From an uncultured Verrucomicrobiae bacterium (GTDB taxonomy: Bacteria > Verrucomicrobiota > Verrucomicrobiia > Limisphaerales > Palsa-1400), in assembly GCA_963764165.1 (NCBI GenBank), contig CAVXRD010000002.1:3392001-3456000 (forward strand): DNA of 64,000 bases, in the 5' to 3' direction. The translations under genes and the position numbers were made by a program. Below the pieces are notes generated by a model that saw only the letters and a list, made by a program, of their open reading frames with translations, searched no databases and was not told the origin of the DNA. Shown here one piece after another: positions 1-64,000 of this stretch. Every line of letters starts with the position of its first letter. Position 1 is the first letter of the stretch.

Positions 1-1212
1 AAAGGTTTGCTGACAGTCCTGCGCAGGGGAAAGGAGCAGCTCGTGCAGGATGCGCTGGACGCTTCCGAGAAATTCTTCGACTCGGTCGAAATGGCTTGCG
101 ACAAAATGGCCGCCGAACGCGAAACGCCGCGTTCAGCCCGGTTCTGGTCCGAGATGCGCATCCGCCAATGCGACATGGTCAAAGATGATCTGACGCTTCA
201 CCTGATTCGCGTGCGGGAGGAAGTCAGCGCGCTCATCAAAACCGTCGATGACAAGGACACCGCCCAGGAGCTGGCGGACTTCAATCGCCGTCTGGAAGAG
301 TTGCGCGGCGCCATCGCGGTTTTCTTAAGCCAGGGCGCGCCGGAGCACGTCTATTGGGTCGAGCGGGCGGGAAAATCGCAGCGCAACATCGCCCTGCACG
401 CGGCGCCAATCAACGTGGCGGATTATTTGCGCGAGCGGCTGTTCGGCGCCGAAACTTCGGTGGTGATGACAAGCGCGACACTGGCCGTTTCATTGACGCC
501 CGAAAATCCCAAGCTCGTAAAATCGTCCTCCAAGGCGCCGCCGCTGATGTATTTCGCGCGGCAGGTCGGCGGGGAAGATTCCAGCCTTGTGCAAGCCGGC
601 TCGCCGTTCGATTACGAGCGGCAAATGAAAATTTACGTCGCCGCCAAAATGCCCGATCCGCGCGAGCCCGCTTACCAGCCGAACCTGATTCGATGGATCG
701 AGCATTTTATTCGCTTGACACACGGAAAAGCGTTTGTGCTCTTCACTAATTACAAGCTGATGCTGGAGGTTGGGCAGCAGATGGAGCCATTCTTCGACGA
801 GCTGGGCGTCGAATGTTTCATTCAAGGCACCGGCACGCCGCGTTCGGTGATGCTCGAGAAATTCAAATCCGACATCAATTCAGTTTTGTTTGGGGCCGAT
901 AGTTTTTGGCAGGGGGTGGATGTGCCGGGCGAATCGCTTTCCAATGTGATCATCACGCGCCTGCCATTCGCTGTTCCGGACCATCCGCTGATCGAGGCGC
1001 GCATGGAAGCCATCGAAGCGCGGGGCGGCAATGCGTTTCGCGAATTCTCCCTGCCGGAGGCAATCTTGAAATTCCGCCAGGGCATCGGGCGGTTGATCCG
1101 GGCCAGAAGCGATTCGGGCATCGTGGCGATTCTGGACAACCGCATTATCACCAAGCAGTACGGCCAGGCATTTTTGGGCTCGATCCCGAAGTGCCCGTTC
1201 GAGGTGGTGTAA
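1..1212 (+). CDS. DinG/YoaA-family ATP-dependent helicase, C-terminal part (5' truncated by window)
   Basis: Motifs VMTSATL, GSPFDY, VLFTNY, SFWQGVDVPG, RLPF, QGIGRLIR, LDNRI are typical of DinG helicase C2 domain; frame open from window edge. Confidence 0.9.
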   Translation, partial: KGLLTVLRRGKEQLVQDALDASEKFFDSVEMACDKMAAERETPRSARFWSEMRIRQCDMVKDDLTLHLIRVREEVSALIKTVDDKDTAQELADFNRRLEELRGAIAVFLSQGAPEHVYWVERAGKSQRNIALHAAPINVADYLRERLFGAETSVVMTSATLAVSLTPENPKLVKSSSKAPPLMYFARQVGGEDSSLVQAGSPFDYERQMKIYVAAKMPDPREPAYQPNLIRWIEHFIRLTHGKAFVLFTNYKLMLEVGQQMEPFFDELGVECFIQGTGTPRSVMLEKFKSDINSVLFGADSFWQGVDVPGESLSNVIITRLPFAVPDHPLIEARMEAIEARGGNAFREFSLPEAILKFRQGIGRLIRARSDSGIVAILDNRIITKQYGQAFLGSIPKCPFEVV

Positions 1213-1218
1213 AACAAA

Positions 1219-1665
1219 ATGTCGGCTTGCCAAACGGCGATTTTGAATCAATCTATCGGCATGGCAGAGCTAGTGAATTTGGTTCATCGCGGCGCGGCAT
1301 CGATCACGCCCAACGTCCTCAAGAGCATCCATAAAAAGCTGCCGTTCCTGAAACTGAAGTTTACGGAGTTTGACGATCCCGCCTACCCCCACCTGACGGA
1401 CCAATTGGAATTTCTCGCCGACGTCGTGGAAGACTTCGCGGAAGGTGTGGAGGATGATTTTCCGTATGCCACAGCGGCGGCGGCGGTTTTCGCGCTGCTG
1501 TATGCGTATCGCCAGCTTGATCTCATTCCCAACGGCATCGCGGAGCAGGGGCTGGCGGATGATTCCGCCGTCGTGCGCGCGGTATTGACCGAGCACGAAA
1601 AAGTGTTCGAGGCTTATGCCGAAAGGCACAAAATGGCATGGGACGAGATCACAGTGGATCCGTAG
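1219..1665 (+). CDS. YkvA/DUF1232-family protein
   Basis: LLY..LDLIPNGI..QGLADD resembles the DUF1232 'DLIPD..G..DD' motif; starts 6 nt after helicase stop. Confidence 0.7.
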   Translation: MSACQTAILNQSIGMAELVNLVHRGAASITPNVLKSIHKKLPFLKLKFTEFDDPAYPHLTDQLEFLADVVEDFAEGVEDDFPYATAAAAVFALLYAYRQLDLIPNGIAEQGLADDSAVVRAVLTEHEKVFEAYAERHKMAWDEITVDP

Positions 1666-1672
1666 CCTTCTT

Positions 1673-1800
1673 GGCAGGGCGAGACTGTGTCGATCCCGGC
1701 ATGGATTTTTCGGAATTCAGCCAGTCAAGGGGGCGCTCGAATTAATTCGGCTTGGCGATGCCTATATATGAGTCACGGCTCGACGGAGTCTCGCCCTACC
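1673..1800. repeat. REP dyad (REPIN-like), family A
   Basis: GGCAGGGCGAGACTGTGTCGATCC ... GGCTCGACGGAGTCTCGCCCTACC inverted arms; related to 14304-14371 and 63817-63943. Confidence 0.75.
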
Positions 1801-2902
1801 GAGTAGCGGCCAGTGACACAATGAGGACGCCGACCATGAACAGCACCAAAACGCCGATTAATATCCACGATTTTGGGCACGCGAAATTAAGCGTCCAGCC
1901 AATGCCGAACCGCTTTTCGACAATTGCCGCAGGATCGTTCGGGTTGTAGTAAATCATTCCCATTTTCCAGCAGGCATCCGGCGTCCTATCTCCCACCGGC
2001 GCGTCATCCGGCGCGGCTTCATTTGTCTTATCCATTCTCCAGCCACCCTGGCCCATCCGGTATCCAATTCCCAGGACGGCTGCGACGATGATGACTTCGA
2101 CGGGGATGATCAGCCAAAATTCTGGAATCGGCGCATTCAAATTCCGACGGAGGGCCGTGATCCCTATCGTGCCCATCAGCAGCGCAATCCAGTATCCCAT
2201 CGCGAGGAGGAAAAACAAAACCGCCCGCACAAATTTTCCCTCGCGAGCGCCTGCCTTGCCATTGCTGTGGATGCGCCGCACTCCATTGCCAACGGCGTAA
2301 GAAATTCCGCAAATGAGCATACAAACCCAAAGGCCGATCATTGGAAGATAAAAGATGGAGACCCATGATTTGGCTGACCAGCCATCCGGCTTGCCTTCCA
2401 CTCCCCAATGAATGGGAACACGCGCCGGAATCTGATCCCACCTCAGCCCAAGAGCGACGGCAACCGCCAGCAAAATCAAAAATGGCCCCGCCTGCCCAAG
2501 CCATCCCCCAGGAAGCGAAACCGTGCGCGGCGCAAGACCCGCTTCGCGAACTGCGGTCGGTTCAATCCGGAATGCCATAACCCTGCGACGAGACAAAATG
2601 AAGGCGGTAAAAAATCCCACCAACTCCACGGCAACGGGGCAAAGAATCCCCGCCAGAATCCACGACTCGGAAAGAAAGAAAAAAGCGAGCGGCAACAATC
2701 CTAATGCAGCAAAAATAAGGATGATCCGCGAGTAACCGCGAAGAATCTCCGCCCCTTCCGGTGTGCCGCGAAAATCTGGTTTCACCGTAACCGAGAAAAA
2801 CAAGTCCGGCCGGGTCAGCCGGGGCGTCATCCAAGTGGAAATGACAATGCACGCCCATGGAAAGAGGGCTGAAAAAATCAAAAAACAATTCGCGTTTTTC
2901 AT
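1796..2902 (-). CDS. DUF1648/DUF5808 multi-pass membrane protein
   Basis: WDQIPARVPIHWG..GKPDGW (DUF1648) and WKMGMIYYNPNDPA..VEKRFGIGWTLNFA (DUF5808); several hydrophobic helices. Confidence 0.85.
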   Translation of the reverse strand: MKNANCFLIFSALFPWACIVISTWMTPRLTRPDLFFSVTVKPDFRGTPEGAEILRGYSRIILIFAALGLLPLAFFFLSESWILAGILCPVAVELVGFFTAFILSRRRVMAFRIEPTAVREAGLAPRTVSLPGGWLGQAGPFLILLAVAVALGLRWDQIPARVPIHWGVEGKPDGWSAKSWVSIFYLPMIGLWVCMLICGISYAVGNGVRRIHSNGKAGAREGKFVRAVLFFLLAMGYWIALLMGTIGITALRRNLNAPIPEFWLIIPVEVIIVAAVLGIGYRMGQGGWRMDKTNEAAPDDAPVGDRTPDACWKMGMIYYNPNDPAAIVEKRFGIGWTLNFACPKSWILIGVLVLFMVGVLIVSLAATR

Positions 2903-3327
2903 GTTGTTCCTTTCCGAAAATTTTTCAACTGGCTGGCCAGGTCCATCAATTGTTTGGCGACCAAATCCTTATCCACGCCATCAGCAATGGCCCGCGCGGC
3001 CAATTCCTGCAGGCGCTGCGCAAAATCTTCGTGTTGCTCCGGCGTGGCGCTTTGCGCCTCACGCGCCCGCACTGTCGCTCCATGGTGGCGCTGCAAATCA
3101 AGCCAGCCTTCCTCCGCCAGCAGCCGGTAGGACTCCGCCGCTGTATTATGATTGACACCCAAGTCCAGCGCCAATTGCCGCACCGTCGGGAGTTTATCGC
3201 CCGGTTTGAATGCGCCCGCCACCAGCAGCGCGCGCAGTCCGTCGAGTATCTGCCGGTAAACCGGCGTGGGGCTTCGGAGATCGATCCGCAGCACCGGCAT
3301 TTCGTTTGCGTCGGCTTTGTGTTCCAT
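2899..3327 (-). CDS. GntR-family (YtrA-like) transcriptional regulator
   Basis: PVYRQI..PGDKLPTVRQLA..LGVNHNT...Y..L..EG wHTH with very short C-terminus; overlaps next gene by 4 nt; start may be 3327 or 3303. Confidence 0.9.
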   Translation of the reverse strand: MEHKADANEMPVLRIDLRSPTPVYRQILDGLRALLVAGAFKPGDKLPTVRQLALDLGVNHNTAAESYRLLAEEGWLDLQRHHGATVRAREAQSATPEQHEDFAQRLQELAARAIADGVDKDLVAKQLMDLASQLKNFRKGTT

Positions 3328-3552
3328 AAGCGTCAACTCAGGCCTTTGACGTTTTTCCCTCTCTCGCCGCCTGCGGGGAGAGAGCCGGAGAGAGGGGAAC
3401 CCGCAAGGCTTTCCAGACTCGCTGTGTTGAATTCCTCGGCATTCGTTTCGCGCAATTCGGCTCCCCTCTCCCTAACCCTTTCCCCGCAAGCGGGGCGAGT
3501 CGATAAGACAAAACTTCACACGTGCTAATAATTATTAATTTGACGCTTATGG
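3324..3552. repeat. Segment bounded by perfect 13-bp inverted repeats, containing CCCTCTCC-type hairpin repeats (3357-3499)
   Basis: CCATAAGCGTCAA (3324-3336) and TTGACGCTTATGG (3540-3552); inner CCCTCTCTCGCC..GGGGAGAGAG..GAGAGGGG / CCCCTCTCCCTAACCCTTTCCCC..CGGGGCGAG. Confidence 0.6.
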
Positions 3553-3562
3553 CCATGTGCAC

Positions 3563-4918
3563 CTAGCGCACGGCTGAAATCCATTGTGCGATATCGTCCA
3601 CCACCGCTTTTTCGACGAAGCCCGGTTGATCATATTCCTGCGGCGTGCTTTTGCCATCGCCCGTCACGAATAAATGATTCAAATGGGGATACCATTTGAA
3701 CGTCACATTCGGCATCGCTGACAGGCCGGATTTCCAGTCGTCGTAATTGCCATGCGTGACCTGATAATCGCGCCCTCCCTGCAAGATCAGCATCGGCAGT
3801 TTCACCGTTTTGGCGGCGGCAACGGGATCGTGCGCCCGCAGATCAAGCCAATAGGCTGGCGGAGCGCCCAGCAATATTGTTGACCTTTCGACATCGGTGT
3901 CCGTGAGCATTTTGATGCGCGCCCTCAGAGTTTCCATCTCGCGCACTTTCGCTTCTCCCTCTGCGCTCTCTGGGGAAAGGGAAGTCAAATAGCGCGTCTG
4001 CTCAACAATGATATCCTCAAGGGGCCGGGTGGCGCCCGCCATCATGATAAGTCCCGCCAATTGCGAATCGCCCAAACCGATGCGCGGCGCGACCGTCGCC
4101 CCCAAACTGTGGCCAAGGACGAATACACGCTTGGGATCAATGCCCGCGACTGCGCGCAATTGCTCCGCCGCCGCCAGCGCGTCATCGATTGTCTCCTCCT
4201 TCACGGTGATATGGCGCGGAGGTTCAGCCATGTATTTCGCGCCATAAACTTTCGTGCGCTTGTCATAGCGCAGGACAGCGATTCCGCGGCTCGCCAGGCC
4301 CCAGGCCAGATCGCGAAAAACTTTGATCCCGCCAACCGATTCATCACGGTCATTTGGGCCGGACCCATGCACTAAAACCACGGCGGGGCATGGCTTCGAG
4401 GTGCTTTCGGCGGGCATGGCCAACGTTCCGGGCAAAGCCCATTCGCCAGAGCCCACCGAAAATTCTCTTTCGCGGAACGCGTTGGTGCGGACATAGGGCG
4501 GCGGGCCTTCGGGATCCACATTGGCATCTGCAGTGGACGGCACGAAAAAGAGGCCGCTGACACGTCCTTCGCTGTTGAGAACGACCTTGGCATCCAGCTT
4601 GGCGCGCTCGAATTCGCAGGTGACAAATGCGATGTCGTATCCGGCGGTCTTGGTCATTCGCGCATGGATTCGCTTTTGATATGCGCCCACCTGGCCTTGC
4701 ACTGATTCCCAAATTGTTTTCAATTTCGCCTCGGGCATGGCCGCTTTCATCGTCCCGTCGCACTGTGCCACTGCGGCGGCGAAATCCTTTCTTGCCATCA
4801 AATCGACAAAGTGTTCGCCAAGGGCTCTGGCATCCGGCGCGGCCGGACAGGATTGAACCGGCGCCATCACCATCGTGAAAACCGCCGCGGCCAAGAGGAG
4901 AAATCCATGTTTCATCAT
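3563..4918 (-). CDS. Secreted alpha/beta hydrolase with N-terminal DUF3887-like domain
   Basis: Signal peptide, VHGSGPNDRD, GHSLG nucleophile elbow, QGGRDYQV, NHLF; start chosen at MMKHG. Confidence 0.85.
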   Translation of the reverse strand: MMKHGFLLLAAAVFTMVMAPVQSCPAAPDARALGEHFVDLMARKDFAAAVAQCDGTMKAAMPEAKLKTIWESVQGQVGAYQKRIHARMTKTAGYDIAFVTCEFERAKLDAKVVLNSEGRVSGLFFVPSTADANVDPEGPPPYVRTNAFREREFSVGSGEWALPGTLAMPAESTSKPCPAVVLVHGSGPNDRDESVGGIKVFRDLAWGLASRGIAVLRYDKRTKVYGAKYMAEPPRHITVKEETIDDALAAAEQLRAVAGIDPKRVFVLGHSLGATVAPRIGLGDSQLAGLIMMAGATRPLEDIIVEQTRYLTSLSPESAEGEAKVREMETLRARIKMLTDTDVERSTILLGAPPAYWLDLRAHDPVAAAKTVKLPMLILQGGRDYQVTHGNYDDWKSGLSAMPNVTFKWYPHLNHLFVTGDGKSTPQEYDQPGFVEKAVVDDIAQWISAVR

Positions 4919-4930
4919 GATATTGTCGTT

Positions 4931-4968
4931 TGTATGCATACAATAGACAATTGTGAGCAGAGTGTCAA
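4931..4968 (-). promoter_or_regulatory. sigma70 promoter overlapped by a YtrA-like palindromic operator
   Basis: Minus strand TTGACA (4968-4963), 17 nt, TATTGT (4945-4940); TGTCTA-N7-CATACA imperfect palindrome at 4949-4931. Confidence 0.6.
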
Positions 4969-5028
4969 ATCGCGGGTGGCGAGAGATGAGCGGCTTTCAA
5001 TTCGCGCTCAATTTCTTCCACCGCAATG

Positions 5029-6096
5029 TCACCAATAACAGCCATTTTCCACCTGTCTGAATCCTCCCGGCGTCTCCTGCGTTGATGGACGCACCCACCA
5101 CTCGTTGTACAAGCCAGCCCCCACGCCGTAATCGTCCCAGCGCTTCCCCTTGATTCCAAATAATAATTGAGTGCTGCCGCCCAAGTGGATTCCCTTTTTC
5201 CCCAGCCGTTTCACATGGGCGGCCAACGGCAGCCCGTAGGCGCCGGCACCGATTATGGCGACATCAAAATGGATCCGGTCAACCGCGGACTTCATCGAGT
5301 CCAATGCATCAAACCATGTCTCAATTCCGGGTGGAGGAGGCGTGCCTGCGATGGTCTGAACTGCCTGCAACGTTTTGAGTTCGAACTCAGGAAGCATTTT
5401 TGGGTTCCGAAACAGCTTTCGCCTGTGGGCCATGTATTGGGACTCAATCGTGGCGCCGAATGGATGGATCACCAGCACCACTTTTCCTTCCAGCGCCGCT
5501 GACCATGGCTCCGCATGCGTGACAGGGAAAAAATCGTCGATTGGAATTCGAGAGGGATTGCGCATCCCCGCTGCCAGGTATTTTTCCTTGTTGAGCCACG
5601 ATGCCAGCACATCGATTTCTTTGATGTCATCGATCATCAGGCGGCAAAAGCGCTCCACCAACCGCACATTCAACGGGAAAAATCCCGAGTCATACACGAT
5701 TCGCCTGAACGTATTGAACTCCCACCAAAAATAGGGAAGCTCGCCTCGAAGAAAGCCCGCCGACCTCTTTAAGAAATTCCCGTGGCTGCGCAGATAATAC
5801 GGAAGGATCGTATCGATTTCGGTGTTGCCAAAGCGCGCCGCCATGAATGGCTTCTGATCCAGCAGCCGCGTGCGAATCAAATCTGAAGCTGACTCCCCCA
5901 AATAACAGGCGGATCGCTTCGCCTCGGGCGAGTTCCAATCCCAAGGGCCGTCTCCATCGTCAGTCCCGACAAACTTTTTTCGAATCCGCCTCAAAACCTG
6001 GTAGAACGGACGCCTGAAGAACCATGAGGCTTGCAGCGGAATCGTCTGCGCCGAGACAGCGTTTCGAGAGGGAGTGGCGTTTTTATTCGCGTCCAT
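5029..6096 (-). CDS. Conserved hypothetical, probable GT-D-like glycan-related enzyme
   Basis: ARFGNTE, EPWSAALEGK.VLVIHPF, DVAIIGAGAYG.PLAAHVK..GK.GIHLGG, ENGCYW resemble proteins of polysaccharide loci. Confidence 0.55.
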   Translation of the reverse strand: MDANKNATPSRNAVSAQTIPLQASWFFRRPFYQVLRRIRKKFVGTDDGDGPWDWNSPEAKRSACYLGESASDLIRTRLLDQKPFMAARFGNTEIDTILPYYLRSHGNFLKRSAGFLRGELPYFWWEFNTFRRIVYDSGFFPLNVRLVERFCRLMIDDIKEIDVLASWLNKEKYLAAGMRNPSRIPIDDFFPVTHAEPWSAALEGKVVLVIHPFGATIESQYMAHRRKLFRNPKMLPEFELKTLQAVQTIAGTPPPPGIETWFDALDSMKSAVDRIHFDVAIIGAGAYGLPLAAHVKRLGKKGIHLGGSTQLLFGIKGKRWDDYGVGAGLYNEWWVRPSTQETPGGFRQVENGCYW

Positions 6097-6451
6097 TATT
6101 GCAAATTGCAAATCGCTTTCCGCGGCGGAAAGCAAAAAAAATCAAGGAATCCGCGCGATGCTTGCTGCGGATTCAACCGGGGCTTGGGGTCGTGAGTCCG
6201 CTGCCAGTCCACCCATTCTAATTTCGCCGCCCCTGTTGCCGAATCTTGCAGGCGGCCTTCGGATCCAGGAGTGATGCTGAGGCGAATTCAGCCAAATGGA
6301 AAGAAGTAAAGAGAGTGGGCGTTTCAAAAAAAAGCTGCCGAGTCCGATCAAACCGGGCCATTCATTGACTTCACCGGAATTGATTGGGACAAGGCAAAAA
6401 CTGTTTATTGACAAGATTCCCAGTGGGGCTGCACCATCGGCTTCTCGTGTT

Positions 6452-6700
6452 ATGAAAAAAAGCAAATGGCCGGACTTCATTGTTACCGTAGCCTTTCGTT
6501 TCATCGGGGGCGCGATCTTGGGATGCGGTGTGGGTCTTCTTTTCGGATTCAAGTTCATATTGCGGGCCTTCGCGCGCAACCATTTGAGCTGGCCGGTCGT
6601 CTTGTTGGGACTTTTCGCCTTGATCGGGGGAATCGTCGCGGCTTGCAATACACCTTATTGGCAAACGCCCTGGTACAAGGGTGTCGACGGGGACAAATAA
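6452..6700 (+). CDS. Small two-TM hypothetical membrane protein
   Basis: 82-aa ORF MKKSKWPDF... with two hydrophobic segments. Confidence 0.5.
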   Translation: MKKSKWPDFIVTVAFRFIGGAILGCGVGLLFGFKFILRAFARNHLSWPVVLLGLFALIGGIVAACNTPYWQTPWYKGVDGDK

Positions 6701-7562
6701 AGCGCCAATCTTCCCGGCCTGCACTGAACGAGCGGTTCAACCAAACACTCGACATCCCTCCCAATGCTGGGCTAATTGTTCCCCCGCATGTCGTTGCAAA
6801 AGTTGCGGTTACTGTTCTGGCTCATGTTGCTTGCCGCCTCATGCTCCACAGGCGCTCGCGCCGAAACAGTGGAGGGGCAATTGCGAACTCTTACCAACCA
6901 TGTCCCGCGAATCGTGCGGCGCCTTAAGGCGAACGGGCGTCTTGAAAGCGCAACCCGCTTGAGCCTCGCGCTGGGGCTGCCGGTGCGCGACCCCAAAGGG
7001 CTGCGCCAGTTGGTGGACGCGGTTTCTGACCCGGCGAATCCCAGCTACCGTCACTACCTGGGAACGGATGAATTCACGCGGCAATTCGGTCCGACGCTGG
7101 AGGAATACGAGAGCCTGAAGTCGTTTGCGAGAGCGAACCATCTAACCATTGCGGGGACTCATCCGAACCGAATGGTAATGGATGTCGACGGATATGCCGG
7201 AGATATCGAGAAGGCATTTCATGTCACGCTCCGCACCTACCAGCATCCGATCAAGGGGCGGACGTTTTACTCGCCCGACGCCGAGCCTTCCCTCCCCGCC
7301 GAAATTCCGTTGGAGGATATCGAAGGCTTGGACAATTACATTCTACCGCAGCCGCAAGGAAGACACGCGCGACTATCGGCAAATAGCGTGTCCGATGCTT
7401 TCACTGGTTCTGGAATCTATGGATATTTCATGGCGTTTGACCTCCGTGCGGCGTATTTGCCCGGGGTAGCACTGCAAGGTTCCGGACAAGAGGTGGGGTT
7501 GCTCGAGTTTGACGGCTATTATCCGGGAGACATTAGCATATACGAACAATCCAACCACATTA

Positions 7563-8663
7563 TTGATCTCTGCATAATATAGTGACACATTATTGTTTTT
7601 ATGCTAATTTTTGGGTATGGGAAATCCTAAAGGCGTAAAACGCGATTTGGCGCAGTTTGCACAACTGGAACGGCGGCGCATGAAAGCCGTCAAACTTTTC
7701 GACCGAGGCTTGAGCCAGGCCGAGGTCGCCCGCCAAGTTGGCGTCCACCGGCAATCGGTCAGCCGCTGGCATAAGGCTTGGCAGGACCATGGCGCGCCCT
7801 CTCTCAAAAAGGCTGGGCGAGCCGGGCGCAAGCCCCGCCTGACCGACGAGAACTTCCGCCAGTTGGAACGGGCCCTCAAACAGGGACCCGAAGCCCATGA
7901 CTTTGGCACCCAGCTTTGGACCACCCGGCGGGTGGCCGCCGTTATCCAACGGTTGACGGGCGTCCAATACCACGAGGACCATGTTTGCCGGCTTCTGCAA
8001 AAGCTGGGTTGGAGCTGCCAGCGGCCCACCACCCAGGCTCGGCAGCGCCATGAGCGGGAGATCACCCGCTGGCGCAAAGTGCGCTGGCCGCAGCTTAAAA
8101 AAAAGCCCTCCGCGAGAGGCGAATCGTGGTTTTCATCGACGAGAGCGGATTGAGCCAGAAGCCGCACCGGGTTCGCACTTGGGCGCCGCGCGGCCAGACC
8201 CCGGTATTGCAGTTCGACTTCAACTGGAAAAAGCTTTCGATCATCGCCGGGGTGACGGTCTGGAACTTTTACTTCCGGCTTTACCCCGGCACCATCAAAG
8301 GCCCGCAGGTGATCGAATTCTTGAAACATCTGCAACGCCACATCCCGGGCAAGCTTCTGGTCATTTGGGACGGTGGTCCCATCCACCGCAGCCGGCTGGT
8401 GCGGGACTATGTGGATCAACTGAAAGGCAAAATCTGGGTGGAACGACTGCCTGCCTATGCGCCCGAACTCAATCCCACCGAGTATGTCTGGGGTTACTTC
8501 AAGCAGCACGAGTTGCCCAATCTTTGCGCGGCCGACCTGGCGAAGTTGAGTCATTGCGGGCGCAAGGCCCTGAGCCGGATGCGGCGCAGACCCAAATTGG
8601 TCACTGCCTTCTGGAAGCAAGCCGAGCTTTGGTGATATTGTCACTATATTATACAGAGATCAA
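7563..8663 (+). mobile_element. IS630-family insertion sequence (1101 bp), TA target duplication
   Basis: TIRs TTGATCTCTGCATAATATAGTGACA / TGTCACTATATTATACAGAGATCAA (1 mismatch); TA at 7561-62 and 8664-65. Confidence 0.92.
7617..8635 (+). CDS. IS630 transposase expressed by -1 frameshift (HTH ORF to 8153; DDE ORF to 8635)
   Basis: HTH (GLSQAEVARQVGV; WT...V) then FIDESG, WDG..H, LPAYAPELNPTE; A-AAA-AAG at 8099-8105. Confidence 0.9.
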
Positions 8664-11121
8664 TAGAAGCGTGCCGTTGAAAAATGTGCTAGTGACAGGA
8701 GCATACGCTACACCCGAAACAAATAACGCCGAAGTGGCTGGCGATATTGAATTTGCCATGGCCATTGCGCCGGCACTGGATCGCATCACTGTATACGAGG
8801 GAGGATCCAATACACATGGCAGCAGCCTCCTAAATCGGATGGCCACGGATAATTCAGCGCGCCAACTCAGCTCATCGTGGGATTACGGCTTCAATAACAC
8901 TGATGAAAATATTCTTTTGGAATTTGCTGCGCAGGGTCAGACGTTTTTTCAAGCCTCGGGCGACCGGGGTGCTTACGATTGGTCGGACTTGCAGGAACAC
9001 GAAGGGCATCCATCCGACAGCCCCGCGTTGACCAGCGTGGGCGGAACTTCGTTGGCGACTGCCGGGCGCGGCGGCGGTTGGAAATCGGAGAAGTCTTGGG
9101 GGGAGATAGACAATGCCGACGGCAACTATTGCTCATCGGGTGGCGGCGTCAGCGATATTTACGCATTGCCTGAGTGGCAGACCGGCCTTGATCTCGGTGA
9201 AAGCGGCGGTTCGACGAACATGCGAAACTTTCCCGATGTTTCCATAATTGCCTCGGGCCTTTGGTTTGTCTGGAACAAGGGTGCAAAGGATGAGTATTTC
9301 TCCGGCACCAGCGCCGGCGCGCCGATCTGGGCGGGCATTGCCGCATTGATTAACGAACAAGCGGAACGAGTTAAGATGCCGCCCGTCGGCTTTCTAAATC
9401 CTGCCCTCTACAAGTTAGGAAAGTCCGCGATGCATAGCCCGTATTATCATGACATCGTCACCGGGAACAACACGAATCCTGATAGCCCAAATCAGTATTA
9501 CGCGGTGCCCGGTTACGATCTTTGCACAGGGTGGGGAACTCCAAAAGGCAGCAATCTCATTAACACTCTGGTCACAATGTCGTTTCCCAAACCCAGCATT
9601 AGAATTGTCGAGCCGCTGGCGGGCTTGAGCGTCGGCACAAATATCTTAAGCGTGAGCGGAACCACAAAAAGCCGGACTGCGATCGGCACCATTTTTTTCC
9701 AGCTTAACTCCAATCATTTTGGCGCGCCGTTTACCACCAACCTTTGGACAAACTGGACTACGAATGTCACGCTTCAACCTGGCACCAACACGATTCGCGC
9801 TTTCGCAATGGATTCCAGCAGCAATGTCTCAGATGAAGTTGCTCTGCAATTGCGATACGTGGATTTGCAGCCAATCGATCTCGAGATTGCTCCGCAGAAT
9901 TTTGGCGGAATCACATCCAGCTTCAACGGCACAAATCTGGAGGTGGGTCTTGCTTACACCATTCGAGCCCTTCCCGCCAAAGGGAATGTCTTTTCGAATT
10001 GGACGGGATCGATATTGTCGACGAACAATCCCCTGCATTTTGTCATGCAATCGAACATGGTGTTGCAGGCGAATTTTGCCTCGAACTACTACCTTGGAGC
10101 GCAGGGCGCTTACAGCGGTTTGTTCTGCGTCTCCAACGAAATCTCTTATGAATCCTCCGGCATGCTTAGCGGACTGAAGATTGGACCGCAGGGCTCATTC
10201 ACAGCCAGGGTTTTAACCAAAAGCGAATCATACGCAGTGGCGGGCCGATTTGATATTTCCGGAAACGCCACCAACCGCATCGCGCGAGCCGCAAGCCAAG
10301 GCGGGCCGGTCACAATGGCGCTCTCGCTCAAATGGACGACAAATCCGCCGCAGGTCACAGGCGTTATCACATGCTCCAACCAAAACTGGACGGCGAACCT
10401 GCTGGCGCTGCGGGCCGCCCAGTGGCCGGCTTCCGCCGAATTCACGATGCTGCTTGCACCGTTAACAAATGATCCCAGCGCGGTGCCGCCGGGTTATGGA
10501 TACGCTTTAATGACGAATCATCTGGGCCGTTTCACCTTAAACGGCGCGCTGGCTGACGGTTCTACGTTCAGCGAATCTGTGGCGGTCTCCCAGGAAGGGT
10601 TGCTGCCAATTTTCGCCACAGCTCATCCCTACCAAGGCTTCTTGATGGGCTGGCTTGATTTGGGCCCCAAATCGCTCCTTAGTTCAGGTCTGACCTGGAT
10701 CAAAAGCCCGTCCCACGCGACTAAATTGTACACCGACGGATTCATGACCAGCGTTGCCGCCATAATATCCGTTTGGACGAATCCGCCCGCCCACGAAGCG
10801 GCCCTGCCGATGCCGCTCAACCTCGATGTCGTCGGCGGCGATCTGACGGCCAACCTTAGCCTTGGCATTGACTTCAATGCGGAGAACTCGTTCCTCACCA
10901 ATTTCATTTCTCCCGGTTACGAAAGCAGTTCGTTGGACGGCGCCGTGAATGCCAAGACAGGACTCGTTACCTTTGCCATCACGAACAAAGGCCCTGCCAG
11001 CACCATGGGGGGCGCCGGCGCATTCTTGCAAAACACTTCCTTTGGCGGCGGCTTTTTCCTTGGGAAGACGAACGTCGGATCGTTTATCCTGTCTCCCAGC
11101 TCTCCTAATCCCTAGCGAACG

Positions 11122-11976
11122 ATGAATGGGCCGCCAAAACGCTCAATTTCGAAGGTGTCGCGCAATGCCGTCAAACTTATGCTGATTTGCGCTGCGGCTA
11201 TTTATCTCATCATCTGTGTCCTCATTACGATTTTCCAGCGCTCGCTGATGTATTATCCTTCCGTCGCAACCACGCCGCAAGTGGATCAAAGCGCACGGAG
11301 CGCCTCGCTGGATCGGTGGACGAATGCGGCGGGCCAGATCATTGGAATGAAGCGGCCGTCGCCCGCGCAGCCGGCTGCTGGCTCGGTTTTGATTTTGTAC
11401 GGCAACGGAAGCACTGCCGTCGGCTCGGGACGGTATGCAGATGACCTGCAAAGGGTATCCGCGTTCGACGTTTACATTCTTGAATATCCAGGCTACCAGG
11501 ATCGGCCCGGCCAGCCGACGCAAAGCAATCTCTTCAAGGCTGCGGACGAGGCGGTGCAGGCGCTTCCCACCAACAAACCCATCTACCTTATCGGGGAATC
11601 GCTCGGCAGCGGCGTAGCATCGTATCTGGCGGGAACCTATTCCAATAGGATTTCCGGCCTGCTCCTGATTTCGCCCTTTAACACCATGGTGGACGCAGCA
11701 CAAAGCCACTATCCTTTTCTGCCGGTGGCACTTTTGGTCGCGGATCGTTACCCATCAGAGAAGTATCTGCGGAACTACCAAGGCAAAGTGGGAATCATAC
11801 TTGACGAACGCGATGGTGTCGTTATGCCGAAGCTAACCCGCCGTTTGTTCAACAATTATGCGGGGCCTAAAAAGCTATGGGAAGTCCCCGGCGGCGGACA
11901 CTGCCAATTGCCCTACAACACGCCTGTGTTCTGGAAGGAAGTCTTCGTTTTTTGGGGCGTCACGGAAAATCATTAA
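11122..11976 (+). CDS. Alpha/beta hydrolase (ABHD13/Bem46-like)
   Basis: N-terminal TM, FQRSLMYYP, YGNG, EYPGY, GESLG, D..V, GGGH. Confidence 0.8.
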   Translation: MNGPPKRSISKVSRNAVKLMLICAAAIYLIICVLITIFQRSLMYYPSVATTPQVDQSARSASLDRWTNAAGQIIGMKRPSPAQPAAGSVLILYGNGSTAVGSGRYADDLQRVSAFDVYILEYPGYQDRPGQPTQSNLFKAADEAVQALPTNKPIYLIGESLGSGVASYLAGTYSNRISGLLLISPFNTMVDAAQSHYPFLPVALLVADRYPSEKYLRNYQGKVGIILDERDGVVMPKLTRRLFNNYAGPKKLWEVPGGGHCQLPYNTPVFWKEVFVFWGVTENH

Positions 11977-11983
11977 GGCGTGA

Positions 11984-12429
11984 CTATCCAGTCTGCAATG
12001 GCTTGACCTCGTGACGTTCAAGTTCCATCACCTTGCCATTTAGCCGCTCGAATACCGCCCTCGCCTTCTGGCAATCCTCGTCCGCTCCCTTTACCATGAC
12101 CTGTCCAAGATGATCATTGAAGAACACGGAGCCCGCCGCAATGGAGGCCCCGCGACGGGCCAAGTATTCGCGCAACGCGGCTTGAACGACGCTTGCTGAG
12201 TTAAAATGAGAGGACGTATTTTTTCCCCTAGCTTCTTCGATTCTCTCTTCGAGGCGCGTCCCTCTCTACAGCTTGTTCCCAAAGGCCTTCGCATTCACCC
12301 GCCATACGTAATAATGAACTTCGAGCTTACTGGCTGCCGTCGCTCGATTTGTCGATCGGAGCCGGAAATGCACCCTGGCAGAGCCAACGCCAACGTTATC
12401 ACCACCACAAATCTGGTTTGCATTCGCAT
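11984..12429 (-). pseudogene. Degraded lipoprotein gene with secretin-N-like repeat
   Basis: RBS GAGGTG, lipobox LALPGC, frameshift near 12300, in-frame TAG at 12268-66, then VQAALREYL...SVFFNDHLGQVMVKG. Confidence 0.4.
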
Positions 12430-12452
12430 CACCTCAACTGAATCGTTGCGTT

Positions 12453-13568
12453 TTAGTCCACAGGCTTGCCACTGAACAAGCCTTCGCTGGTCAATGTTTG
12501 CGGCCCATCCGCATTGCACAAGGCGAATTTTCCCGGATAGAGCGCGACTCCTGCATACTCGCCCTTTGCGTTGAGGATATAGAAATTCACGTTGAAATTC
12601 GGCTGCCCGCGGCTGTTCCGCAGGCGCTTTTCAACTGTGTTGGCTGCGATGCGTTTGAGCGCCAGCATTCCCGCGTCTTTTGGCGGCATCCCCTGCCGCA
12701 TCGATTCGACGATCAAGAACGACGACAATCCGAACAGATTCGCCTCGCCGCGCCCGGTCGAACCGGCCGCGCCCACCGTGCCATCGACATAAAGCCCGGC
12801 GCCGAGAATCGGCGAGTCCCCCACTCTGCCGGGAATTTTGAAGGCGAGGCCGCTCGTGGTTGTCACGCCGCAGATTTCTCCCTTGGCGTTGACGCCGTTG
12901 CAATTGATCGTGCCGAAGATGTGCTCGTGATCGAGCAACCCTTCGAGCGCCATCCTTTGCTGCACGCGAAGGCCCGCTTCCGAGCGGGTTTTGGGATCGG
13001 GATAATGCTCGGGATCCGTCCGGCGCTTCCATTCCAGCCAAAGCTCGCGGGACTTGTCGGTGTTCAAATCCTTCTCGATTTTGAAGCCCATGTTGCGCGC
13101 AAACGTCTGCGCCCCTTTGCCGACGAGCAGGTGATTATCCGTTTCCATCATCACTTTTTTGGCGACGAGGGCCGGCGTGCGAACGCCCTCAAGACAAGCC
13201 ACGCCACCGGCGCGTTTCGTTGGCCCGTGCATGACGCAGGCGTCCAGTTGCACCACGCCATCGGCATTCGGCAATCCGCCGTAACCAACGCTGTTGTCCT
13301 CGGGATCCAACTCCACGATCGTCACCCCCGCAATGACGGCGTCGAGCACATCGGCGCCCTCGGTGATCATCTTGTACGCGCGCGCGACGCACGTCATGCC
13401 ATCGGTGTCCTTGGATCGATTTCCATTGGAGGCGGCGATGACCAGCGGCTTGATCGCGCCCGGGATCAAAACCTGCGGCGCATCAGAAAAAGCCTTCAAC
13501 GAACTGGAAGCCAGCGCGCCAAGGCCCGCCGTGGCCACAAATTTTCTGCGAGAGAGTTTTTTCTTCAT
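12453..13568 (-). CDS. Tat-exported N(4)-(beta-N-acetylglucosaminyl)-L-asparaginase-like Ntn hydrolase
   Basis: SRRKF Tat motif; SVGYGGLPN..G.VQLDA, GTI nucleophile, TTTSG..FK.PGRVGDSP..GAG, STGRGE. Confidence 0.9.
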   Translation of the reverse strand: MKKKLSRRKFVATAGLGALASSSLKAFSDAPQVLIPGAIKPLVIAASNGNRSKDTDGMTCVARAYKMITEGADVLDAVIAGVTIVELDPEDNSVGYGGLPNADGVVQLDACVMHGPTKRAGGVACLEGVRTPALVAKKVMMETDNHLLVGKGAQTFARNMGFKIEKDLNTDKSRELWLEWKRRTDPEHYPDPKTRSEAGLRVQQRMALEGLLDHEHIFGTINCNGVNAKGEICGVTTTSGLAFKIPGRVGDSPILGAGLYVDGTVGAAGSTGRGEANLFGLSSFLIVESMRQGMPPKDAGMLALKRIAANTVEKRLRNSRGQPNFNVNFYILNAKGEYAGVALYPGKFALCNADGPQTLTSEGLFSGKPVD

Positions 13569-13681
13569 GCGGTTTTCCGCAAAATTTAATAGCGGACTTC
13601 GCCCTCCGACAAGCCGAAAGAACGCAGCGGGACCAGCGGCGGTGTGGTTAGAAGTGGGTGCGCGACACCGTGCCTGCGTCT

Positions 13682-13776
13682 GAGCGCGGAGGCGGCGAAG
13701 ACCAGCCGCGGCGCTTGCGCTGCCAAGCGCGCCGGTCAATGTCACGTTGCTGCGGCTGGTCTTCGACACCGCGCTC
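13682..13776. repeat. Inverted-repeat element, family D
   Basis: GAGCGCGG..CGAAGACCAGCCGCGGC ... GCTGCGGCTGGTCTTCG..CCGCGCTC. Confidence 0.6.
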
Positions 13777-13892
13777 CGCCCAAAAGTCCGCGCCTCTCAG
13801 CTGCTTTCAATGACGGCTTGTCGCGCAAAATTCACAATCTCGGGGTTGCATTTGACTGGGAGCCGCATTAAAACATGGCAAAATAAATTCTT

Positions 13893-14294
13893 ATGCAAAT
13901 AAACGCCTACCTTAATTTTGATGGAAATTGCGCGGACGCCTTCAAATTTTACGAAAAGTGCCTCGTTGGAAAAATCGTCTTTACGATGACCTATAAAGAT
14001 TCGCCGATGGCCGCCCAGATGCCGCCGGAAATGGGCTCCAAGATTCTCCACGCCACGCTGGAAGTCGCGGGCGGCAATTTGATGGGGGCCGATTGCCCTC
14101 CTGGCCGATATGAAAAGCCACAAGGCCTCTGGGTTTCCATTGGTTTGGCCGATGCCGTCAAGGGCGAATCCCTTTACAAGGAGCTGGCGGAAGGCGGGAC
14201 GGTTGTCATGCCGTTCCAAAAAACATTCTGGGCCGCCGGTTTCGGAATGGCCATTGACCGCTTCGGAATTCCGTGGATGGTCAATTGCCAATAA
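13893..14294 (+). CDS. VOC-family PhnB/YjdN-like protein
   Basis: YLNFDGNC.DAFKFY, ILHATL, LMGAD, MPFQKTFWA..FGM..DRFGIPWMVN. Confidence 0.9.
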   Translation: MQINAYLNFDGNCADAFKFYEKCLVGKIVFTMTYKDSPMAAQMPPEMGSKILHATLEVAGGNLMGADCPPGRYEKPQGLWVSIGLADAVKGESLYKELAEGGTVVMPFQKTFWAAGFGMAIDRFGIPWMVNCQ

Positions 14295-14303
14295 TTCCGG
14301 TTC

Positions 14304-14371
14304 GGCAGGGCGAGGCCCCTGCCGAGCCATCTTCGGACAGGGGAACGGCTCGTCGGGAGCCTCGCCCTACC
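14304..14371. repeat. REP dyad, family A
   Basis: GGCAGGGCGAGGCCCCTGCCGAGCC ... GGCTCGTCGGGAGCCTCGCCCTACC. Confidence 0.8.
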
Positions 14372-14401
14372 AAGCCATAAGAATTGCCGGGGCTCCGTGG
14401 C

Positions 14402-15781
14402 CTAATTATTCCCCTGCGCGGTGGCTAATTCGCGGCGCGAGAATAGAATAATCCCCGCCAGGCAAAAAAAGCCGCCCAAAATGACGATGATTTGCAGCGC
14501 GGCGCGGCCTAATTGGCTCCACGTAATGCTTCGGCCGGAACTGAGGGACTCGATTGGCGAAAAATCCTGCACCATCCGCAGGATTTTAAGAACCCCCTGA
14601 AATATCGGCACCGCTGCGTAGTCAACAATCGAGTGCCCATAGGCGCTCTTGCTCGAGTCGAAACCAACAATGGTGCCCTGCTCCACCACCGTCGCCACCG
14701 TCCCGCTGGATAGCCCGATGAACAGCACCGCCAGCGACACAAAGGCCGCCACCGGGAAAGAAAGAAAACTCGCCGCCGCCAGGCCGATCGACGCCAGCAG
14801 CGCGAGCCAGCAAAAAATGATGCACAGCCCGCGGATGAAATTGATGCCGAAACCGCTTTCGGGATAGAGCAGTTCCATTCCATCTTCGAGCGGGAAGATC
14901 AAGTCCGTCTCGTTCGGATTCCCCATTTCGATCCAGAGGCGCCCCTTATCGTCAAGCATATTCTCCGGCAGGGTGAATTCCTGGAACGAATCCGGCGGAA
15001 ACGTCTCCGCCAGTTCCATCTGGCGCGGCGAACCGGGTGGGCCGACGCGCCAAAGGGTGGTGTATTGAGTTTCGGGATTCATGTCGCCGGTGTGGAATTT
15101 GATCCGCAACTGCAGTTTCTTGCCCTTGACTTTATCTTGAATGCGGTGAAGATCGACGCCCCAGCGCTTTACCATTCGCGACCCCAGCACCGTATAGTTT
15201 GTCTCGAGGCGCGCGGTGATTTGTCTTCGAACTTCGCTCAGATCGAAATCGCTCATTGCCGAAGTATCCTTGATGTTCTTCTTGATGATCGCGTCGACGT
15301 CCTTGCTGAAGTCCGGTTTGGGTTCCTTGGCGGAAGCGCGGGAGACAAAAATGTCCTCACGCAGATATTTTTGCTGCTCAGGGGAAAGCTGGCTGGCGCG
15401 GAATTGCAAAATGCCGTAAATCGCAATCCCCGCCAAAGCGAGCAAAACCGCGTCCAGCGACAGGAGGCCGAGCCATTTTCCCATCCAGATTTGCCAGCGG
15501 GCGATGGGTTTGACGACGACCATTTGGATCTGGCATTCCTCGACGTCGCGGGCGAGCGTGCCGCAGGAGAGCCACAAGGTTGCAAATCCAAGCAGGGTGG
15601 CGGTCGCGCTGAGTGTGTAAGTCAGAAGAATCTGCACCATGCCCTGCGCCGTGCCGTCATCCTTCAGCAGAAGCGGCAATCCCAGAACGGCCCCGGCCAG
15701 AAGCGCGCAAAGAATCCAAAAAAGCTTGTAGCGAAAGGCGGCCTTCCAAGTCAGGCCGGCAATGGTCGCAATCTTGTTCAT
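14402..15781 (-). CDS. ABC-2-type permease with large extracytoplasmic domain
   Basis: IAGLTWK.A.R, VVKPIARWQI..GKWLG, C-terminal FSRRELA; about 6 TM plus soluble insert. Confidence 0.8.
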   Translation of the reverse strand: MNKIATIAGLTWKAAFRYKLFWILCALLAGAVLGLPLLLKDDGTAQGMVQILLTYTLSATATLLGFATLWLSCGTLARDVEECQIQMVVVKPIARWQIWMGKWLGLLSLDAVLLALAGIAIYGILQFRASQLSPEQQKYLREDIFVSRASAKEPKPDFSKDVDAIIKKNIKDTSAMSDFDLSEVRRQITARLETNYTVLGSRMVKRWGVDLHRIQDKVKGKKLQLRIKFHTGDMNPETQYTTLWRVGPPGSPRQMELAETFPPDSFQEFTLPENMLDDKGRLWIEMGNPNETDLIFPLEDGMELLYPESGFGINFIRGLCIIFCWLALLASIGLAAASFLSFPVAAFVSLAVLFIGLSSGTVATVVEQGTIVGFDSSKSAYGHSIVDYAAVPIFQGVLKILRMVQDFSPIESLSSGRSITWSQLGRAALQIIVILGGFFCLAGIILFSRRELATAQGNN

Positions 15782-17013
15782 TTACTGCCCGGCTTGCCCA
15801 AGAGGGAGGAAAGTTTTTCGTTCGCCTTGCTCAATTCCGCCGGCGTGGGCGCGGGAGCGGGTGCGTCTTCGGCGGGCGCGGGCGGCGGAGCAGCAGGCGC
15901 GGGCACGGGCGCCGACGCTTTGGAAAGCGAGGCGAGTTTTCCTTCGTTAATCTTCGGCGCGGGCGCGGCGGCAACGGGAGCTGGCTCTTCCGGTTTCGGG
16001 GCGCTGACAGTCAATCGCTCCAGCAATTGGTCGCCCTTGGCCCCGGCTTCAGCGTCACCGCGCAGATAAGCAGCCACACGGCTGCCCGAAGTTGCGCCGG
16101 AAGTTTCCGACATCGTTTCCTTGGCTTTTCGGACGACATCGAGAAAATAGCTTTCGAGATTTTGCGTCGGATTATCGATTTGCACCTTGTCGGCTTCAAC
16201 GTCCTTGCGGATCAAATTCAGGATCGTCTGCATGTGATCGCGCGGTATCGCTGGCATTGTGATGCGGACGGAATCGGGCTTGGCCAGCAGTTCGCGCAAA
16301 GGCCCTTGCGCGTGAATGCGTCCGCCGTAATAAATCACCACGCGGTCACAGACATCCTCAACATCGGCGAGCAAATGGCTGCTGAGAATGACCGTCTTGC
16401 CGCGGCGGGCGAGGGCGAGAATCAAATCCTTCACTTCGCGGCAGCCAATCGGATCAAGGCCGGCCGTCGGTTCATCCAAAATGACCAAATCGGGATCGTT
16501 GATGAGCGCCTGGGCCAGGCCGATGCGCCGCTGCATGCCCTTGGAAAATTCCCCGACCACGCGCGTGCGAACCTGGCTCAAGCCCACCATTTCCAGCAGT
16601 TGCTCGTTGCGCTCCTTGCGTTTGTCAGCGGGCAGGTCGAACAAGTTGCCGAAAAAATCGAGCGTCTCGTGCGAATCAAGAAAACGATAGAGATAAGACT
16701 CTTCCGGAAGATAACCGATGTGCGCCTTGCTGGGAACGTGCCGGGGCGAATGGCCAAAAACCTCGATGTGGCCGCGCGTCGGCCGCAGCAGGCCGAGCAG
16801 CATTTTCACGGTGGTCGATTTGCCGGAGCCGTTCGGCCCCAGCAACCCAAAGACCTCACCCTTCTTGACTTCGAAATCAACGTTGTCGACTGCCTTGGCC
16901 TTGGGACGGCCCCAGAAATCCGTGTAGATTTTGGTCAGGCCGCGAACGGAAATGACCGTCTGGCCGGATTTGCCGCTGGGCGGCGCTGTCAAAGAGTCAA
17001 CGACAGCGCTCAT
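15778..17013 (-). CDS. ABC transporter ATP-binding protein with Pro/Ala-rich C-tail
   Basis: GPNGSGKST, FSKGMQRR, ILDEPT, SSH. Confidence 0.95.
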   Translation of the reverse strand: MSAVVDSLTAPPSGKSGQTVISVRGLTKIYTDFWGRPKAKAVDNVDFEVKKGEVFGLLGPNGSGKSTTVKMLLGLLRPTRGHIEVFGHSPRHVPSKAHIGYLPEESYLYRFLDSHETLDFFGNLFDLPADKRKERNEQLLEMVGLSQVRTRVVGEFSKGMQRRIGLAQALINDPDLVILDEPTAGLDPIGCREVKDLILALARRGKTVILSSHLLADVEDVCDRVVIYYGGRIHAQGPLRELLAKPDSVRITMPAIPRDHMQTILNLIRKDVEADKVQIDNPTQNLESYFLDVVRKAKETMSETSGATSGSRVAAYLRGDAEAGAKGDQLLERLTVSAPKPEEPAPVAAAPAPKINEGKLASLSKASAPVPAPAAPPPAPAEDAPAPAPTPAELSKANEKLSSLLGKPGSK

Positions 17014-19100
17014 GCGGCGGCAGCGGCGGGCCGCAGGGCGGCTTTCGGCGCGTTAGAGGGCGTGGGCGGCGCGGGCGGAGCCGGCAGCGCAGGCGCGAGA
17101 TGCGGCTCCAATTCCTCACCCTGGCGGACGAGGCGGGCGCTGTTGAAAACCACCAGCAGCGAACCCACCACGTGCAAAACAGCGGCGATAATAGGGTCGA
17201 TGATCTTGAGCGCAGCCATAATCAGACCGCCAATCACGAACATAATGCCGATTAGGAAATTCTGATTGATGACAGAACGGGTCTGGCGCGAAAGGCGCAC
17301 CAGGAACGGGAGCCGGCGCAGATCGTTGTTCATCAGCGCAATGGTCGCGCTATGAACCGCGACCTCGCTGCCCGCCGCGCCCATCGCGATGCCCAGATCG
17401 CCTGCGGCCAGCGCCGGAGCGTCGTTGACACCATCGCCGACAACGGCGACGCGGTAGCCTTTGGCCTTCATCGCACGGACAAATTCCACTTTGTTCTGCG
17501 GCAAGCATTCGCCGAGAACTTCCGGGCAGCCGATTTCCTTGGCCACGCGCGATGCCACCGGCTGGCGGTCGCCGGAGACCATCGCAATCCGGCGGACGCC
17601 CGTCGTTTTCAAATCCGCCAGCGCTTCGCGGGCTTCAGCGCGGGTTTGGTCTTCCAACCCGACCCAGCCAATGCACTGATTATTGCGCGCGACGAAAATC
17701 AGACTGAAACCTTCCGTCTCATTCAAATCGACAGACTTGAGGAAATCATCACGGACGCCGTGGTCTTTGAGCCATTGGGCGCGTCCTACAAAAACCAGCG
17801 CGCCATCGATGCTGGCGGCCACGCCGCGCCCGGCGGTTTCCGCGAAATCCTTCGGTTCAGCCAGCGTAACGCCCGCTTCGCCGGCCAATTGGGCCAGAGC
17901 CTTGGCGGTCGGATGGTTGCTGTATTTCTCGGCGGAAGCCGCGATGCGGAGCAAGTCCGCCGGGGCCGTCCCGCCCAGCGGAGCGAGGCGGCTGACGGCC
18001 AGCTTGCCGGTCGTCAACGTGCCGGTTTTGTCAAATACAAAAGCATTGATGCGGGCGGCGAGTTCAATATCGCCCACGTTTTTGATGAGGATGCCAAGGC
18101 GGGCGGCGGCGGAAAGCGCCGCGACCATTGCGCTGGGCGTGGCCAGAATGAAGGCGCATGGGCAGCTCACGATGAAGACCGCAATCACGCGGCTCAGATC
18201 GTTGGTAAACGCCCAAACCAAAGCGCCGATCACCAGCACGAGCGGCGTATAGAAGCCCATGTATTGATCGATGATGCGCATGATCGGCAGGCGCGTTCTT
18301 TCCGCGGCAAGGATCAAATCGCGCACTTTTCCGAGCGTCGTGTCTTCGCCGGCGCGGGTGACTTTGATTTCGAGCACGCCGGTCAAATTCTGTGTGCCCG
18401 CAAAAACTTCGTCTCCGATTTTCTTGTCCACGGGCAAAGATTCACCGGTGATGTTGGCCTGGTTCAATGAACCCTGGCCGCTGACAATCGTGCCATCAGC
18501 CGCAACGTTATCGCCGGGGCGGACACGGATGACATCGCCCACTGAGAGCAGGCGAGTCTCCACTTCCTCTTCCGTGGCGCCCTTCACCCGGCGGGCTTTG
18601 GGTGGCGTCAATTTGATGAGCGATTCAATCGAAGCGCGCGCGCCTTCTGCCGTGCGTGTTTCAATAATCTGCCCGAGAAGCATGAAGAAAGCGATCAAGC
18701 CCGCTTCCTGAAATCCATTCACTTGGCGGACAAAGGTGCTGCCACCGAAATCGGAGGCCGCCGCGCCAAACGCCGCCAAAACCGCCAGCGAAACCAGTTC
18801 GTTTGTCGTCAGCAATCCCTTGCGCAAATCCTCCACCGAAGCCCAAATAATGGGCGCGCCCAAAATGATGGCGCCGAACATCGCGCTGGCCGCCGCAATG
18901 GGATTGCCAGCGTCCAGAATCCAGTTCATCACAAACGAATTCAAAACCAAAACGACGCCCACCAGCGTCCACGCCATGGAAAGCGCGACGTGCGAATGGT
19001 CGTGGCCGTCGTGGCCGTGATCGTGGTGATGGTCGTGGCCGCAACCACACGCGTCATCGAGCGCATCGTTTTCGCGGCTTAATAGTGAGGTCACTCGCAT
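17010..19100 (-). CDS. P1B-type heavy-metal translocating ATPase with His/Cys-rich N-terminus
   Basis: CGCGHDHHHDHGHDGHDHSH, TGES, SCPC, DKTGT, HP, GDGVND. Confidence 0.93.
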   Translation of the reverse strand: MRVTSLLSRENDALDDACGCGHDHHHDHGHDGHDHSHVALSMAWTLVGVVLVLNSFVMNWILDAGNPIAAASAMFGAIILGAPIIWASVEDLRKGLLTTNELVSLAVLAAFGAAASDFGGSTFVRQVNGFQEAGLIAFFMLLGQIIETRTAEGARASIESLIKLTPPKARRVKGATEEEVETRLLSVGDVIRVRPGDNVAADGTIVSGQGSLNQANITGESLPVDKKIGDEVFAGTQNLTGVLEIKVTRAGEDTTLGKVRDLILAAERTRLPIMRIIDQYMGFYTPLVLVIGALVWAFTNDLSRVIAVFIVSCPCAFILATPSAMVAALSAAARLGILIKNVGDIELAARINAFVFDKTGTLTTGKLAVSRLAPLGGTAPADLLRIAASAEKYSNHPTAKALAQLAGEAGVTLAEPKDFAETAGRGVAASIDGALVFVGRAQWLKDHGVRDDFLKSVDLNETEGFSLIFVARNNQCIGWVGLEDQTRAEAREALADLKTTGVRRIAMVSGDRQPVASRVAKEIGCPEVLGECLPQNKVEFVRAMKAKGYRVAVVGDGVNDAPALAAGDLGIAMGAAGSEVAVHSATIALMNNDLRRLPFLVRLSRQTRSVINQNFLIGIMFVIGGLIMAALKIIDPIIAAVLHVVGSLLVVFNSARLVRQGEELEPHLAPALPAPPAPPTPSNAPKAALRPAAAAA

Positions 19101-19103
19101 AGG

Positions 19104-20174
19104 CTAAGGATTTGGAATGGAAACAGGCGTCGGCGCCTCCAGTTCCCGGCTTAAATTAAAGCGAACTTCCTTCGAATTCGGCGGGATCGTGATTTTGTCC
19201 ACCGCGTTCGTGTAGACGTTGGCAAGAACAGACATTTGTTTGATGCGCTTGAAAAGCTCCGGGTCCCGCTGGTATTGGGCCAGCAGCTTCTTGAAAGCGT
19301 CAGCTTGGGCGGCCATGGAATCGACCCGGTATTTCCGTATCGCATCGGCCACGCGGATGCGGGTATCGGCTTCGCCCTTGGCGTGAGCGATAACGTTCGT
19401 GGCATACGTCTGCGCGTCTTCGACTAATTTCTGGCGCAATTGCATCGCTTTGGTGACCTCATTAAACAGCGGCTTGAGATACATCGGCGCCGATGCGCCC
19501 CAATCCACATAATCCACCGTAAGGCCAAGTTTCTCGTCGTCAACCACCTGATTTACTTGGCGTTGAATGCGTTCGCGGAAAGCATCGCGGTTGGTGGTGA
19601 GAATGGCGTCCACCGTGAATTCGCTGGCGGCGCTCAAGAGGGCGTTATTCAGCGTATTGGTCAAAAACGCCGTCGCGTCGACAAAGCCGAATTGGAAAAC
19701 CGTCGGGTCGGTGATGTGATATTTCGCATCGACCCAGAGATGTATAATATTAGTGTCCGCCGTGATGGCGTAGGTCCAAGATGCCGGATTGAGCTTCTGC
19801 ATGGCCGGCGGCTCGGCCTGGCCGATGCTGCGCTCGTAGGCGGTCTGATACCAGCCAACGGCTGATTCTGCGTTCGTCAGCGAGGTGATTTTCAGGGTGA
19901 CGATTGAATCAATCGGCGCTGGAAAGGCCCAATGAGCGCCCGGCCCCAGCAGTTTTCCGCCATCGACCGGTTTCCCCATCCGCAGGCGAATGGCCGCTTC
20001 CGAAGGGCCGACTGTGAAAAATCCTGAGCCGAGAAAAACCAGCACCAGCGCCACCATGATCACTTGGACAATGATGAAGCTGCTGCGCATCGCCTCCGCC
20101 AGCGCCAGCGAACCGGCGTCTTCCGGCGGCGGAGTCTGCTCCGGGGGCAGTGCGTTGGGATCGAGGTCGCTCAT
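19104..20174 (-). CDS. SPFH/HflK-like protein
   Basis: One TM, GFFTV, GPGAHWAFPAPID, ITADTNI, coiled coil AKGEA; start overlaps upstream TGA. Confidence 0.85.
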   Translation of the reverse strand: MSDLDPNALPPEQTPPPEDAGSLALAEAMRSSFIIVQVIMVALVLVFLGSGFFTVGPSEAAIRLRMGKPVDGGKLLGPGAHWAFPAPIDSIVTLKITSLTNAESAVGWYQTAYERSIGQAEPPAMQKLNPASWTYAITADTNIIHLWVDAKYHITDPTVFQFGFVDATAFLTNTLNNALLSAASEFTVDAILTTNRDAFRERIQRQVNQVVDDEKLGLTVDYVDWGASAPMYLKPLFNEVTKAMQLRQKLVEDAQTYATNVIAHAKGEADTRIRVADAIRKYRVDSMAAQADAFKKLLAQYQRDPELFKRIKQMSVLANVYTNAVDKITIPPNSKEVRFNLSRELEAPTPVSIPNP

Positions 20175-21088
20175 TTGTCTTTCTTGCTCGGTTCCTCCAT
20201 CTTCAGCCACTGCAACGGCGAGGTGCTGAGGTCGAGAACCAGCGTCGTCTTCTTTTTCAAAAATTGCTCGAGCGCGTCCATCTGCATGTTGAAGGCCGCC
20301 AATTCCGGATTCTCCTGCATGATTTGCAGCGACTTCATCATTTCGGCTTCGCCTTCCCCGCGAATCTTGAACGCTTCGGCCTCGGCGTCATACAAAAGTT
20401 TGGCGGCCTGGCCATCGGCTTCCGCCCGGATGCGGGTGGCATCCAATTCACCCTGCGACGTCACGTTGGTGATATAATAGACCCGCTCCGATTTCATGCG
20501 GTCGAAAACTTCCGCCGTCACGCTTTCCGGGAGGCCGATCTTTTGAATTTGCACAAACTTGATTTCGACGCCGAAGTTGTTGGTCGCGTTGTGGACGCGG
20601 TTTTGGACATCGTCCAGGATTTCCTTTTCGATGCTGGCGAACTTCATTTCACCCGGGGTGGCGGAAATGAAATCTGAGAAAACGTGGCGGCCCGCCACGG
20701 CGTTCTTGGAACTGCGAACGATTTCCGTCAAGGTTTTTTCCGCTTCTGGAATCGAGCCGTCCGCAACTTTCACGAAGAAATTCGTCGGATCATTGATGCG
20801 GTAGCCGACATAGACTGAAAGCAGGATAATGCTCTGGTCGTGGAGTTTGATTTCTTCGAATTTTCCCTTGGCTTCAAAATTCTGGATGCGCTGGTCGAGC
20901 TTGAAAACGCGCTCGATGGGCGAGGGCAGGCGGAAGCCGGGGCCGGGAGTGGATTTGACGCGGGCAAGGCGTCCGAACCGGGTGACGACCGCCACTTCGG
21001 ACGGGCGCACCTGGTAGACGAACAGCATCAGGCCAAAGACAATCAACAAGACGAAGGCTACTGCCAATGTAAGGGGCTTGCGTTTCAT
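20171..21088 (-). CDS. SPFH/HflC-like protein
   Basis: VYQVR..EVAVVTRFG, PG..F.LPSPI, DQRIQ, GLPESV...VFDRMKSER, IRGEGEAE. Confidence 0.88.
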   Translation of the reverse strand: MKRKPLTLAVAFVLLIVFGLMLFVYQVRPSEVAVVTRFGRLARVKSTPGPGFRLPSPIERVFKLDQRIQNFEAKGKFEEIKLHDQSIILLSVYVGYRINDPTNFFVKVADGSIPEAEKTLTEIVRSSKNAVAGRHVFSDFISATPGEMKFASIEKEILDDVQNRVHNATNNFGVEIKFVQIQKIGLPESVTAEVFDRMKSERVYYITNVTSQGELDATRIRAEADGQAAKLLYDAEAEAFKIRGEGEAEMMKSLQIMQENPELAAFNMQMDALEQFLKKKTTLVLDLSTSPLQWLKMEEPSKKDK

Positions 21089-21089
21089 A

Positions 21090-22961
21090 TCATTTCGAAG
21101 TCGGCTTAGTCAGGTTCCCGATTAAGTCATCGCGGATTTTGTCCTCAAGATTGAAGATCGGGATGTTCGGCGCATTGGTGGTGGCGATAATGTATTTGCG
21201 CGAGTCGGCGCTGTTTTCAACCAGCGCCCTCAAATAAGCCTGCTGTTCGTAAATTCCTTTCGGGCCTGGCGAGGCGGCGTAGGCTTTTTGCTGGCTGGCA
21301 AAAAGAATGGCCCGGGCGGCGGAGTTGGTGGCCGCCCCGTGCAAATCAGCCTGGGCGCTGGCAACCTTCTGGAAGCTTTCGCCTGTGGCAGTGGCGTTGG
21401 TGGCAATGGCATGCGCCCGCGCCTGCAAAATCTTCGACTCGCGCTTTTCCGAGGCGCCGACCACTTGCTCAAAGACGTCGGCCACCTTCGACGGCGGGTG
21501 AACATCCTCCAAACCCACGAAAAGAATTCGCGCCCCAAGCTGCTTCGCATCCGCCTCGGATTGGATATTTTGCTGCAAGGTGCTTTCGGCGTCAGCCCGG
21601 CCGCGGGACATCAAATCGTCAAAATTCGCGCTGGAAAGGTAACGGACAACCGCGCGTTCGGCGATGTTCGTCAAAAGTGTCACCGGATCTTCGTTGGTGT
21701 AGGCCCAACTGGACAGATTGGTAATCTGGTATTGAACCGGAATGCTGACGGAAACGAGGCTGACCGGCGGGCTCTTCTCCTCAATTTGCGCGGCGGAGGG
21801 GGCGTCGGCATTCAACTCGACGCTCGCCACCAAATAATTCTCTTCCTTGGCGTGCTTGACGGTCCAAGTAACGGTGTCGTTTGGATCCGGCTCCGCGCCA
21901 ACGAGGAAAGTCTGGATGCGGTCGGTGTGATAAACCGTCGTTTGGCCAATCGGCCACGGGGGTTTCACATGGAGCCCCGGCCCAATCAAGCCTGTTTCGC
22001 CCATCGGCTTGCCGAAACATTCCAGCAACGCCTCATCGCCCGGGTCAATCACCACAAAGCATGTTGAAAGCACCAAAATGGCAAATTGCGCCAGCAGCAG
22101 CCAACCCAACGCGCTTTCCAAAAAACGGTAGAACCAAGTATCAGAAACTTTGAAGCCAAATTGATAGTCCAACGCGTGCGCTGCCGTCGTGATGATCGCC
22201 TCCGGCTGGCCCAGCAAACCGACCAGACGGCTCTCGTAAAGCAGCCGCGTTTCGCGGCCTTCCACGCGGACGCGGTATCCTTCCAGCACGAGCGCTAGCA
22301 ACGTTTCGACCGCCGCAATCCCGGAAATCACACAGAAAACCCGCGCCACGATAATATCGATTCGGGCGACGCCCGACAAATACGCCGCGATCGCCCCAAT
22401 CACGATCAGGCACGAATACGCGCTCAACAGCATGTAGGCCGAGCTGGGGCGCAAGAGCTTGATGCCTTTGAGACGGGCCAGTCCGCTCGAATACTTGCCC
22501 AGCAGGAACAGAATCATCCCCATCAACCCGAGGAAGGACATCGCCAGCGTCGCCCGTTCTTTGATAAGAGGTGGAACGCCCGGCAGCTTCTGCCACGCCA
22601 GCCATGCGCCCAGCGCTTCAAGGACAAAGAGAATCGCCGCGAAGCTCGGAATGATGAAGCGCTCGAATTGTTCGCGGGAGCGCCGGGCAGGGAACGTGTC
22701 GCCGCCAGCGGTGGAAAAAAGCGACTCGCTGCCGCGGGACTTGCTCAGTTCCTCCATCTCCATTTTCTCGAACTCTTCCCGCTCAAGCAGGCCGATGTGG
22801 AAAAAGTTGAGGAGCGCCACCAGAAGCCCAAAGCCGGTCAAAATCGCCGCCATGGTGGCAGCGCCCGAGCTCAGGTAGCTGGAAATCAGCAGCAGGGCCA
22901 AAGTTGCGCCCAGCAGCACCACCAGGTTCATCAACGATGTCTTTTTTGTATTTTGGTCCAT
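21090..22961 (-). CDS. Long HflK-like SPFH protein with multi-TM N-terminal domain
   Basis: About 7 hydrophobic segments, then FG..GPGLHVKPPWPI, VQYQI, DVHPP..VA..FE.VVGA. Confidence 0.8.
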   Translation of the reverse strand: MDQNTKKTSLMNLVVLLGATLALLLISSYLSSGAATMAAILTGFGLLVALLNFFHIGLLEREEFEKMEMEELSKSRGSESLFSTAGGDTFPARRSREQFERFIIPSFAAILFVLEALGAWLAWQKLPGVPPLIKERATLAMSFLGLMGMILFLLGKYSSGLARLKGIKLLRPSSAYMLLSAYSCLIVIGAIAAYLSGVARIDIIVARVFCVISGIAAVETLLALVLEGYRVRVEGRETRLLYESRLVGLLGQPEAIITTAAHALDYQFGFKVSDTWFYRFLESALGWLLLAQFAILVLSTCFVVIDPGDEALLECFGKPMGETGLIGPGLHVKPPWPIGQTTVYHTDRIQTFLVGAEPDPNDTVTWTVKHAKEENYLVASVELNADAPSAAQIEEKSPPVSLVSVSIPVQYQITNLSSWAYTNEDPVTLLTNIAERAVVRYLSSANFDDLMSRGRADAESTLQQNIQSEADAKQLGARILFVGLEDVHPPSKVADVFEQVVGASEKRESKILQARAHAIATNATATGESFQKVASAQADLHGAATNSAARAILFASQQKAYAASPGPKGIYEQQAYLRALVENSADSRKYIIATTNAPNIPIFNLEDKIRDDLIGNLTKPTSK

Positions 22962-22998
22962 TGCAAATTAGACTGCCCGGCCTCGATTTAGTTCCAAC

Positions 22999-23961
22999 TC
23001 AGTTCAACTCCCGGTCCTCAAACAACATTAGGGCCATCGCGAGGGTGGCGCCGATATAAGCGCACGCATACCCGAACGCTTTGGCCAGATAGCTCAACGG
23101 TATTGTATTCTTACCTTCCAAGGCGTCCGCAAGCCAGAATAATTGCCAGTTCGGAGTCACCGCGTAAAGAATAGAAGCCCACCAGGAACCCGCTTTCGCG
23201 CGTTCGCCCCAGAAATAATCGGACATCAATCCCAGCAAAAACAGCGCTGAAATGATGGCCAGCGTCGGAATCACGTCCAGCCGGGTCGAGCAAGCCAGCG
23301 CCAGCGCCGCCAAGATCAGCAACGCCATCAACAGCAGCGCGGAAGCCGGAATGACCCGCCAATCGATGCCTTCGTAGCTCTCACCCATCCGAATCGCCTC
23401 GCGCGGAATGAACTGCAAAACCGCAAAAGCCACCACCGCCATGATCACCACCCCAAAAACCGCATCCGAAACAAACGGGCGGCGCAGAAAGTAATTGCTG
23501 AATGCCGCCAATACATATGCCAGCGCAATGGACCCAGTGAACACGCCCAAGCCCGGATAATCGACATCCCCGTAAGCATCAAAGGCCATGCGTGTGGCCA
23601 TCAGCGCGCCAATCATGTTGACAAAGGCGAGGAGGGTAAGGGCCATGGCCAGGCCGGCATACTTGCCAAACAGAAACTTGCTGCGGCTGACGGGCTTGGC
23701 CATGACCGCCAAGGCCGTTCCGCTGCGAATTTCCCGCGCCACAGAAGCCGAAGCGCTCAAGACCGCGCCGAACAAACCCGCCAGGAACATCACCGCCAAG
23801 GCGGTGTTTTTGACCAGCTTGGGCTCATCGCCAAATCCGAAATAATTGACGCAAGCCAGAGCGACCTCAAACAAAGTCGAGAGCGTCATTAGCAGCAGGT
23901 AGACCGGCTGCCGAATCAGCTCCATGAAGGCGTTCCCAGCTATGGTTATAAATTGGCGCAT
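22999..23961 (-). CDS. ABC-2-type permease
   Basis: IAGNAFMELIRQP, EIRSGT..V.AKPVSR..FLFGKY.G, FEDRELN; start at MRQF. Confidence 0.85.
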   Translation of the reverse strand: MRQFITIAGNAFMELIRQPVYLLLMTLSTLFEVALACVNYFGFGDEPKLVKNTALAVMFLAGLFGAVLSASASVAREIRSGTALAVMAKPVSRSKFLFGKYAGLAMALTLLAFVNMIGALMATRMAFDAYGDVDYPGLGVFTGSIALAYVLAAFSNYFLRRPFVSDAVFGVVIMAVVAFAVLQFIPREAIRMGESYEGIDWRVIPASALLLMALLILAALALACSTRLDVIPTLAIISALFLLGLMSDYFWGERAKAGSWWASILYAVTPNWQLFWLADALEGKNTIPLSYLAKAFGYACAYIGATLAMALMLFEDRELN

Positions 23962-24232
23962 GTTGCTTGGGCAGGCAAGACTGCCGGAAGCTGGGCCAAG
24001 CTTAAAGAAAAATCCCCTTTTTGCAATGTGTCCTTTCGGCGCACAGGGGGGCAGGGCGTGTCGCACTCTTGGTCGGAGGACTGGTTCTTCCGCTCCGCTG
24101 GGAGCGAAATCAAAGATTCCGGGTCTGCGGCGCTTCAGGGCCAAGCCGGCATGAAGAATTTTGTCGCGCACCCTCTGGCTGCCTCATTGGATGAGGCGGC
24201 CTTGTGAGCGGCGGTGATCTCCGGTATTATCA

Positions 24233-25594
24233 ATGCACATGAATCGGACGGCAAAATTTCGGCTGACGGCGCTTGGGATCGCCGCCGCCTTGCTGGGCGT
24301 GCTGATCGCGCTGGCCAGCTTTCTGTCGCAGCGCCAGTCCGGCCTGCTCCGCCGGCAACTGGCCCAGGTCGATTCCGAAAGCGCCAGCATCTCCGAACAT
24401 TTCAAGGATTCGCTGCGCGAGGTCAACACGATCCGCCTCCGTTACATCATGGATGGCGATCCGGCGGCGTGGGAGCAATTTCAGAAATCCAGCCATGACT
24501 TGAGCGATTGGTTGAACAGTCAAACCCCTTCCCTGACCACATCCCGCGAGAAGGAATTGTTGCGCGACGTGAAAACCGCCTATTTCGATTACCTGGATGT
24601 CTCGCGGCAGATGTACCAAATCTCGCAAACGAACCGCCAGCCGGCCGATATCCTCAACGAATTCACCAACTCGCGCGCCCAATCACAGCATCTGTTCGAT
24701 CTCGGCCAATCGCTGGCCCGCGCGCATTCCGAATCGCGCAATCTAGTTCTGGCCCAGGCCAGCACGACGCTCAACCAGTTGCGGCAGTCCGTGCTGGCGC
24801 TGGTGGGATTGCTTTACCTCTTTGGCATTGCATTGGCGGCGCTGGCCTACCGTGATCTTGTCGTGCCGCTTCGGGCGAAATTGGTGGAAACGCAATCGCT
24901 GGCGGAACGCCACGAAAAACTGGCCTCGCTGGGCATGCTGGCGGCGGGGGTGGCCCATGAAATCCGCAATCCGCTCACCGCGATCAAAGCCGCCGTTTTC
25001 ATCCAGCAAAAGAAATTCACTCCCGGGTCGCAGGAAGCCGCCGACTCCGCCTTGGTGCAGCGCGAGATTTCCCGTCTGGAGCGCATCGTAACCGAGTTTC
25101 TGCAATTCGCGCGCCCATCAGAACCGGAACTTGCCAGCATGCAAAGCGACCAGCCGCTGAGGGAAGTTCAGTCTCTCCTCGGCCCAAGCCTGGCTCGCCA
25201 GAACATTCGCCTTTTGGTGGAGGATTCCTCGCCGATGCCCGTCAAGGTGGACGGCGAACAGATGAAACAAGTCCTCATCAATCTCGTTCAAAACGCCGCC
25301 GACAGCATCGGGCATGACGGCGCGATCACGCTGCGCGCGCGGCCGGACCGCATCCCGCTCGGAAACGGCGAGACGGATGTGGTGGTGTTGGAAGTCGCGG
25401 ACACCGGGCAAGGCATTGCGCCAGACGTGGAAAAGCGGTTGTTTGATCCGTTCTTCACCACCAAGCCGGAAGGGACGGGTCTTGGACTTTCCATCGCCGC
25501 CTGCATTATTCAAAAGCACGGCGGCGCGCTGCAGTACCAAACCCGCGTCAATCACGGCACCACCTTCGGCGTCATTCTCCCGCGCGCCGCCTGA
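24233..25594 (+). CDS. Sensor histidine kinase (2 TM, helical periplasmic sensor)
   Basis: AHEIRNPL, NLVQNA, DTGQG, FFTTK..GTGLGL. Confidence 0.95.
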   Translation: MHMNRTAKFRLTALGIAAALLGVLIALASFLSQRQSGLLRRQLAQVDSESASISEHFKDSLREVNTIRLRYIMDGDPAAWEQFQKSSHDLSDWLNSQTPSLTTSREKELLRDVKTAYFDYLDVSRQMYQISQTNRQPADILNEFTNSRAQSQHLFDLGQSLARAHSESRNLVLAQASTTLNQLRQSVLALVGLLYLFGIALAALAYRDLVVPLRAKLVETQSLAERHEKLASLGMLAAGVAHEIRNPLTAIKAAVFIQQKKFTPGSQEAADSALVQREISRLERIVTEFLQFARPSEPELASMQSDQPLREVQSLLGPSLARQNIRLLVEDSSPMPVKVDGEQMKQVLINLVQNAADSIGHDGAITLRARPDRIPLGNGETDVVVLEVADTGQGIAPDVEKRLFDPFFTTKPEGTGLGLSIAACIIQKHGGALQYQTRVNHGTTFGVILPRAA

Positions 25595-25604
25595 TTTTGG
25601 CCAC

Positions 25605-27032
25605 ATGAGCACGGGGGCAAAAATATTGTTGATAGAAGATGACCCGGGCATCAGCGACACCTTGCGGCGTTTGCTGGCCGAGGAAGGGCACGAGGTGGCC
25701 GTTGAACGCCGCGGCGACGAAGGATTGGCTCGCGCGGGACGCGATATCTTCAATCTCGTCATTACGGATTTGCGTCTGCCGGGTTTGTCGGGTCTCGATT
25801 TAGTGCGTCAGCTTCATGCCGCCCAGCCGCGTCTCCCGATTATTTTGACGACCGCCTACGGCACGACAGAGACGGCCATCGAAGCCACCAAATTCGGCGC
25901 GTATGATTACTTGCTGAAGCCGTTTGATTTCCCGCAATTGATCGAACTCGTTCGCAAAGCCGCCGATAGCAATCGCCTGATGTCCGAACCGGTCACGCTC
26001 GGCGCTGGCGGAGCAAACGACGCGCTCGTTGGCCAGAGCGCGGCAATGCAGGCAATTTACAAGGAAATCGGGCGCGTCGCGTCGCGGCCGGTGCCGGTCT
26101 TGATTCGCGGCGAAACGGGCACAGGCAAGGAATTGATCGCCCGCGCGATTTATCAGCATAGCGATCGCTCGGGCGCGCCGTTCATCGCGGTCAATTGCGC
26201 CGCGATTCCCGAGACGCTGCTGGAGAGCGAATTGTTCGGCCACGAAAAAGGCGCCTTCACCGGCGCGCAGGCGCGGCGCATCGGGAGATTCGAGCAGGCC
26301 CATCGCGGCACCATTTTGCTGGATGAAATCGGCGACATGACCCCGGCCACGCAAGTCAAGCTGGTGCGTTTTTTGCAGGAGCGCCGCTTGCAGCGGCTCG
26401 GCGGGCGGGAGGATATTCCTCTTGACGTTCGCGTGCTGGCGGCGACCCATCGCGATTTGGAAACGGCCATCGCGCAAAAGGAATTTCGCGAGGATCTGTA
26501 TTACCGGCTGAATGTCGTTGCCATCAACCTGCCGCCGCTGCGCCAGCGCCGCGAGGATATTGGCGATTTGACGCGCTACTTCCTGCGCAAGCACGGCCCG
26601 AGCCTTGGCCACGCCGAGCCAAGCATCCAATCCGAGGCGATTGAATTTCTCGAGGCGGAACCGTGGCCGGGAAATGTGCGGCAGCTTGAAAACGTCGTCC
26701 GCAAAGCGCTGCTGCTGGCGCAAAATTACACAATCAACGCCGGCCATGTCCGCACTGTGCTTGACAAGCCGCCCGCCCCGGATTTTTCGCCAAAGCGCGC
26801 CTTCGGCGATTACATCGGCGAGCTGCTGGCGTCGGCAAAACGGGGGGAATTGTCGGACGCGCACGCCCGCGCCCTCGGGGCGGCGGAGCGGGAGTTGTTC
26901 ACCCGCGCCATCGCGGAAGCCGGGGGCAACCAGGCGAAAGCCGCCCGCTGGCTTGGCGTCACCCGCGTGACGATGAAAGCGAAATTGGTGCAGTTTGGCC
27001 TGTTCGAAAGTCCGGAGAAATTGGAGGGGTAG
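25605..27032 (+). CDS. NtrC-family sigma54-dependent response regulator
   Basis: REC domain, GETGTGKE, GAFTGA, DEIG, WPGNVRQL, Fis-type HTH. Confidence 0.95.
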   Translation: MSTGAKILLIEDDPGISDTLRRLLAEEGHEVAVERRGDEGLARAGRDIFNLVITDLRLPGLSGLDLVRQLHAAQPRLPIILTTAYGTTETAIEATKFGAYDYLLKPFDFPQLIELVRKAADSNRLMSEPVTLGAGGANDALVGQSAAMQAIYKEIGRVASRPVPVLIRGETGTGKELIARAIYQHSDRSGAPFIAVNCAAIPETLLESELFGHEKGAFTGAQARRIGRFEQAHRGTILLDEIGDMTPATQVKLVRFLQERRLQRLGGREDIPLDVRVLAATHRDLETAIAQKEFREDLYYRLNVVAINLPPLRQRREDIGDLTRYFLRKHGPSLGHAEPSIQSEAIEFLEAEPWPGNVRQLENVVRKALLLAQNYTINAGHVRTVLDKPPAPDFSPKRAFGDYIGELLASAKRGELSDAHARALGAAERELFTRAIAEAGGNQAKAARWLGVTRVTMKAKLVQFGLFESPEKLEG

Positions 27033-27088
27033 GAATGCTGCGGCATAAGCGTTGACTTGGAAACAGGCATCGCACTCGAGGATTCTCT

Positions 27089-27222
27089 TTTTCCCCGCCC
27101 CGCCGGCGGGGAGTGGGTTAGGGAGGGGAACCGGGAAAACAATATGAATTCCCGATAATGGCAACCGGGAAGGGCTCGCGAGAATGGATCCCATCTCTCC
27201 TTCTCTCTCCGGGAGGGGCGAG
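27089..27222. repeat. Degenerate CCCTCTCC-type hairpin repeat
   Basis: CCCCGCCCCGCCGGCGGGGAGTGGGTTAGGGAGGGG ... CCCATCTCTCCTTCTCTCTCCGGGAGGGG; similar to 3357-3499. Confidence 0.5.
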
Positions 27223-27368
27223 AGCAATCACTATTGGCATGCCGGGTGTTCTTCGATTCTACAGCTTTGCCAAAAACTGACATGCGCCCCACCAGGAGTC
27301 TGGCTCGCCGAAGTTGGGGGTTCGCGCCATTCCTTGCCATTATGGCGAACCGTCCCTGGCTCGTTGGG

Positions 27369-28190
27369 CTATTTCTTGTCGTCTTTGGGTTTGTCCGCCA
27401 CTGCGGCAGCCGGCTTGTCTGATTCCGGTTTTGCTTCGAGGGCCTGCTTTTCGCCTTTCAAGATGTCTTCCGCTGGAATCAAAATCGCGGTCATATACTC
27501 GCGGGCGTTGGCGGCGCTCGATTCCTCGCCGTTCACCGCGCGCATGACGAACATCCCAACGACATTTCCGTTCAGCGCGAAGGCCGGCGACCCAAGCGCC
27601 GTCGTGCTCTGGCTGCTGTCCGGAATGTAAAACGTGCGCGGCTTCTGGATGACGGCGGCGATGCGCTCGGCGGAAACCGAATAGGCGCGGCCCGCGGCGC
27701 GATTGAGGCGGTTCAGTGTCACCACCTGCTCAAGCACTTTTAGCGGCGATGATTTTGTCAAATCAATGGCCGCCATGGGCGCCGCCGGCTTGGTCTTGGG
27801 CCGGACGTAGGCGAGGTCCAAATCCTTGTCGCGCAGGACAATTTCCGCGGGCAATTCCGTCCCGTCATCAAGGAGAATCTTGATGTCCGAAACCTCGATT
27901 TCGGTCTTGCCGAATTTTTCGTTGATGCGGCGGTAAAGCTCCGTGGGATCCACCGAGGAAAGCGCAACCACAGCCAGGCCGGAAGGGTCAATCACAGTTC
28001 CCGTGATGTCCTGCTTGCTTTCACGCGCGCCGTTGCGGCCGTCGGAGACTTTCATGACGGCTTGCACCGTAACGACGGCGTGCTGGTTTTTTTGAAAAAT
28101 ATCTCCGCCCTTGTCGGACAATTCGTCCGCGCCGCACGCAGCCGCCACCAAGGTCGTTCCCAGCAAAAGCATGTTCAATTTCGATTTCAT
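27369..28190 (-). CDS. Exported trypsin-fold protein, catalytically degenerate
   Basis: GTVIDPSGL, RDKDLDLA, LGSPAF...G.VVG; lacks the HV and GNSGG motifs. Confidence 0.65.
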   Translation of the reverse strand: MKSKLNMLLLGTTLVAAACGADELSDKGGDIFQKNQHAVVTVQAVMKVSDGRNGARESKQDITGTVIDPSGLAVVALSSVDPTELYRRINEKFGKTEIEVSDIKILLDDGTELPAEIVLRDKDLDLAYVRPKTKPAAPMAAIDLTKSSPLKVLEQVVTLNRLNRAAGRAYSVSAERIAAVIQKPRTFYIPDSSQSTTALGSPAFALNGNVVGMFVMRAVNGEESSAANAREYMTAILIPAEDILKGEKQALEAKPESDKPAAAVADKPKDDKK

Positions 28191-28209
28191 AGTTCTTCAG
28201 TTTCTAAAT

Positions 28210-30279
28210 TTAATGTTTCCACTCCGGCTCAAATTCCAAATAAGCGCTGCGCACCCCGCGCATGACTTTCATCTCGACTGCCGATTTGTGGCTTGCGGCA
28301 ATTTTCTCCATCACCTGCCGCAGCGAATCCACGTCTCCCACTGGCTGCTTGTCCACTTCCACCACCAAATCGCCGACATACAAATTGGCCAGCTCGGCCC
28401 AGCTTCCGGGTTTCACCTCTTCAATCAATGCGCCCTGCTGGCTTTTGTCCCATTGCTCCTCGGCGGAATCAAAGAAAGAAACGTTGCGGGCGGTAAATTC
28501 AAATTCGTCGTTGCGATATTTTTTCATTTCGCGGCGCAAGCGCGGCGAACGCTCCAATTCCACGTTGATCTTCATGGGCTTTTGGTCGCGGAGGATTGAA
28601 AGCTCCACCGTTTTGCCAACGTCGTACTGGCGAATCAATGTGGTCAATTCGTCTTCGTGCTCCTGGCCGGAGGCGGTGAGTTTTTCGCCGTCGACAGAGA
28701 GAATAAAATCGCCCGCTTTCAATCCCGCTTTGTCGGCGGTGCTGTCCGCGTAAACGCGGGTGATGTAAAATCCCTTGAGGCTCGGCGTGCCCAATTGCTG
28801 CGCTATTTCGCGGGTGATGACGCGCGTCTCCACCGGCAGCCACGCCTTCGTGACTTCGAGCCCTGGGTCTTTTTCGTCCTGGATGCCGACGCGCACCACC
28901 GCGAGGTATCGGGCCGCGCGCCGCACAAATGTCGCGATCACCGGCACCGGCTCGGGTTTTCCGGCTGACAATTTTTGTGTGAGCGCTTCCAGATCCTCGA
29001 CGGATTTCACGGGGCTGCCATTGACTTCGATCAGCACATCGCCGCGTTCCAGGGAAGGCTTCGCTTCTCCCGCTGGTCCGCCAGGGCGGACACTGCTAAC
29101 CAGAACGCCATCGGTATTTGTTCGTTTCATTTCCATGGCCAGGAGAAACGAAAAATCACGCGCCGTGATTCCCCAGCGTTTCAATTCGCGCTGTTTGGGA
29201 AAAATTTCGCCGCGCTCCCTGGGCGTCATGGAGACGTCCATCTTTTTCCCTTCGCGTTCAATGACGGCCGGAACCGGTTTGCCAATGGGGAGGCTGGACA
29301 CCCGTCCCATGAAATCGGGCATTTGCTCGTCAAAATGAACATCCACCGCTTTGCCATCGAGGCTTGTCAAAATATCGCCCGCCTTGATTCCCGCCTTGGC
29401 GGCTGGAGAATCCTCCCACACGCCGCCGATGAGAATGCCTTTTTTATCATGTTCCTCCTTGAACAGCGCCTGCGGCTCAATCCCGAGCCAGCTTCGCTGC
29501 ACCTTGCCTTTGGCCATTAATTCCCTCGCCACCGCTTTCGCGATGTTGCCCGGAATCGCGCCGGACAAACCGTAGCTGATTTCGTTGATGCCAATGATTT
29601 CGCCGCGGAGATTCACCAGCGGGCCGCCGGAGTTTCCGCCGTAAATCGCGGCATCGTGGCCGATCCAGCGGACAAGTCCGCCGACATCTTCGCCGTCAAG
29701 TTGAAATCGGTTGCCTTCTCCCCAAAAGCGGGGCAGCACCATTTCCGTATTGCTGATGATGCCGAGTGTGACTGATTGCGAAAGCGCCATTGGGCTGCCC
29801 ATGGCCAGGACGGAGTCGCCGACGCGCAGCGTGGCGGAATCGCCGAAACTGGCCGGAGTGAACTCGCGCGGCTTTTCCGGCTTCAATTTAATGACGGAAA
29901 TATCGGTCAACGGATCGGTGCCGATCAATTCCGCTTCAATCTCCTCGCGATTCCACAAGGTGCAAAACATGCGGCTGGCGTGGCCCGCCACATGATGGTT
30001 GGTGATGATGTAGCCGTCCTTGGTGATGATCGCGCCGCTGCCGACTTCCTGCATTTTGACTTCGCGCCCTTCACGGTATTCGGTCGAGACAACGCGGATG
30101 CGGACGAGCGCCTTGCGGACTTTGTCGTTGGCGACATCGATTTGCGCGCGCATGGAGGCAAGAGGCTCCCTGGCCGCAAAACTCGGAGTGGCCGGAGGAA
30201 GCATGGCCAAACCAGCCAGCAGCATCATCGCCGCGCGCCTGGAAAAAACCTCCGGAGCCTTTCTGAAGACAGAACGCAT
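28210..30279 (-). CDS. HtrA/DegP-like serine protease with four PDZ domains
   Basis: GSG.II, TNHHV, TDISV, GNSGGPL; four PDZ-like repeats. Confidence 0.9.
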   Translation of the reverse strand: MRSVFRKAPEVFSRRAAMMLLAGLAMLPPATPSFAAREPLASMRAQIDVANDKVRKALVRIRVVSTEYREGREVKMQEVGSGAIITKDGYIITNHHVAGHASRMFCTLWNREEIEAELIGTDPLTDISVIKLKPEKPREFTPASFGDSATLRVGDSVLAMGSPMALSQSVTLGIISNTEMVLPRFWGEGNRFQLDGEDVGGLVRWIGHDAAIYGGNSGGPLVNLRGEIIGINEISYGLSGAIPGNIAKAVARELMAKGKVQRSWLGIEPQALFKEEHDKKGILIGGVWEDSPAAKAGIKAGDILTSLDGKAVDVHFDEQMPDFMGRVSSLPIGKPVPAVIEREGKKMDVSMTPRERGEIFPKQRELKRWGITARDFSFLLAMEMKRTNTDGVLVSSVRPGGPAGEAKPSLERGDVLIEVNGSPVKSVEDLEALTQKLSAGKPEPVPVIATFVRRAARYLAVVRVGIQDEKDPGLEVTKAWLPVETRVITREIAQQLGTPSLKGFYITRVYADSTADKAGLKAGDFILSVDGEKLTASGQEHEDELTTLIRQYDVGKTVELSILRDQKPMKINVELERSPRLRREMKKYRNDEFEFTARNVSFFDSAEEQWDKSQQGALIEEVKPGSWAELANLYVGDLVVEVDKQPVGDVDSLRQVMEKIAASHKSAVEMKVMRGVRSAYLEFEPEWKH

Positions 30280-30348
30280 GACTATGTTCTACCTTCAAAT
30301 CCCCATTCTTCAACCCCTAAAACCACAGATTCCCAGAAGGGATGGAGA

Positions 30349-30495
30349 GCCACAGATGAACACAGATCAACACAGATAAAAAATTTCCGCGCGCGATTTG
30401 GCCGGAACGTGCGCCGGTCGCACGCAACAAGCGGTCATGATCCGTCAAACAAACGTCTTGTCAGTCATCTGTGTTGATCGGTCCCAATCTGTGGC
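30349..30495. repeat. 10-bp-periodic inverted repeat (CACAGAT ladder)
   Basis: CACAGATGAA CACAGATCAA CACAGATAAA ... ATCTGTGTTG ATCGGTCCCA ATCTGTGGC. Confidence 0.7.
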
Positions 30496-30507
30496 CGCAC
30501 TCAGAGT

Positions 30508-31371
30508 TCAGCGTTCTCCGGATCCGCCGCCCTTGGGATCCCATGGCGACCACCAAAGCAGGGTGCGGCCGGAGGCGTAAGGAGTGTTTGCCTGGAGAGC
30601 GAAAAGTTTTGCCGTCAGAAAATCCACATGCCCATCAAAGGCGACGATGTTGCCGCCATCCTTGCTGTGCAGCCGGCCGATGCCTTCGGTGCCGTAGGGA
30701 GGAGCATCGGGATAATTTGAGCTGTCGTTCCACTCTCCAGCGCCTTCACCCACACCTTCCGTCCCGTTGGAATTGAGGTATTCGTCAGGCTCCCACAGAA
30801 GGTAGCAGAGAGGCGTCCAAATCGTGCTGACCTTGGGAGTTGTGGCCGAGTCTGCATCGTTAACGACGACGCCGTTCATCACGTAGGTGCTCAGCATATT
30901 GTTGCGCTGGTTTTTCAAGTAGTCCTGGCTGTTGGCAATGTCGGTAGGACACAGGAACGACTTGGCATTTTTCATATACGGATAATAAAGGCCATTGTAG
31001 GACGTGGCCTCGCTTTCGTTTTTGAACGGGACGTTGCGCGGGTCAGGTATTCCCGTCCCGTTGCCGCCTCCCGCTGTGGCGTTGGGATTATACAGCCAAC
31101 CCGCAGGCGAGCCGACGGTGCCGCCATCCCAGCCGGGCTGAGCCATGTAGTCCCGGCTGTCGTCCGAATACATGCGTTGAGTGATGCCAAGCTGTTTCAG
31201 ATTTCCGGTGCATTGCGTCCTCTGGGCGTTGGCTTTTGCGCTGGCTAGCGCGGGCAGGAGCAAGGCGGCCAAAATGGCGATGATGGCGATGACGACCAGC
31301 AGCTCAATCAATGTAAAACCTGCGCAGTCGGCATTTGTCCGACTTGCCTTGCCAGGATATTTCGAATTCAT
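30508..31371 (-). CDS. Prepilin-type N-methylation / DUF1559-like protein with H-X9-DG-like tail
   Basis: [38 protein letters not shown]. Confidence 0.9.
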
Positions 31372-31572
31372 GCGCTTAACCTTATTTGCTCCGCGCGGTG
31401 TGAATAGGCGGTTTGACGCTCGGCTGCATTCTGCTGTACAGGCGTACAGGAATCCCTGCGCATCGCGCGGATGTCATTTGTTTTCGGGAGTATGGAGCCT
31501 GGAGCCGTTTCTGTCTACTCCTAAATCCTGTAGTTCATAGATCCATTTCCGTCGCTTTCATCCAACGCGGCG

Positions 31573-34473
31573 TCATCGAACTCTTAGGTGCTCTCGCAAT
31601 GCTTTACCAGTATGCGACTGGGCGCATGTGGCGACGGTTTCCGGCGTGCCAGCGACGAGCAGACGGCCGCCTTGATGTCCGCCTTCAGGGCCCAGGTCGA
31701 GGACCCAATCCGCGCATTTGATGACGTCGAGGTTGTGTTCGATCACCAGCACAGAGTGGCCCGCCTCGACAAGGCGCTGGAGGCAATCGAGCAGGCGTTG
31801 GATGTCGGCGAAGTGCAGGCCAGTCGTGGGTTCGTCGAGAATGTAGAGGTTGTGGCGGCCGCGCCGCATCTTGCCCAGCTCGGCGGCGAGCTTCACGCGC
31901 TGGGCTTCGCCGCCGGAAAGAATTGTCGCCGCGTGGCCAAGTTCCAAATACCCCAGACCGAGTTCGTGGAGGACTTCGAGCTTTCGCACAATCTGCCGCT
32001 GATCCTTAAAGAAGCTGACGCATCCCTCGATGGAAAGCTTTAACACTTCCGCGATGTTTCGGCCTTGCCATGTGACTTCCAGTGTTTCGTCCCGGTAGCG
32101 CCGACCCTTGCATGCGGGGCAGGTCACCTCAACGTCGGGCATGAACGAAAGCTGCGTCACGATGGTGCCATCGCCGGCGCATTCTTCGCACCGGCCGCCT
32201 TTCACATTGAAGCTGAAGGTGGCTGGACCGAAACCGCGCTTTTTTGCCTCGTCGGTTTGAGCGAATAATTCACGAATGGCGTCGTAAATGCCAACGTAGG
32301 TCGCGGGATTGGAGCGCGGCGAACGCCCAATCGGCGATTGATCGATGTCGATTACGTCGTCGATGGCTTCGTGGCCTTCCAACGCATCGTGCGCTCCCGC
32401 AAGGATTCGGCTGTCGTACCGAAGAGATGCCAGTTTTTTGTAAACGATTTCATGGACCAGCGAGCTTTTTCCCGAACCTGAGGCGCCGGTCACACAGACG
32501 AGGATGCCGAGCGGGACATCCACGTCGATGTTCTGCAAGTTGTTCTGTCGCGCGCCGCGGACTCGCAGGGGGTTCGCATTTGGCGCGCGGCGCTTCGCTG
32601 GAATTTCAATTTTCTTGTCGCCGCGAAGGTAAGCGCCGGTAAGCGACTTGGGATCGCCGAGCGCTTTCGCGGGCGGCCCATGCGCAACCAACTCTCCTCC
32701 GTGAACACCCGGCCCCGGCCCGATCTCGATGAGCCAATCCGCGGCGCGAATTGTCTCTTCGTCGTGTTCCACCACGACCACCGTGTTTCCCAAATCGCGA
32801 AGCCTTTCGAGCGTCGCGATCATTTTCACGTTGTCTTTCGGGTGCAGGCCGATGCTTGGTTCGTCCAGCACGTAGAGCATCCCCATGAGTCCCGAGCCAA
32901 TTTGTGTCGAGAGGCGAATGCGCTGAGATTCCCCTCCTGACAATGTGCCCGAGCGGCGATTTAAATTGAGATAGTCGAGCCCAATTCCAATCAGCAACTC
33001 GACGCGGCCTCCGATCTCCTGCAGAACTGTCGCAGCGACGGCAGTCTTATCCGCGCGAAGATCCAGCGACGCCAGCCACTTCTGCAGCTCGCGCAAATGC
33101 AGATCGCCTGCCTCGGGCAGCGTCTTTGCGCCGACCCGCACAAGGCTTCGCGTTTTGCGCAGGCGCGCGCCGCCGCAGTCCGGGCAGTCGTAATCCACCA
33201 TGACCTTTTGCAGGTACTCCTCCATGCCGTCGCGGCTGCTCCCCTGCTTTTGATACCAGCGGTAGTTTCTCTCGATCTGAGGAATGATTCCCTGGAACGA
33301 CATCTTTTTGCCCGCGTGCTGTTCGCCTTGCCGCGCGCCGGGTGGCAATAAAATCTCGATTTTCTCGCTTTTGCTTCCGTAAAAAATCAAGTCTTTGACG
33401 GACTTTGGCAAATCGGAAAATGGCGCATCGAGGCGGAAGCCAAAATGTTTCGCGAGGCTGTAAAGCCATCGGCCGCCCCACGCATTTTTGTCGTGATTGA
33501 ACGCTTCCTTCACAATCGCGCCATCGCCCAAACTTCGGCTGGGATCAGGCACGAGGAGCGTGGGATGCACGCGCTTCGATGTTCCCAGGCCCGCGCAAGT
33601 GCGGCACGCGCCAGCAGGATCATTGAACGTAAAATTGCCGTGGTGCAGCGTGGTGGAAATGAGGTGATGTTCCGCGCAGCCGAAATCTTTCCAGAACTTT
33701 TTCAGTTGAGGGCCGGAAAGCCCTTCCGCATGAAATGAGAAGAATCCGTCGCCGACTTTGGAGCCGTGCTCAATGGCGGCGAGCACATGGCGATCAATTC
33801 CCGGCCCAACGACGAACCTGTCAAGGATTGCTTCGATGAAGGGATGCTCGTCCTCGCCTAATTCGAAGTTGCTTCCCAGGTCCCGCTCCACGCCATCGAC
33901 GCGCACGCGGCGATAGCCTTGCAAGCGCACCTGCTCGAATGCGTATTCCCAGCTCTCGCCGTAAATCTCGAACACCGGCGCGCGCAGTTCCACCCCTGTG
34001 CCGGGCGGCAATTGCAAGAGGCGCTCAAGCATTTGCCGCGGCGAACGCGTCGCCACCGCTTCCTGGCAGCGCGGGCAATGCGGCGTCCCCAGCGTCGCGT
34101 AGAGCATGCGCAGGTAATCCCAAAGATCGGTCATGGTGCCTATGGTCGAGCGCGGATTGCTGCCGACGGTTTTCTGGTCGATTGAAATGACGGGCGACAA
34201 GCCATGCACGAAATCGACATCCGGCTTGCGCAATTGATTCACGAACCGCTTGGCGTAAGCGGACATCGAGGCCAGCAAACGCCGCTGGCCTTCCGCATAA
34301 AGTGTATCGAAGGCCAATGAAGATTTGCCGGAACCGGAAACGCCGGTGATGACCACCAGCTTGTTCCGTGGGAATTCCACTGTGATGTTGCGGAGATTAT
34401 TTTCCCGCGCGCCCTGAATCAGGAGCGTCGAGCGCATCGCGTCATTTTGCGCCTGTTTCGCCTTGACCGTCAC
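31573..34473 (-). CDS. uvrA: Excinuclease ABC subunit A (divergent UvrA paralogue)
   Basis: [29 protein letters not shown], two LSGGE cassettes, Cys zinc sites. Confidence 0.92.
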
Positions 34474-35417
34474 TCTTCCTCCCAGACATAAGCCGGCTCC
34501 TCCACTTCAACCCGGCTTAGCTTGGTCAGCGTGAATGGCGCGGAGAATTTTCCAATGCGCCCGCGTTTCTCGAGCCATTCACAGGCCGATTCCAAATGCC
34601 AGGGGAACAATTGCGAATGCGCGAAGAAGTCCGACAGTTCGCTTAATGGCACCAGCCGCCTCTCCTTCTTCAGGTAGCGCAACGCTGGCTGCAATCGGGC
34701 TTCCGCGTGCTTTTCCAAGTACGCCTCGAAGCCCGCCAATTTCTTTTTGAGCTTTGGCGCTGTTCGCGCGCCCTTCAGCAAATCGGCATAAAGGTCTTTC
34801 ATCACCGCCGGCGCCAGTTGCAGCGCCCGATGAATCATCAATCCCTCGTAAACTTCACCGGAAGCAATGACTTCGGCCGCCGCCACGCAATGCGCGCAGC
34901 CGAGCAATTCCTGGAACGCAAGCTCAAGGTCTTTCTCATCCTCAATCAAGCGCTTGGCGTGGCGATGCGAATGAATCAGCCACGTCGTCGCAATGCACAG
35001 CTCGCGCTCCTGATCTTTGCGCGCCAGCGTGTCGGCTTCCTCAAACCATTTCGCGAGCGAGGTATCGCTGCTGTAAACTAATTTTCGGCGCGCGAAAAAG
35101 CTGAAGCGAAACGCAGTCCGCGCGGAACCCTCAACCATCCGCTTGAATCGTGTGCGCGGAATCAATTCCACATGAAGATTCACGCCTTCCTCGACAAGGG
35201 TGCGGAAAATGCGCGGGTCCTCGCCATCGGCGCGAAGCCGCTTGGTCACGCCGTCCTTTTCGATAAGCCAAAGAGAAATTGCGTCCTTCCGCCAAATCGT
35301 TTCATCGGTCAAACTGCCGACCAGCACCGCCGCCAATACGTTGGGATCTTTCCGGACGCGTTCCAGAAAGAGGGCCAGCGCCGCGTCGAAGCGCTTCAAT
35401 TTTTCGGTGCGATTCAT
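34470..35417 (-). CDS. YgxA-like degenerate nucleotidyltransferase-fold protein
   Basis: VLAAVLVGS..., helical middle, C-terminal wHTH-like (LSEL...CEWL...G.I); overlaps uvrA start by 4 nt. Confidence 0.55.
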   Translation of the reverse strand: MNRTEKLKRFDAALALFLERVRKDPNVLAAVLVGSLTDETIWRKDAISLWLIEKDGVTKRLRADGEDPRIFRTLVEEGVNLHVELIPRTRFKRMVEGSARTAFRFSFFARRKLVYSSDTSLAKWFEEADTLARKDQERELCIATTWLIHSHRHAKRLIEDEKDLELAFQELLGCAHCVAAAEVIASGEVYEGLMIHRALQLAPAVMKDLYADLLKGARTAPKLKKKLAGFEAYLEKHAEARLQPALRYLKKERRLVPLSELSDFFAHSQLFPWHLESACEWLEKRGRIGKFSAPFTLTKLSRVEVEEPAYVWEEE

Positions 35418-35629
35418 CGCATTCACAGAACTGATTTTAAGTGATTTGTAAAGAAAAGATGGAGACCGCAAAAAAAGGCAGGGACGCCTCGCCGAGGCGT
35501 CCGGGGATGTGGCGGTTTGCAGGCGTATAACTTCACTCAAAGATTTGGGCAGGCCAACAGACTTTTCCTCTGGAGCCTTTGAAAAGAAGATCACGCTTGT
35601 AAAATGCCGCAGCCTCGGACGCCTCGGCG

Positions 35630-37312
35630 GAGATTGTCTCAAAACTTCTGTTTTTTGAGGAATGTATTTGACAATATGTGAGCCTTTAGTTGACAATGCC
35701 GTTCAACAAATATGGCTCAACCGATTGCCCCTGATTACGGACAGCAGTTCCTCCTCCCGCCCGCCCTGGAGGACTGGGTGTCCGCCGACCATCCCGCCCG
35801 CTTCCTGCGCGAATTTGTCGACCAGTTGGATCTGCCCCAGCTTGGGTTTGTCATTCCCGCCGCCGCCGAAGGCCGTCCGCCCTATGCCCCCAGCCTCCTG
35901 CTCAAGATTTGGCTTTACGGTTATTTCCACCGCATTCGCTCCACCCGCAAGCTGGAAACCGCCTGCACGGAGCATGTCTCGCTGCTGTGGCTGACGGGGC
36001 TCAACGCCCCCGACCACAACAGCCTCTGGCGGTTCTGGGACGGAAACAAAAAGGCCCTGCGCCAGGTTTTCAAGCAAACCGTGCAGCTGGCCCTCCGCAC
36101 CGGGGCGGTGGGATTTGCCTTGCAAGCGTTGGACGGCACCAAGATTCAAGCCGCCTGCAGCGGGCCGCAGGGCTGGAGCAAGGTTTACATGGAGAAGCTC
36201 CTGGCCCAGCTGGATGGCGCCTTGGAGGAAATCGAGCTCAAAGTCGTGGCGGAGAACCAGGATTCCAGCGCACCGGGCTGCCGGCTGCCCGCCGGGTTGG
36301 CCCAGCGCCAGGCCCTGCGCGAGGAAATCAAAAAAGGCCTGGCCCAGCTGCAGGCCGACGGGCGCCACCATTACCATCCAGCCGAACCGGAGGCGCGCCG
36401 GATGAAAGTCGGCGACACCAACCGCTTTGCCTACAACGCCCAGGCGGTGGCCGACAGCCAGGAGGGCATCATGGTCGCCTGTCAAGCCACCCGCCAGGAA
36501 ACCGACGCCGGCCAGCTGGTCCCCATGATTGAAGAAGCGAGGCAAAACCTCGGTCCGGCGGCCATTCCAACCCTCACCGCCGCCGACGCCGGCTATGGGG
36601 GCGGGGCCGACTTGAAAGCGGCCGTGGAACAGCAGATGAATGTGCTGGCCCCGCCGGCGGAGGGCAAGCCAGCCCACGACAACGCCTACGCGACGCAGCA
36701 TTTTCATTATGACGAGGCGGCCCACACCGTCACCTGCCCGCAAGAGCGCCTTCTGGACCACGAAGGCCAGACCACCAAGAAAGGCCAGACCGTTGAGCGC
36801 TTCCGCTGCCATCACCGAGACTGTCCCGTGCGCGCCCTCTGCAGCCGCGATCCCAAAGGGCGGCAAGTCGAAGTGTGGCCGCACACCACGCTGGTGCAAG
36901 CCATGCGGGCCCGGCTGCAAGAGCCAGGACCCGCCGCGCTTTATGGAAAGCGCAAAGAGATCATCGAACGCCGGTTTGGGCAGCTCAAGCAACACGACGG
37001 CTTTCGGCGTTGGACAGTTTGGGGTCTGGAAGCCGTGCAAGCCCAATGGGCCTTGTTATGCGCCACCTTGAACCTGCGAATCCTCTATAAAAAGTGGCAG
37101 GCCCGGGTCCAGACGCCGAAAATGGAAGTCAAAACCGCCGCGGTTGAAGGAAATTTGGCGATGGCGGCCTAAAAAAGGAGGGAAAGGGAAGCTTGGCGTC
37201 ATCGCTGACGCCAGCCACGCTCTGACAACTAAAAGTTGACACCCGTTTCCACAGCCCCTATTGGTGCCCATATAACCAGATCGGCCAGACTAAAACGTTT
37301 TGAGACAGTCTC
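35630..37312 (+). mobile_element. IS1182-family insertion sequence (1683 bp), 4-bp TSD GGCG
   Basis: TIRs GAGATTGTCTCAAAAC / GTTTTGAGACAGTCTC; GGCG at 35626-29 and 37313-16. Confidence 0.92.
35712..37172 (+). CDS. IS1182 transposase
   Basis: QQFLLPP.L.DW...HP, GRPPY.P, PDH, LDGTK, YNAQ, ADAGY, Y.KRK..IER.FG.LK. Confidence 0.95.
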   Translation: MAQPIAPDYGQQFLLPPALEDWVSADHPARFLREFVDQLDLPQLGFVIPAAAEGRPPYAPSLLLKIWLYGYFHRIRSTRKLETACTEHVSLLWLTGLNAPDHNSLWRFWDGNKKALRQVFKQTVQLALRTGAVGFALQALDGTKIQAACSGPQGWSKVYMEKLLAQLDGALEEIELKVVAENQDSSAPGCRLPAGLAQRQALREEIKKGLAQLQADGRHHYHPAEPEARRMKVGDTNRFAYNAQAVADSQEGIMVACQATRQETDAGQLVPMIEEARQNLGPAAIPTLTAADAGYGGGADLKAAVEQQMNVLAPPAEGKPAHDNAYATQHFHYDEAAHTVTCPQERLLDHEGQTTKKGQTVERFRCHHRDCPVRALCSRDPKGRQVEVWPHTTLVQAMRARLQEPGPAALYGKRKEIIERRFGQLKQHDGFRRWTVWGLEAVQAQWALLCATLNLRILYKKWQARVQTPKMEVKTAAVEGNLAMAA

Positions 37313-37356
37313 GGCGAGGCGTCCCTACCTCGCTTCGCGACTGAGAGGCATTCGAT

Positions 37357-39825
37357 TTATTGCGCCTTCAAGCCCAGCATCCCGCCGGAGTAGCCGGGTT
37401 TGAGTTGGGCTTCGATGCGCAGGGCGGCTGTTTCAATTCCTGGAAAAGAAAACGTGTTCCATTTGTCCGTCGAGATGGGCGACACAGTTGGGTTGGGGAT
37501 TTCTTTCCATTCGAAGCCGTCAAGGCAAAGCACGCGCCATGATTCAGGGATTCGGCATTCGCCGACGCCAGTGTCGTCAAACCAATAGACTTTCACTTCG
37601 GAGACTTTCTTCGCCTGGGGGAAATCGATCTGCACCCATTCCGTGGTTCCGCGATGGTCCCACCATGTGAAGCGCGGAATATTGTGGTCGTTGGAATTGG
37701 CGGGTTCCATGCCGTCGTCCAAGGCCTCAAGCGTGTCACCGTCAAAACAATGCGAGGCGGTGGCTTTGTAGGCGGGGCCGCGCCATTCGTGTGCGTCAGA
37801 GCCCGAGCCGATCACGGGGAACATCGTGATTCGCAGGCGGGCGGCGCCCATCGGGATCAAGGTGACTTTTTCTTCCGGCTGATCGGAGACCACAGGGCTC
37901 GGCTGCAGTTTGCCGACGACGTTGTTGACATCCGCTTGCCAGCCAGGAATGCGTTTCGCGGTGACTTCCAACTTGATCGGAGCCGTTTCCGGCGTGAAAG
38001 GCTGGGCGGGCAGGGCGCCCTCGGATTGGACGAGCTTGAAGGAGGAGACAGGATTCTCCGGGTTAACCACCAATCCATAATTCCACGGCGAATCTGGAAA
38101 AACGTCCCATTCCGGCCAATTCGGATTTCGCGTGCCGTATTTGACAAAACGCTCCTTAATCGCGAGCGAGAAACTCAGCGGGCCGTAATCCACCGATTCG
38201 GCGTTCTCGTTCTTTTCCCATTTGCGGAGGGTGAGCTTCATGGGGAGGTGCAGGGTGACGTCATCGTGATCGCGCCATTCGCGCTCAATCCGAATATAGC
38301 CCGGCGCATGCCCGCGCAAATCCGCCACTTCGCCGTTGATGCTGACTTCCGCGGCATCGCACCAGCGGGGGACGCGCAAATAGAGCGGGAATTTGCCGGG
38401 TTTGCTTGTCTTGACTGTCAACTGCACCGTATCGCCAAAAGGATAATCCGTTTCCTCTGTAATTTTGACATCCTGAGCATCACCCGCTTTCGCGCTGACT
38501 TCCGACGAGGAGTAAAGAGACGCGCAAAGCCCGTTGTCTGGCGTGGCGAGCCAGAGTTCTTCCGCGTAATACGGCCAGCCGTGCGAAACATTATGCTGGC
38601 AGCAGCGGTAGACCTCGAACGGGCTGTAGGAAACCATCGTGCCGCTGTTCTGAATGTCCGGCGCCTTGTTTTTTTCGTCGAGTTGAATCTGGTTGGCGCA
38701 AGTGATGTAATGCAGAGCCTTTTGGTCGGCGGTCATGGCGGAAGGAAAACTGTTGAACGCAATTTCCTCGCAGCGATCCGCCCAAACCGGATTGCCGGTG
38801 ATTTTTGTCAGCATTTCAAAGCTGTGCATCAATTCGACGATGCCGCACGTTTCGATGCCGCCGCGCGGATCCGTGTAACCCGGCCGGGAATTCTCGTCGC
38901 CCACAAATCCGCCCCCAGGAAATTGCCCGTAGGTGTCGAAGACCTTGTCGTAATTTCGCTCCGCCGAAGCAACATCTGACGCGCTTTGTGAGAGCATCGA
39001 GAAAACCGTCCCAGCGCGAAAACCTTCGGCGATGTTGACATTGTGCCAATTAATCACATCCCCGTCCCAGCGCGCCATGCCCTTGTTTATCTTGCGGGCC
39101 AGATCAAGCAGCCATGGTTCGCCGATGCGATTGTAGAGCCAGAAGATGCTTTCCAGATTGTCGCCGAAGCGAAGCTTCGGCCAATAACCCTCGCCGAACG
39201 CGCTGACGGGCAGCGTATTTTCCCACTGAAAATAGCGCGTCATCAAATCGATCACACGCTTGTCGCTGCTCGCCTCATAAAAAGACTGCAAGACGTTCAG
39301 CATGACCATGTGCGGCCAGAGGTCAGGCTTGCCGTCGAGGCTGGTGAGCAATTCGCGGGGGCCGAAATATCCGTCCGGCCGCTGGGTGGCTATCGCGGCG
39401 TCGATCCATTTTTTCGCTTCCTCCTGGATGGTCGGGTCCTTGAGGACATAGCCAAGATCGCCGTAGCCCTTCAGCCAATACGGCAATTCCTCCCAGCCAA
39501 ATTTTCCGCGCCCCAATTTATCCGCCCACGAACTGCGATTGAAATCGAGCCAAGGCGAGATTTGTTCCAAATGGCCTGTCATGCCATCGCGCTCCAACTC
39601 GAGCTGATGCCGCAGCCAGCCGCGCGGCGTAATTGCGCCGATGGGCAATTTGAAAAAGGGCGAAGGCGACAGCGGCGCGCGATTGCCCACATAAAACGAG
39701 TTTGTAGAATTGAGCGCCGGCTGTTCTACCATGGTGACCTGGCCGAGAGCTGAGGAACCAAATGCGCAAAGGCAAATAACGGCAGCGCATTTGGCAAAAG
39801 CGATAGTCTTCATGACGTGTTCCAT
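37357..39825 (-). CDS. GH127/GH146-like beta-L-arabinofuranosidase with C-terminal discoidin-like module
   Basis: WEE.PYW, HNVN, ETC, CCQHN, TDYPF, LRVP.W, YGPL, LIPMG; signal peptide. Confidence 0.85.
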   Translation of the reverse strand: MEHVMKTIAFAKCAAVICLCAFGSSALGQVTMVEQPALNSTNSFYVGNRAPLSPSPFFKLPIGAITPRGWLRHQLELERDGMTGHLEQISPWLDFNRSSWADKLGRGKFGWEELPYWLKGYGDLGYVLKDPTIQEEAKKWIDAAIATQRPDGYFGPRELLTSLDGKPDLWPHMVMLNVLQSFYEASSDKRVIDLMTRYFQWENTLPVSAFGEGYWPKLRFGDNLESIFWLYNRIGEPWLLDLARKINKGMARWDGDVINWHNVNIAEGFRAGTVFSMLSQSASDVASAERNYDKVFDTYGQFPGGGFVGDENSRPGYTDPRGGIETCGIVELMHSFEMLTKITGNPVWADRCEEIAFNSFPSAMTADQKALHYITCANQIQLDEKNKAPDIQNSGTMVSYSPFEVYRCCQHNVSHGWPYYAEELWLATPDNGLCASLYSSSEVSAKAGDAQDVKITEETDYPFGDTVQLTVKTSKPGKFPLYLRVPRWCDAAEVSINGEVADLRGHAPGYIRIEREWRDHDDVTLHLPMKLTLRKWEKNENAESVDYGPLSFSLAIKERFVKYGTRNPNWPEWDVFPDSPWNYGLVVNPENPVSSFKLVQSEGALPAQPFTPETAPIKLEVTAKRIPGWQADVNNVVGKLQPSPVVSDQPEEKVTLIPMGAARLRITMFPVIGSGSDAHEWRGPAYKATASHCFDGDTLEALDDGMEPANSNDHNIPRFTWWDHRGTTEWVQIDFPQAKKVSEVKVYWFDDTGVGECRIPESWRVLCLDGFEWKEIPNPTVSPISTDKWNTFSFPGIETAALRIEAQLKPGYSGGMLGLKAQ

Positions 39826-39920
39826 GCAATATGCGGGGGATTACCAAGGCAATCAACCTGAAGGATCCGAAGCGCCTGCCAATCACAAAACATCGAGAAA
39901 AGTTACGATTCCTCGCCCCA

Positions 39921-40421
39921 TTAAACGACCAGATCCGTCGGCTTGAATACATCAATCTCCGGAATCCGATCAAAATGAGGATCGCTCGATGCGATGAGCG
40001 AGACGCCAGCGCGGATGCTAGCGGCGAGTTGGAGCGAGTCATTAGTCAGCAGACCATGCCGGAGCTGAAGCTCGACGGCCTATAATAAATCTCCCGCTTC
40101 AAGCGAAAGCAAAGTCAACTCACCCGAAAGCAAATCCTCTACATCCAGCCGATACTCCTTCAAGCGGGATAGCAATTCCCGGTCTTGGCCAAAGGCGCGC
40201 GCTGGATTGGAGCCCACCAACCCGAGACTTTGCGCTTCTTGCATCATGCGGCGATGGCAAAATTCCGCCGCAGCGATGGCCGCGACGAATCCTCGAACGT
40301 CCCCTCCCGCACATCGGGCAAGAAGGCGCCGGCACTGCTCGGAGGCGCCCTGTCGCGCGTAAATGACGATGTTGGCGTCCAGCATAACGCCAGCCCCTGC
40401 GGGGATTTCATCCAAGGTCAT
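39921..40421 (-). pseudogene. PIN/VapC toxin with a single in-frame TAG (codon 114)
   Basis: LDANI..Y, E..HR; after TAG at 40082-80 the frame continues AVELQLRHGLLTNDSL..A..IASSDPHFDRIP..KPTDLVV-TAA. Confidence 0.88.
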
Positions 40422-40657
40422 TGTTCCAAGCAATCCGATTCCATGGTCGCCTTGAATTGTTGCGGTGTAAGGGCGAAGCCAGGTTTCGCCAAAAACCTCC
40501 GCAGTCCGGCATGGCCGAGCGTGCGCGCGGTTCCTGCCCCGCTCTGCTCAGGCTCAAGAATCGTCAGCAAGGCGTTTGCCTTGAGCGGCAACTCCTCTGC
40601 GTTCCGCGTGCGCACACGACCACGTTCCAGTTCAACCTCAACTGTCCTGTAGTTCAT
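40418..40657 (-). CDS. Putative antitoxin
   Basis: 79-aa ORF (VEVELERGRV...LTIL) whose TGA overlaps the PIN ATG. Confidence 0.65.
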   Translation of the reverse strand: MNYRTVEVELERGRVRTRNAEELPLKANALLTILEPEQSGAGTARTLGHAGLRRFLAKPGFALTPQQFKATMESDCLEQ

Positions 40658-40800
40658 GCCGAAAGTTACATCAGCCAACCTATGAAAACAAAAGCAAAAC
40701 TTGGGCGGGTGCCGTCATCATAATTGCGGCTTTTGTGTTCGCGACGCTCGTGCAACCGATTTTCCGCGCCTGTCCCACATCATGACGAATCTCAGCCCGG

Positions 40801-41406
40801 CTAGTTCCCAGCTAGGATGTATGGACGCAGCTTTCGTTTCAGGGCTTGGCGTCCCCGATGAATGATCATCTTCGTTGTAGACATTGATATGCCCTGGGCA
40901 ATTGAGATTTGCTCGTAGGACAATTCCTCCTCCAGCAATAAATGGAAGACGCACCGTTGCCGGTCTGGCAGAGCGGCCAGGGCCTGATGGACTTTTTCCT
41001 CCAATTCGCGCCGCATCACCTCGCGCGGCGTCGTGTCGTCGCGAAGATTTTCGCGGGGTGGCTCGATGGTTTCGCCCTGCTCGGTCTCAAGCGGCCGGGT
41101 CAAACCGCGCCAATGCCGCCACCGGCGGCGAAGCTCGTTGCGGCACAAATTGCGGGCGATGGTGAAGAGCCAGGCCGAGAACTGGCATTCAAACCGGAAA
41201 TGCGCGCAGTGTTGAAAGGCCTGGACGAAGACCTTTTGGGCCACATCCTGCGCTTCGTCCTGATCCTCCAGGAGGCGGGCGGCAAACCGCACGACTTGTT
41301 GCTTATATTTGGTGACAAGGATGTCAAACGCATTAAGATCGCCCCGCGCGCTTCTCATGAGGAGTGCATTTTCCAGATCGACGGCGGGCAAGGGATTCAT
41401 TTGCAT
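40801..41406 (-). CDS. ECF RNA polymerase sigma factor
   Basis: GDLNAF..LV, AQD.AQ..F, F.AWL..IARN, LP..QR, SYE.I; start uncertain. Confidence 0.9.
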   Translation of the reverse strand: MQMNPLPAVDLENALLMRSARGDLNAFDILVTKYKQQVVRFAARLLEDQDEAQDVAQKVFVQAFQHCAHFRFECQFSAWLFTIARNLCRNELRRRWRHWRGLTRPLETEQGETIEPPRENLRDDTTPREVMRRELEEKVHQALAALPDRQRCVFHLLLEEELSYEQISIAQGISMSTTKMIIHRGRQALKRKLRPYILAGN

Positions 41407-41589
41407 AAAGTATTCCTGATGTGAGGTGATACGCGGCGATCCGGAAAAACCACGAACCCGCGGCATTTTAATTTTCATGCAAATGCTTTCGTGGAAATCG
41501 GGCCAGCGAACGTATTACCTGATGAACATGGAATTGCGATGAATGGCATCTCGATTGAAAATACGCAGCCGAACCTGCATTCCGCGACG

Positions 41590-42228
41590 ATGGAGCCTAT
41601 GGGAAAATTGAGCCATCTGAGTTCGCTCTTTCGGATGACCGACGAACAGGCGATGTGGCGGGTCCAGAATAACGAGGACGACGCCGCGTTCACCTGCCTC
41701 GTCAAACGGTGGGAGGGGCCGATTGTCCGGCTTTGCGCCCGGATGACGGGCGACCTTCATCGCGGCGAGGACTTGAAGCAGGAAGCCTTCGCCCGCGTGT
41801 TTGCGCGGCGGAAGGATTTCCGGCCAGACGCGAAATTTTCCACCTGGCTTTGGCGCATTGCGCTGAATCTTTGCTATGACGAGCTTCGCCGCCGGGAATG
41901 CCGCCCGCAAACAACCGCGGCGTTCGATCCAGAATCCGAAGGAACCGCGCCGGAAGCGCCTTCGGAGACACTCGCGCCGGATGCTCAAATGACGGCCACC
42001 GAAGATCACGGGCTGGTTCGTCAAGCGCTGCTGCGTTTGCCGGAAACGCAGCGGGCCGCACTTGCCCTTCGGTATTGCGAAGGATTGAAACTGCGCGAAA
42101 TCGCCGAAATTCTGCAAGTGCCGGAGACAACGGCGAGTTCGCGCATCGCCGCCGGCCTGGCCCAAATCACGCGGCTCCTGGAACCCGACTTTAGTTCCCT
42201 GCCCACCTCAACGACTCGAAGATTATGA
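41590..42228 (+). CDS. ECF RNA polymerase sigma factor
   Basis: EDLKQEAF, FSTWLWRIALN, LPETQR, L.EIAEIL.VP; start uncertain. Confidence 0.9.
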   Translation: MEPMGKLSHLSSLFRMTDEQAMWRVQNNEDDAAFTCLVKRWEGPIVRLCARMTGDLHRGEDLKQEAFARVFARRKDFRPDAKFSTWLWRIALNLCYDELRRRECRPQTTAAFDPESEGTAPEAPSETLAPDAQMTATEDHGLVRQALLRLPETQRAALALRYCEGLKLREIAEILQVPETTASSRIAAGLAQITRLLEPDFSSLPTSTTRRL

Positions 42229-42785
42229 AACATCACGCACCTGAAGAATGGCTTTTGTATATGGACGGCGAGGCTTCGCCGGAACTTTCCTCCCGCCTTT
42301 CCGATCACCTGAAAACTTGCGCGGAATGCGCCGCGGAACTGGCCGCCTGGAAGCGCAGCGCCCGGAGGCTTCGCCAATTGAAATTTCCCTCCCAGCCACG
42401 CCCATTCGATGCGCCGGTTTTCGCCACAGTCAAGTGGGGGCTGGCGGCCGGGATTGCGCTTTTCATTGGCATCGCGGCCGGTCGCCTCTCCGCGCCGAAT
42501 GCGGATGAATTGCGCCAAGCCATCACGGCGCAGGCGCGCGTCGAAGTGCGTGACGAAATGCGCCGTCAACTCGCTGTTTTCTCTCAGCAATTGGATAAAC
42601 AGCGCAAAACCGACGAGCGGCGGATGATTGCGCTGGTCAACAATGTTCGCGATCAAAACCTCCGCGATTGCCTTGCGCTCAGGCAGGATTTGGAAACGGC
42701 CGTTTCAGTGGCCGATACCGATTTGCGCGCCAATAACCGGCGCATCAACGAAATCGCCGTGGCCGTGTCAGAAAATCAGAAATAA
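42225..42785 (+). CDS. ZAS-type (zf-HC2) anti-sigma factor
   Basis: Y.DGE, HLKTCAEC, one TM, coiled-coil tail; overlaps sigma stop. Confidence 0.8.
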   Translation: MKHHAPEEWLLYMDGEASPELSSRLSDHLKTCAECAAELAAWKRSARRLRQLKFPSQPRPFDAPVFATVKWGLAAGIALFIGIAAGRLSAPNADELRQAITAQARVEVRDEMRRQLAVFSQQLDKQRKTDERRMIALVNNVRDQNLRDCLALRQDLETAVSVADTDLRANNRRINEIAVAVSENQK

Positions 42786-42804
42786 CCGTCAGTTTGAAAA
42801 CATT

Positions 42805-43938
42805 ATGAAAAGATATCCACTTGTCATTATCATTGCCGCCGGGCTGGTGGCGTTTGCAGCCGCAGGCCAGGTGACCACGCAGCCCGCCGCGCCCACTCCC
42901 GCCCAAGACCAAGCGGCAGCCGCTCCCGACCGAGGTCAAGCCGCTGCAGCCCAAGCCCAAGCCGCTCGCGCCCTGGCCCAGGCAGCAGGCGGCCAGGAAT
43001 CTGGCTCCTCCGACGATCTGGGATCTGTCGGCGTCGCGGTGCCGGGTTATTATTCCGGCCCGGAGCTTGCGACTCCCAACTCTTATGCCATCTGGGACGG
43101 TGGCCGCGAAGCGGAAGGCTCCATCTCTGTCATTGATTTTAAGTCGCCAAATCAAAAGACGGTCGATGAAACGGGGGAAGATTTGAAAATCATGTCGATC
43201 CTGTTTGCGCATAATTTGCGGGATAAAACCGTCGCCAATGCCCAGGTGGATTACAAGCTGGGCATTCCGCTCCTCCTGAAAAACCATGGGCATTCTGTCG
43301 AGGCCAGCTACATCGAGGGCGTCGGTGCGCTGTTTTCTTTGCGAGTGCGTTTTCCGGTTGTGCCGCCTGCAGTCGAGGAAACCAATGCCACCCCCGCGCC
43401 AAAGGACTCGGCCTGGGCGCGGGCCCAGCGGGAATTGGCCGGCGAACCCGACAGAAATTTCCAATCGGGGCTTTTTCAGTCCAACCCGGAAGGCGCTGTG
43501 GAATTTCAGAGCAATCTGGTGGAAACTTTGAAAAAGCAGGTCATTGAAACGCTCGGCGAAGCATCCAATTTCCGCCACCTTGCGCCGAATGAAACCATCA
43601 TGGTCACAGTCACCGGCGCTCCCAACGCCACCGCCGCGGTAAGGGGCGCCGCCGTCTACAAGGTTGACAATGATCCCATGTCAGCGCAGCCGATGATCGG
43701 GACGACTTCGGCGAACACCTTTGGCAGTCCAGTCTCGGTGCGGTGGACCAGCAGCCACGGGCAAGGCCACCTTGGCTCCAATCGCGCTACGATCATGACC
43801 ATCCGCATCAAGCAATCCGACGCCCAGGCCCTGGCTGAACACAAAATGAGCCGCGAGGATTTTGTCAGGGCCGCGCAAGTGACGACCTATCTTGGTCCCT
43901 CCGCCCAACCGGAGGCTTCTGGCTTGCAGACACGATAA
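42805..43938 (+). CDS. Exported hypothetical protein
   Basis: Signal peptide, Ala/Gln-rich linker, YIEGVGALF..V.FP. Confidence 0.7.
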   Translation: MKRYPLVIIIAAGLVAFAAAGQVTTQPAAPTPAQDQAAAAPDRGQAAAAQAQAARALAQAAGGQESGSSDDLGSVGVAVPGYYSGPELATPNSYAIWDGGREAEGSISVIDFKSPNQKTVDETGEDLKIMSILFAHNLRDKTVANAQVDYKLGIPLLLKNHGHSVEASYIEGVGALFSLRVRFPVVPPAVEETNATPAPKDSAWARAQRELAGEPDRNFQSGLFQSNPEGAVEFQSNLVETLKKQVIETLGEASNFRHLAPNETIMVTVTGAPNATAAVRGAAVYKVDNDPMSAQPMIGTTSANTFGSPVSVRWTSSHGQGHLGSNRATIMTIRIKQSDAQALAEHKMSREDFVRAAQVTTYLGPSAQPEASGLQTR

Positions 43939-43978
43939 GACCCTTGTTCCCCATCCAACACAGCGCATGGCATAGGAA

Positions 43979-44009
43979 AAGCGGCCGCGACGAGGAATCG
44001 CGGCCGCTT
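43979..44009. terminator. Probable intrinsic (possibly bidirectional) terminator
   Basis: AAGCGGCCGCGA-CGAGGAA-TCGCGGCCGCTT between convergent genes. Confidence 0.6.
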
Positions 44010-44052
44010 CTCTTTAGCAAATGGGCAACTGCGGTAGGCGGCTCGGCGCGGG

Positions 44053-44826
44053 CTACTGCCCGTTGGCGGCCCCCGGGTCACACCAAACCTGGTTTTTCTG
44101 ATTTGACCGGGCCAGGCGATCCCAAGTGTTGGTGGTGACGAAGGTGACTGATCCACACGCGGTAAGCACTAACCCGCCCGTCGCGTCGTGGCGGGTTCCC
44201 AAGGCAAAATCTGTGGCGGGATTGGGTGAGCTGGAACCATCATTGTAATTGTTAACTCCCAGAATCGGGCTGGTATCTCCCGGCTCCCACATGATGTAGG
44301 CATCCTGGCGAAAGTCAGCTTGGTGGAAAGTCTTTGGCGCGATGCCGCCAAAATCGCAGACCGCGCCATTCATGACGTAAGTTGAAAGCTTGTTGATGCG
44401 CATTTTGAAATCCGCAGTATTCGTAACATCCAGCGGGCAGCGGTAAACATTCACATTCTTGATGTATGGCCAGAACAGTCCTCCTTGATAGGCCAGAACC
44501 TGGTTTGAGGCATATGGCTGGGAAAAAATGTTCGGAGCGGCATCGCCCACAGGAGTGTAGAGCCACCCTGGAATCGGGTTTCCAGAACTATCCGTCCACG
44601 GCGGATTCCAATTTGGATACGCCATGTAACCCTTGTAATCGCCCACATACATAACCATGGCAAGGCCAAGTTGCTTATTATTATTGGCGCACTGGGTTTT
44701 AATCGCCTGGCCCTTTGCGGAGGCAAGCGCTGGCAGAAGCAACGCCGCCAGGATGGCAATGATGGCGACGACTACGAGCAGTTCGATGAGAGTGAATCCC
44801 GCATGCCGCTTTTGGTTCCTATCCAT
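44053..44826 (-). CDS. Prepilin-type N-methylation / DUF1559-like protein
   Basis: [37 protein letters not shown]. Confidence 0.9.
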
Positions 44827-45224
44827 GCAGCCCCGACAGTGGCAACTTGCCCTGATCATGTCAATTAGATAAGCTCTGAAAAGGCATACCACAAACGGGG
44901 GATGCGGCGGGGGCGGGAGAAATTTGTGATAACGCCGGACCGGGAATAAGACGGAACTTTGAACAGGAAACCCGAGAGCGCAGACAAAAATGCCCTTCCC
45001 CTCAAACGATTTTCCATCCTCTCCGCGCCCTCGGTCTTCCTCTCGTGAAAATGCAATTCGGGCAGAAAAACAAAACCGGTTGGGTATTGCCCAACCGCCG
45101 CCGCAGCGGCTTTTTCATCCTGGGTGGCGGACGCAGTCCTTGAAAACTCCTGATAAAATGATTGTGTCGCAACCTCTTCTTTTTTTCTGTCGCAGGGCTG
45201 CTTCTGTGGCATACTCACCAAACC

Positions 45225-46100
45225 ATGAGTGCCTTGCGTCTGGACGTTCGCAAAACGTACAAGCTCTACATCGGCGGCAGTTTCGTCCGCAGCGAAAGCG
45301 GGCGCGTCCTTCCTGCCCGCGCTCCCGCCGGGCAATTGCTTGACAACGCGAGCCATGCTTCCCGCAAGGATTTGCGCGATGCTGTTTCCGCGGCGCGTCC
45401 CGCCGCCGATGGCTGGGCGAAGAAATCCGCCTATCTGCGCGGGCAAATTCTTTACCGCGCGGCGGAAATGCTCGAGGACCGGGCGGGGGCCATGATCGAA
45501 GAGATTTCGCGATCAACGGGCGCGGCGGAGGCCGAAGCCCGCGCGGAAGTGGGCCTGGCCATCGACCGCCTGGTTTATTTTGCGGGATGGACGGATAAGT
45601 ATTCCCAGGTTTTTGGCGCGGTGAATCCGGTGGCGTCGTCGCATTTCAACTTCACGGTTCCCGAGGCAACCGGCGTCGTGGCCGCGCTGGCGCCGGATGA
45701 ACCGTCGTTCGTGCCGCTGATTTCGCTGATGGCGCCGGCGATTCTCACTGGCAACAGTGTTGTTCTGGTGGCTTCGGACAAATATCCGCTGCCGGCTTTG
45801 AGCTTCGCGGAAATTCTGGCCACGAGCGATTTGCCCGGCGGCGTTGTCAACATATTGGCGGGGAAACGCGCGGAGCTTTTGTCGCATCTGGCCAGCCACA
45901 TGGATGTAAACGCTATTGTTGACGCCACCGGTTCGGCGGAAACGCAGCGGGTTTTGCAGGCCGGCACGGCCATCAACATGAAGCGTTACGCGGCGCGAAA
46001 ATTGACGGCGGAGGAGTGGTTTTCCGACGTCGCGGAAAATGCCTATTGGATTGCCGACACCACCGAATTCAAAACCGCCTGGCATCCCATCGGTTTGTAA
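45225..46100 (+). CDS. Short aldehyde-dehydrogenase-family protein (NAD-binding half only)
   Basis: VRKTYKLYIGG.F.RSESGR, SDLPGGVVNIL.G, HMDVN, E.KT.WHP.G; no catalytic Cys domain. Confidence 0.85.
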   Translation: MSALRLDVRKTYKLYIGGSFVRSESGRVLPARAPAGQLLDNASHASRKDLRDAVSAARPAADGWAKKSAYLRGQILYRAAEMLEDRAGAMIEEISRSTGAAEAEARAEVGLAIDRLVYFAGWTDKYSQVFGAVNPVASSHFNFTVPEATGVVAALAPDEPSFVPLISLMAPAILTGNSVVLVASDKYPLPALSFAEILATSDLPGGVVNILAGKRAELLSHLASHMDVNAIVDATGSAETQRVLQAGTAINMKRYAARKLTAEEWFSDVAENAYWIADTTEFKTAWHPIGL

Positions 46101-46102
46101 TT

Positions 46103-47032
46103 ATGGCCACGACGCTCGCATCTGCACGCCGTTTTCAATCCATTCGCGAAACTGTTCCGACGGTTGATCAGGTGACCATCGAGGAGCGCGCCGCCGCCTT
46201 TGCCAAGCGCAGCATCAAAACCGGCGCGAAGCTGGCTGGCTTGAAAATGGCCGTTTCGATGATGGATCTCACCACGCTCGAGGGCAAGGATACGCCGGGC
46301 AAAGTCGCTTATTTGTGCCGCAAGGCGGTGCAACCCATCGAGGCTAAATACGAGACACCGAACTGCGCGGCGGTTTGCGTTTATCCAAGCATGGTGGCGT
46401 GCGCGCGAAAATTTCTCAGAGAAGGCTCGCCAGTGAAAGTCGCCTCGGTCGCCACCGGGTTTCCCAGCGGGCAGTATCCCTTGCGCACACGCCTTGAGGA
46501 AACACGCCGGGCTGTGGCGGATGGCGCGGATGAGATCGACATGGTCATCAATCGCGGCGCTTTTTTGGCGGGCGAATACGGGCTGATGTTTGATGAAATC
46601 GCCGCCATCAAAGAGGCGAGCGGCCCGGCCCATCTCAAAGTCATTCTCGAAACGGGCGAACTCGTCACCTGCGACAACGTCCGCCTGGCCAGCCAGATTT
46701 CCATGGAAGCCGGCGCGGATTTTATCAAAACCTCGACCGGCAAAGTCCAACCCGCCGCGACCATTCCCGTCACACTCGTGATGCTGGAGGCGATTCGCGA
46801 TTATTTCTTCGCGACGGGGATTCGCATCGGAATGAAGCCGGCCGGCGGCATTCGCAATTCCAAGCAGGCGCTCGCGTATCTGGTGATGGTGAAGGAAACT
46901 TTGGGCGACGATTGGCTGACGCCCGACCTATTCCGCTTCGGGGCCAGCACACTTCTCAATGACGTGTTGATGCAAATTGTGAAGACTGTCGATGGCAACT
47001 ACCAAAGCGCCGATTATTTTTCCCTTTCGTGA
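46103..47032 (+). CDS. deoC: Deoxyribose-phosphate aldolase
   Basis: DLTTLEG.DT, VATGFP.G, DEIDMV, KVILETGEL, FIKTSTGK, K.AGGIR, RFGAS. Confidence 0.95.
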   Translation: MATTLASARRFQSIRETVPTVDQVTIEERAAAFAKRSIKTGAKLAGLKMAVSMMDLTTLEGKDTPGKVAYLCRKAVQPIEAKYETPNCAAVCVYPSMVACARKFLREGSPVKVASVATGFPSGQYPLRTRLEETRRAVADGADEIDMVINRGAFLAGEYGLMFDEIAAIKEASGPAHLKVILETGELVTCDNVRLASQISMEAGADFIKTSTGKVQPAATIPVTLVMLEAIRDYFFATGIRIGMKPAGGIRNSKQALAYLVMVKETLGDDWLTPDLFRFGASTLLNDVLMQIVKTVDGNYQSADYFSLS

Positions 47033-47069
47033 GGCGGGCGGCAGGAGCAAAAATTGCACCCGCTGTTCC

Positions 47070-47275
47070 TTTCGTTAACCTCGCTTCAGCGAGGTCGGGC
47101 GCGGAGGAAGCCACAAGAGCCGTTTTAACGGCTTTCATAGCGCCCGTTCACCCCGTAACGATCAAGCAGCCATTTCGTCTCGGGCGGCGCAGACGAAGCC
47201 AAGGCTTGAAACCGTTAAAACGGTTTCTCCTCTCTCAGCCTCGGACCACCTCGCTGAAGCGAGATGTTAATGAAA
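47070..47275. repeat. REPIN-like element, family C
   Basis: TTTCGTTAACCTCGCTTCAGCGAGGT ... CACCTCGCTGAAGCGAGATGTTAATGAAA with inner AGCCGTTTTAACGGCT and AACCGTTAAAACGGTT hairpins. Confidence 0.8.
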
Positions 47276-47405
47276 AGAAGGCAAGAAAATTTCAGTCCCT
47301 CACCCAACGGAGGCAGCGCGCAAATTTTTTTATTCCTAATCAAAGTTGGCGGCGTCATCTTAGGCGCTTATCGGACCTCGCGTTTCGGTTGAAATTAAAA
47401 AAAGA

Positions 47406-48032
47406 ATGGCCGCTGGCGCATACATTTTTATTATTGTCGTTTCCTATATTTTAGGAGCGACACCCTCCGGCTTTTTAGTCGGCAAAGCCCGCGGCATTGA
47501 TGTGAGGACGGCTGGCAGTGGGAACATCGGCGCGACCAACGTCATGCGCGTGCTGGGGCGGGGGGCGGGAATCACGGTGTTCGTGGCGGATGGACTCAAG
47601 GGATTCATCGCCGCCCGCTGGCTGCCGCTGCTCGCGCTGGTTCTTTTTCCTTCTCCCACCACGCCCGCGGAATATCTCGCAGTGGCGGGAGGGGCGGCGG
47701 CGATTGTCGGCCATATCTATACTTTTTGGCTGCACTTCAAAGGCGGCAAAGGCGTGGCCACCACGGCGGGCGTTGTGATGGCGTGGGCGCCCGCTGCGTG
47801 TTTGACAGCCCTGGCGACATGGATTTTTCTAGTGGCACTGACTCGCTTTGTTTCGGTCGGGTCCATTGCGGCGGCGATCGTTTTGCCGTTTGCGGTATGG
47901 GGCTGGGGCGGCGGGCCGACCATGACTGGCGTAATGACGTGTGTGAGCATTCTCGCGATTTACAAACATAAGGGCAATATCCAGCGCCTGCTTAAGGGCG
48001 AGGAAAGCCGGATTGGAAAGGGCAAGAAGTGA
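47406..48032 (+). CDS. plsY: Glycerol-3-phosphate acyltransferase
   Basis: GSGNIGATN, GH.Y..WLHFKGGKGVAT, HKGNI.RL..GEE. Confidence 0.95.
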   Translation: MAAGAYIFIIVVSYILGATPSGFLVGKARGIDVRTAGSGNIGATNVMRVLGRGAGITVFVADGLKGFIAARWLPLLALVLFPSPTTPAEYLAVAGGAAAIVGHIYTFWLHFKGGKGVATTAGVVMAWAPAACLTALATWIFLVALTRFVSVGSIAAAIVLPFAVWGWGGGPTMTGVMTCVSILAIYKHKGNIQRLLKGEESRIGKGKK

Positions 48033-49009
48033 ACGTGACCGTCCTCGGGGCCGGCGCGTGGGGCACCGCGCTGGCCAACGTGCTGCGCCAAAACGAACAC
48101 GCCGTCACCCTTTGGGGCCACGACCGCGAGCGCCTTGAGCAGCTTCGCGAGGCGGGCGAAAACAACCGCTACCTTCCGGGAATCGCGCTGTCAAAAGGAA
48201 TTATATTTCAACCGGACGCGGCGCGAGCCGTCCAGGGCGCCGAATGCGTGGTCATTGCGGTGCCTTCGAAATTTCTGCGCGAAGTGACGGGCCAGTTGCC
48301 GCAATTCAGCGGCCTGGCGGTCAGTGTGACGAAAGGGATCGAGTACGAAACCGGCCTGACCATGTGCGGCATTCTTGAGCAGACGATGCCGGAGGCAAAC
48401 GCCGCCGCGCTCTCGGGCCCGACACTCGCCTTGGAAGTCGCCAAGGGAATTCCCGCAGCCTCGGTCGCGGCGCATCCGGATGCCGAAACCGCCAGACAGG
48501 TGCAGGCGCTTTTCGGACGGCCCACCTTTCGCGTCTATACCAGCCAGGACGTGGCTGGCGTTGAGTTTGGCGGCGCGATTAAAAATGTCGTCGCGCTGGC
48601 CGCCGGCGTATGCGATGGCCTTGGTTTTGGCGACAACGCGAAGGCGGGATTAATCACGCGCGGATTGGCGGAGATGCGCCGCCTGGGCGTGGCACAAGGC
48701 GCGCTGGCGGAGACATTTTCCGGGCTGAGCGGCCTGGGTGATTTGGCTGCGACCTGTTATTCGCGCCTCAGCCGCAATCGCGCGTTTGGCGAGCGCGTCG
48801 GGCGCGGAGAAAAAATTGAATCGATCCTCGCCGCCACACCGAGCGTGGCCGAGGGCTATCCGACGGCGCGCTCGGCTTATCATCTTGCGCGAAAACTTCA
48901 GATCGGCACTCCTATTATTGACGCCGTCCACGCCATTCTTTACGAAGGCAGGAACGTCAGCCGCGCCGTGCAGGATTTGATGGGCCGCGAGCAAAAAGCC
49001 GAAGACTAA
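48029..49009 (+). CDS. gpsA: NAD(P)H-dependent glycerol-3-phosphate dehydrogenase
   Basis: GAGAWGTALA, TKGIE, SGP, KNV.A, G.GDL..TC.S..SRN. Confidence 0.95.
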   Translation: MNVTVLGAGAWGTALANVLRQNEHAVTLWGHDRERLEQLREAGENNRYLPGIALSKGIIFQPDAARAVQGAECVVIAVPSKFLREVTGQLPQFSGLAVSVTKGIEYETGLTMCGILEQTMPEANAAALSGPTLALEVAKGIPAASVAAHPDAETARQVQALFGRPTFRVYTSQDVAGVEFGGAIKNVVALAAGVCDGLGFGDNAKAGLITRGLAEMRRLGVAQGALAETFSGLSGLGDLAATCYSRLSRNRAFGERVGRGEKIESILAATPSVAEGYPTARSAYHLARKLQIGTPIIDAVHAILYEGRNVSRAVQDLMGREQKAED

Positions 49010-49133
49010 GCCCGCCCAGGTGCTCGGCAACGCCTCGCGTGGCGGGAAGCAGCAAGGGCTGATATGACCAGCTAACGCACCCTGAGCTTCCCCCGATTTA
49101 GTGGTCACGCCGTGGATTGGCGAACTTGAGTTT

Positions 49134-49988
49134 TCAGTGTTTGCTGGCTGAGGCCCGGCGCTGCCATGTTGACTCCGGCACAAAGCTTTGGGAAGACGTG
49201 CTCCAGGAAAAAGTGGTTCTCTTGTACAGTGGCAGCAAATCCCGCTCAGTGATCTCCTCAAATGCCCGCCTGTTGCCGCTTGTGGTATATACCCGGAGCA
49301 CGTTCTTCTTTCCGGAGATCAATCCTGAGAAATCCACGTTGCTGTATGAATACCCCTTGCTCGTGCTGGTCGTTTGTCCGTCCCCGTCCCACTTCAAACA
49401 ACGCAGGTCGCCATCTTCGACTCGATACATCTCACAGGAAAAATCTCGCGTGTTTCCTCCTTCGTCGCGGAACAGAAGCAGCGATGGATTCCTTTCAAAG
49501 CGACTTTGAATCAGCGTCAGCGAATATTGGTTGCCCAGACCATTTCCAAGGCAATGGGCCGCGAGCAAGGCGCCGTTTCCCGCGAGCACTAATCTGGCCT
49601 CAGTCTCGGTTGGCTCCTCGTCCGATTGGCTCACCAGCACCGCCACTGTGTTCGTGCCGTGCCAGGAGCCAGTTTTGCCTATTTTTCTTATGACGGGAAT
49701 ATGCGCGCAGGCTTGAATTTCCAAATTGCTGAAGACGTCGCTCCGCGCGGACTTTTCCTTGGAATTCATCCCGAAGCATAGAATTGGCAGAAGCTCATCA
49801 CGGGCTTTCGTCGGATCAAATGGATTGCTCGGCGGGATCGTCCATTCCGTCCTTTGTTCCAAAGGCGCCACCTCAGAGAAGCCAGAGCTGGGATACAGTC
49901 CAAGCTGAGATGAGCCTGGCATCGCGCAGCCGCAGCAGAGCCAAAGCTGGAGCATCACGGCCAGATAAATTCTCGTTTTAAGCATCAT
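49134..49988 (-). CDS. Hypothetical lipoprotein
   Basis: Lipobox-like LWLCCGC; fills the gap between genes; no recognised domain. Confidence 0.55.
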   Translation of the reverse strand: MMLKTRIYLAVMLQLWLCCGCAMPGSSQLGLYPSSGFSEVAPLEQRTEWTIPPSNPFDPTKARDELLPILCFGMNSKEKSARSDVFSNLEIQACAHIPVIRKIGKTGSWHGTNTVAVLVSQSDEEPTETEARLVLAGNGALLAAHCLGNGLGNQYSLTLIQSRFERNPSLLLFRDEGGNTRDFSCEMYRVEDGDLRCLKWDGDGQTTSTSKGYSYSNVDFSGLISGKKNVLRVYTTSGNRRAFEEITERDLLPLYKRTTFSWSTSSQSFVPESTWQRRASASKH

Positions 49989-50027
49989 CCACCTCAGCCA
50001 CGACCGTGTGCAGAAGCCAGCGCAACA

Positions 50028-51179
50028 TCACTTCACCGAGGTTTCGGGCAGTGGCTTTGTCGAAAGCGTGATGGGGATCCAATTCAGCTTATACAACTGG
50101 CGGTTCTGATAATTGCCGGTCGGAAACAGAATGCAGTCCACTGAATCGGCGCCGGCTTTTTTCTGAAATTTCTGCGAAACAATCGGGACGTACCATCCGA
50201 TTTTATCCGTATCGATGGTTTTGAATGGCGTCCACGGGCCCCACGGTTTCGGCGCCTCGTACCAGATGTTGATGGTGCGGGGATCGTCGCGCAAATTGTA
50301 AGTGGTGTAATGCCATACCACCATCACGTAGCGGCCGAGCGCTGGAATATAGGTCATCCCGGTCATGCTGCAATTAGTCGGATTTTGCAAAATCGGCGCG
50401 GCTTGATCGACGCTCGATTTCCAACTCGCGGCTTTCATGCCGTCGCCGCCTGCAAAGAATTGCCAATCGGCCGCGTTGAGGTTTGGCAGCTTTTTCCGCG
50501 AGACGCGGCCGAGAATATAATAATCGCCGTCCTCAAAATGGCCGTTGTTGGCCACGGCATAGACGTAAGATTTGGCGTTGTCGACCTTGCCTTCTCCGTC
50601 CTTCCCGTACCAAACGAAATACGGCGAGCCGAATTTTTCGCCGGGAAACATGGGATGGGCCATGCTTTCCTCCGCGGTGCGCGTCCACGTTTTGCCTTTG
50701 TCGGTGGATTTGATGATGCTCGAGTTTTTGAAGATGTGCCGATAGTGCGGGTCGTGCGCTTCCTCTGGATACAAACAGCGCGTGACAAACATATAGAGAA
50801 CGCCGTCAACGCAATACGAATTCATCGTTTTCCAATTGGCGTGATCCGCCGCCAATCCAGTGGTGCCGTAGCCGGCCATGTCACTGATCGAGACGCCGTG
50901 AAATTGGGTGGGGTCATCTCCGAGGAGTTTTCCGAAAGCGACGCTGCGGTCGGGAATTCCGCCGAAACTCGATCCATCGTCATTGCCGGAATAAAGCGCG
51001 TCGTCGTCCGCCCAGGTGGGCGCCCATTCGTCGCCGAAACTATTCGTGACTTGGGAGTAATGGGCGTTGAATCGAACGTCAACAATCGGTTTGCTGCCCG
51101 AGGCGAATGCGGAGATCGTTGAAGCCAGTGCCATAACAAGCGCCACCGGCCGCGTGTAAAGATAATTTGCGGAAGCCAT
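50028..51179 (-). CDS. Exported DUF4185-like beta-propeller protein (possible glycoside hydrolase)
   Basis: GDEWAPTWADD..LY...DDG, Asp-box STDKGKTW, YVYA, EAPKPWGPW, WYVP. Confidence 0.6.
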   Translation of the reverse strand: MASANYLYTRPVALVMALASTISAFASGSKPIVDVRFNAHYSQVTNSFGDEWAPTWADDDALYSGNDDGSSFGGIPDRSVAFGKLLGDDPTQFHGVSISDMAGYGTTGLAADHANWKTMNSYCVDGVLYMFVTRCLYPEEAHDPHYRHIFKNSSIIKSTDKGKTWTRTAEESMAHPMFPGEKFGSPYFVWYGKDGEGKVDNAKSYVYAVANNGHFEDGDYYILGRVSRKKLPNLNAADWQFFAGGDGMKAASWKSSVDQAAPILQNPTNCSMTGMTYIPALGRYVMVVWHYTTYNLRDDPRTINIWYEAPKPWGPWTPFKTIDTDKIGWYVPIVSQKFQKKAGADSVDCILFPTGNYQNRQLYKLNWIPITLSTKPLPETSVK

Positions 51180-51215
51180 TCTGGAGTTTGTCAGAATGTC
51201 TCCCGCAAAAGCAAA

Positions 51216-52694
51216 TCAATCGGGATATTGAAATACCCAGTCGCCTTGCTCCCGATCCTGTGCGCCTTCGATGCCCTTGGCAGATTTGGTGAAAACTGTT
51301 TTCCCGCCGTCATCCGTTCCATTCCAGCCGACCGAATATAAAATGAAATTCCCACCCGCGGTGGTGCGGTATACCAGCGGTCGGCCGGTGATGACGTCGT
51401 GCGGGAGCGTTGCTGCGTAACGCGGAACAAGCGCAGCCAGCGACTCGGGGTATTTGCCCTCGGCCAATTTGCATCGCTCAAGCGCCACCGCGACCAACAC
51501 TTCTGAAACGCTGGTCTGTGTATAGGCGGTCTTCACAAAAACGCGCGGGTAACTTCGAGTTGAAGAGGAGGCGACAAAAGTGTGATGAACAACTACTATG
51601 CTGACGGGTCCGGCGTTAGTCAGATTCTGGAGCAATTGCTGGCAGGATCGGACTGCGCTCAGATCGATTCTTTGCGCGGTCGGATTGATGCACGGCATCA
51701 CCGAATCCTCAAGGACATGATTAAGATTGACCTCCTCCATTCGATCCCACCCGCGCAGCGGCAGAAAGTGGCTATTGAAATAGGGACCTGTGCAAATGTT
51801 TCGTTCGCCGCGAATGGACTTCGTGGATGAGGCGAGCAAGTCGAATTGGCCAAGCAACTCCTGCAATTGCTTGAGCTGCGCATCCGTCCAACGGTGTTCG
51901 ATCAAACCCTGCGCCACAGGTTGCAGCGTAATCTCCACGCAAGCGAATCCAACGAGTTGCGAGATCAGCAGCGGCCCATCGAGAAGCCCTTTGTCGCCCC
52001 TGCACAAAAGCCCGATGTCCTCCAAAGCCTGATCTGTTTGACCCGCAGCCAGTTCCGCTTCGGCCTTCAGAGATAACACTCTTGTAAACTGCTTCGCGCG
52101 GCCAAATGTCTCCAAAATAAGGGACTGCACGTTGGTATTATCCGCCCAATGGTCATAATCGAAATCAAGCCGGAATTGCGTCCGATTTCCTGCCGTTTTG
52201 AGCTCGGCCAACAAGGGTTCCTGCGTGTTTAACTCCTCGAGCACGATGTCGGCGGCTTTGGCTGGATCGGATGTGGGTTTTCCGTAGGCCTGAGCCCAGT
52301 TTGTGAGATCCGAGGAGAAACCAAATCTCCACTTTGTCCGGCGAGGCAGCTCAACATCCGCAGGAAGGTGGCTTGCATCATCCACTTGTTGTGCGTGCAG
52401 AACCTGAGGGCCGTGGCGAACGACCACGTTGCTGAGTATGAAGTTCTCGGTAAAAAATGGGATCTTGGCGAGGTTGTGCTCGTCAGGCACGCTTCGCGGA
52501 ACGACACTCGCTATGTCAAAATGTTCGCCTTTGGCTTCCAGTTCCTTTTTGTAGTTCGTCCACGCGTGAACGCCGCGCCAATTTTCCTCGGCGACAATTA
52601 AAGCGCCGAGCGTAACCAGGGCAACAAGCAGAAAGACTGTGCGGCGAATGTATTTGACAATTCGGGACGATTTCTTGGGTGCGGGAGTTTCCAT
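51216..52694 (-). CDS. Membrane-anchored hypothetical with pseudopilin-G-like C-terminal motif
   Basis: N-terminal TM; ALER.KL..G.YPESL..LVP.Y...LP.D...G.PL.Y...FILYSVGWNGTDDGG. Confidence 0.65.
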   Translation of the reverse strand: METPAPKKSSRIVKYIRRTVFLLVALVTLGALIVAEENWRGVHAWTNYKKELEAKGEHFDIASVVPRSVPDEHNLAKIPFFTENFILSNVVVRHGPQVLHAQQVDDASHLPADVELPRRTKWRFGFSSDLTNWAQAYGKPTSDPAKAADIVLEELNTQEPLLAELKTAGNRTQFRLDFDYDHWADNTNVQSLILETFGRAKQFTRVLSLKAEAELAAGQTDQALEDIGLLCRGDKGLLDGPLLISQLVGFACVEITLQPVAQGLIEHRWTDAQLKQLQELLGQFDLLASSTKSIRGERNICTGPYFNSHFLPLRGWDRMEEVNLNHVLEDSVMPCINPTAQRIDLSAVRSCQQLLQNLTNAGPVSIVVVHHTFVASSSTRSYPRVFVKTAYTQTSVSEVLVAVALERCKLAEGKYPESLAALVPRYAATLPHDVITGRPLVYRTTAGGNFILYSVGWNGTDDGGKTVFTKSAKGIEGAQDREQGDWVFQYPD

Positions 52695-52697
52695 AAA

Positions 52698-53096
52698 TTA
52701 TCCAATCTTCATTCTAATGCTGCGGCTGGTGCGCGGGCGCAGGGCGGGGGCAGGTTCGTTTGCACGGGGCGGTTCGACGGCTTCGCCTGACAGCGAGAAA
52801 TCGTCAGCCTTCTGTTGAAGCAGCGCCATGGACTGCCAGTTGACTTGAACGGGTTTCGTGGAAATCGCTGTATCGGGCGAGGTCAGTTGGAGTAGAAAAA
52901 TGACAACCCACGCCGCCGCCAGCCCCAGCCATGCCTGGGGATTCGGCCAGAACCACTCGTGCCACCAGGGAACTCGCGAAGTGACCGGCTGCGCTTCTGC
53001 TTGCGCTTGCGCGGCGCGCAGGATTTCACTTCGCCATTCCGCAGGAATGGGCCGGACACTTAACCGGCCAAGACGTTTTTCAAAATCTGATTTCAT
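52698..53096 (-). CDS. Putative anti-sigma membrane protein
   Basis: FEKRL...PIPAEWR.EIL, WWHEWFWP..AWLGLAAAW TM; overlaps sigma stop. Confidence 0.6.
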   Translation of the reverse strand: MKSDFEKRLGRLSVRPIPAEWRSEILRAAQAQAEAQPVTSRVPWWHEWFWPNPQAWLGLAAAWVVIFLLQLTSPDTAISTKPVQVNWQSMALLQQKADDFSLSGEAVEPPRANEPAPALRPRTSRSIRMKIG

Positions 53097-53605
53097 TGAA
53101 TTTCGTCATAGATGAGACGCAGACGCTCGCGCAATTTGTCTATCGCGTAGCGGTAGCGGCTGGCGGCTGTGTTGAAAGAAATGCCCAGGGTATCGCCAAT
53201 CTCCTCGAAGGTGAGCTTTTCCCAAAGTTTCAGATGCGCCACCGCCCGCTGATCTGGCGGCAATTCTCCGAGCGCCTTGGAAAGCTCTGCTGCGAATTCA
53301 GTTTCATCCGGATCCCCGGGCGGCGCAAATAGATCACAGCGGTCCTCCGCGAATGCGTCATGATTTCGCTCCCGCGACTCGCGGCGGCGCATCAGGTCGA
53401 TGGCCAGATTATGGGCTTGGCGCAGGAAGTAACCGCGTGGATTTCGGAGGTTTTCCAGAATCGAAGGCTGGCGCGCCAGTTTGACAAAGACATCCTGCAA
53501 CACGTCGCGCGCGTCGGCCTCGTTGCGCAGGAGGTTCAGCGAGAAACTGAAAATTGCCTGCGCATGCTCGTCATAGAGGCGTTCCAAATTCGGTTCGGAT
53601 GCCAT
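53093..53605 (-). CDS. ECF RNA polymerase sigma factor
   Basis: LYDEH, DVLQDVF, LP.DQR, TFEEI, NTAASRYRY. Confidence 0.92.
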   Translation of the reverse strand: MASEPNLERLYDEHAQAIFSFSLNLLRNEADARDVLQDVFVKLARQPSILENLRNPRGYFLRQAHNLAIDLMRRRESRERNHDAFAEDRCDLFAPPGDPDETEFAAELSKALGELPPDQRAVAHLKLWEKLTFEEIGDTLGISFNTAASRYRYAIDKLRERLRLIYDEIQ

Positions 53606-53721
53606 ATCCTGCTTCAAAGACGCGCCCCGGCAATTTAATTGTCTAGAGAAATAAGATGTTTTGGAACAGTGCGCCAGATGGGCGCGGCGGACCTCCGTTT
53701 CATTAACACCCGGCTTCAGCC

Positions 53722-55244
53722 CTTGTCATTACCCATAAGTTCAACGGGCGTTTATTAGTTCAACTCCTTCTGCCATCCACATGAGCCGCTGCCAACCACG
53801 CCAGATGTTTTGCCAGCCCGGCTCTCCGTCGCTGCGGCGGCCGATGAATCCCCCCAGCCGCGCGACGGCTCGCAATAGCTCTCGATAGGTCCAGCATCCC
53901 GGCTTGGGCGCACCAAACCGTTTCTCCAGCAGCTTGATGGCCGCCGTCCCAAATGACTTCTCCTCCACCGGTTCATCGGGCTGTGCGCGCGCCAGCAATT
54001 TGAGGTTGAGCAAACGCACGGCCACCACCGCCAGAACCGCCACTAACGACTCGATGCGATTCTGCTTCTCCATTTGACTGGCCTCCGCGCCCGCTCCGCT
54101 CTTGAGGGCTTTGTGATATTCCTCGACCCACCACCGGGCGCAGTAGCGCCCAACGATTCTTTGGATTTCCGACCAGCGCTCACAAGGCAAGGAGGTCAGC
54201 AAAACCCAATGCAGCCCCTCTACTCCCTCCGGCGGCGCTGCTTCCCGCACCTCGATCGCATGGACGGTCAAACTTTCCATTCTCTGCCCGCCCCGGTAGG
54301 GCCCCTGCAAGGTGACCTTTAAGCAACGCCCCTCGACCACCGCCGTGCGCGCCGCCCTTCCAGGTCTGGCTCGCAGTTCCACCGCCATGCGTCCGCGGAC
54401 GGATCCTTGCGCCAGCTTTTCCAAATAATGCTCGGGGCTTCCAGCCAGACGGCGGTCATGAAAGGCCCGAATGACAAAATCAACCCCCGCCATCAAGCAA
54501 CGCTGGACCGGCTCATAAAAGTCCGCTTCCCGATCGGCCAGGTAGATCCATCGGCAGTCCGCACTGCGGGCCGGGGGAATTTCCCGCAGCACGCTGGCCC
54601 ACCGGTCTGACTCGCGCTGGCGGTCCTGCGTCTGCCGCCGGGTCAGGTCCCGGTGGCGATACAATTGTTGACGGTTCCAGCACTGCTGATCCAGCAATCC
54701 GATGGCCACGCCCTCGGGCCGCTGATTCAAGTCCCAGCCTTCCACGCGCACCGCCAGAGTGGTGTGCAGAAAAAAGCCTCGCCCATCCTGGCTGGTCAGG
54801 CCCATGTCCTCGCAGCAACGCCCTGTAAAATCCAATGGGGTCGTGTCCTCCACTAGCAAATACTCTCCGGGGCGGCAGCATTCCTGGCGCACGCGCTGGC
54901 GATGGGGACTCTGGATTTGTTCAAAGCCGTTGCGCGGATCGGCGAAAAACCGATACGCGCCTTTTAAATCGGCCCACTCTGGAAAGGCCTGAGGCAGCGT
55001 GCCGCCAGGGTGGGCGGCTAGATGATCACCAATACTCACCAGGCGCTTAGAGTAGCGGGCATCGTGAAGGGGCGCACCTGCAAATTCCAGTTGCGCCCAC
55101 TGTGCGGACGGAAGCAAATGTGTATGCATAAGCTGCCACCGTACAGAAATCTACTTGACGTACAAGCCCTAAGTCGTTGTTTGCGAAGGAATTAGAAATT
55201 AGACAACCTAATACATGCTCGCTTTACTTGTGGGTAATGACAAG
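53722..55244 (-). mobile_element. IS4-family insertion sequence (about 1.52 kb), TSD GGCTTCAGCC
   Basis: TIRs CTTGTCATTACCCATAAGT / ACTTGTGGGTAATGACAAG; direct repeats at 53712-21 and 55245-54 (ends ambiguous by 1 nt). Confidence 0.92.
53741..55129 (-). CDS. IS4-family (Tn5/IS50-like) transposase
   Basis: W...EF...L.D.R..RL, EDTT, ADREAD, Y..RW.VEEYHK.LKSG, LGGF.GR..DG.PG. Confidence 0.95.
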   Translation of the reverse strand: MHTHLLPSAQWAQLEFAGAPLHDARYSKRLVSIGDHLAAHPGGTLPQAFPEWADLKGAYRFFADPRNGFEQIQSPHRQRVRQECCRPGEYLLVEDTTPLDFTGRCCEDMGLTSQDGRGFFLHTTLAVRVEGWDLNQRPEGVAIGLLDQQCWNRQQLYRHRDLTRRQTQDRQRESDRWASVLREIPPARSADCRWIYLADREADFYEPVQRCLMAGVDFVIRAFHDRRLAGSPEHYLEKLAQGSVRGRMAVELRARPGRAARTAVVEGRCLKVTLQGPYRGGQRMESLTVHAIEVREAAPPEGVEGLHWVLLTSLPCERWSEIQRIVGRYCARWWVEEYHKALKSGAGAEASQMEKQNRIESLVAVLAVVAVRLLNLKLLARAQPDEPVEEKSFGTAAIKLLEKRFGAPKPGCWTYRELLRAVARLGGFIGRRSDGEPGWQNIWRGWQRLMWMAEGVELINAR

Positions 55245-55570
55245 GGCTTCAGCCGGGTGTTCGGCCACGCCGAGGTTTCTAAACCGCTTCAGCGGTTTTC
55301 CGGCGCGCCTGTAAGCGGTCAAAACCGCTCACATCCTTTCAGTGCCCCTGGCACCCGGCTGAAGCGGGTGTTAATGAGAGGAACGAAGAATTCGCGGACC
55401 GTTTGCGCCGCCGATTAAACACACCGGAAGGCGGCAACGCACATATCCCGAAGCGCGTTCCAACTGTTCTGAATGTCCGACCTCCGGATTCGGTCAAATA
55501 TGAACCGCCGGTGGTTCAGCCGGCTTGTTTTTGGTTGGATTATTAAGCGACAACTTATTAGATTTCTTTT

Positions 55571-56983
55571 ATGGCAGAGAAAACGATGGGCCAAATCCCG
55601 CGGCCAGTGCGGGAACAGTACCAAAAGGGGATGACCGCGTTTGAACGGAAAAACTTCGAATACGCGATCGCCATTTTTACCGCAGTCTTAGCGCAGGAGC
55701 CGGGATTTTTTGAATGCCGCCAGGCTCTTCGTGTTTGCCAGCACAAACAGTCTGGCGGCGGCAGCACGTTTTTCAAAAAAATGCTGAGCGGCGCCGGTTC
55801 CCAGCCGTTGCTGGCCAAGGCACAGATGCAAAAAGACCCTTTGGAGGCCATCAAAACAGCGGAACAAGTTCTCAATTCCGACGCCAACAACACGGCCGCC
55901 CACAAGCTGCTGGCTGAAAATGCGCTTGAAGCCGATTTGCCCAAAACGGCTGTTCTGTCCCTGGAAATTGTCACCAAGAACGCGCCGAAAGACGAGGACG
56001 CGCAGAAGAAACTCGCTCGCGCTTATTCGGCAGCCGGCATGGGCGAAAAGGCCGAAGCGATCATGGCGGAATTGATGCGATTGCATCCGGGTGATTTGAA
56101 GCTGGCGGACGAATTGAAGGACATTTCGGCTCGCAAGACTTTGGCCGAAGGCGGTTATGAAGCTTTGTCCGGCGGCACCGGCTCTTACCGCGATATTTTG
56201 AAGGACAAGGAAAAGTCCGTGGCGATCGAGCAGGAAAACCGGCAGGTGAAATCCGAGGATGTCGCCCAGCGCCAAATCGACAAGCTTGAAGCCGAATTGG
56301 TGCAGACGCCGAACGATTTAAAGAAGCTGCGCACGATTGCGGAACTTTACGTGCAGCAAAAAAATTATGATCGAGCGCTGGAAACGTACCAGCGCATGAG
56401 AGCGCAGGATGCCTCCGACCCATCTCTTCTCAAGGCGATTTCCGATGCGACCCTCAAGAAGCTCGACGCGCAAATGGCGGCGCTGGATCCGCAATCTCCC
56501 AATTACGCGGCAACCAGCGCGCAGTTGCAGGCGGAGAAGGCGAATTTCATGATGGCCGAGGCGAAAGATCGCGTCGAACGCTATCCGAACGACCTGGTCA
56601 TCCGCTTCGAGTATGCCGAGCTTCTTTTCAAAGTCGGCAAGTTCTCCGAGGCGATGCCGGAGTTTCAAAAGGCCAAGAGCAATCCCAACAAACGCCTTGC
56701 GGCGATGTCGTATCTTGGGCAGTGCTTTGCCGCCCGCGGCATGAACGACATGGCGGCGCGGCAATTGCAGGAAGCCATCAAGGAAAAGCCGGTTTTTGAT
56801 GACGAGAAGAAGGAAATGGTCTACGCGCTGGCCGTCATCTACGAAAAAATGCGCAAGCAGCATCAGGCGGACGAATTATTCAAGCAGATCTACGAAATCG
56901 ACATGGGTTTTAAGGACGTCATGGCGAAAGTCGAGGAGTCCTACAATCGGCCGCCGCCGGAAGATCCGCCGCCTGCGGCGTAA
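55571..56983 (+). CDS. TPR-repeat protein
   Basis: Multiple TPR-like helices; C-terminal IYEID..FKDV. Confidence 0.8.
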   Translation: MAEKTMGQIPRPVREQYQKGMTAFERKNFEYAIAIFTAVLAQEPGFFECRQALRVCQHKQSGGGSTFFKKMLSGAGSQPLLAKAQMQKDPLEAIKTAEQVLNSDANNTAAHKLLAENALEADLPKTAVLSLEIVTKNAPKDEDAQKKLARAYSAAGMGEKAEAIMAELMRLHPGDLKLADELKDISARKTLAEGGYEALSGGTGSYRDILKDKEKSVAIEQENRQVKSEDVAQRQIDKLEAELVQTPNDLKKLRTIAELYVQQKNYDRALETYQRMRAQDASDPSLLKAISDATLKKLDAQMAALDPQSPNYAATSAQLQAEKANFMMAEAKDRVERYPNDLVIRFEYAELLFKVGKFSEAMPEFQKAKSNPNKRLAAMSYLGQCFAARGMNDMAARQLQEAIKEKPVFDDEKKEMVYALAVIYEKMRKQHQADELFKQIYEIDMGFKDVMAKVEESYNRPPPEDPPPAA

Positions 56984-56992
56984 TGTTATTAA

Positions 56993-57156
56993 GGCAGGGA
57001 CGCCTCGCCGAGGCGTCCGGGGAGGTGGCGTTTTGTGGGCGCATAATTCGCGCAGAGATTTGGCCAACCCGAGCGCTTTTCCTGCGGAGCTTTTAAGAAA
57101 AAGATCGCGCTCGAAAACTCCCACGGCATCGGACGCCTCGGCGAGGCGTCCCTACC
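56993..57156. repeat. REPIN-like element, family B (intact, 164 bp)
   Basis: GGCAGGGACGCCTCGCCGAGGCGTCC ... GGACGCCTCGGCGAGGCGTCCCTACC between convergent genes. Confidence 0.85.
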
Positions 57157-57183
57157 GTGCAATGCGTCGCTGCGCGACGGACA

Positions 57184-58104
57184 TTATTTATCGCGCTTCA
57201 GCAAGTATTCCGCCAAGGCAGCCAGTGCGGGGGCTTTCCCTTTGAACGCTTTCAGCGCGGCGAAGGCTTTGTTCGTTAATTGCGTGGCAATCGCGCGGGA
57301 CTTTTCCATTCCCAAAATCGAAGGGTAAGTCGCTTTCTCCGCGGCTGTGTCTTTGCCCGCTGTCTTGCCCAATTGCGCGCTCGTCTGGGTGACGTCAAGA
57401 ATGTCGTCAATAATTTGAAACGCGAGGCCGACGTTGTATCCAAAATCCGTCAAGGCGCGCAGATGGCTCGGAGTGGCGTTCGCGCTCATGCCGCCAAGGC
57501 GAACCGAACAGCAGAGCAGCGCGGAAGTTTTTCGCTCGTGGATGAATTTCAGTTCGTCCGCGGAAAGTTTTTTTCCTTCGCCTTCGAGATCGGCGACCTG
57601 GCCGGCGATGAGCTGTTTCGAGCCGGAAGCTTCCGCCAATTCCGCCACGAGATCGCGATGCGAATAGCGGGGCCAGCTTTTGCTCGTGGCAATAATGGCG
57701 AAGGCTTCTGTCAACAATCCATCGCCCGCCAAAATCGCAATGCCTTCGCCAAAAACTTTGTGGTTGGTCGGTTTGCCGCGGCGCAAATCATCGTCATCCA
57801 TCGCCGGCAAATCGTCGTGGATAAGCGAGTAAGTGTGAATGCACTCAACTGCGCAGGCGAGAGGCAGGGCGTCAGCGATTTTTCCCCCGCAAGCCTCGGC
57901 GGCCGCCAGGCAAAGCGCGGGACGCAGGCGCTTTCCACCGGCGAAAATCGAATAGCGCATAGCCTTGTGAATGGTGGCAGGCTTGAGTTTTTCCGGCGGC
58001 AGAAAATGGTCGAGCGCGCGATCCACCGCCGCGGTGCGGTCGGCCAGATAGGCGCTCAGGTCGAAAGGTTTGGCGATTGGCTTCGTCCCGTTGTTTTTTC
58101 CCAT
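57184..58104 (-). CDS. ispA: Farnesyl/geranylgeranyl diphosphate synthase
   Basis: GGKRLRP, HTYSLIHDDLPAMDDDDLRRGKPT, GQ..D, FQI.DDILD, GKD. Confidence 0.92.
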   Translation of the reverse strand: MGKNNGTKPIAKPFDLSAYLADRTAAVDRALDHFLPPEKLKPATIHKAMRYSIFAGGKRLRPALCLAAAEACGGKIADALPLACAVECIHTYSLIHDDLPAMDDDDLRRGKPTNHKVFGEGIAILAGDGLLTEAFAIIATSKSWPRYSHRDLVAELAEASGSKQLIAGQVADLEGEGKKLSADELKFIHERKTSALLCCSVRLGGMSANATPSHLRALTDFGYNVGLAFQIIDDILDVTQTSAQLGKTAGKDTAAEKATYPSILGMEKSRAIATQLTNKAFAALKAFKGKAPALAALAEYLLKRDK

Positions 58105-58105
58105 A

Positions 58106-60307
<2,202 letters not shown>

Positions 60308-60322
60308 AATCTGAACTGTAAC

Positions 60323-60541
60323 TCAGCTATGACGGAATGTAATGCGAGCTTTGCCTAAATCGTATGGGGACATTTCCACGTTGACCTTGTCGCCCACACT
60401 TATGCGAATGAAGTTTTTACGCATCTTGCCCGAGATATGGGCAAGCACTTCATGACCGTTCGGCAGAGCCACTCGAAACATTGTGCCCGGGAGCACTTGG
60501 GTGACAGTACCTTCCAATTCAATAGGCTCTTCTTTCGGCAC
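60323..60541 (-). CDS. infA: Translation initiation factor IF-1
   Basis: [29 protein letters not shown]. Confidence 0.97.
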
Positions 60542-60561
60542 AGGACTGCTTTCTCTTCGGG

Positions 60562-62469
60562 TTAGGCGGTGGGTGTAACTGGCACCTCCTCGGCGGCAAC
60601 CGGCTCGGCTGGCGGCGCCGCTTGGGTGGCGACGGGCGCGACCAGCGAGTTCACCGGGTATGCGACGATGGAATCAATGCGATAACGCTTCCGGGCATTC
60701 TCGGTGGCAACTTCGACTTCTTCCTGAACCTTGCGATTGAGAATCGACTGGGCCACGGGTGTCAAATAACTGATAATGCCCTTGTCGGGATCCGAATCCC
60801 AGGCGCCGGCGATGATGAAGTGCTCCGGGCCTTGCGTCTCAAGATCGGTCAGCTTCACTTCCGTGCCAATGCTCACCACGTCGACGCGCGGATTGGAAAA
60901 GTCCGTGCCGCGGGCGCGCAAAATCTGGGCTTCCAGCTCGCTCTTGCGGCGCATCAAAATTTTCTGCATTTCCTTGGCCGCTTTATATTCGTGGTTCTCG
61001 CGCAAATCGCCGTAGCTGCGGGCGATCGCGATTTCCTTGGAATTCGCCGGGATGGATTTCTGCACCAGCTCGGCGTATTCGTTTTTGCGCCGCTCCAAAC
61101 TGTCCCACGAAACGAGGAAGGTGACGTCCTGATTGGTCTTTTCCCCGGAGATCATGGACTGCATGGCCGGATACGTCTTGACGATGCGGGCCAGCAGCGA
61201 GCGCTTGTCCATGTCGTCGAAGCACGGTGACAATTGCAGGGCGCGGGTCAAATCCTTGATGATCTCCAAGTCCGCCGAGCCGATCAATTCCACCAGCAGC
61301 GAAGGATCGTCGATGATGAAGTCGCGAAGCTTATTGGAGCGTTTCTCGTTGAACTGGTCGCGTTCCATCGCTGTCAGCATGGCGCGGAATACTTCCGGCC
61401 CAAGAATATCGGCGTAGGAATCGGAGCGCTCACGGGCGAGCCACAGGAGCAATTCGCTGCTCGCCTGATGCTGGCTGATGAGGCGGGCCAGAAGGTCTTT
61501 GAGCGAATCGGGCTTCCCTCCGGTAATAAGCGCGTGCGCCACTTCCCCGGCCAACTTGGCGGAGACGTGGTTGAGCGACGAAAGCAAGGCGTCAGCCCAA
61601 TGCGCGGGATTGTTTTCCTTAAACGATTGCAGCGCCCGCCGGTGCTTGGCGGCCGGCATGAGTTCCAGCACGGCGCCGATGTGCGACATCTCCTGATACC
61701 AGACCGCCTGCGCCAGGATTTCGGTTTCGCCCGGTTTTGTTCCGGCGGCTTCGTGCAATTCGTCGCGGATAAAAATGGCTTCCAGCGCGATGGACGGCTG
61801 GGTGCGTTGATGCGTCGCAATTTCCGCATTGAGCGCGGTGATGGCTTCCTTGGCCATGGCCGCGCCATTCGTCAAATCAGCGTAATTGCGGAGAAGCTCC
61901 TGCGCGACGGCGGTGCGGGCCTTCAGGCCTTTGGCGGCCCGGAATTCGCCCATCAGCCGGTCCTGCATCGAAACTTCCTTCACCTGGTAAATGATCGGAT
62001 CGGACTTCTTGGCAGGGACATTGAAGTGGCCGTCCTTTTTGAGTTCGCGCTTGGCGCCTTCCCACCATTTCTTCCAGTCGTCTTTGATGACATCCGGCAC
62101 CAGAACATGCTGGATTTGATCAATGGTGGCGCGATTGCCAAAGCTCTGCAGCACCAGTTTGATCAAATCCAAATGATGCAATGCCGCCATCTGGCGCAAA
62201 TTCTCGATATCCGATACTTTGCGGGCGTAAATGTGGTCTTTGGAAATCGGTTTGAGCGATTCCGCCGCGAACGTCAGATCCATCGTGTGTCCCGCTTTGC
62301 CGGTGAAATCGATCACGCAACGGCTGAAAACGGGGTCAATCGACATGATCTTACCAAAGCCCCAGCTGCGATGGTAACAATACCCATTGTCGTTCAAGGC
62401 CACCAGCGCCTCGACGTGTTGTCTCGTCAGTTTGCCGGTTGCCGCAAGTTTTTCTAATTCTTCTTTCAT
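60562..62469 (-). CDS. greA: Long-form GreA/GreB elongation factor with about 450-aa N-terminal extension
   Basis: C-terminal [22 protein letters not shown]. Confidence 0.85.
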
Positions 62470-62515
62470 CGCTAAATTCTCCGCGTCCCACTAGTTTCCC
62501 TTCCAATATAAATCT

Positions 62516-63790
62516 GTGACGAATCAGAAACCAAGACAAATTGCGGTGCGTATTTTGCGCCAGCGCCAGAACTCTGGGGATTTTGTGGAAAAGCTGCTGG
62601 AGCTGGAGCTGGCCACCCAAGCGCTTTCCGGCCCCGACCGCGCCCTCTGCCAGGAATTGGTCTACGGCATGGTGCGCTGGCAGGGAACTCTCGACTGGCT
62701 GGTGGCGCGGAAAACGGCGGGGCGCGAGCAAGCTGCCGCGCTGCGAGCGCTGCTGCACCTCGGCTTGTATCAAATTTTCTGGCTGGAACGGATTCCCGAC
62801 CACGCGGCGGTGCATGAGACGGTGGAATTGGCCAAGGAACTGGGCTTTGGCCAGCGGGCGGGATTCTTGAATGCGGTGTTGCGCGGCTACATTCGCGAAC
62901 GCGACCAAACGCGCGGGTTGCTGGAGTCGTTGAAGGAAACGGACCCAGCCGTTGGTTTCTCGCACCCGGCCTGGCTGGTCGAGCGTTGGCAAGCCCGCTG
63001 GGGCAAGGACAAGACGGCTCTTCTGCTGGCGTGGGACAACAGTCCGCCGCCAACCTATGCGCGGCTGAACGAATTGAAAACCGACGGCGCCCGCCTGCCG
63101 ATCCGATGGGCGGGGGAAGGCGTGTCGTTTGAGGAGCGTCGATTCGATTGGGCGCCAGCGCGTTCTGTTTTCGAAATGTCGAAGCACCCGCCGCTGACGA
63201 CGATGGGAAGTTTTCAGGACGGCTGGTTTTACATTCAGGACCCGAGCACGCTCCTTTCGACCCGGCAGGTCGATCCGCAACCCGGCGAGACGATTCTCGA
63301 TATGTGCGCCGCACCCGGCGGCAAAACAACGGACATGGCCGCGCGCATGGGCAACCGCGGGCTCATCGTTGCGGAGGACGTCCAGCCGGCGCGATTGAAA
63401 TTGCTCGAGGACAATTGCCGCCGCCTCGGAGCGACCTGTGTTGAACTCAAATCGGAGGCGAAACTTTACGACCGCATTCTCGTTGACGCTCCCTGCTCCA
63501 ACACTGGCGTCTTGCGGCGGCGCGTTGATGTGCGCTGGCGTGTCCAACCGACGGAACTTTCGCGCCTCAGCGCCACGCAGTCGGCGCTGTTGGGCCGCGC
63601 CGTTGGAGAATTGAAGCCGCGTGGCACGCTGGTTTATAGCACGTGCAGTCTCGAGGAGGATGAAAACGAAAATGTCATTAAACAATTCTTGACGGAGCAT
63701 CCCGATTTCCATTTGGAGAACGAGCGCCAGTTGCTTCCCTTCGTCGATGGCGTGGATGGGGCCTACGTTGCGACGATGCGCCGCAAGTAG
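62516..63790 (+). CDS. rsmB: 16S rRNA m5C967 methyltransferase
   Basis: NusB-like N-terminus, QD.S, DMCAAPGGKT, DAPCSNTG, YSTCS...ENE. Confidence 0.93.
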   Translation: MTNQKPRQIAVRILRQRQNSGDFVEKLLELELATQALSGPDRALCQELVYGMVRWQGTLDWLVARKTAGREQAAALRALLHLGLYQIFWLERIPDHAAVHETVELAKELGFGQRAGFLNAVLRGYIRERDQTRGLLESLKETDPAVGFSHPAWLVERWQARWGKDKTALLLAWDNSPPPTYARLNELKTDGARLPIRWAGEGVSFEERRFDWAPARSVFEMSKHPPLTTMGSFQDGWFYIQDPSTLLSTRQVDPQPGETILDMCAAPGGKTTDMAARMGNRGLIVAEDVQPARLKLLEDNCRRLGATCVELKSEAKLYDRILVDAPCSNTGVLRRRVDVRWRVQPTELSRLSATQSALLGRAVGELKPRGTLVYSTCSLEEDENENVIKQFLTEHPDFHLENERQLLPFVDGVDGAYVATMRRK

Positions 63791-63816
63791 GTTGCGCTTC
63801 CAGCATTAGCAAACCG

Positions 63817-63943
63817 CGGTAGGGCGAGGCTCCTGCCGAGCCGCTCCCATGACTCCCATGATTCCCATTCCTCTCATAAAAATGGGACTGATGGGAGAAA
63901 TGGGAATAATGGGAAACGGCTCGGCAGGAGCCTCGCCCTACCG
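63817..63943. repeat. REP dyad, family A, with perfect 27-bp arms enclosing a 9-bp-periodic ladder hairpin
   Basis: CGGTAGGGCGAGGCTCCTGCCGAGCCG / CGGCTCGGCAGGAGCCTCGCCCTACCG; inner (TCCCATNNN)x3 and (ATGGGANNN)x3-4. Confidence 0.9.
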
Positions 63944-64000
63944 AGAGTCAATAATAATTACAACGTCCTGCGGAACAGCAACGTCGCCGCAGTGATCGAC

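Follow-up and report, generated by a model that had tools for sequence, protein, structure and literature searches.

What task could unite three HflK/HflC-like SPFH proteins, a P1B-type ATPase and an ABC-2 transporter encoded in a single operon? The question was addressed in a 64,000-nucleotide stretch of DNA from an uncultured verrucomicrobial bacterium, the whole of which we call the window. Seven open reading frames lie head to tail on the minus strand from position 23961 to 14402 (Table 1). ORF coordinates and Pfam matches agree with the gene order and junctions given in the first-pass annotation: in gene order, the first two junctions are gaps of 37 and 1 nt, the third is an ATGA overlap, the fourth a gap of 3 nt, and the last two are again ATGA overlaps. 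Of 71 upstream regions, 29 held the palindrome TGTGCG-N6-CGCACA with two or fewer mismatches, compared with 1 of 70 in-gene controls, the motif having been derived from the same upstream set as was counted. The sigma-70-like hexamers of the candidate promoter were identified by eye.

Table 1. Features of the operon in the window, in gene order, followed by the candidate promoter
Feature	Positions	Strand	Size or extent	Basis
Permease A, ABC-2/NosY-like	22999..23961	-	320 aa	PF12679 (ABC2_membrane_2), E 2e-7
K1, long HflK-type SPFH protein	21090..22961	-	623 aa	Band_7 at residues 304-518
K1 CDF-fold domain	22272..22943	-	residues 7-230	six helices, predicted pseudo-transporter
C, HflC-type SPFH protein	20171..21088	-	305 aa	Band_7; own clade
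K2, second HflK-type SPFH protein	19104..20174	-	356 aa	Band_7; own clade
P1B-type ATPase	17010..19100	-	696 aa	E1-E2_ATPase and Hydrolase; TIGR01525 528.6 bits, over cut-off
ABC ATPase	15778..17013	-	411 aa	PF00005 (ABC_tran)
Permease B	14402..15781	-	459 aa	ABC2_membrane_2, below Pfam cut-off; NosY-like fold
Candidate promoter	23999..24045	-		degenerate TGTGCG-N6-CGCACA copy beside sigma-70-like hexamers

A gene-neighbourhood survey, as the annotation had proposed, found synteny conserved among relatives. The seven-gene order was kept in 46 of the 51 related loci with enough DNA, and the arrangement is therefore not due to chance. Among 76 testable loci, 75 have the permease A gene immediately 5' of the K1 gene, and the pump gene adjoins the SPFH trio in 35 of 37 further loci of the phylum with an unfused K1, picked among the best matches. 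Of 81 genomes sampled from the order, every one has K1 and 80 have permease B, down to a genome size of 2.6 Mb, a near-universal presence more in keeping with a housekeeping function than with a resistance island. The operon also includes a conserved eighth gene, which in this genome has been relocated and lies about 107 kb away.

All three SPFH proteins have a Band_7 match above the Pfam cut-off, placing them in the SPFH superfamily. The structure model of K1 (mean pLDDT 85.7) and its fold matches indicate a CDF-fold domain followed by an anchor helix, an SPFH domain and a coiled coil. The CDF assignment is based on the model plus a profile match. VIA-align aligned the N-terminal domain with SLC30A10 (Z 14.8, rmsd 3.1, 175 residues aligned), exceeding the caution level of about 13 for helical bundles, and with ZnT3 (Z 13.9). 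The K1 N-terminus matched the CDF-HflK fusion family in hhalign at 92.9% (E 3.7e-7), with three controls below 2%; the K1 profile had no direct match to E. coli YiiP alone (0.9%). Foldseek on K1 returned SPFH matches only, the CDF match coming from VIA-align, and an ESM Atlas search with residues 1-285 returned only unnamed clusters, at 0.79. Residues 3-59 hold no column rich in His, Asp, Glu or Cys, as a CDF metal site would require, and the site positions in TM5 are occupied by Tyr/Trp/Phe and Gly/Ser rather than His/Asp. An Asp in TM6 is conserved (94 of 106). The six N-terminal helices of K1 are predicted to form a CDF fold devoid of a metal site, a pseudo-transporter. Neither this domain nor the eighth gene had been noticed in the first-pass annotation.

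As judged from their sequences, related cages carry an intact CDF or a P1B pump in place of the K1 N-terminal domain. At one locus (L157) an intact CDF is fused to HflK as a member of a triad, and a P1B gene lies two genes further on; all 120 CDF-HflK relatives among the matches listed carry both Cation_efflux and Band_7. At two others (L151 and L152) a single chain joins a P1B pump to a K1-type SPFH domain, and the C and K2 genes come next. Relatives of the latter fusion numbered 140 at E<=1e-50 among 8000 scored, and all 120 among the matches listed have Hydrolase and Band_7. The SPFH part of K1 clusters with both fusion types in a quick tree (support 99). These natural pump-SPFH fusions strongly back the link between cage and pump that had been suggested for the locus, while the wider reading attached to it is only partly supported. 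Given the predicted disabled CDF domain in K1 and the existence elsewhere of pump and cage as a single chain, the cage is likely to serve metal handling and not just FtsH.

The pump belongs to the P1B family by its DKTGT, TGE and CPx motifs and its family score. It has a His-rich N-terminus, CPC in M4 and His643 in M6; among 95 homologues, DKTGT occurs in 94, CPC in 87, an equivalent of His643 in 93 and the His-rich N-terminus in 76. It differs from the P1B-1 (CopA) and P1B-2 (ZntA) types by having His instead of the M6 Met or Asp, respectively, and it falls outside the CopA clade and in a separate clade from ZntA. P1B-4 pumps combine an SPC motif in M4 with His-Glu-Gly in M6; the window pump has CPC, and Glu follows the His in 3 of 95 homologues. 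The P1B-6/CtpC-like signatures are SCA in M4 or N-X18-H-N-X-(S/T), where the window pump has CPC and His-Val. The combination of CPC and M6 His fits no subclass cleanly, and exact CPC is missing in 8 of 95 homologues, so that the signature singles out no particular metal. In a quick tree whose rows included neither FezB nor CtpC, the module pumps from this phylum and those from proteobacteria formed one clade (support 100), and fused and unfused pumps were joined with a support of just 77.

The two permeases, which with the ABC ATPase are here termed the ABC arm, most resemble NosY of NosDFY, an ATP-driven helper of copper delivery. The catalytic motifs of the ATPase are intact (Walker A occurs in 51 of 51 rows, and 50 of the 51 agree exactly in Q-loop, signature and H-loop), and its C-terminal extension is conserved. 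NosY was the sole PDB match of the permease A profile at E<=1 (E 0.012) and matched the permease B profile at E 0.00054. The model of permease B (mean pLDDT 87.9) has a β-sandwich domain inserted at about residues 147-307, and its best fold match was NosY (VIA-align Z 21.0, rmsd 3.3, 239 aligned; next Z 16.6); NosY was returned by VIA-align and not by Foldseek. Pfam matches to the partners nosD, nosL and nosZ were absent among the operon and flanking genes scanned. At least 60 of the order's 81 genomes, and 18 of the 37 further loci from the phylum, have the arm linked with the core (trio and pump). In 4 of 51 close loci the operon breaks off behind the pump gene, the arm is not found in three proteobacterial loci (L081-L083), and it is detached in genomes G278, where it lies 176 kb from the core, and G234. 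The first suggestion of an ABC complex inside the cage is weakened by the proteobacterial versions lacking the arm and by its detachment in some relatives, and no support was found for a role in lipid remodelling.

The explanation that we prefer, though to the whole of it we give somewhat less than even weight, is a cage combined with an outward pump for divalent metal that supplies the envelope. The trio would build a periplasm-facing cage around its own P1B pump, and the pump would move a divalent metal, probably zinc, from the cytoplasm into the cage, where it would be loaded into envelope proteins. The site-less CDF domain of K1 may dock the pump in the membrane, a function that would be unnecessary where pump and SPFH domain form a single chain. 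The NosY-like ABC complex and the eighth-gene product may use ATP to handle a client or metal carrier rather than to export drugs. That pump and trio form one physical unit is quite probable. Metal supply is the likelier role when set against detoxification, outward flow into the cage is slightly favored, and the chances that the ABC arm belongs to this machine appear even. Weighing against this explanation are the pump signature without a clean subclass or a universal CPC, the gaps in the distribution of the ABC arm (the three proteobacterial loci, the 4 of 51 close loci and G278), the missing direct YiiP match and the low support uniting fused and unfused pumps.

More speculatively, and less likely than not, the locus could represent a widespread undescribed class of SPFH cage in which K1 offers a swappable transporter slot, filled by an intact CDF, a site-less CDF or a P1B pump. 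Such a cage would be a periplasmic metallation chamber, with the pump supplying metal and a NosFY-like ABC motor and anchored partner protein presenting envelope enzymes to be loaded, and its eight-gene form would be core machinery of the verrucomicrobial order.

The alternative that survives best, which we nevertheless hold to be unlikely, is a zinc/copper import module of the HmtA type, whose cage would gather or shelter periplasmic metal for a pump directed into the cytoplasm. The core is, by sequence comparison, orthologous to proteobacterial modules: L081-L083, which include plasmid versions, have the order K1-C-K2-pump as in the window (the L081 pump lies in two frames), their subunits are orthologous one by one in quick trees, and the window pump clusters with theirs. 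We infer that the core is probably also orthologous to the P. aeruginosa hmtA locus, an indirect step that counts against the import reading. The literature on PA2434-PA2439 and the PaFlo5-7 operon of PA14 (PMC4542158, PMC11761036, PMC8531726, PMC8456098 and PMC13086221) describes three HflK/HflC-type SPFH genes with the P1B pump HmtA. RNA and protein of the cluster rise under zinc limitation and Zur binds the PA2439 promoter, which favors the import reading and the preferred one alike, and a review of Lewinson 2009 describes HmtA as a selective Cu/Zn importer, the opposite direction to that preferred here. One study found hmtA mRNA not to be zinc-repressed, which counts against the import reading and the preferred one alike. 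Import is further opposed by the intact-site CDF domains of sister cages, CDF proteins being known as exporters (E. coli fieF annotation). No Pseudomonas-named protein was among the 120 homologues listed, and the lengths in the supplement of PMC13086221 (666/346/337 under P. aeruginosa; 631/347/347 under Burkholderia, a match to L081) are weak evidence, as its accession column seems out of register. Of the 71 upstream regions, 22 contained AT-rich palindromes, whereas shuffled sequences gave 6-16, and the palindromes had no common consensus. These 71 regions thus offered no shared AT-rich Zur/Fur-like palindrome as a sign of zinc regulation in this lineage, which counts against the preferred explanation.

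It is distinctly improbable that the trio is simply the HflKC of this lineage, caging FtsH, with the pump and ABC genes as co-regulated neighbors. K1, K2 and C are the best HflK/HflC matches in this genome, which has no hflK above the cut-off and two ftsH genes, and 29 of 41 genomes of the order likewise lack an over-cut-off hflK, all of which would suit such a role. The other 12 of 41, however, retain a separate over-cut-off hflK besides the trio, and the pump-SPFH and CDF-SPFH fusions also argue against it. Scores fell below the TIGR01933 hflK cut-off of 159.4 for K1 (85.9 bits) and K2 (122.8) and below the TIGR01932 hflC cut-off of 134.4 for C (116.2). The phylogeny against canonical hflKC that had been called for separates the subunits, each in its own module clade (support 98), from six canonical HflK/HflC pairs, which lie outside in this quick tree. 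The absence of ftsH had been remarked on; no FtsH peptidase domain is encoded within the window (the two are elsewhere in the genome), but this is uninformative, since ftsH is not a neighbor of hflKC in E. coli either. The FtsH-contact residue of HflK is published as Arg191, whereas the RefSeq protein has Ala at 191, so that the numbering is unmatched.

We give still less credence to a platform for detoxifying efflux, comparable to the PacL-CtpC effluxosome of mycobacteria, in which the SPFH proteins would be a stabilizing scaffold. CtpC shares the CPC motif, has a His-Asn motif near M6, present at that position in 30 of 95 module pumps, and requires a scaffold, and the His-rich N-termini of the module pumps would also suit efflux. 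Yet effluxosomes form without flotillin, the module is nearly universal in the order, and under zinc shortage the Pseudomonas cluster is up and the exporter CadA down. Least plausible is that two unrelated modules share the operon, a cage-pump unit and an ABC-2 system that with the eighth gene serves another cargo or signal such as lipid or glycan. In favor are the arm-free proteobacterial loci, the detached arms of G278 and G234, the distant eighth gene and the weak likeness of the permease B insert to carbohydrate-binding modules (Z ~8); against it are permease genes that bracket the core with overlapping junctions, the linkage in most genomes of the order and about half the further loci, and the best fold match to NosY.

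The locus had been called an undescribed machine. The core is partly in print, given its orthology to proteobacterial modules and its probable match to PA2434-PA2439. Not found in the papers searched are the K1 CDF fold without a metal site, the fused CDF or P1B pump at that position, the NosY-like permeases and the conserved eighth gene; the papers listed by a search largely without subscription papers included none on pump-SPFH or CDF-SPFH fusions or on the verrucomicrobial operon. P. aeruginosa with all nine SPFH genes deleted had only subtle phenotypes under the conditions tested, with zinc limitation unmentioned. The locus bears on clients of bacterial SPFH cages other than FtsH, the client here being encoded by the genes and in the fusions by the protein itself. 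The preferred explanation, if true, could account for the puzzling HmtA results and reveal how envelope enzymes receive their metal when it is scarce.

Comparison with known systems places the module as follows. The P. aeruginosa hmtA cluster has no ABC ATPase or NosY-like permease listed, the available parts of the hmtA papers offer no mechanistic tie of the SPFH proteins to the pump, and the module is patchy and judged horizontally transferred in proteobacteria whereas it is near-universal in this order. E. coli HflK/HflC-FtsH (PDB 7VHP, 7VHQ, 7WI3 and 9CZ2; PMC12048511) has the same SPFH fold and K/C pairing, and in both sequence and fold the C-terminal half of K1 matches HflK best. Nevertheless, the module has three SPFH subunits rather than two, all under the hflK/hflC cut-offs, lacks hflX or DUF2065 neighbors and carries the additional six-helix CDF-fold domain. 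K1 shares the six-helix membrane fold and TM6 Asp with CDF transporters (YiiP/FieF, ZnT/SLC30) and CDF-HflK fusions, but lacks the His/Asp ligands in TM2 and TM5, which are retained by 120-122 of the 122 rows of the fusion family, and its SPFH domain occupies the place of the CDF cytoplasmic domain. PacL-CtpC (PMC9374683 and PMC13460109) is comparable in combining a P1B pump, with CPC and a His in M6, with a scaffold encoded alongside it on which the pump depends; PacL, however, is small and faces the cytoplasm, PacL-CtpC foci arise without flotillin, and the window pump fails the N-X18-H-N-X-(S/T) motif of CtpC-type pumps. Both permease profiles find their best PDB sequence match in NosY of NosDFY (PDB 7O0Y), which is also the best fold match of permease B; identity is 16%, and the operon differs in having two different permeases, one with an inserted β-sandwich, and no NosD or NosL gene.

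Re-reading of the window agreed with the first-pass annotation on all seven open reading frames, their strand and lengths, and all six junctions. The gene labels also matched Pfam and NCBIfam, but the three SPFH proteins (the long HflK-type K1, the HflC-type C, and the second HflK-type K2) all scored below the hflK/hflC cut-offs. The host genome (7.0 Mb, 97% complete) has no hflK above cut-off and two ftsH genes, both outside the window. The earlier remark that the window lacks ftsH is true as an observation but uninformative, because E. coli hflKC likewise has no adjacent ftsH, its neighbors being hfq, hflX, and yjeT. A sensor kinase and sigma-54 regulator pair lies outside the most conserved neighbor clusters of related K1 loci.

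The structural model of K1 (mean pLDDT 85.7) comprises six long N-terminal helices and an anchor helix at residues 276-299, the rest being HflK-like. In VIA-align comparisons, residues 7-230 of the model matched SLC30A10 (Z 14.8, rmsd 3.1, 175 aligned residues) and ZnT3 (Z 13.9); ZnT1, ZnT4, ZnT7, and ZnT8 scored lower, and ferritin-like bundles were near Z 9. The CDF fold indicated by this structure match has an independent second line of evidence: the K1 N-terminal profile aligned along its whole length with the CDF-HflK fusion family (92.9%, E 3.7e-7), against under 2% for each of three operon membrane-protein controls. The profile gave no significant match to YiiP alone. The four His/Asp ligands are kept in 120-122 of the 122 CDF-HflK fusion rows, whereas K1 has none of the four.

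At one locus (L157) a CDF-HflK fusion is the first member of a triad, and a P1B gene stands two genes on. Two other loci (L151 and L152) encode pump and K1-type SPFH domain as a single chain, with C and K2 next in line. Relatives of the pump-SPFH fusion at E≤1e-50 numbered 140 among 8000 scored, and those named are mostly from Planctomycetota. Taken together, the CDF-HflK fusions, the site-less K1, and the pump-SPFH fusions argue for a single slot whose occupant is either a P1B pump or a CDF, with or without its metal site. In the standard topology the CDF and P1B folds both end in the cytoplasm, and the anchor helix would therefore put the SPFH dome in the periplasm, over the outer face of the transporter. 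This would resemble E. coli HflK/C, whose SPFH dome is described as periplasmic (PMC12048511). The N-terminal part of the SPFH protein at locus L153 is possibly another cargo.

Among 95 aligned pump homologs, DKTGT is kept in 94, CPC in 87, and His643 in 93, and 76 have at least four N-terminal histidines. In M6, His643 falls where ZntA has Asp and CopA has Met (residues taken from our own pump comparison) and where His-Glu-Gly pumps have their His. The window's pump fully matches no P1B subclass as defined in the excerpts used (PMC13460109; bioRxiv 2020.01.10.902569); its substrate is likely a divalent metal. Module pumps among L116, L132, L135, and L138-L140 lack one or both CPC cysteines and keep the M6 His; such pumps may move another ion or none.

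Cage (K1, C, and K2) and pump are predicted, with good probability, to form one unit. The cage would hold its own P1B pump, which would feed metal outward for loading of envelope proteins; as a whole chain this is our preferred but tentative proposal. Metal import of the HmtA type, the P. aeruginosa pump HmtA being a Cu/Zn importer according to a review (PMC8456098), is rather unlikely. Service of the trio to FtsH is favored by the 29 of 41 genomes of the order Limisphaerales without a separate canonical hflK and opposed by the 12 that retain one, and we consider it distinctly improbable. We give little credence to detoxifying efflux, which would be analogous to PacL-CtpC platforms, described as flotillin-independent (PMC9374683).

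The weakest explanation, two unrelated modules, is very improbable. A species-genome scan found at least 583 K1 relatives, the best 80 of which were used as close loci; most of these 80 are titled Verrucomicrobiota, including Limisphaerales and Pedosphaera. Among them, permease A immediately precedes K1 in all but one of the 76 loci where this could be tested, and all seven genes keep their order at 46 of the 51 loci with enough DNA. One of the five exceptions (L011) has all seven genes by tblastn, and in the other four (L018, L036, L043, and L058) the operon ends at the pump. Across 81 sampled genomes of the order, K1 is present in all and permease B in 80 (not found in one); by hand comparison of tables, the two lie within about 9 kb in 60, on separate contigs in 19, and 176 kb apart in a single case (G278). 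K1 matches at E≤1e-5, some of them weak, occurred in 89/201 genomes phylum-wide (31/32 and 17/17 in two families; 2/17, 2/15, 0/17, and 0/12 in others), counts in which kin are not independent. Unfused K1-C-K2 is present in 37 of 40 further phylum regions chosen from the better K1 hits. At these 37 loci the pump is alongside in 35, the ABC ATPase and permease B are present in 18, a co-oriented permease A lies upstream in 11, and all seven genes stand in the window's order in 3. Of the module's parts, the ABC arm is attached least firmly.

An eighth gene, encoding a protein of roughly 510 residues that belongs to no Pfam family and is predicted to have a single membrane helix, follows permease B at 36 of the 80 close loci (best 80 of at least 583) and wherever permease B occurs at the distant loci (18 of 18). 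Since this gene is conserved there but has moved in the host genome, one gene of an eight-gene unit lies outside the window, which holds the other seven. The ABC ATPase has intact motifs. NosY was the best PDB match, a weak one, for both permease profiles, and the permease B model matched it at Z 21.0, 4.4 over the next entry. NosDFY helps copper delivery to an envelope enzyme; the NosY fold likeness by itself shows no function. In related loci the palindrome TGTGCG-N6-CGCACA occurs ahead of permease A, with the spacing fixed in 28 of its 29 hits; it is probably a regulator site.

Coordinates of features in the window, the host genome (G000), and other loci
Sequence	Position	Strand	Feature
Window	7611-8635	+	Two overlapping ORFs, IS630-type transposase-like (by eye)
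Window	15778-16200	-	ABC ATPase C-terminal extension: two conserved short motifs flanking a Pro/Ala-rich linker
Window	24027-24045	-	Degenerate copy of the palindrome
Window	24233-27032	+	Sensor kinase and sigma-54 response regulator, divergent from operon
G000	C2:3297448-3298989		Eighth gene, about 107 kb from operon
G000 (L172:7449-12090)	C2:3297448-3302089		Displaced eighth gene directly before a different P1B ATPase (ATPase-cat_bd and HMA domains)
G000 (L173)	C2:494877-501965		Stomatin-like SPFH gene about 5 kb from CopA-clade pump
G236	C5:127476-132084		Permease B about 2.3 kb from canonical hflK; trio on another contig
L153	9345-11495		716-aa SPFH protein, about 420 N-terminal residues without Pfam family, then HflC-like gene
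L081	10228-11271		Proteobacterial C, 13 His in first 40 residues
L083	10191-11210		Proteobacterial C, 10 His in first 40 residues

The core order K1-C-K2-pump recurs on plasmids recorded from Burkholderia, Klebsiella aerogenes, and Rhizobium, where the ABC genes are absent. The SPFH phylogeny that the first-pass annotation had proposed, built as quick trees with SH-aLRT support only, places K1, C, and K2 of this phylum in their own clades, each with its proteobacterial counterpart (support 98) and apart from six canonical HflK/HflC pairs. In a quick tree of the same kind, the pumps of this phylum and of the proteobacterial modules cluster at support 100, apart from CopA and ZntA. In P. aeruginosa, PA2434-PA2439 is described as three HflK/HflC genes plus the P1B pump HmtA, and loss of znuA raises its expression 5.6- to 14.4-fold (PMC4542158); the cluster is also up in zinc-depleted proteomes (PMC11761036), and the PA2439 promoter is reported to be bound by Zur and hmtA mRNA not to be repressed by zinc (PMC8531726). 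By analogy with these Pseudomonas data, zinc would be our guess for the metal of the window's pump. A three-SPFH operon has been described whose triple mutant forms about 20% less biofilm, in an account whose excerpted text does not contain the word "ATPase" (PMC13086221); the excerpt of PMC2636767 mentions neither ATPases nor Verrucomicrobia. The proposal of an undescribed machine thus needs narrowing, the trio-plus-pump core being already in print as the PA2434-PA2439 gene cluster. A targeted literature search (subscription papers and bioRxiv supplements outside its scope) found no published account of the CDF-derived K1 domain, of the set of fusions, of the eighth gene, or of the NosY-like arm, all of which are apparently new. 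We infer that the window's core, the proteobacterial modules, the P. aeruginosa cluster, and the three-SPFH operon, the last two compared by published description, are the same module; proteobacterial C subunits (L081 and L083) differ from the window's C in their His-rich N-termini.
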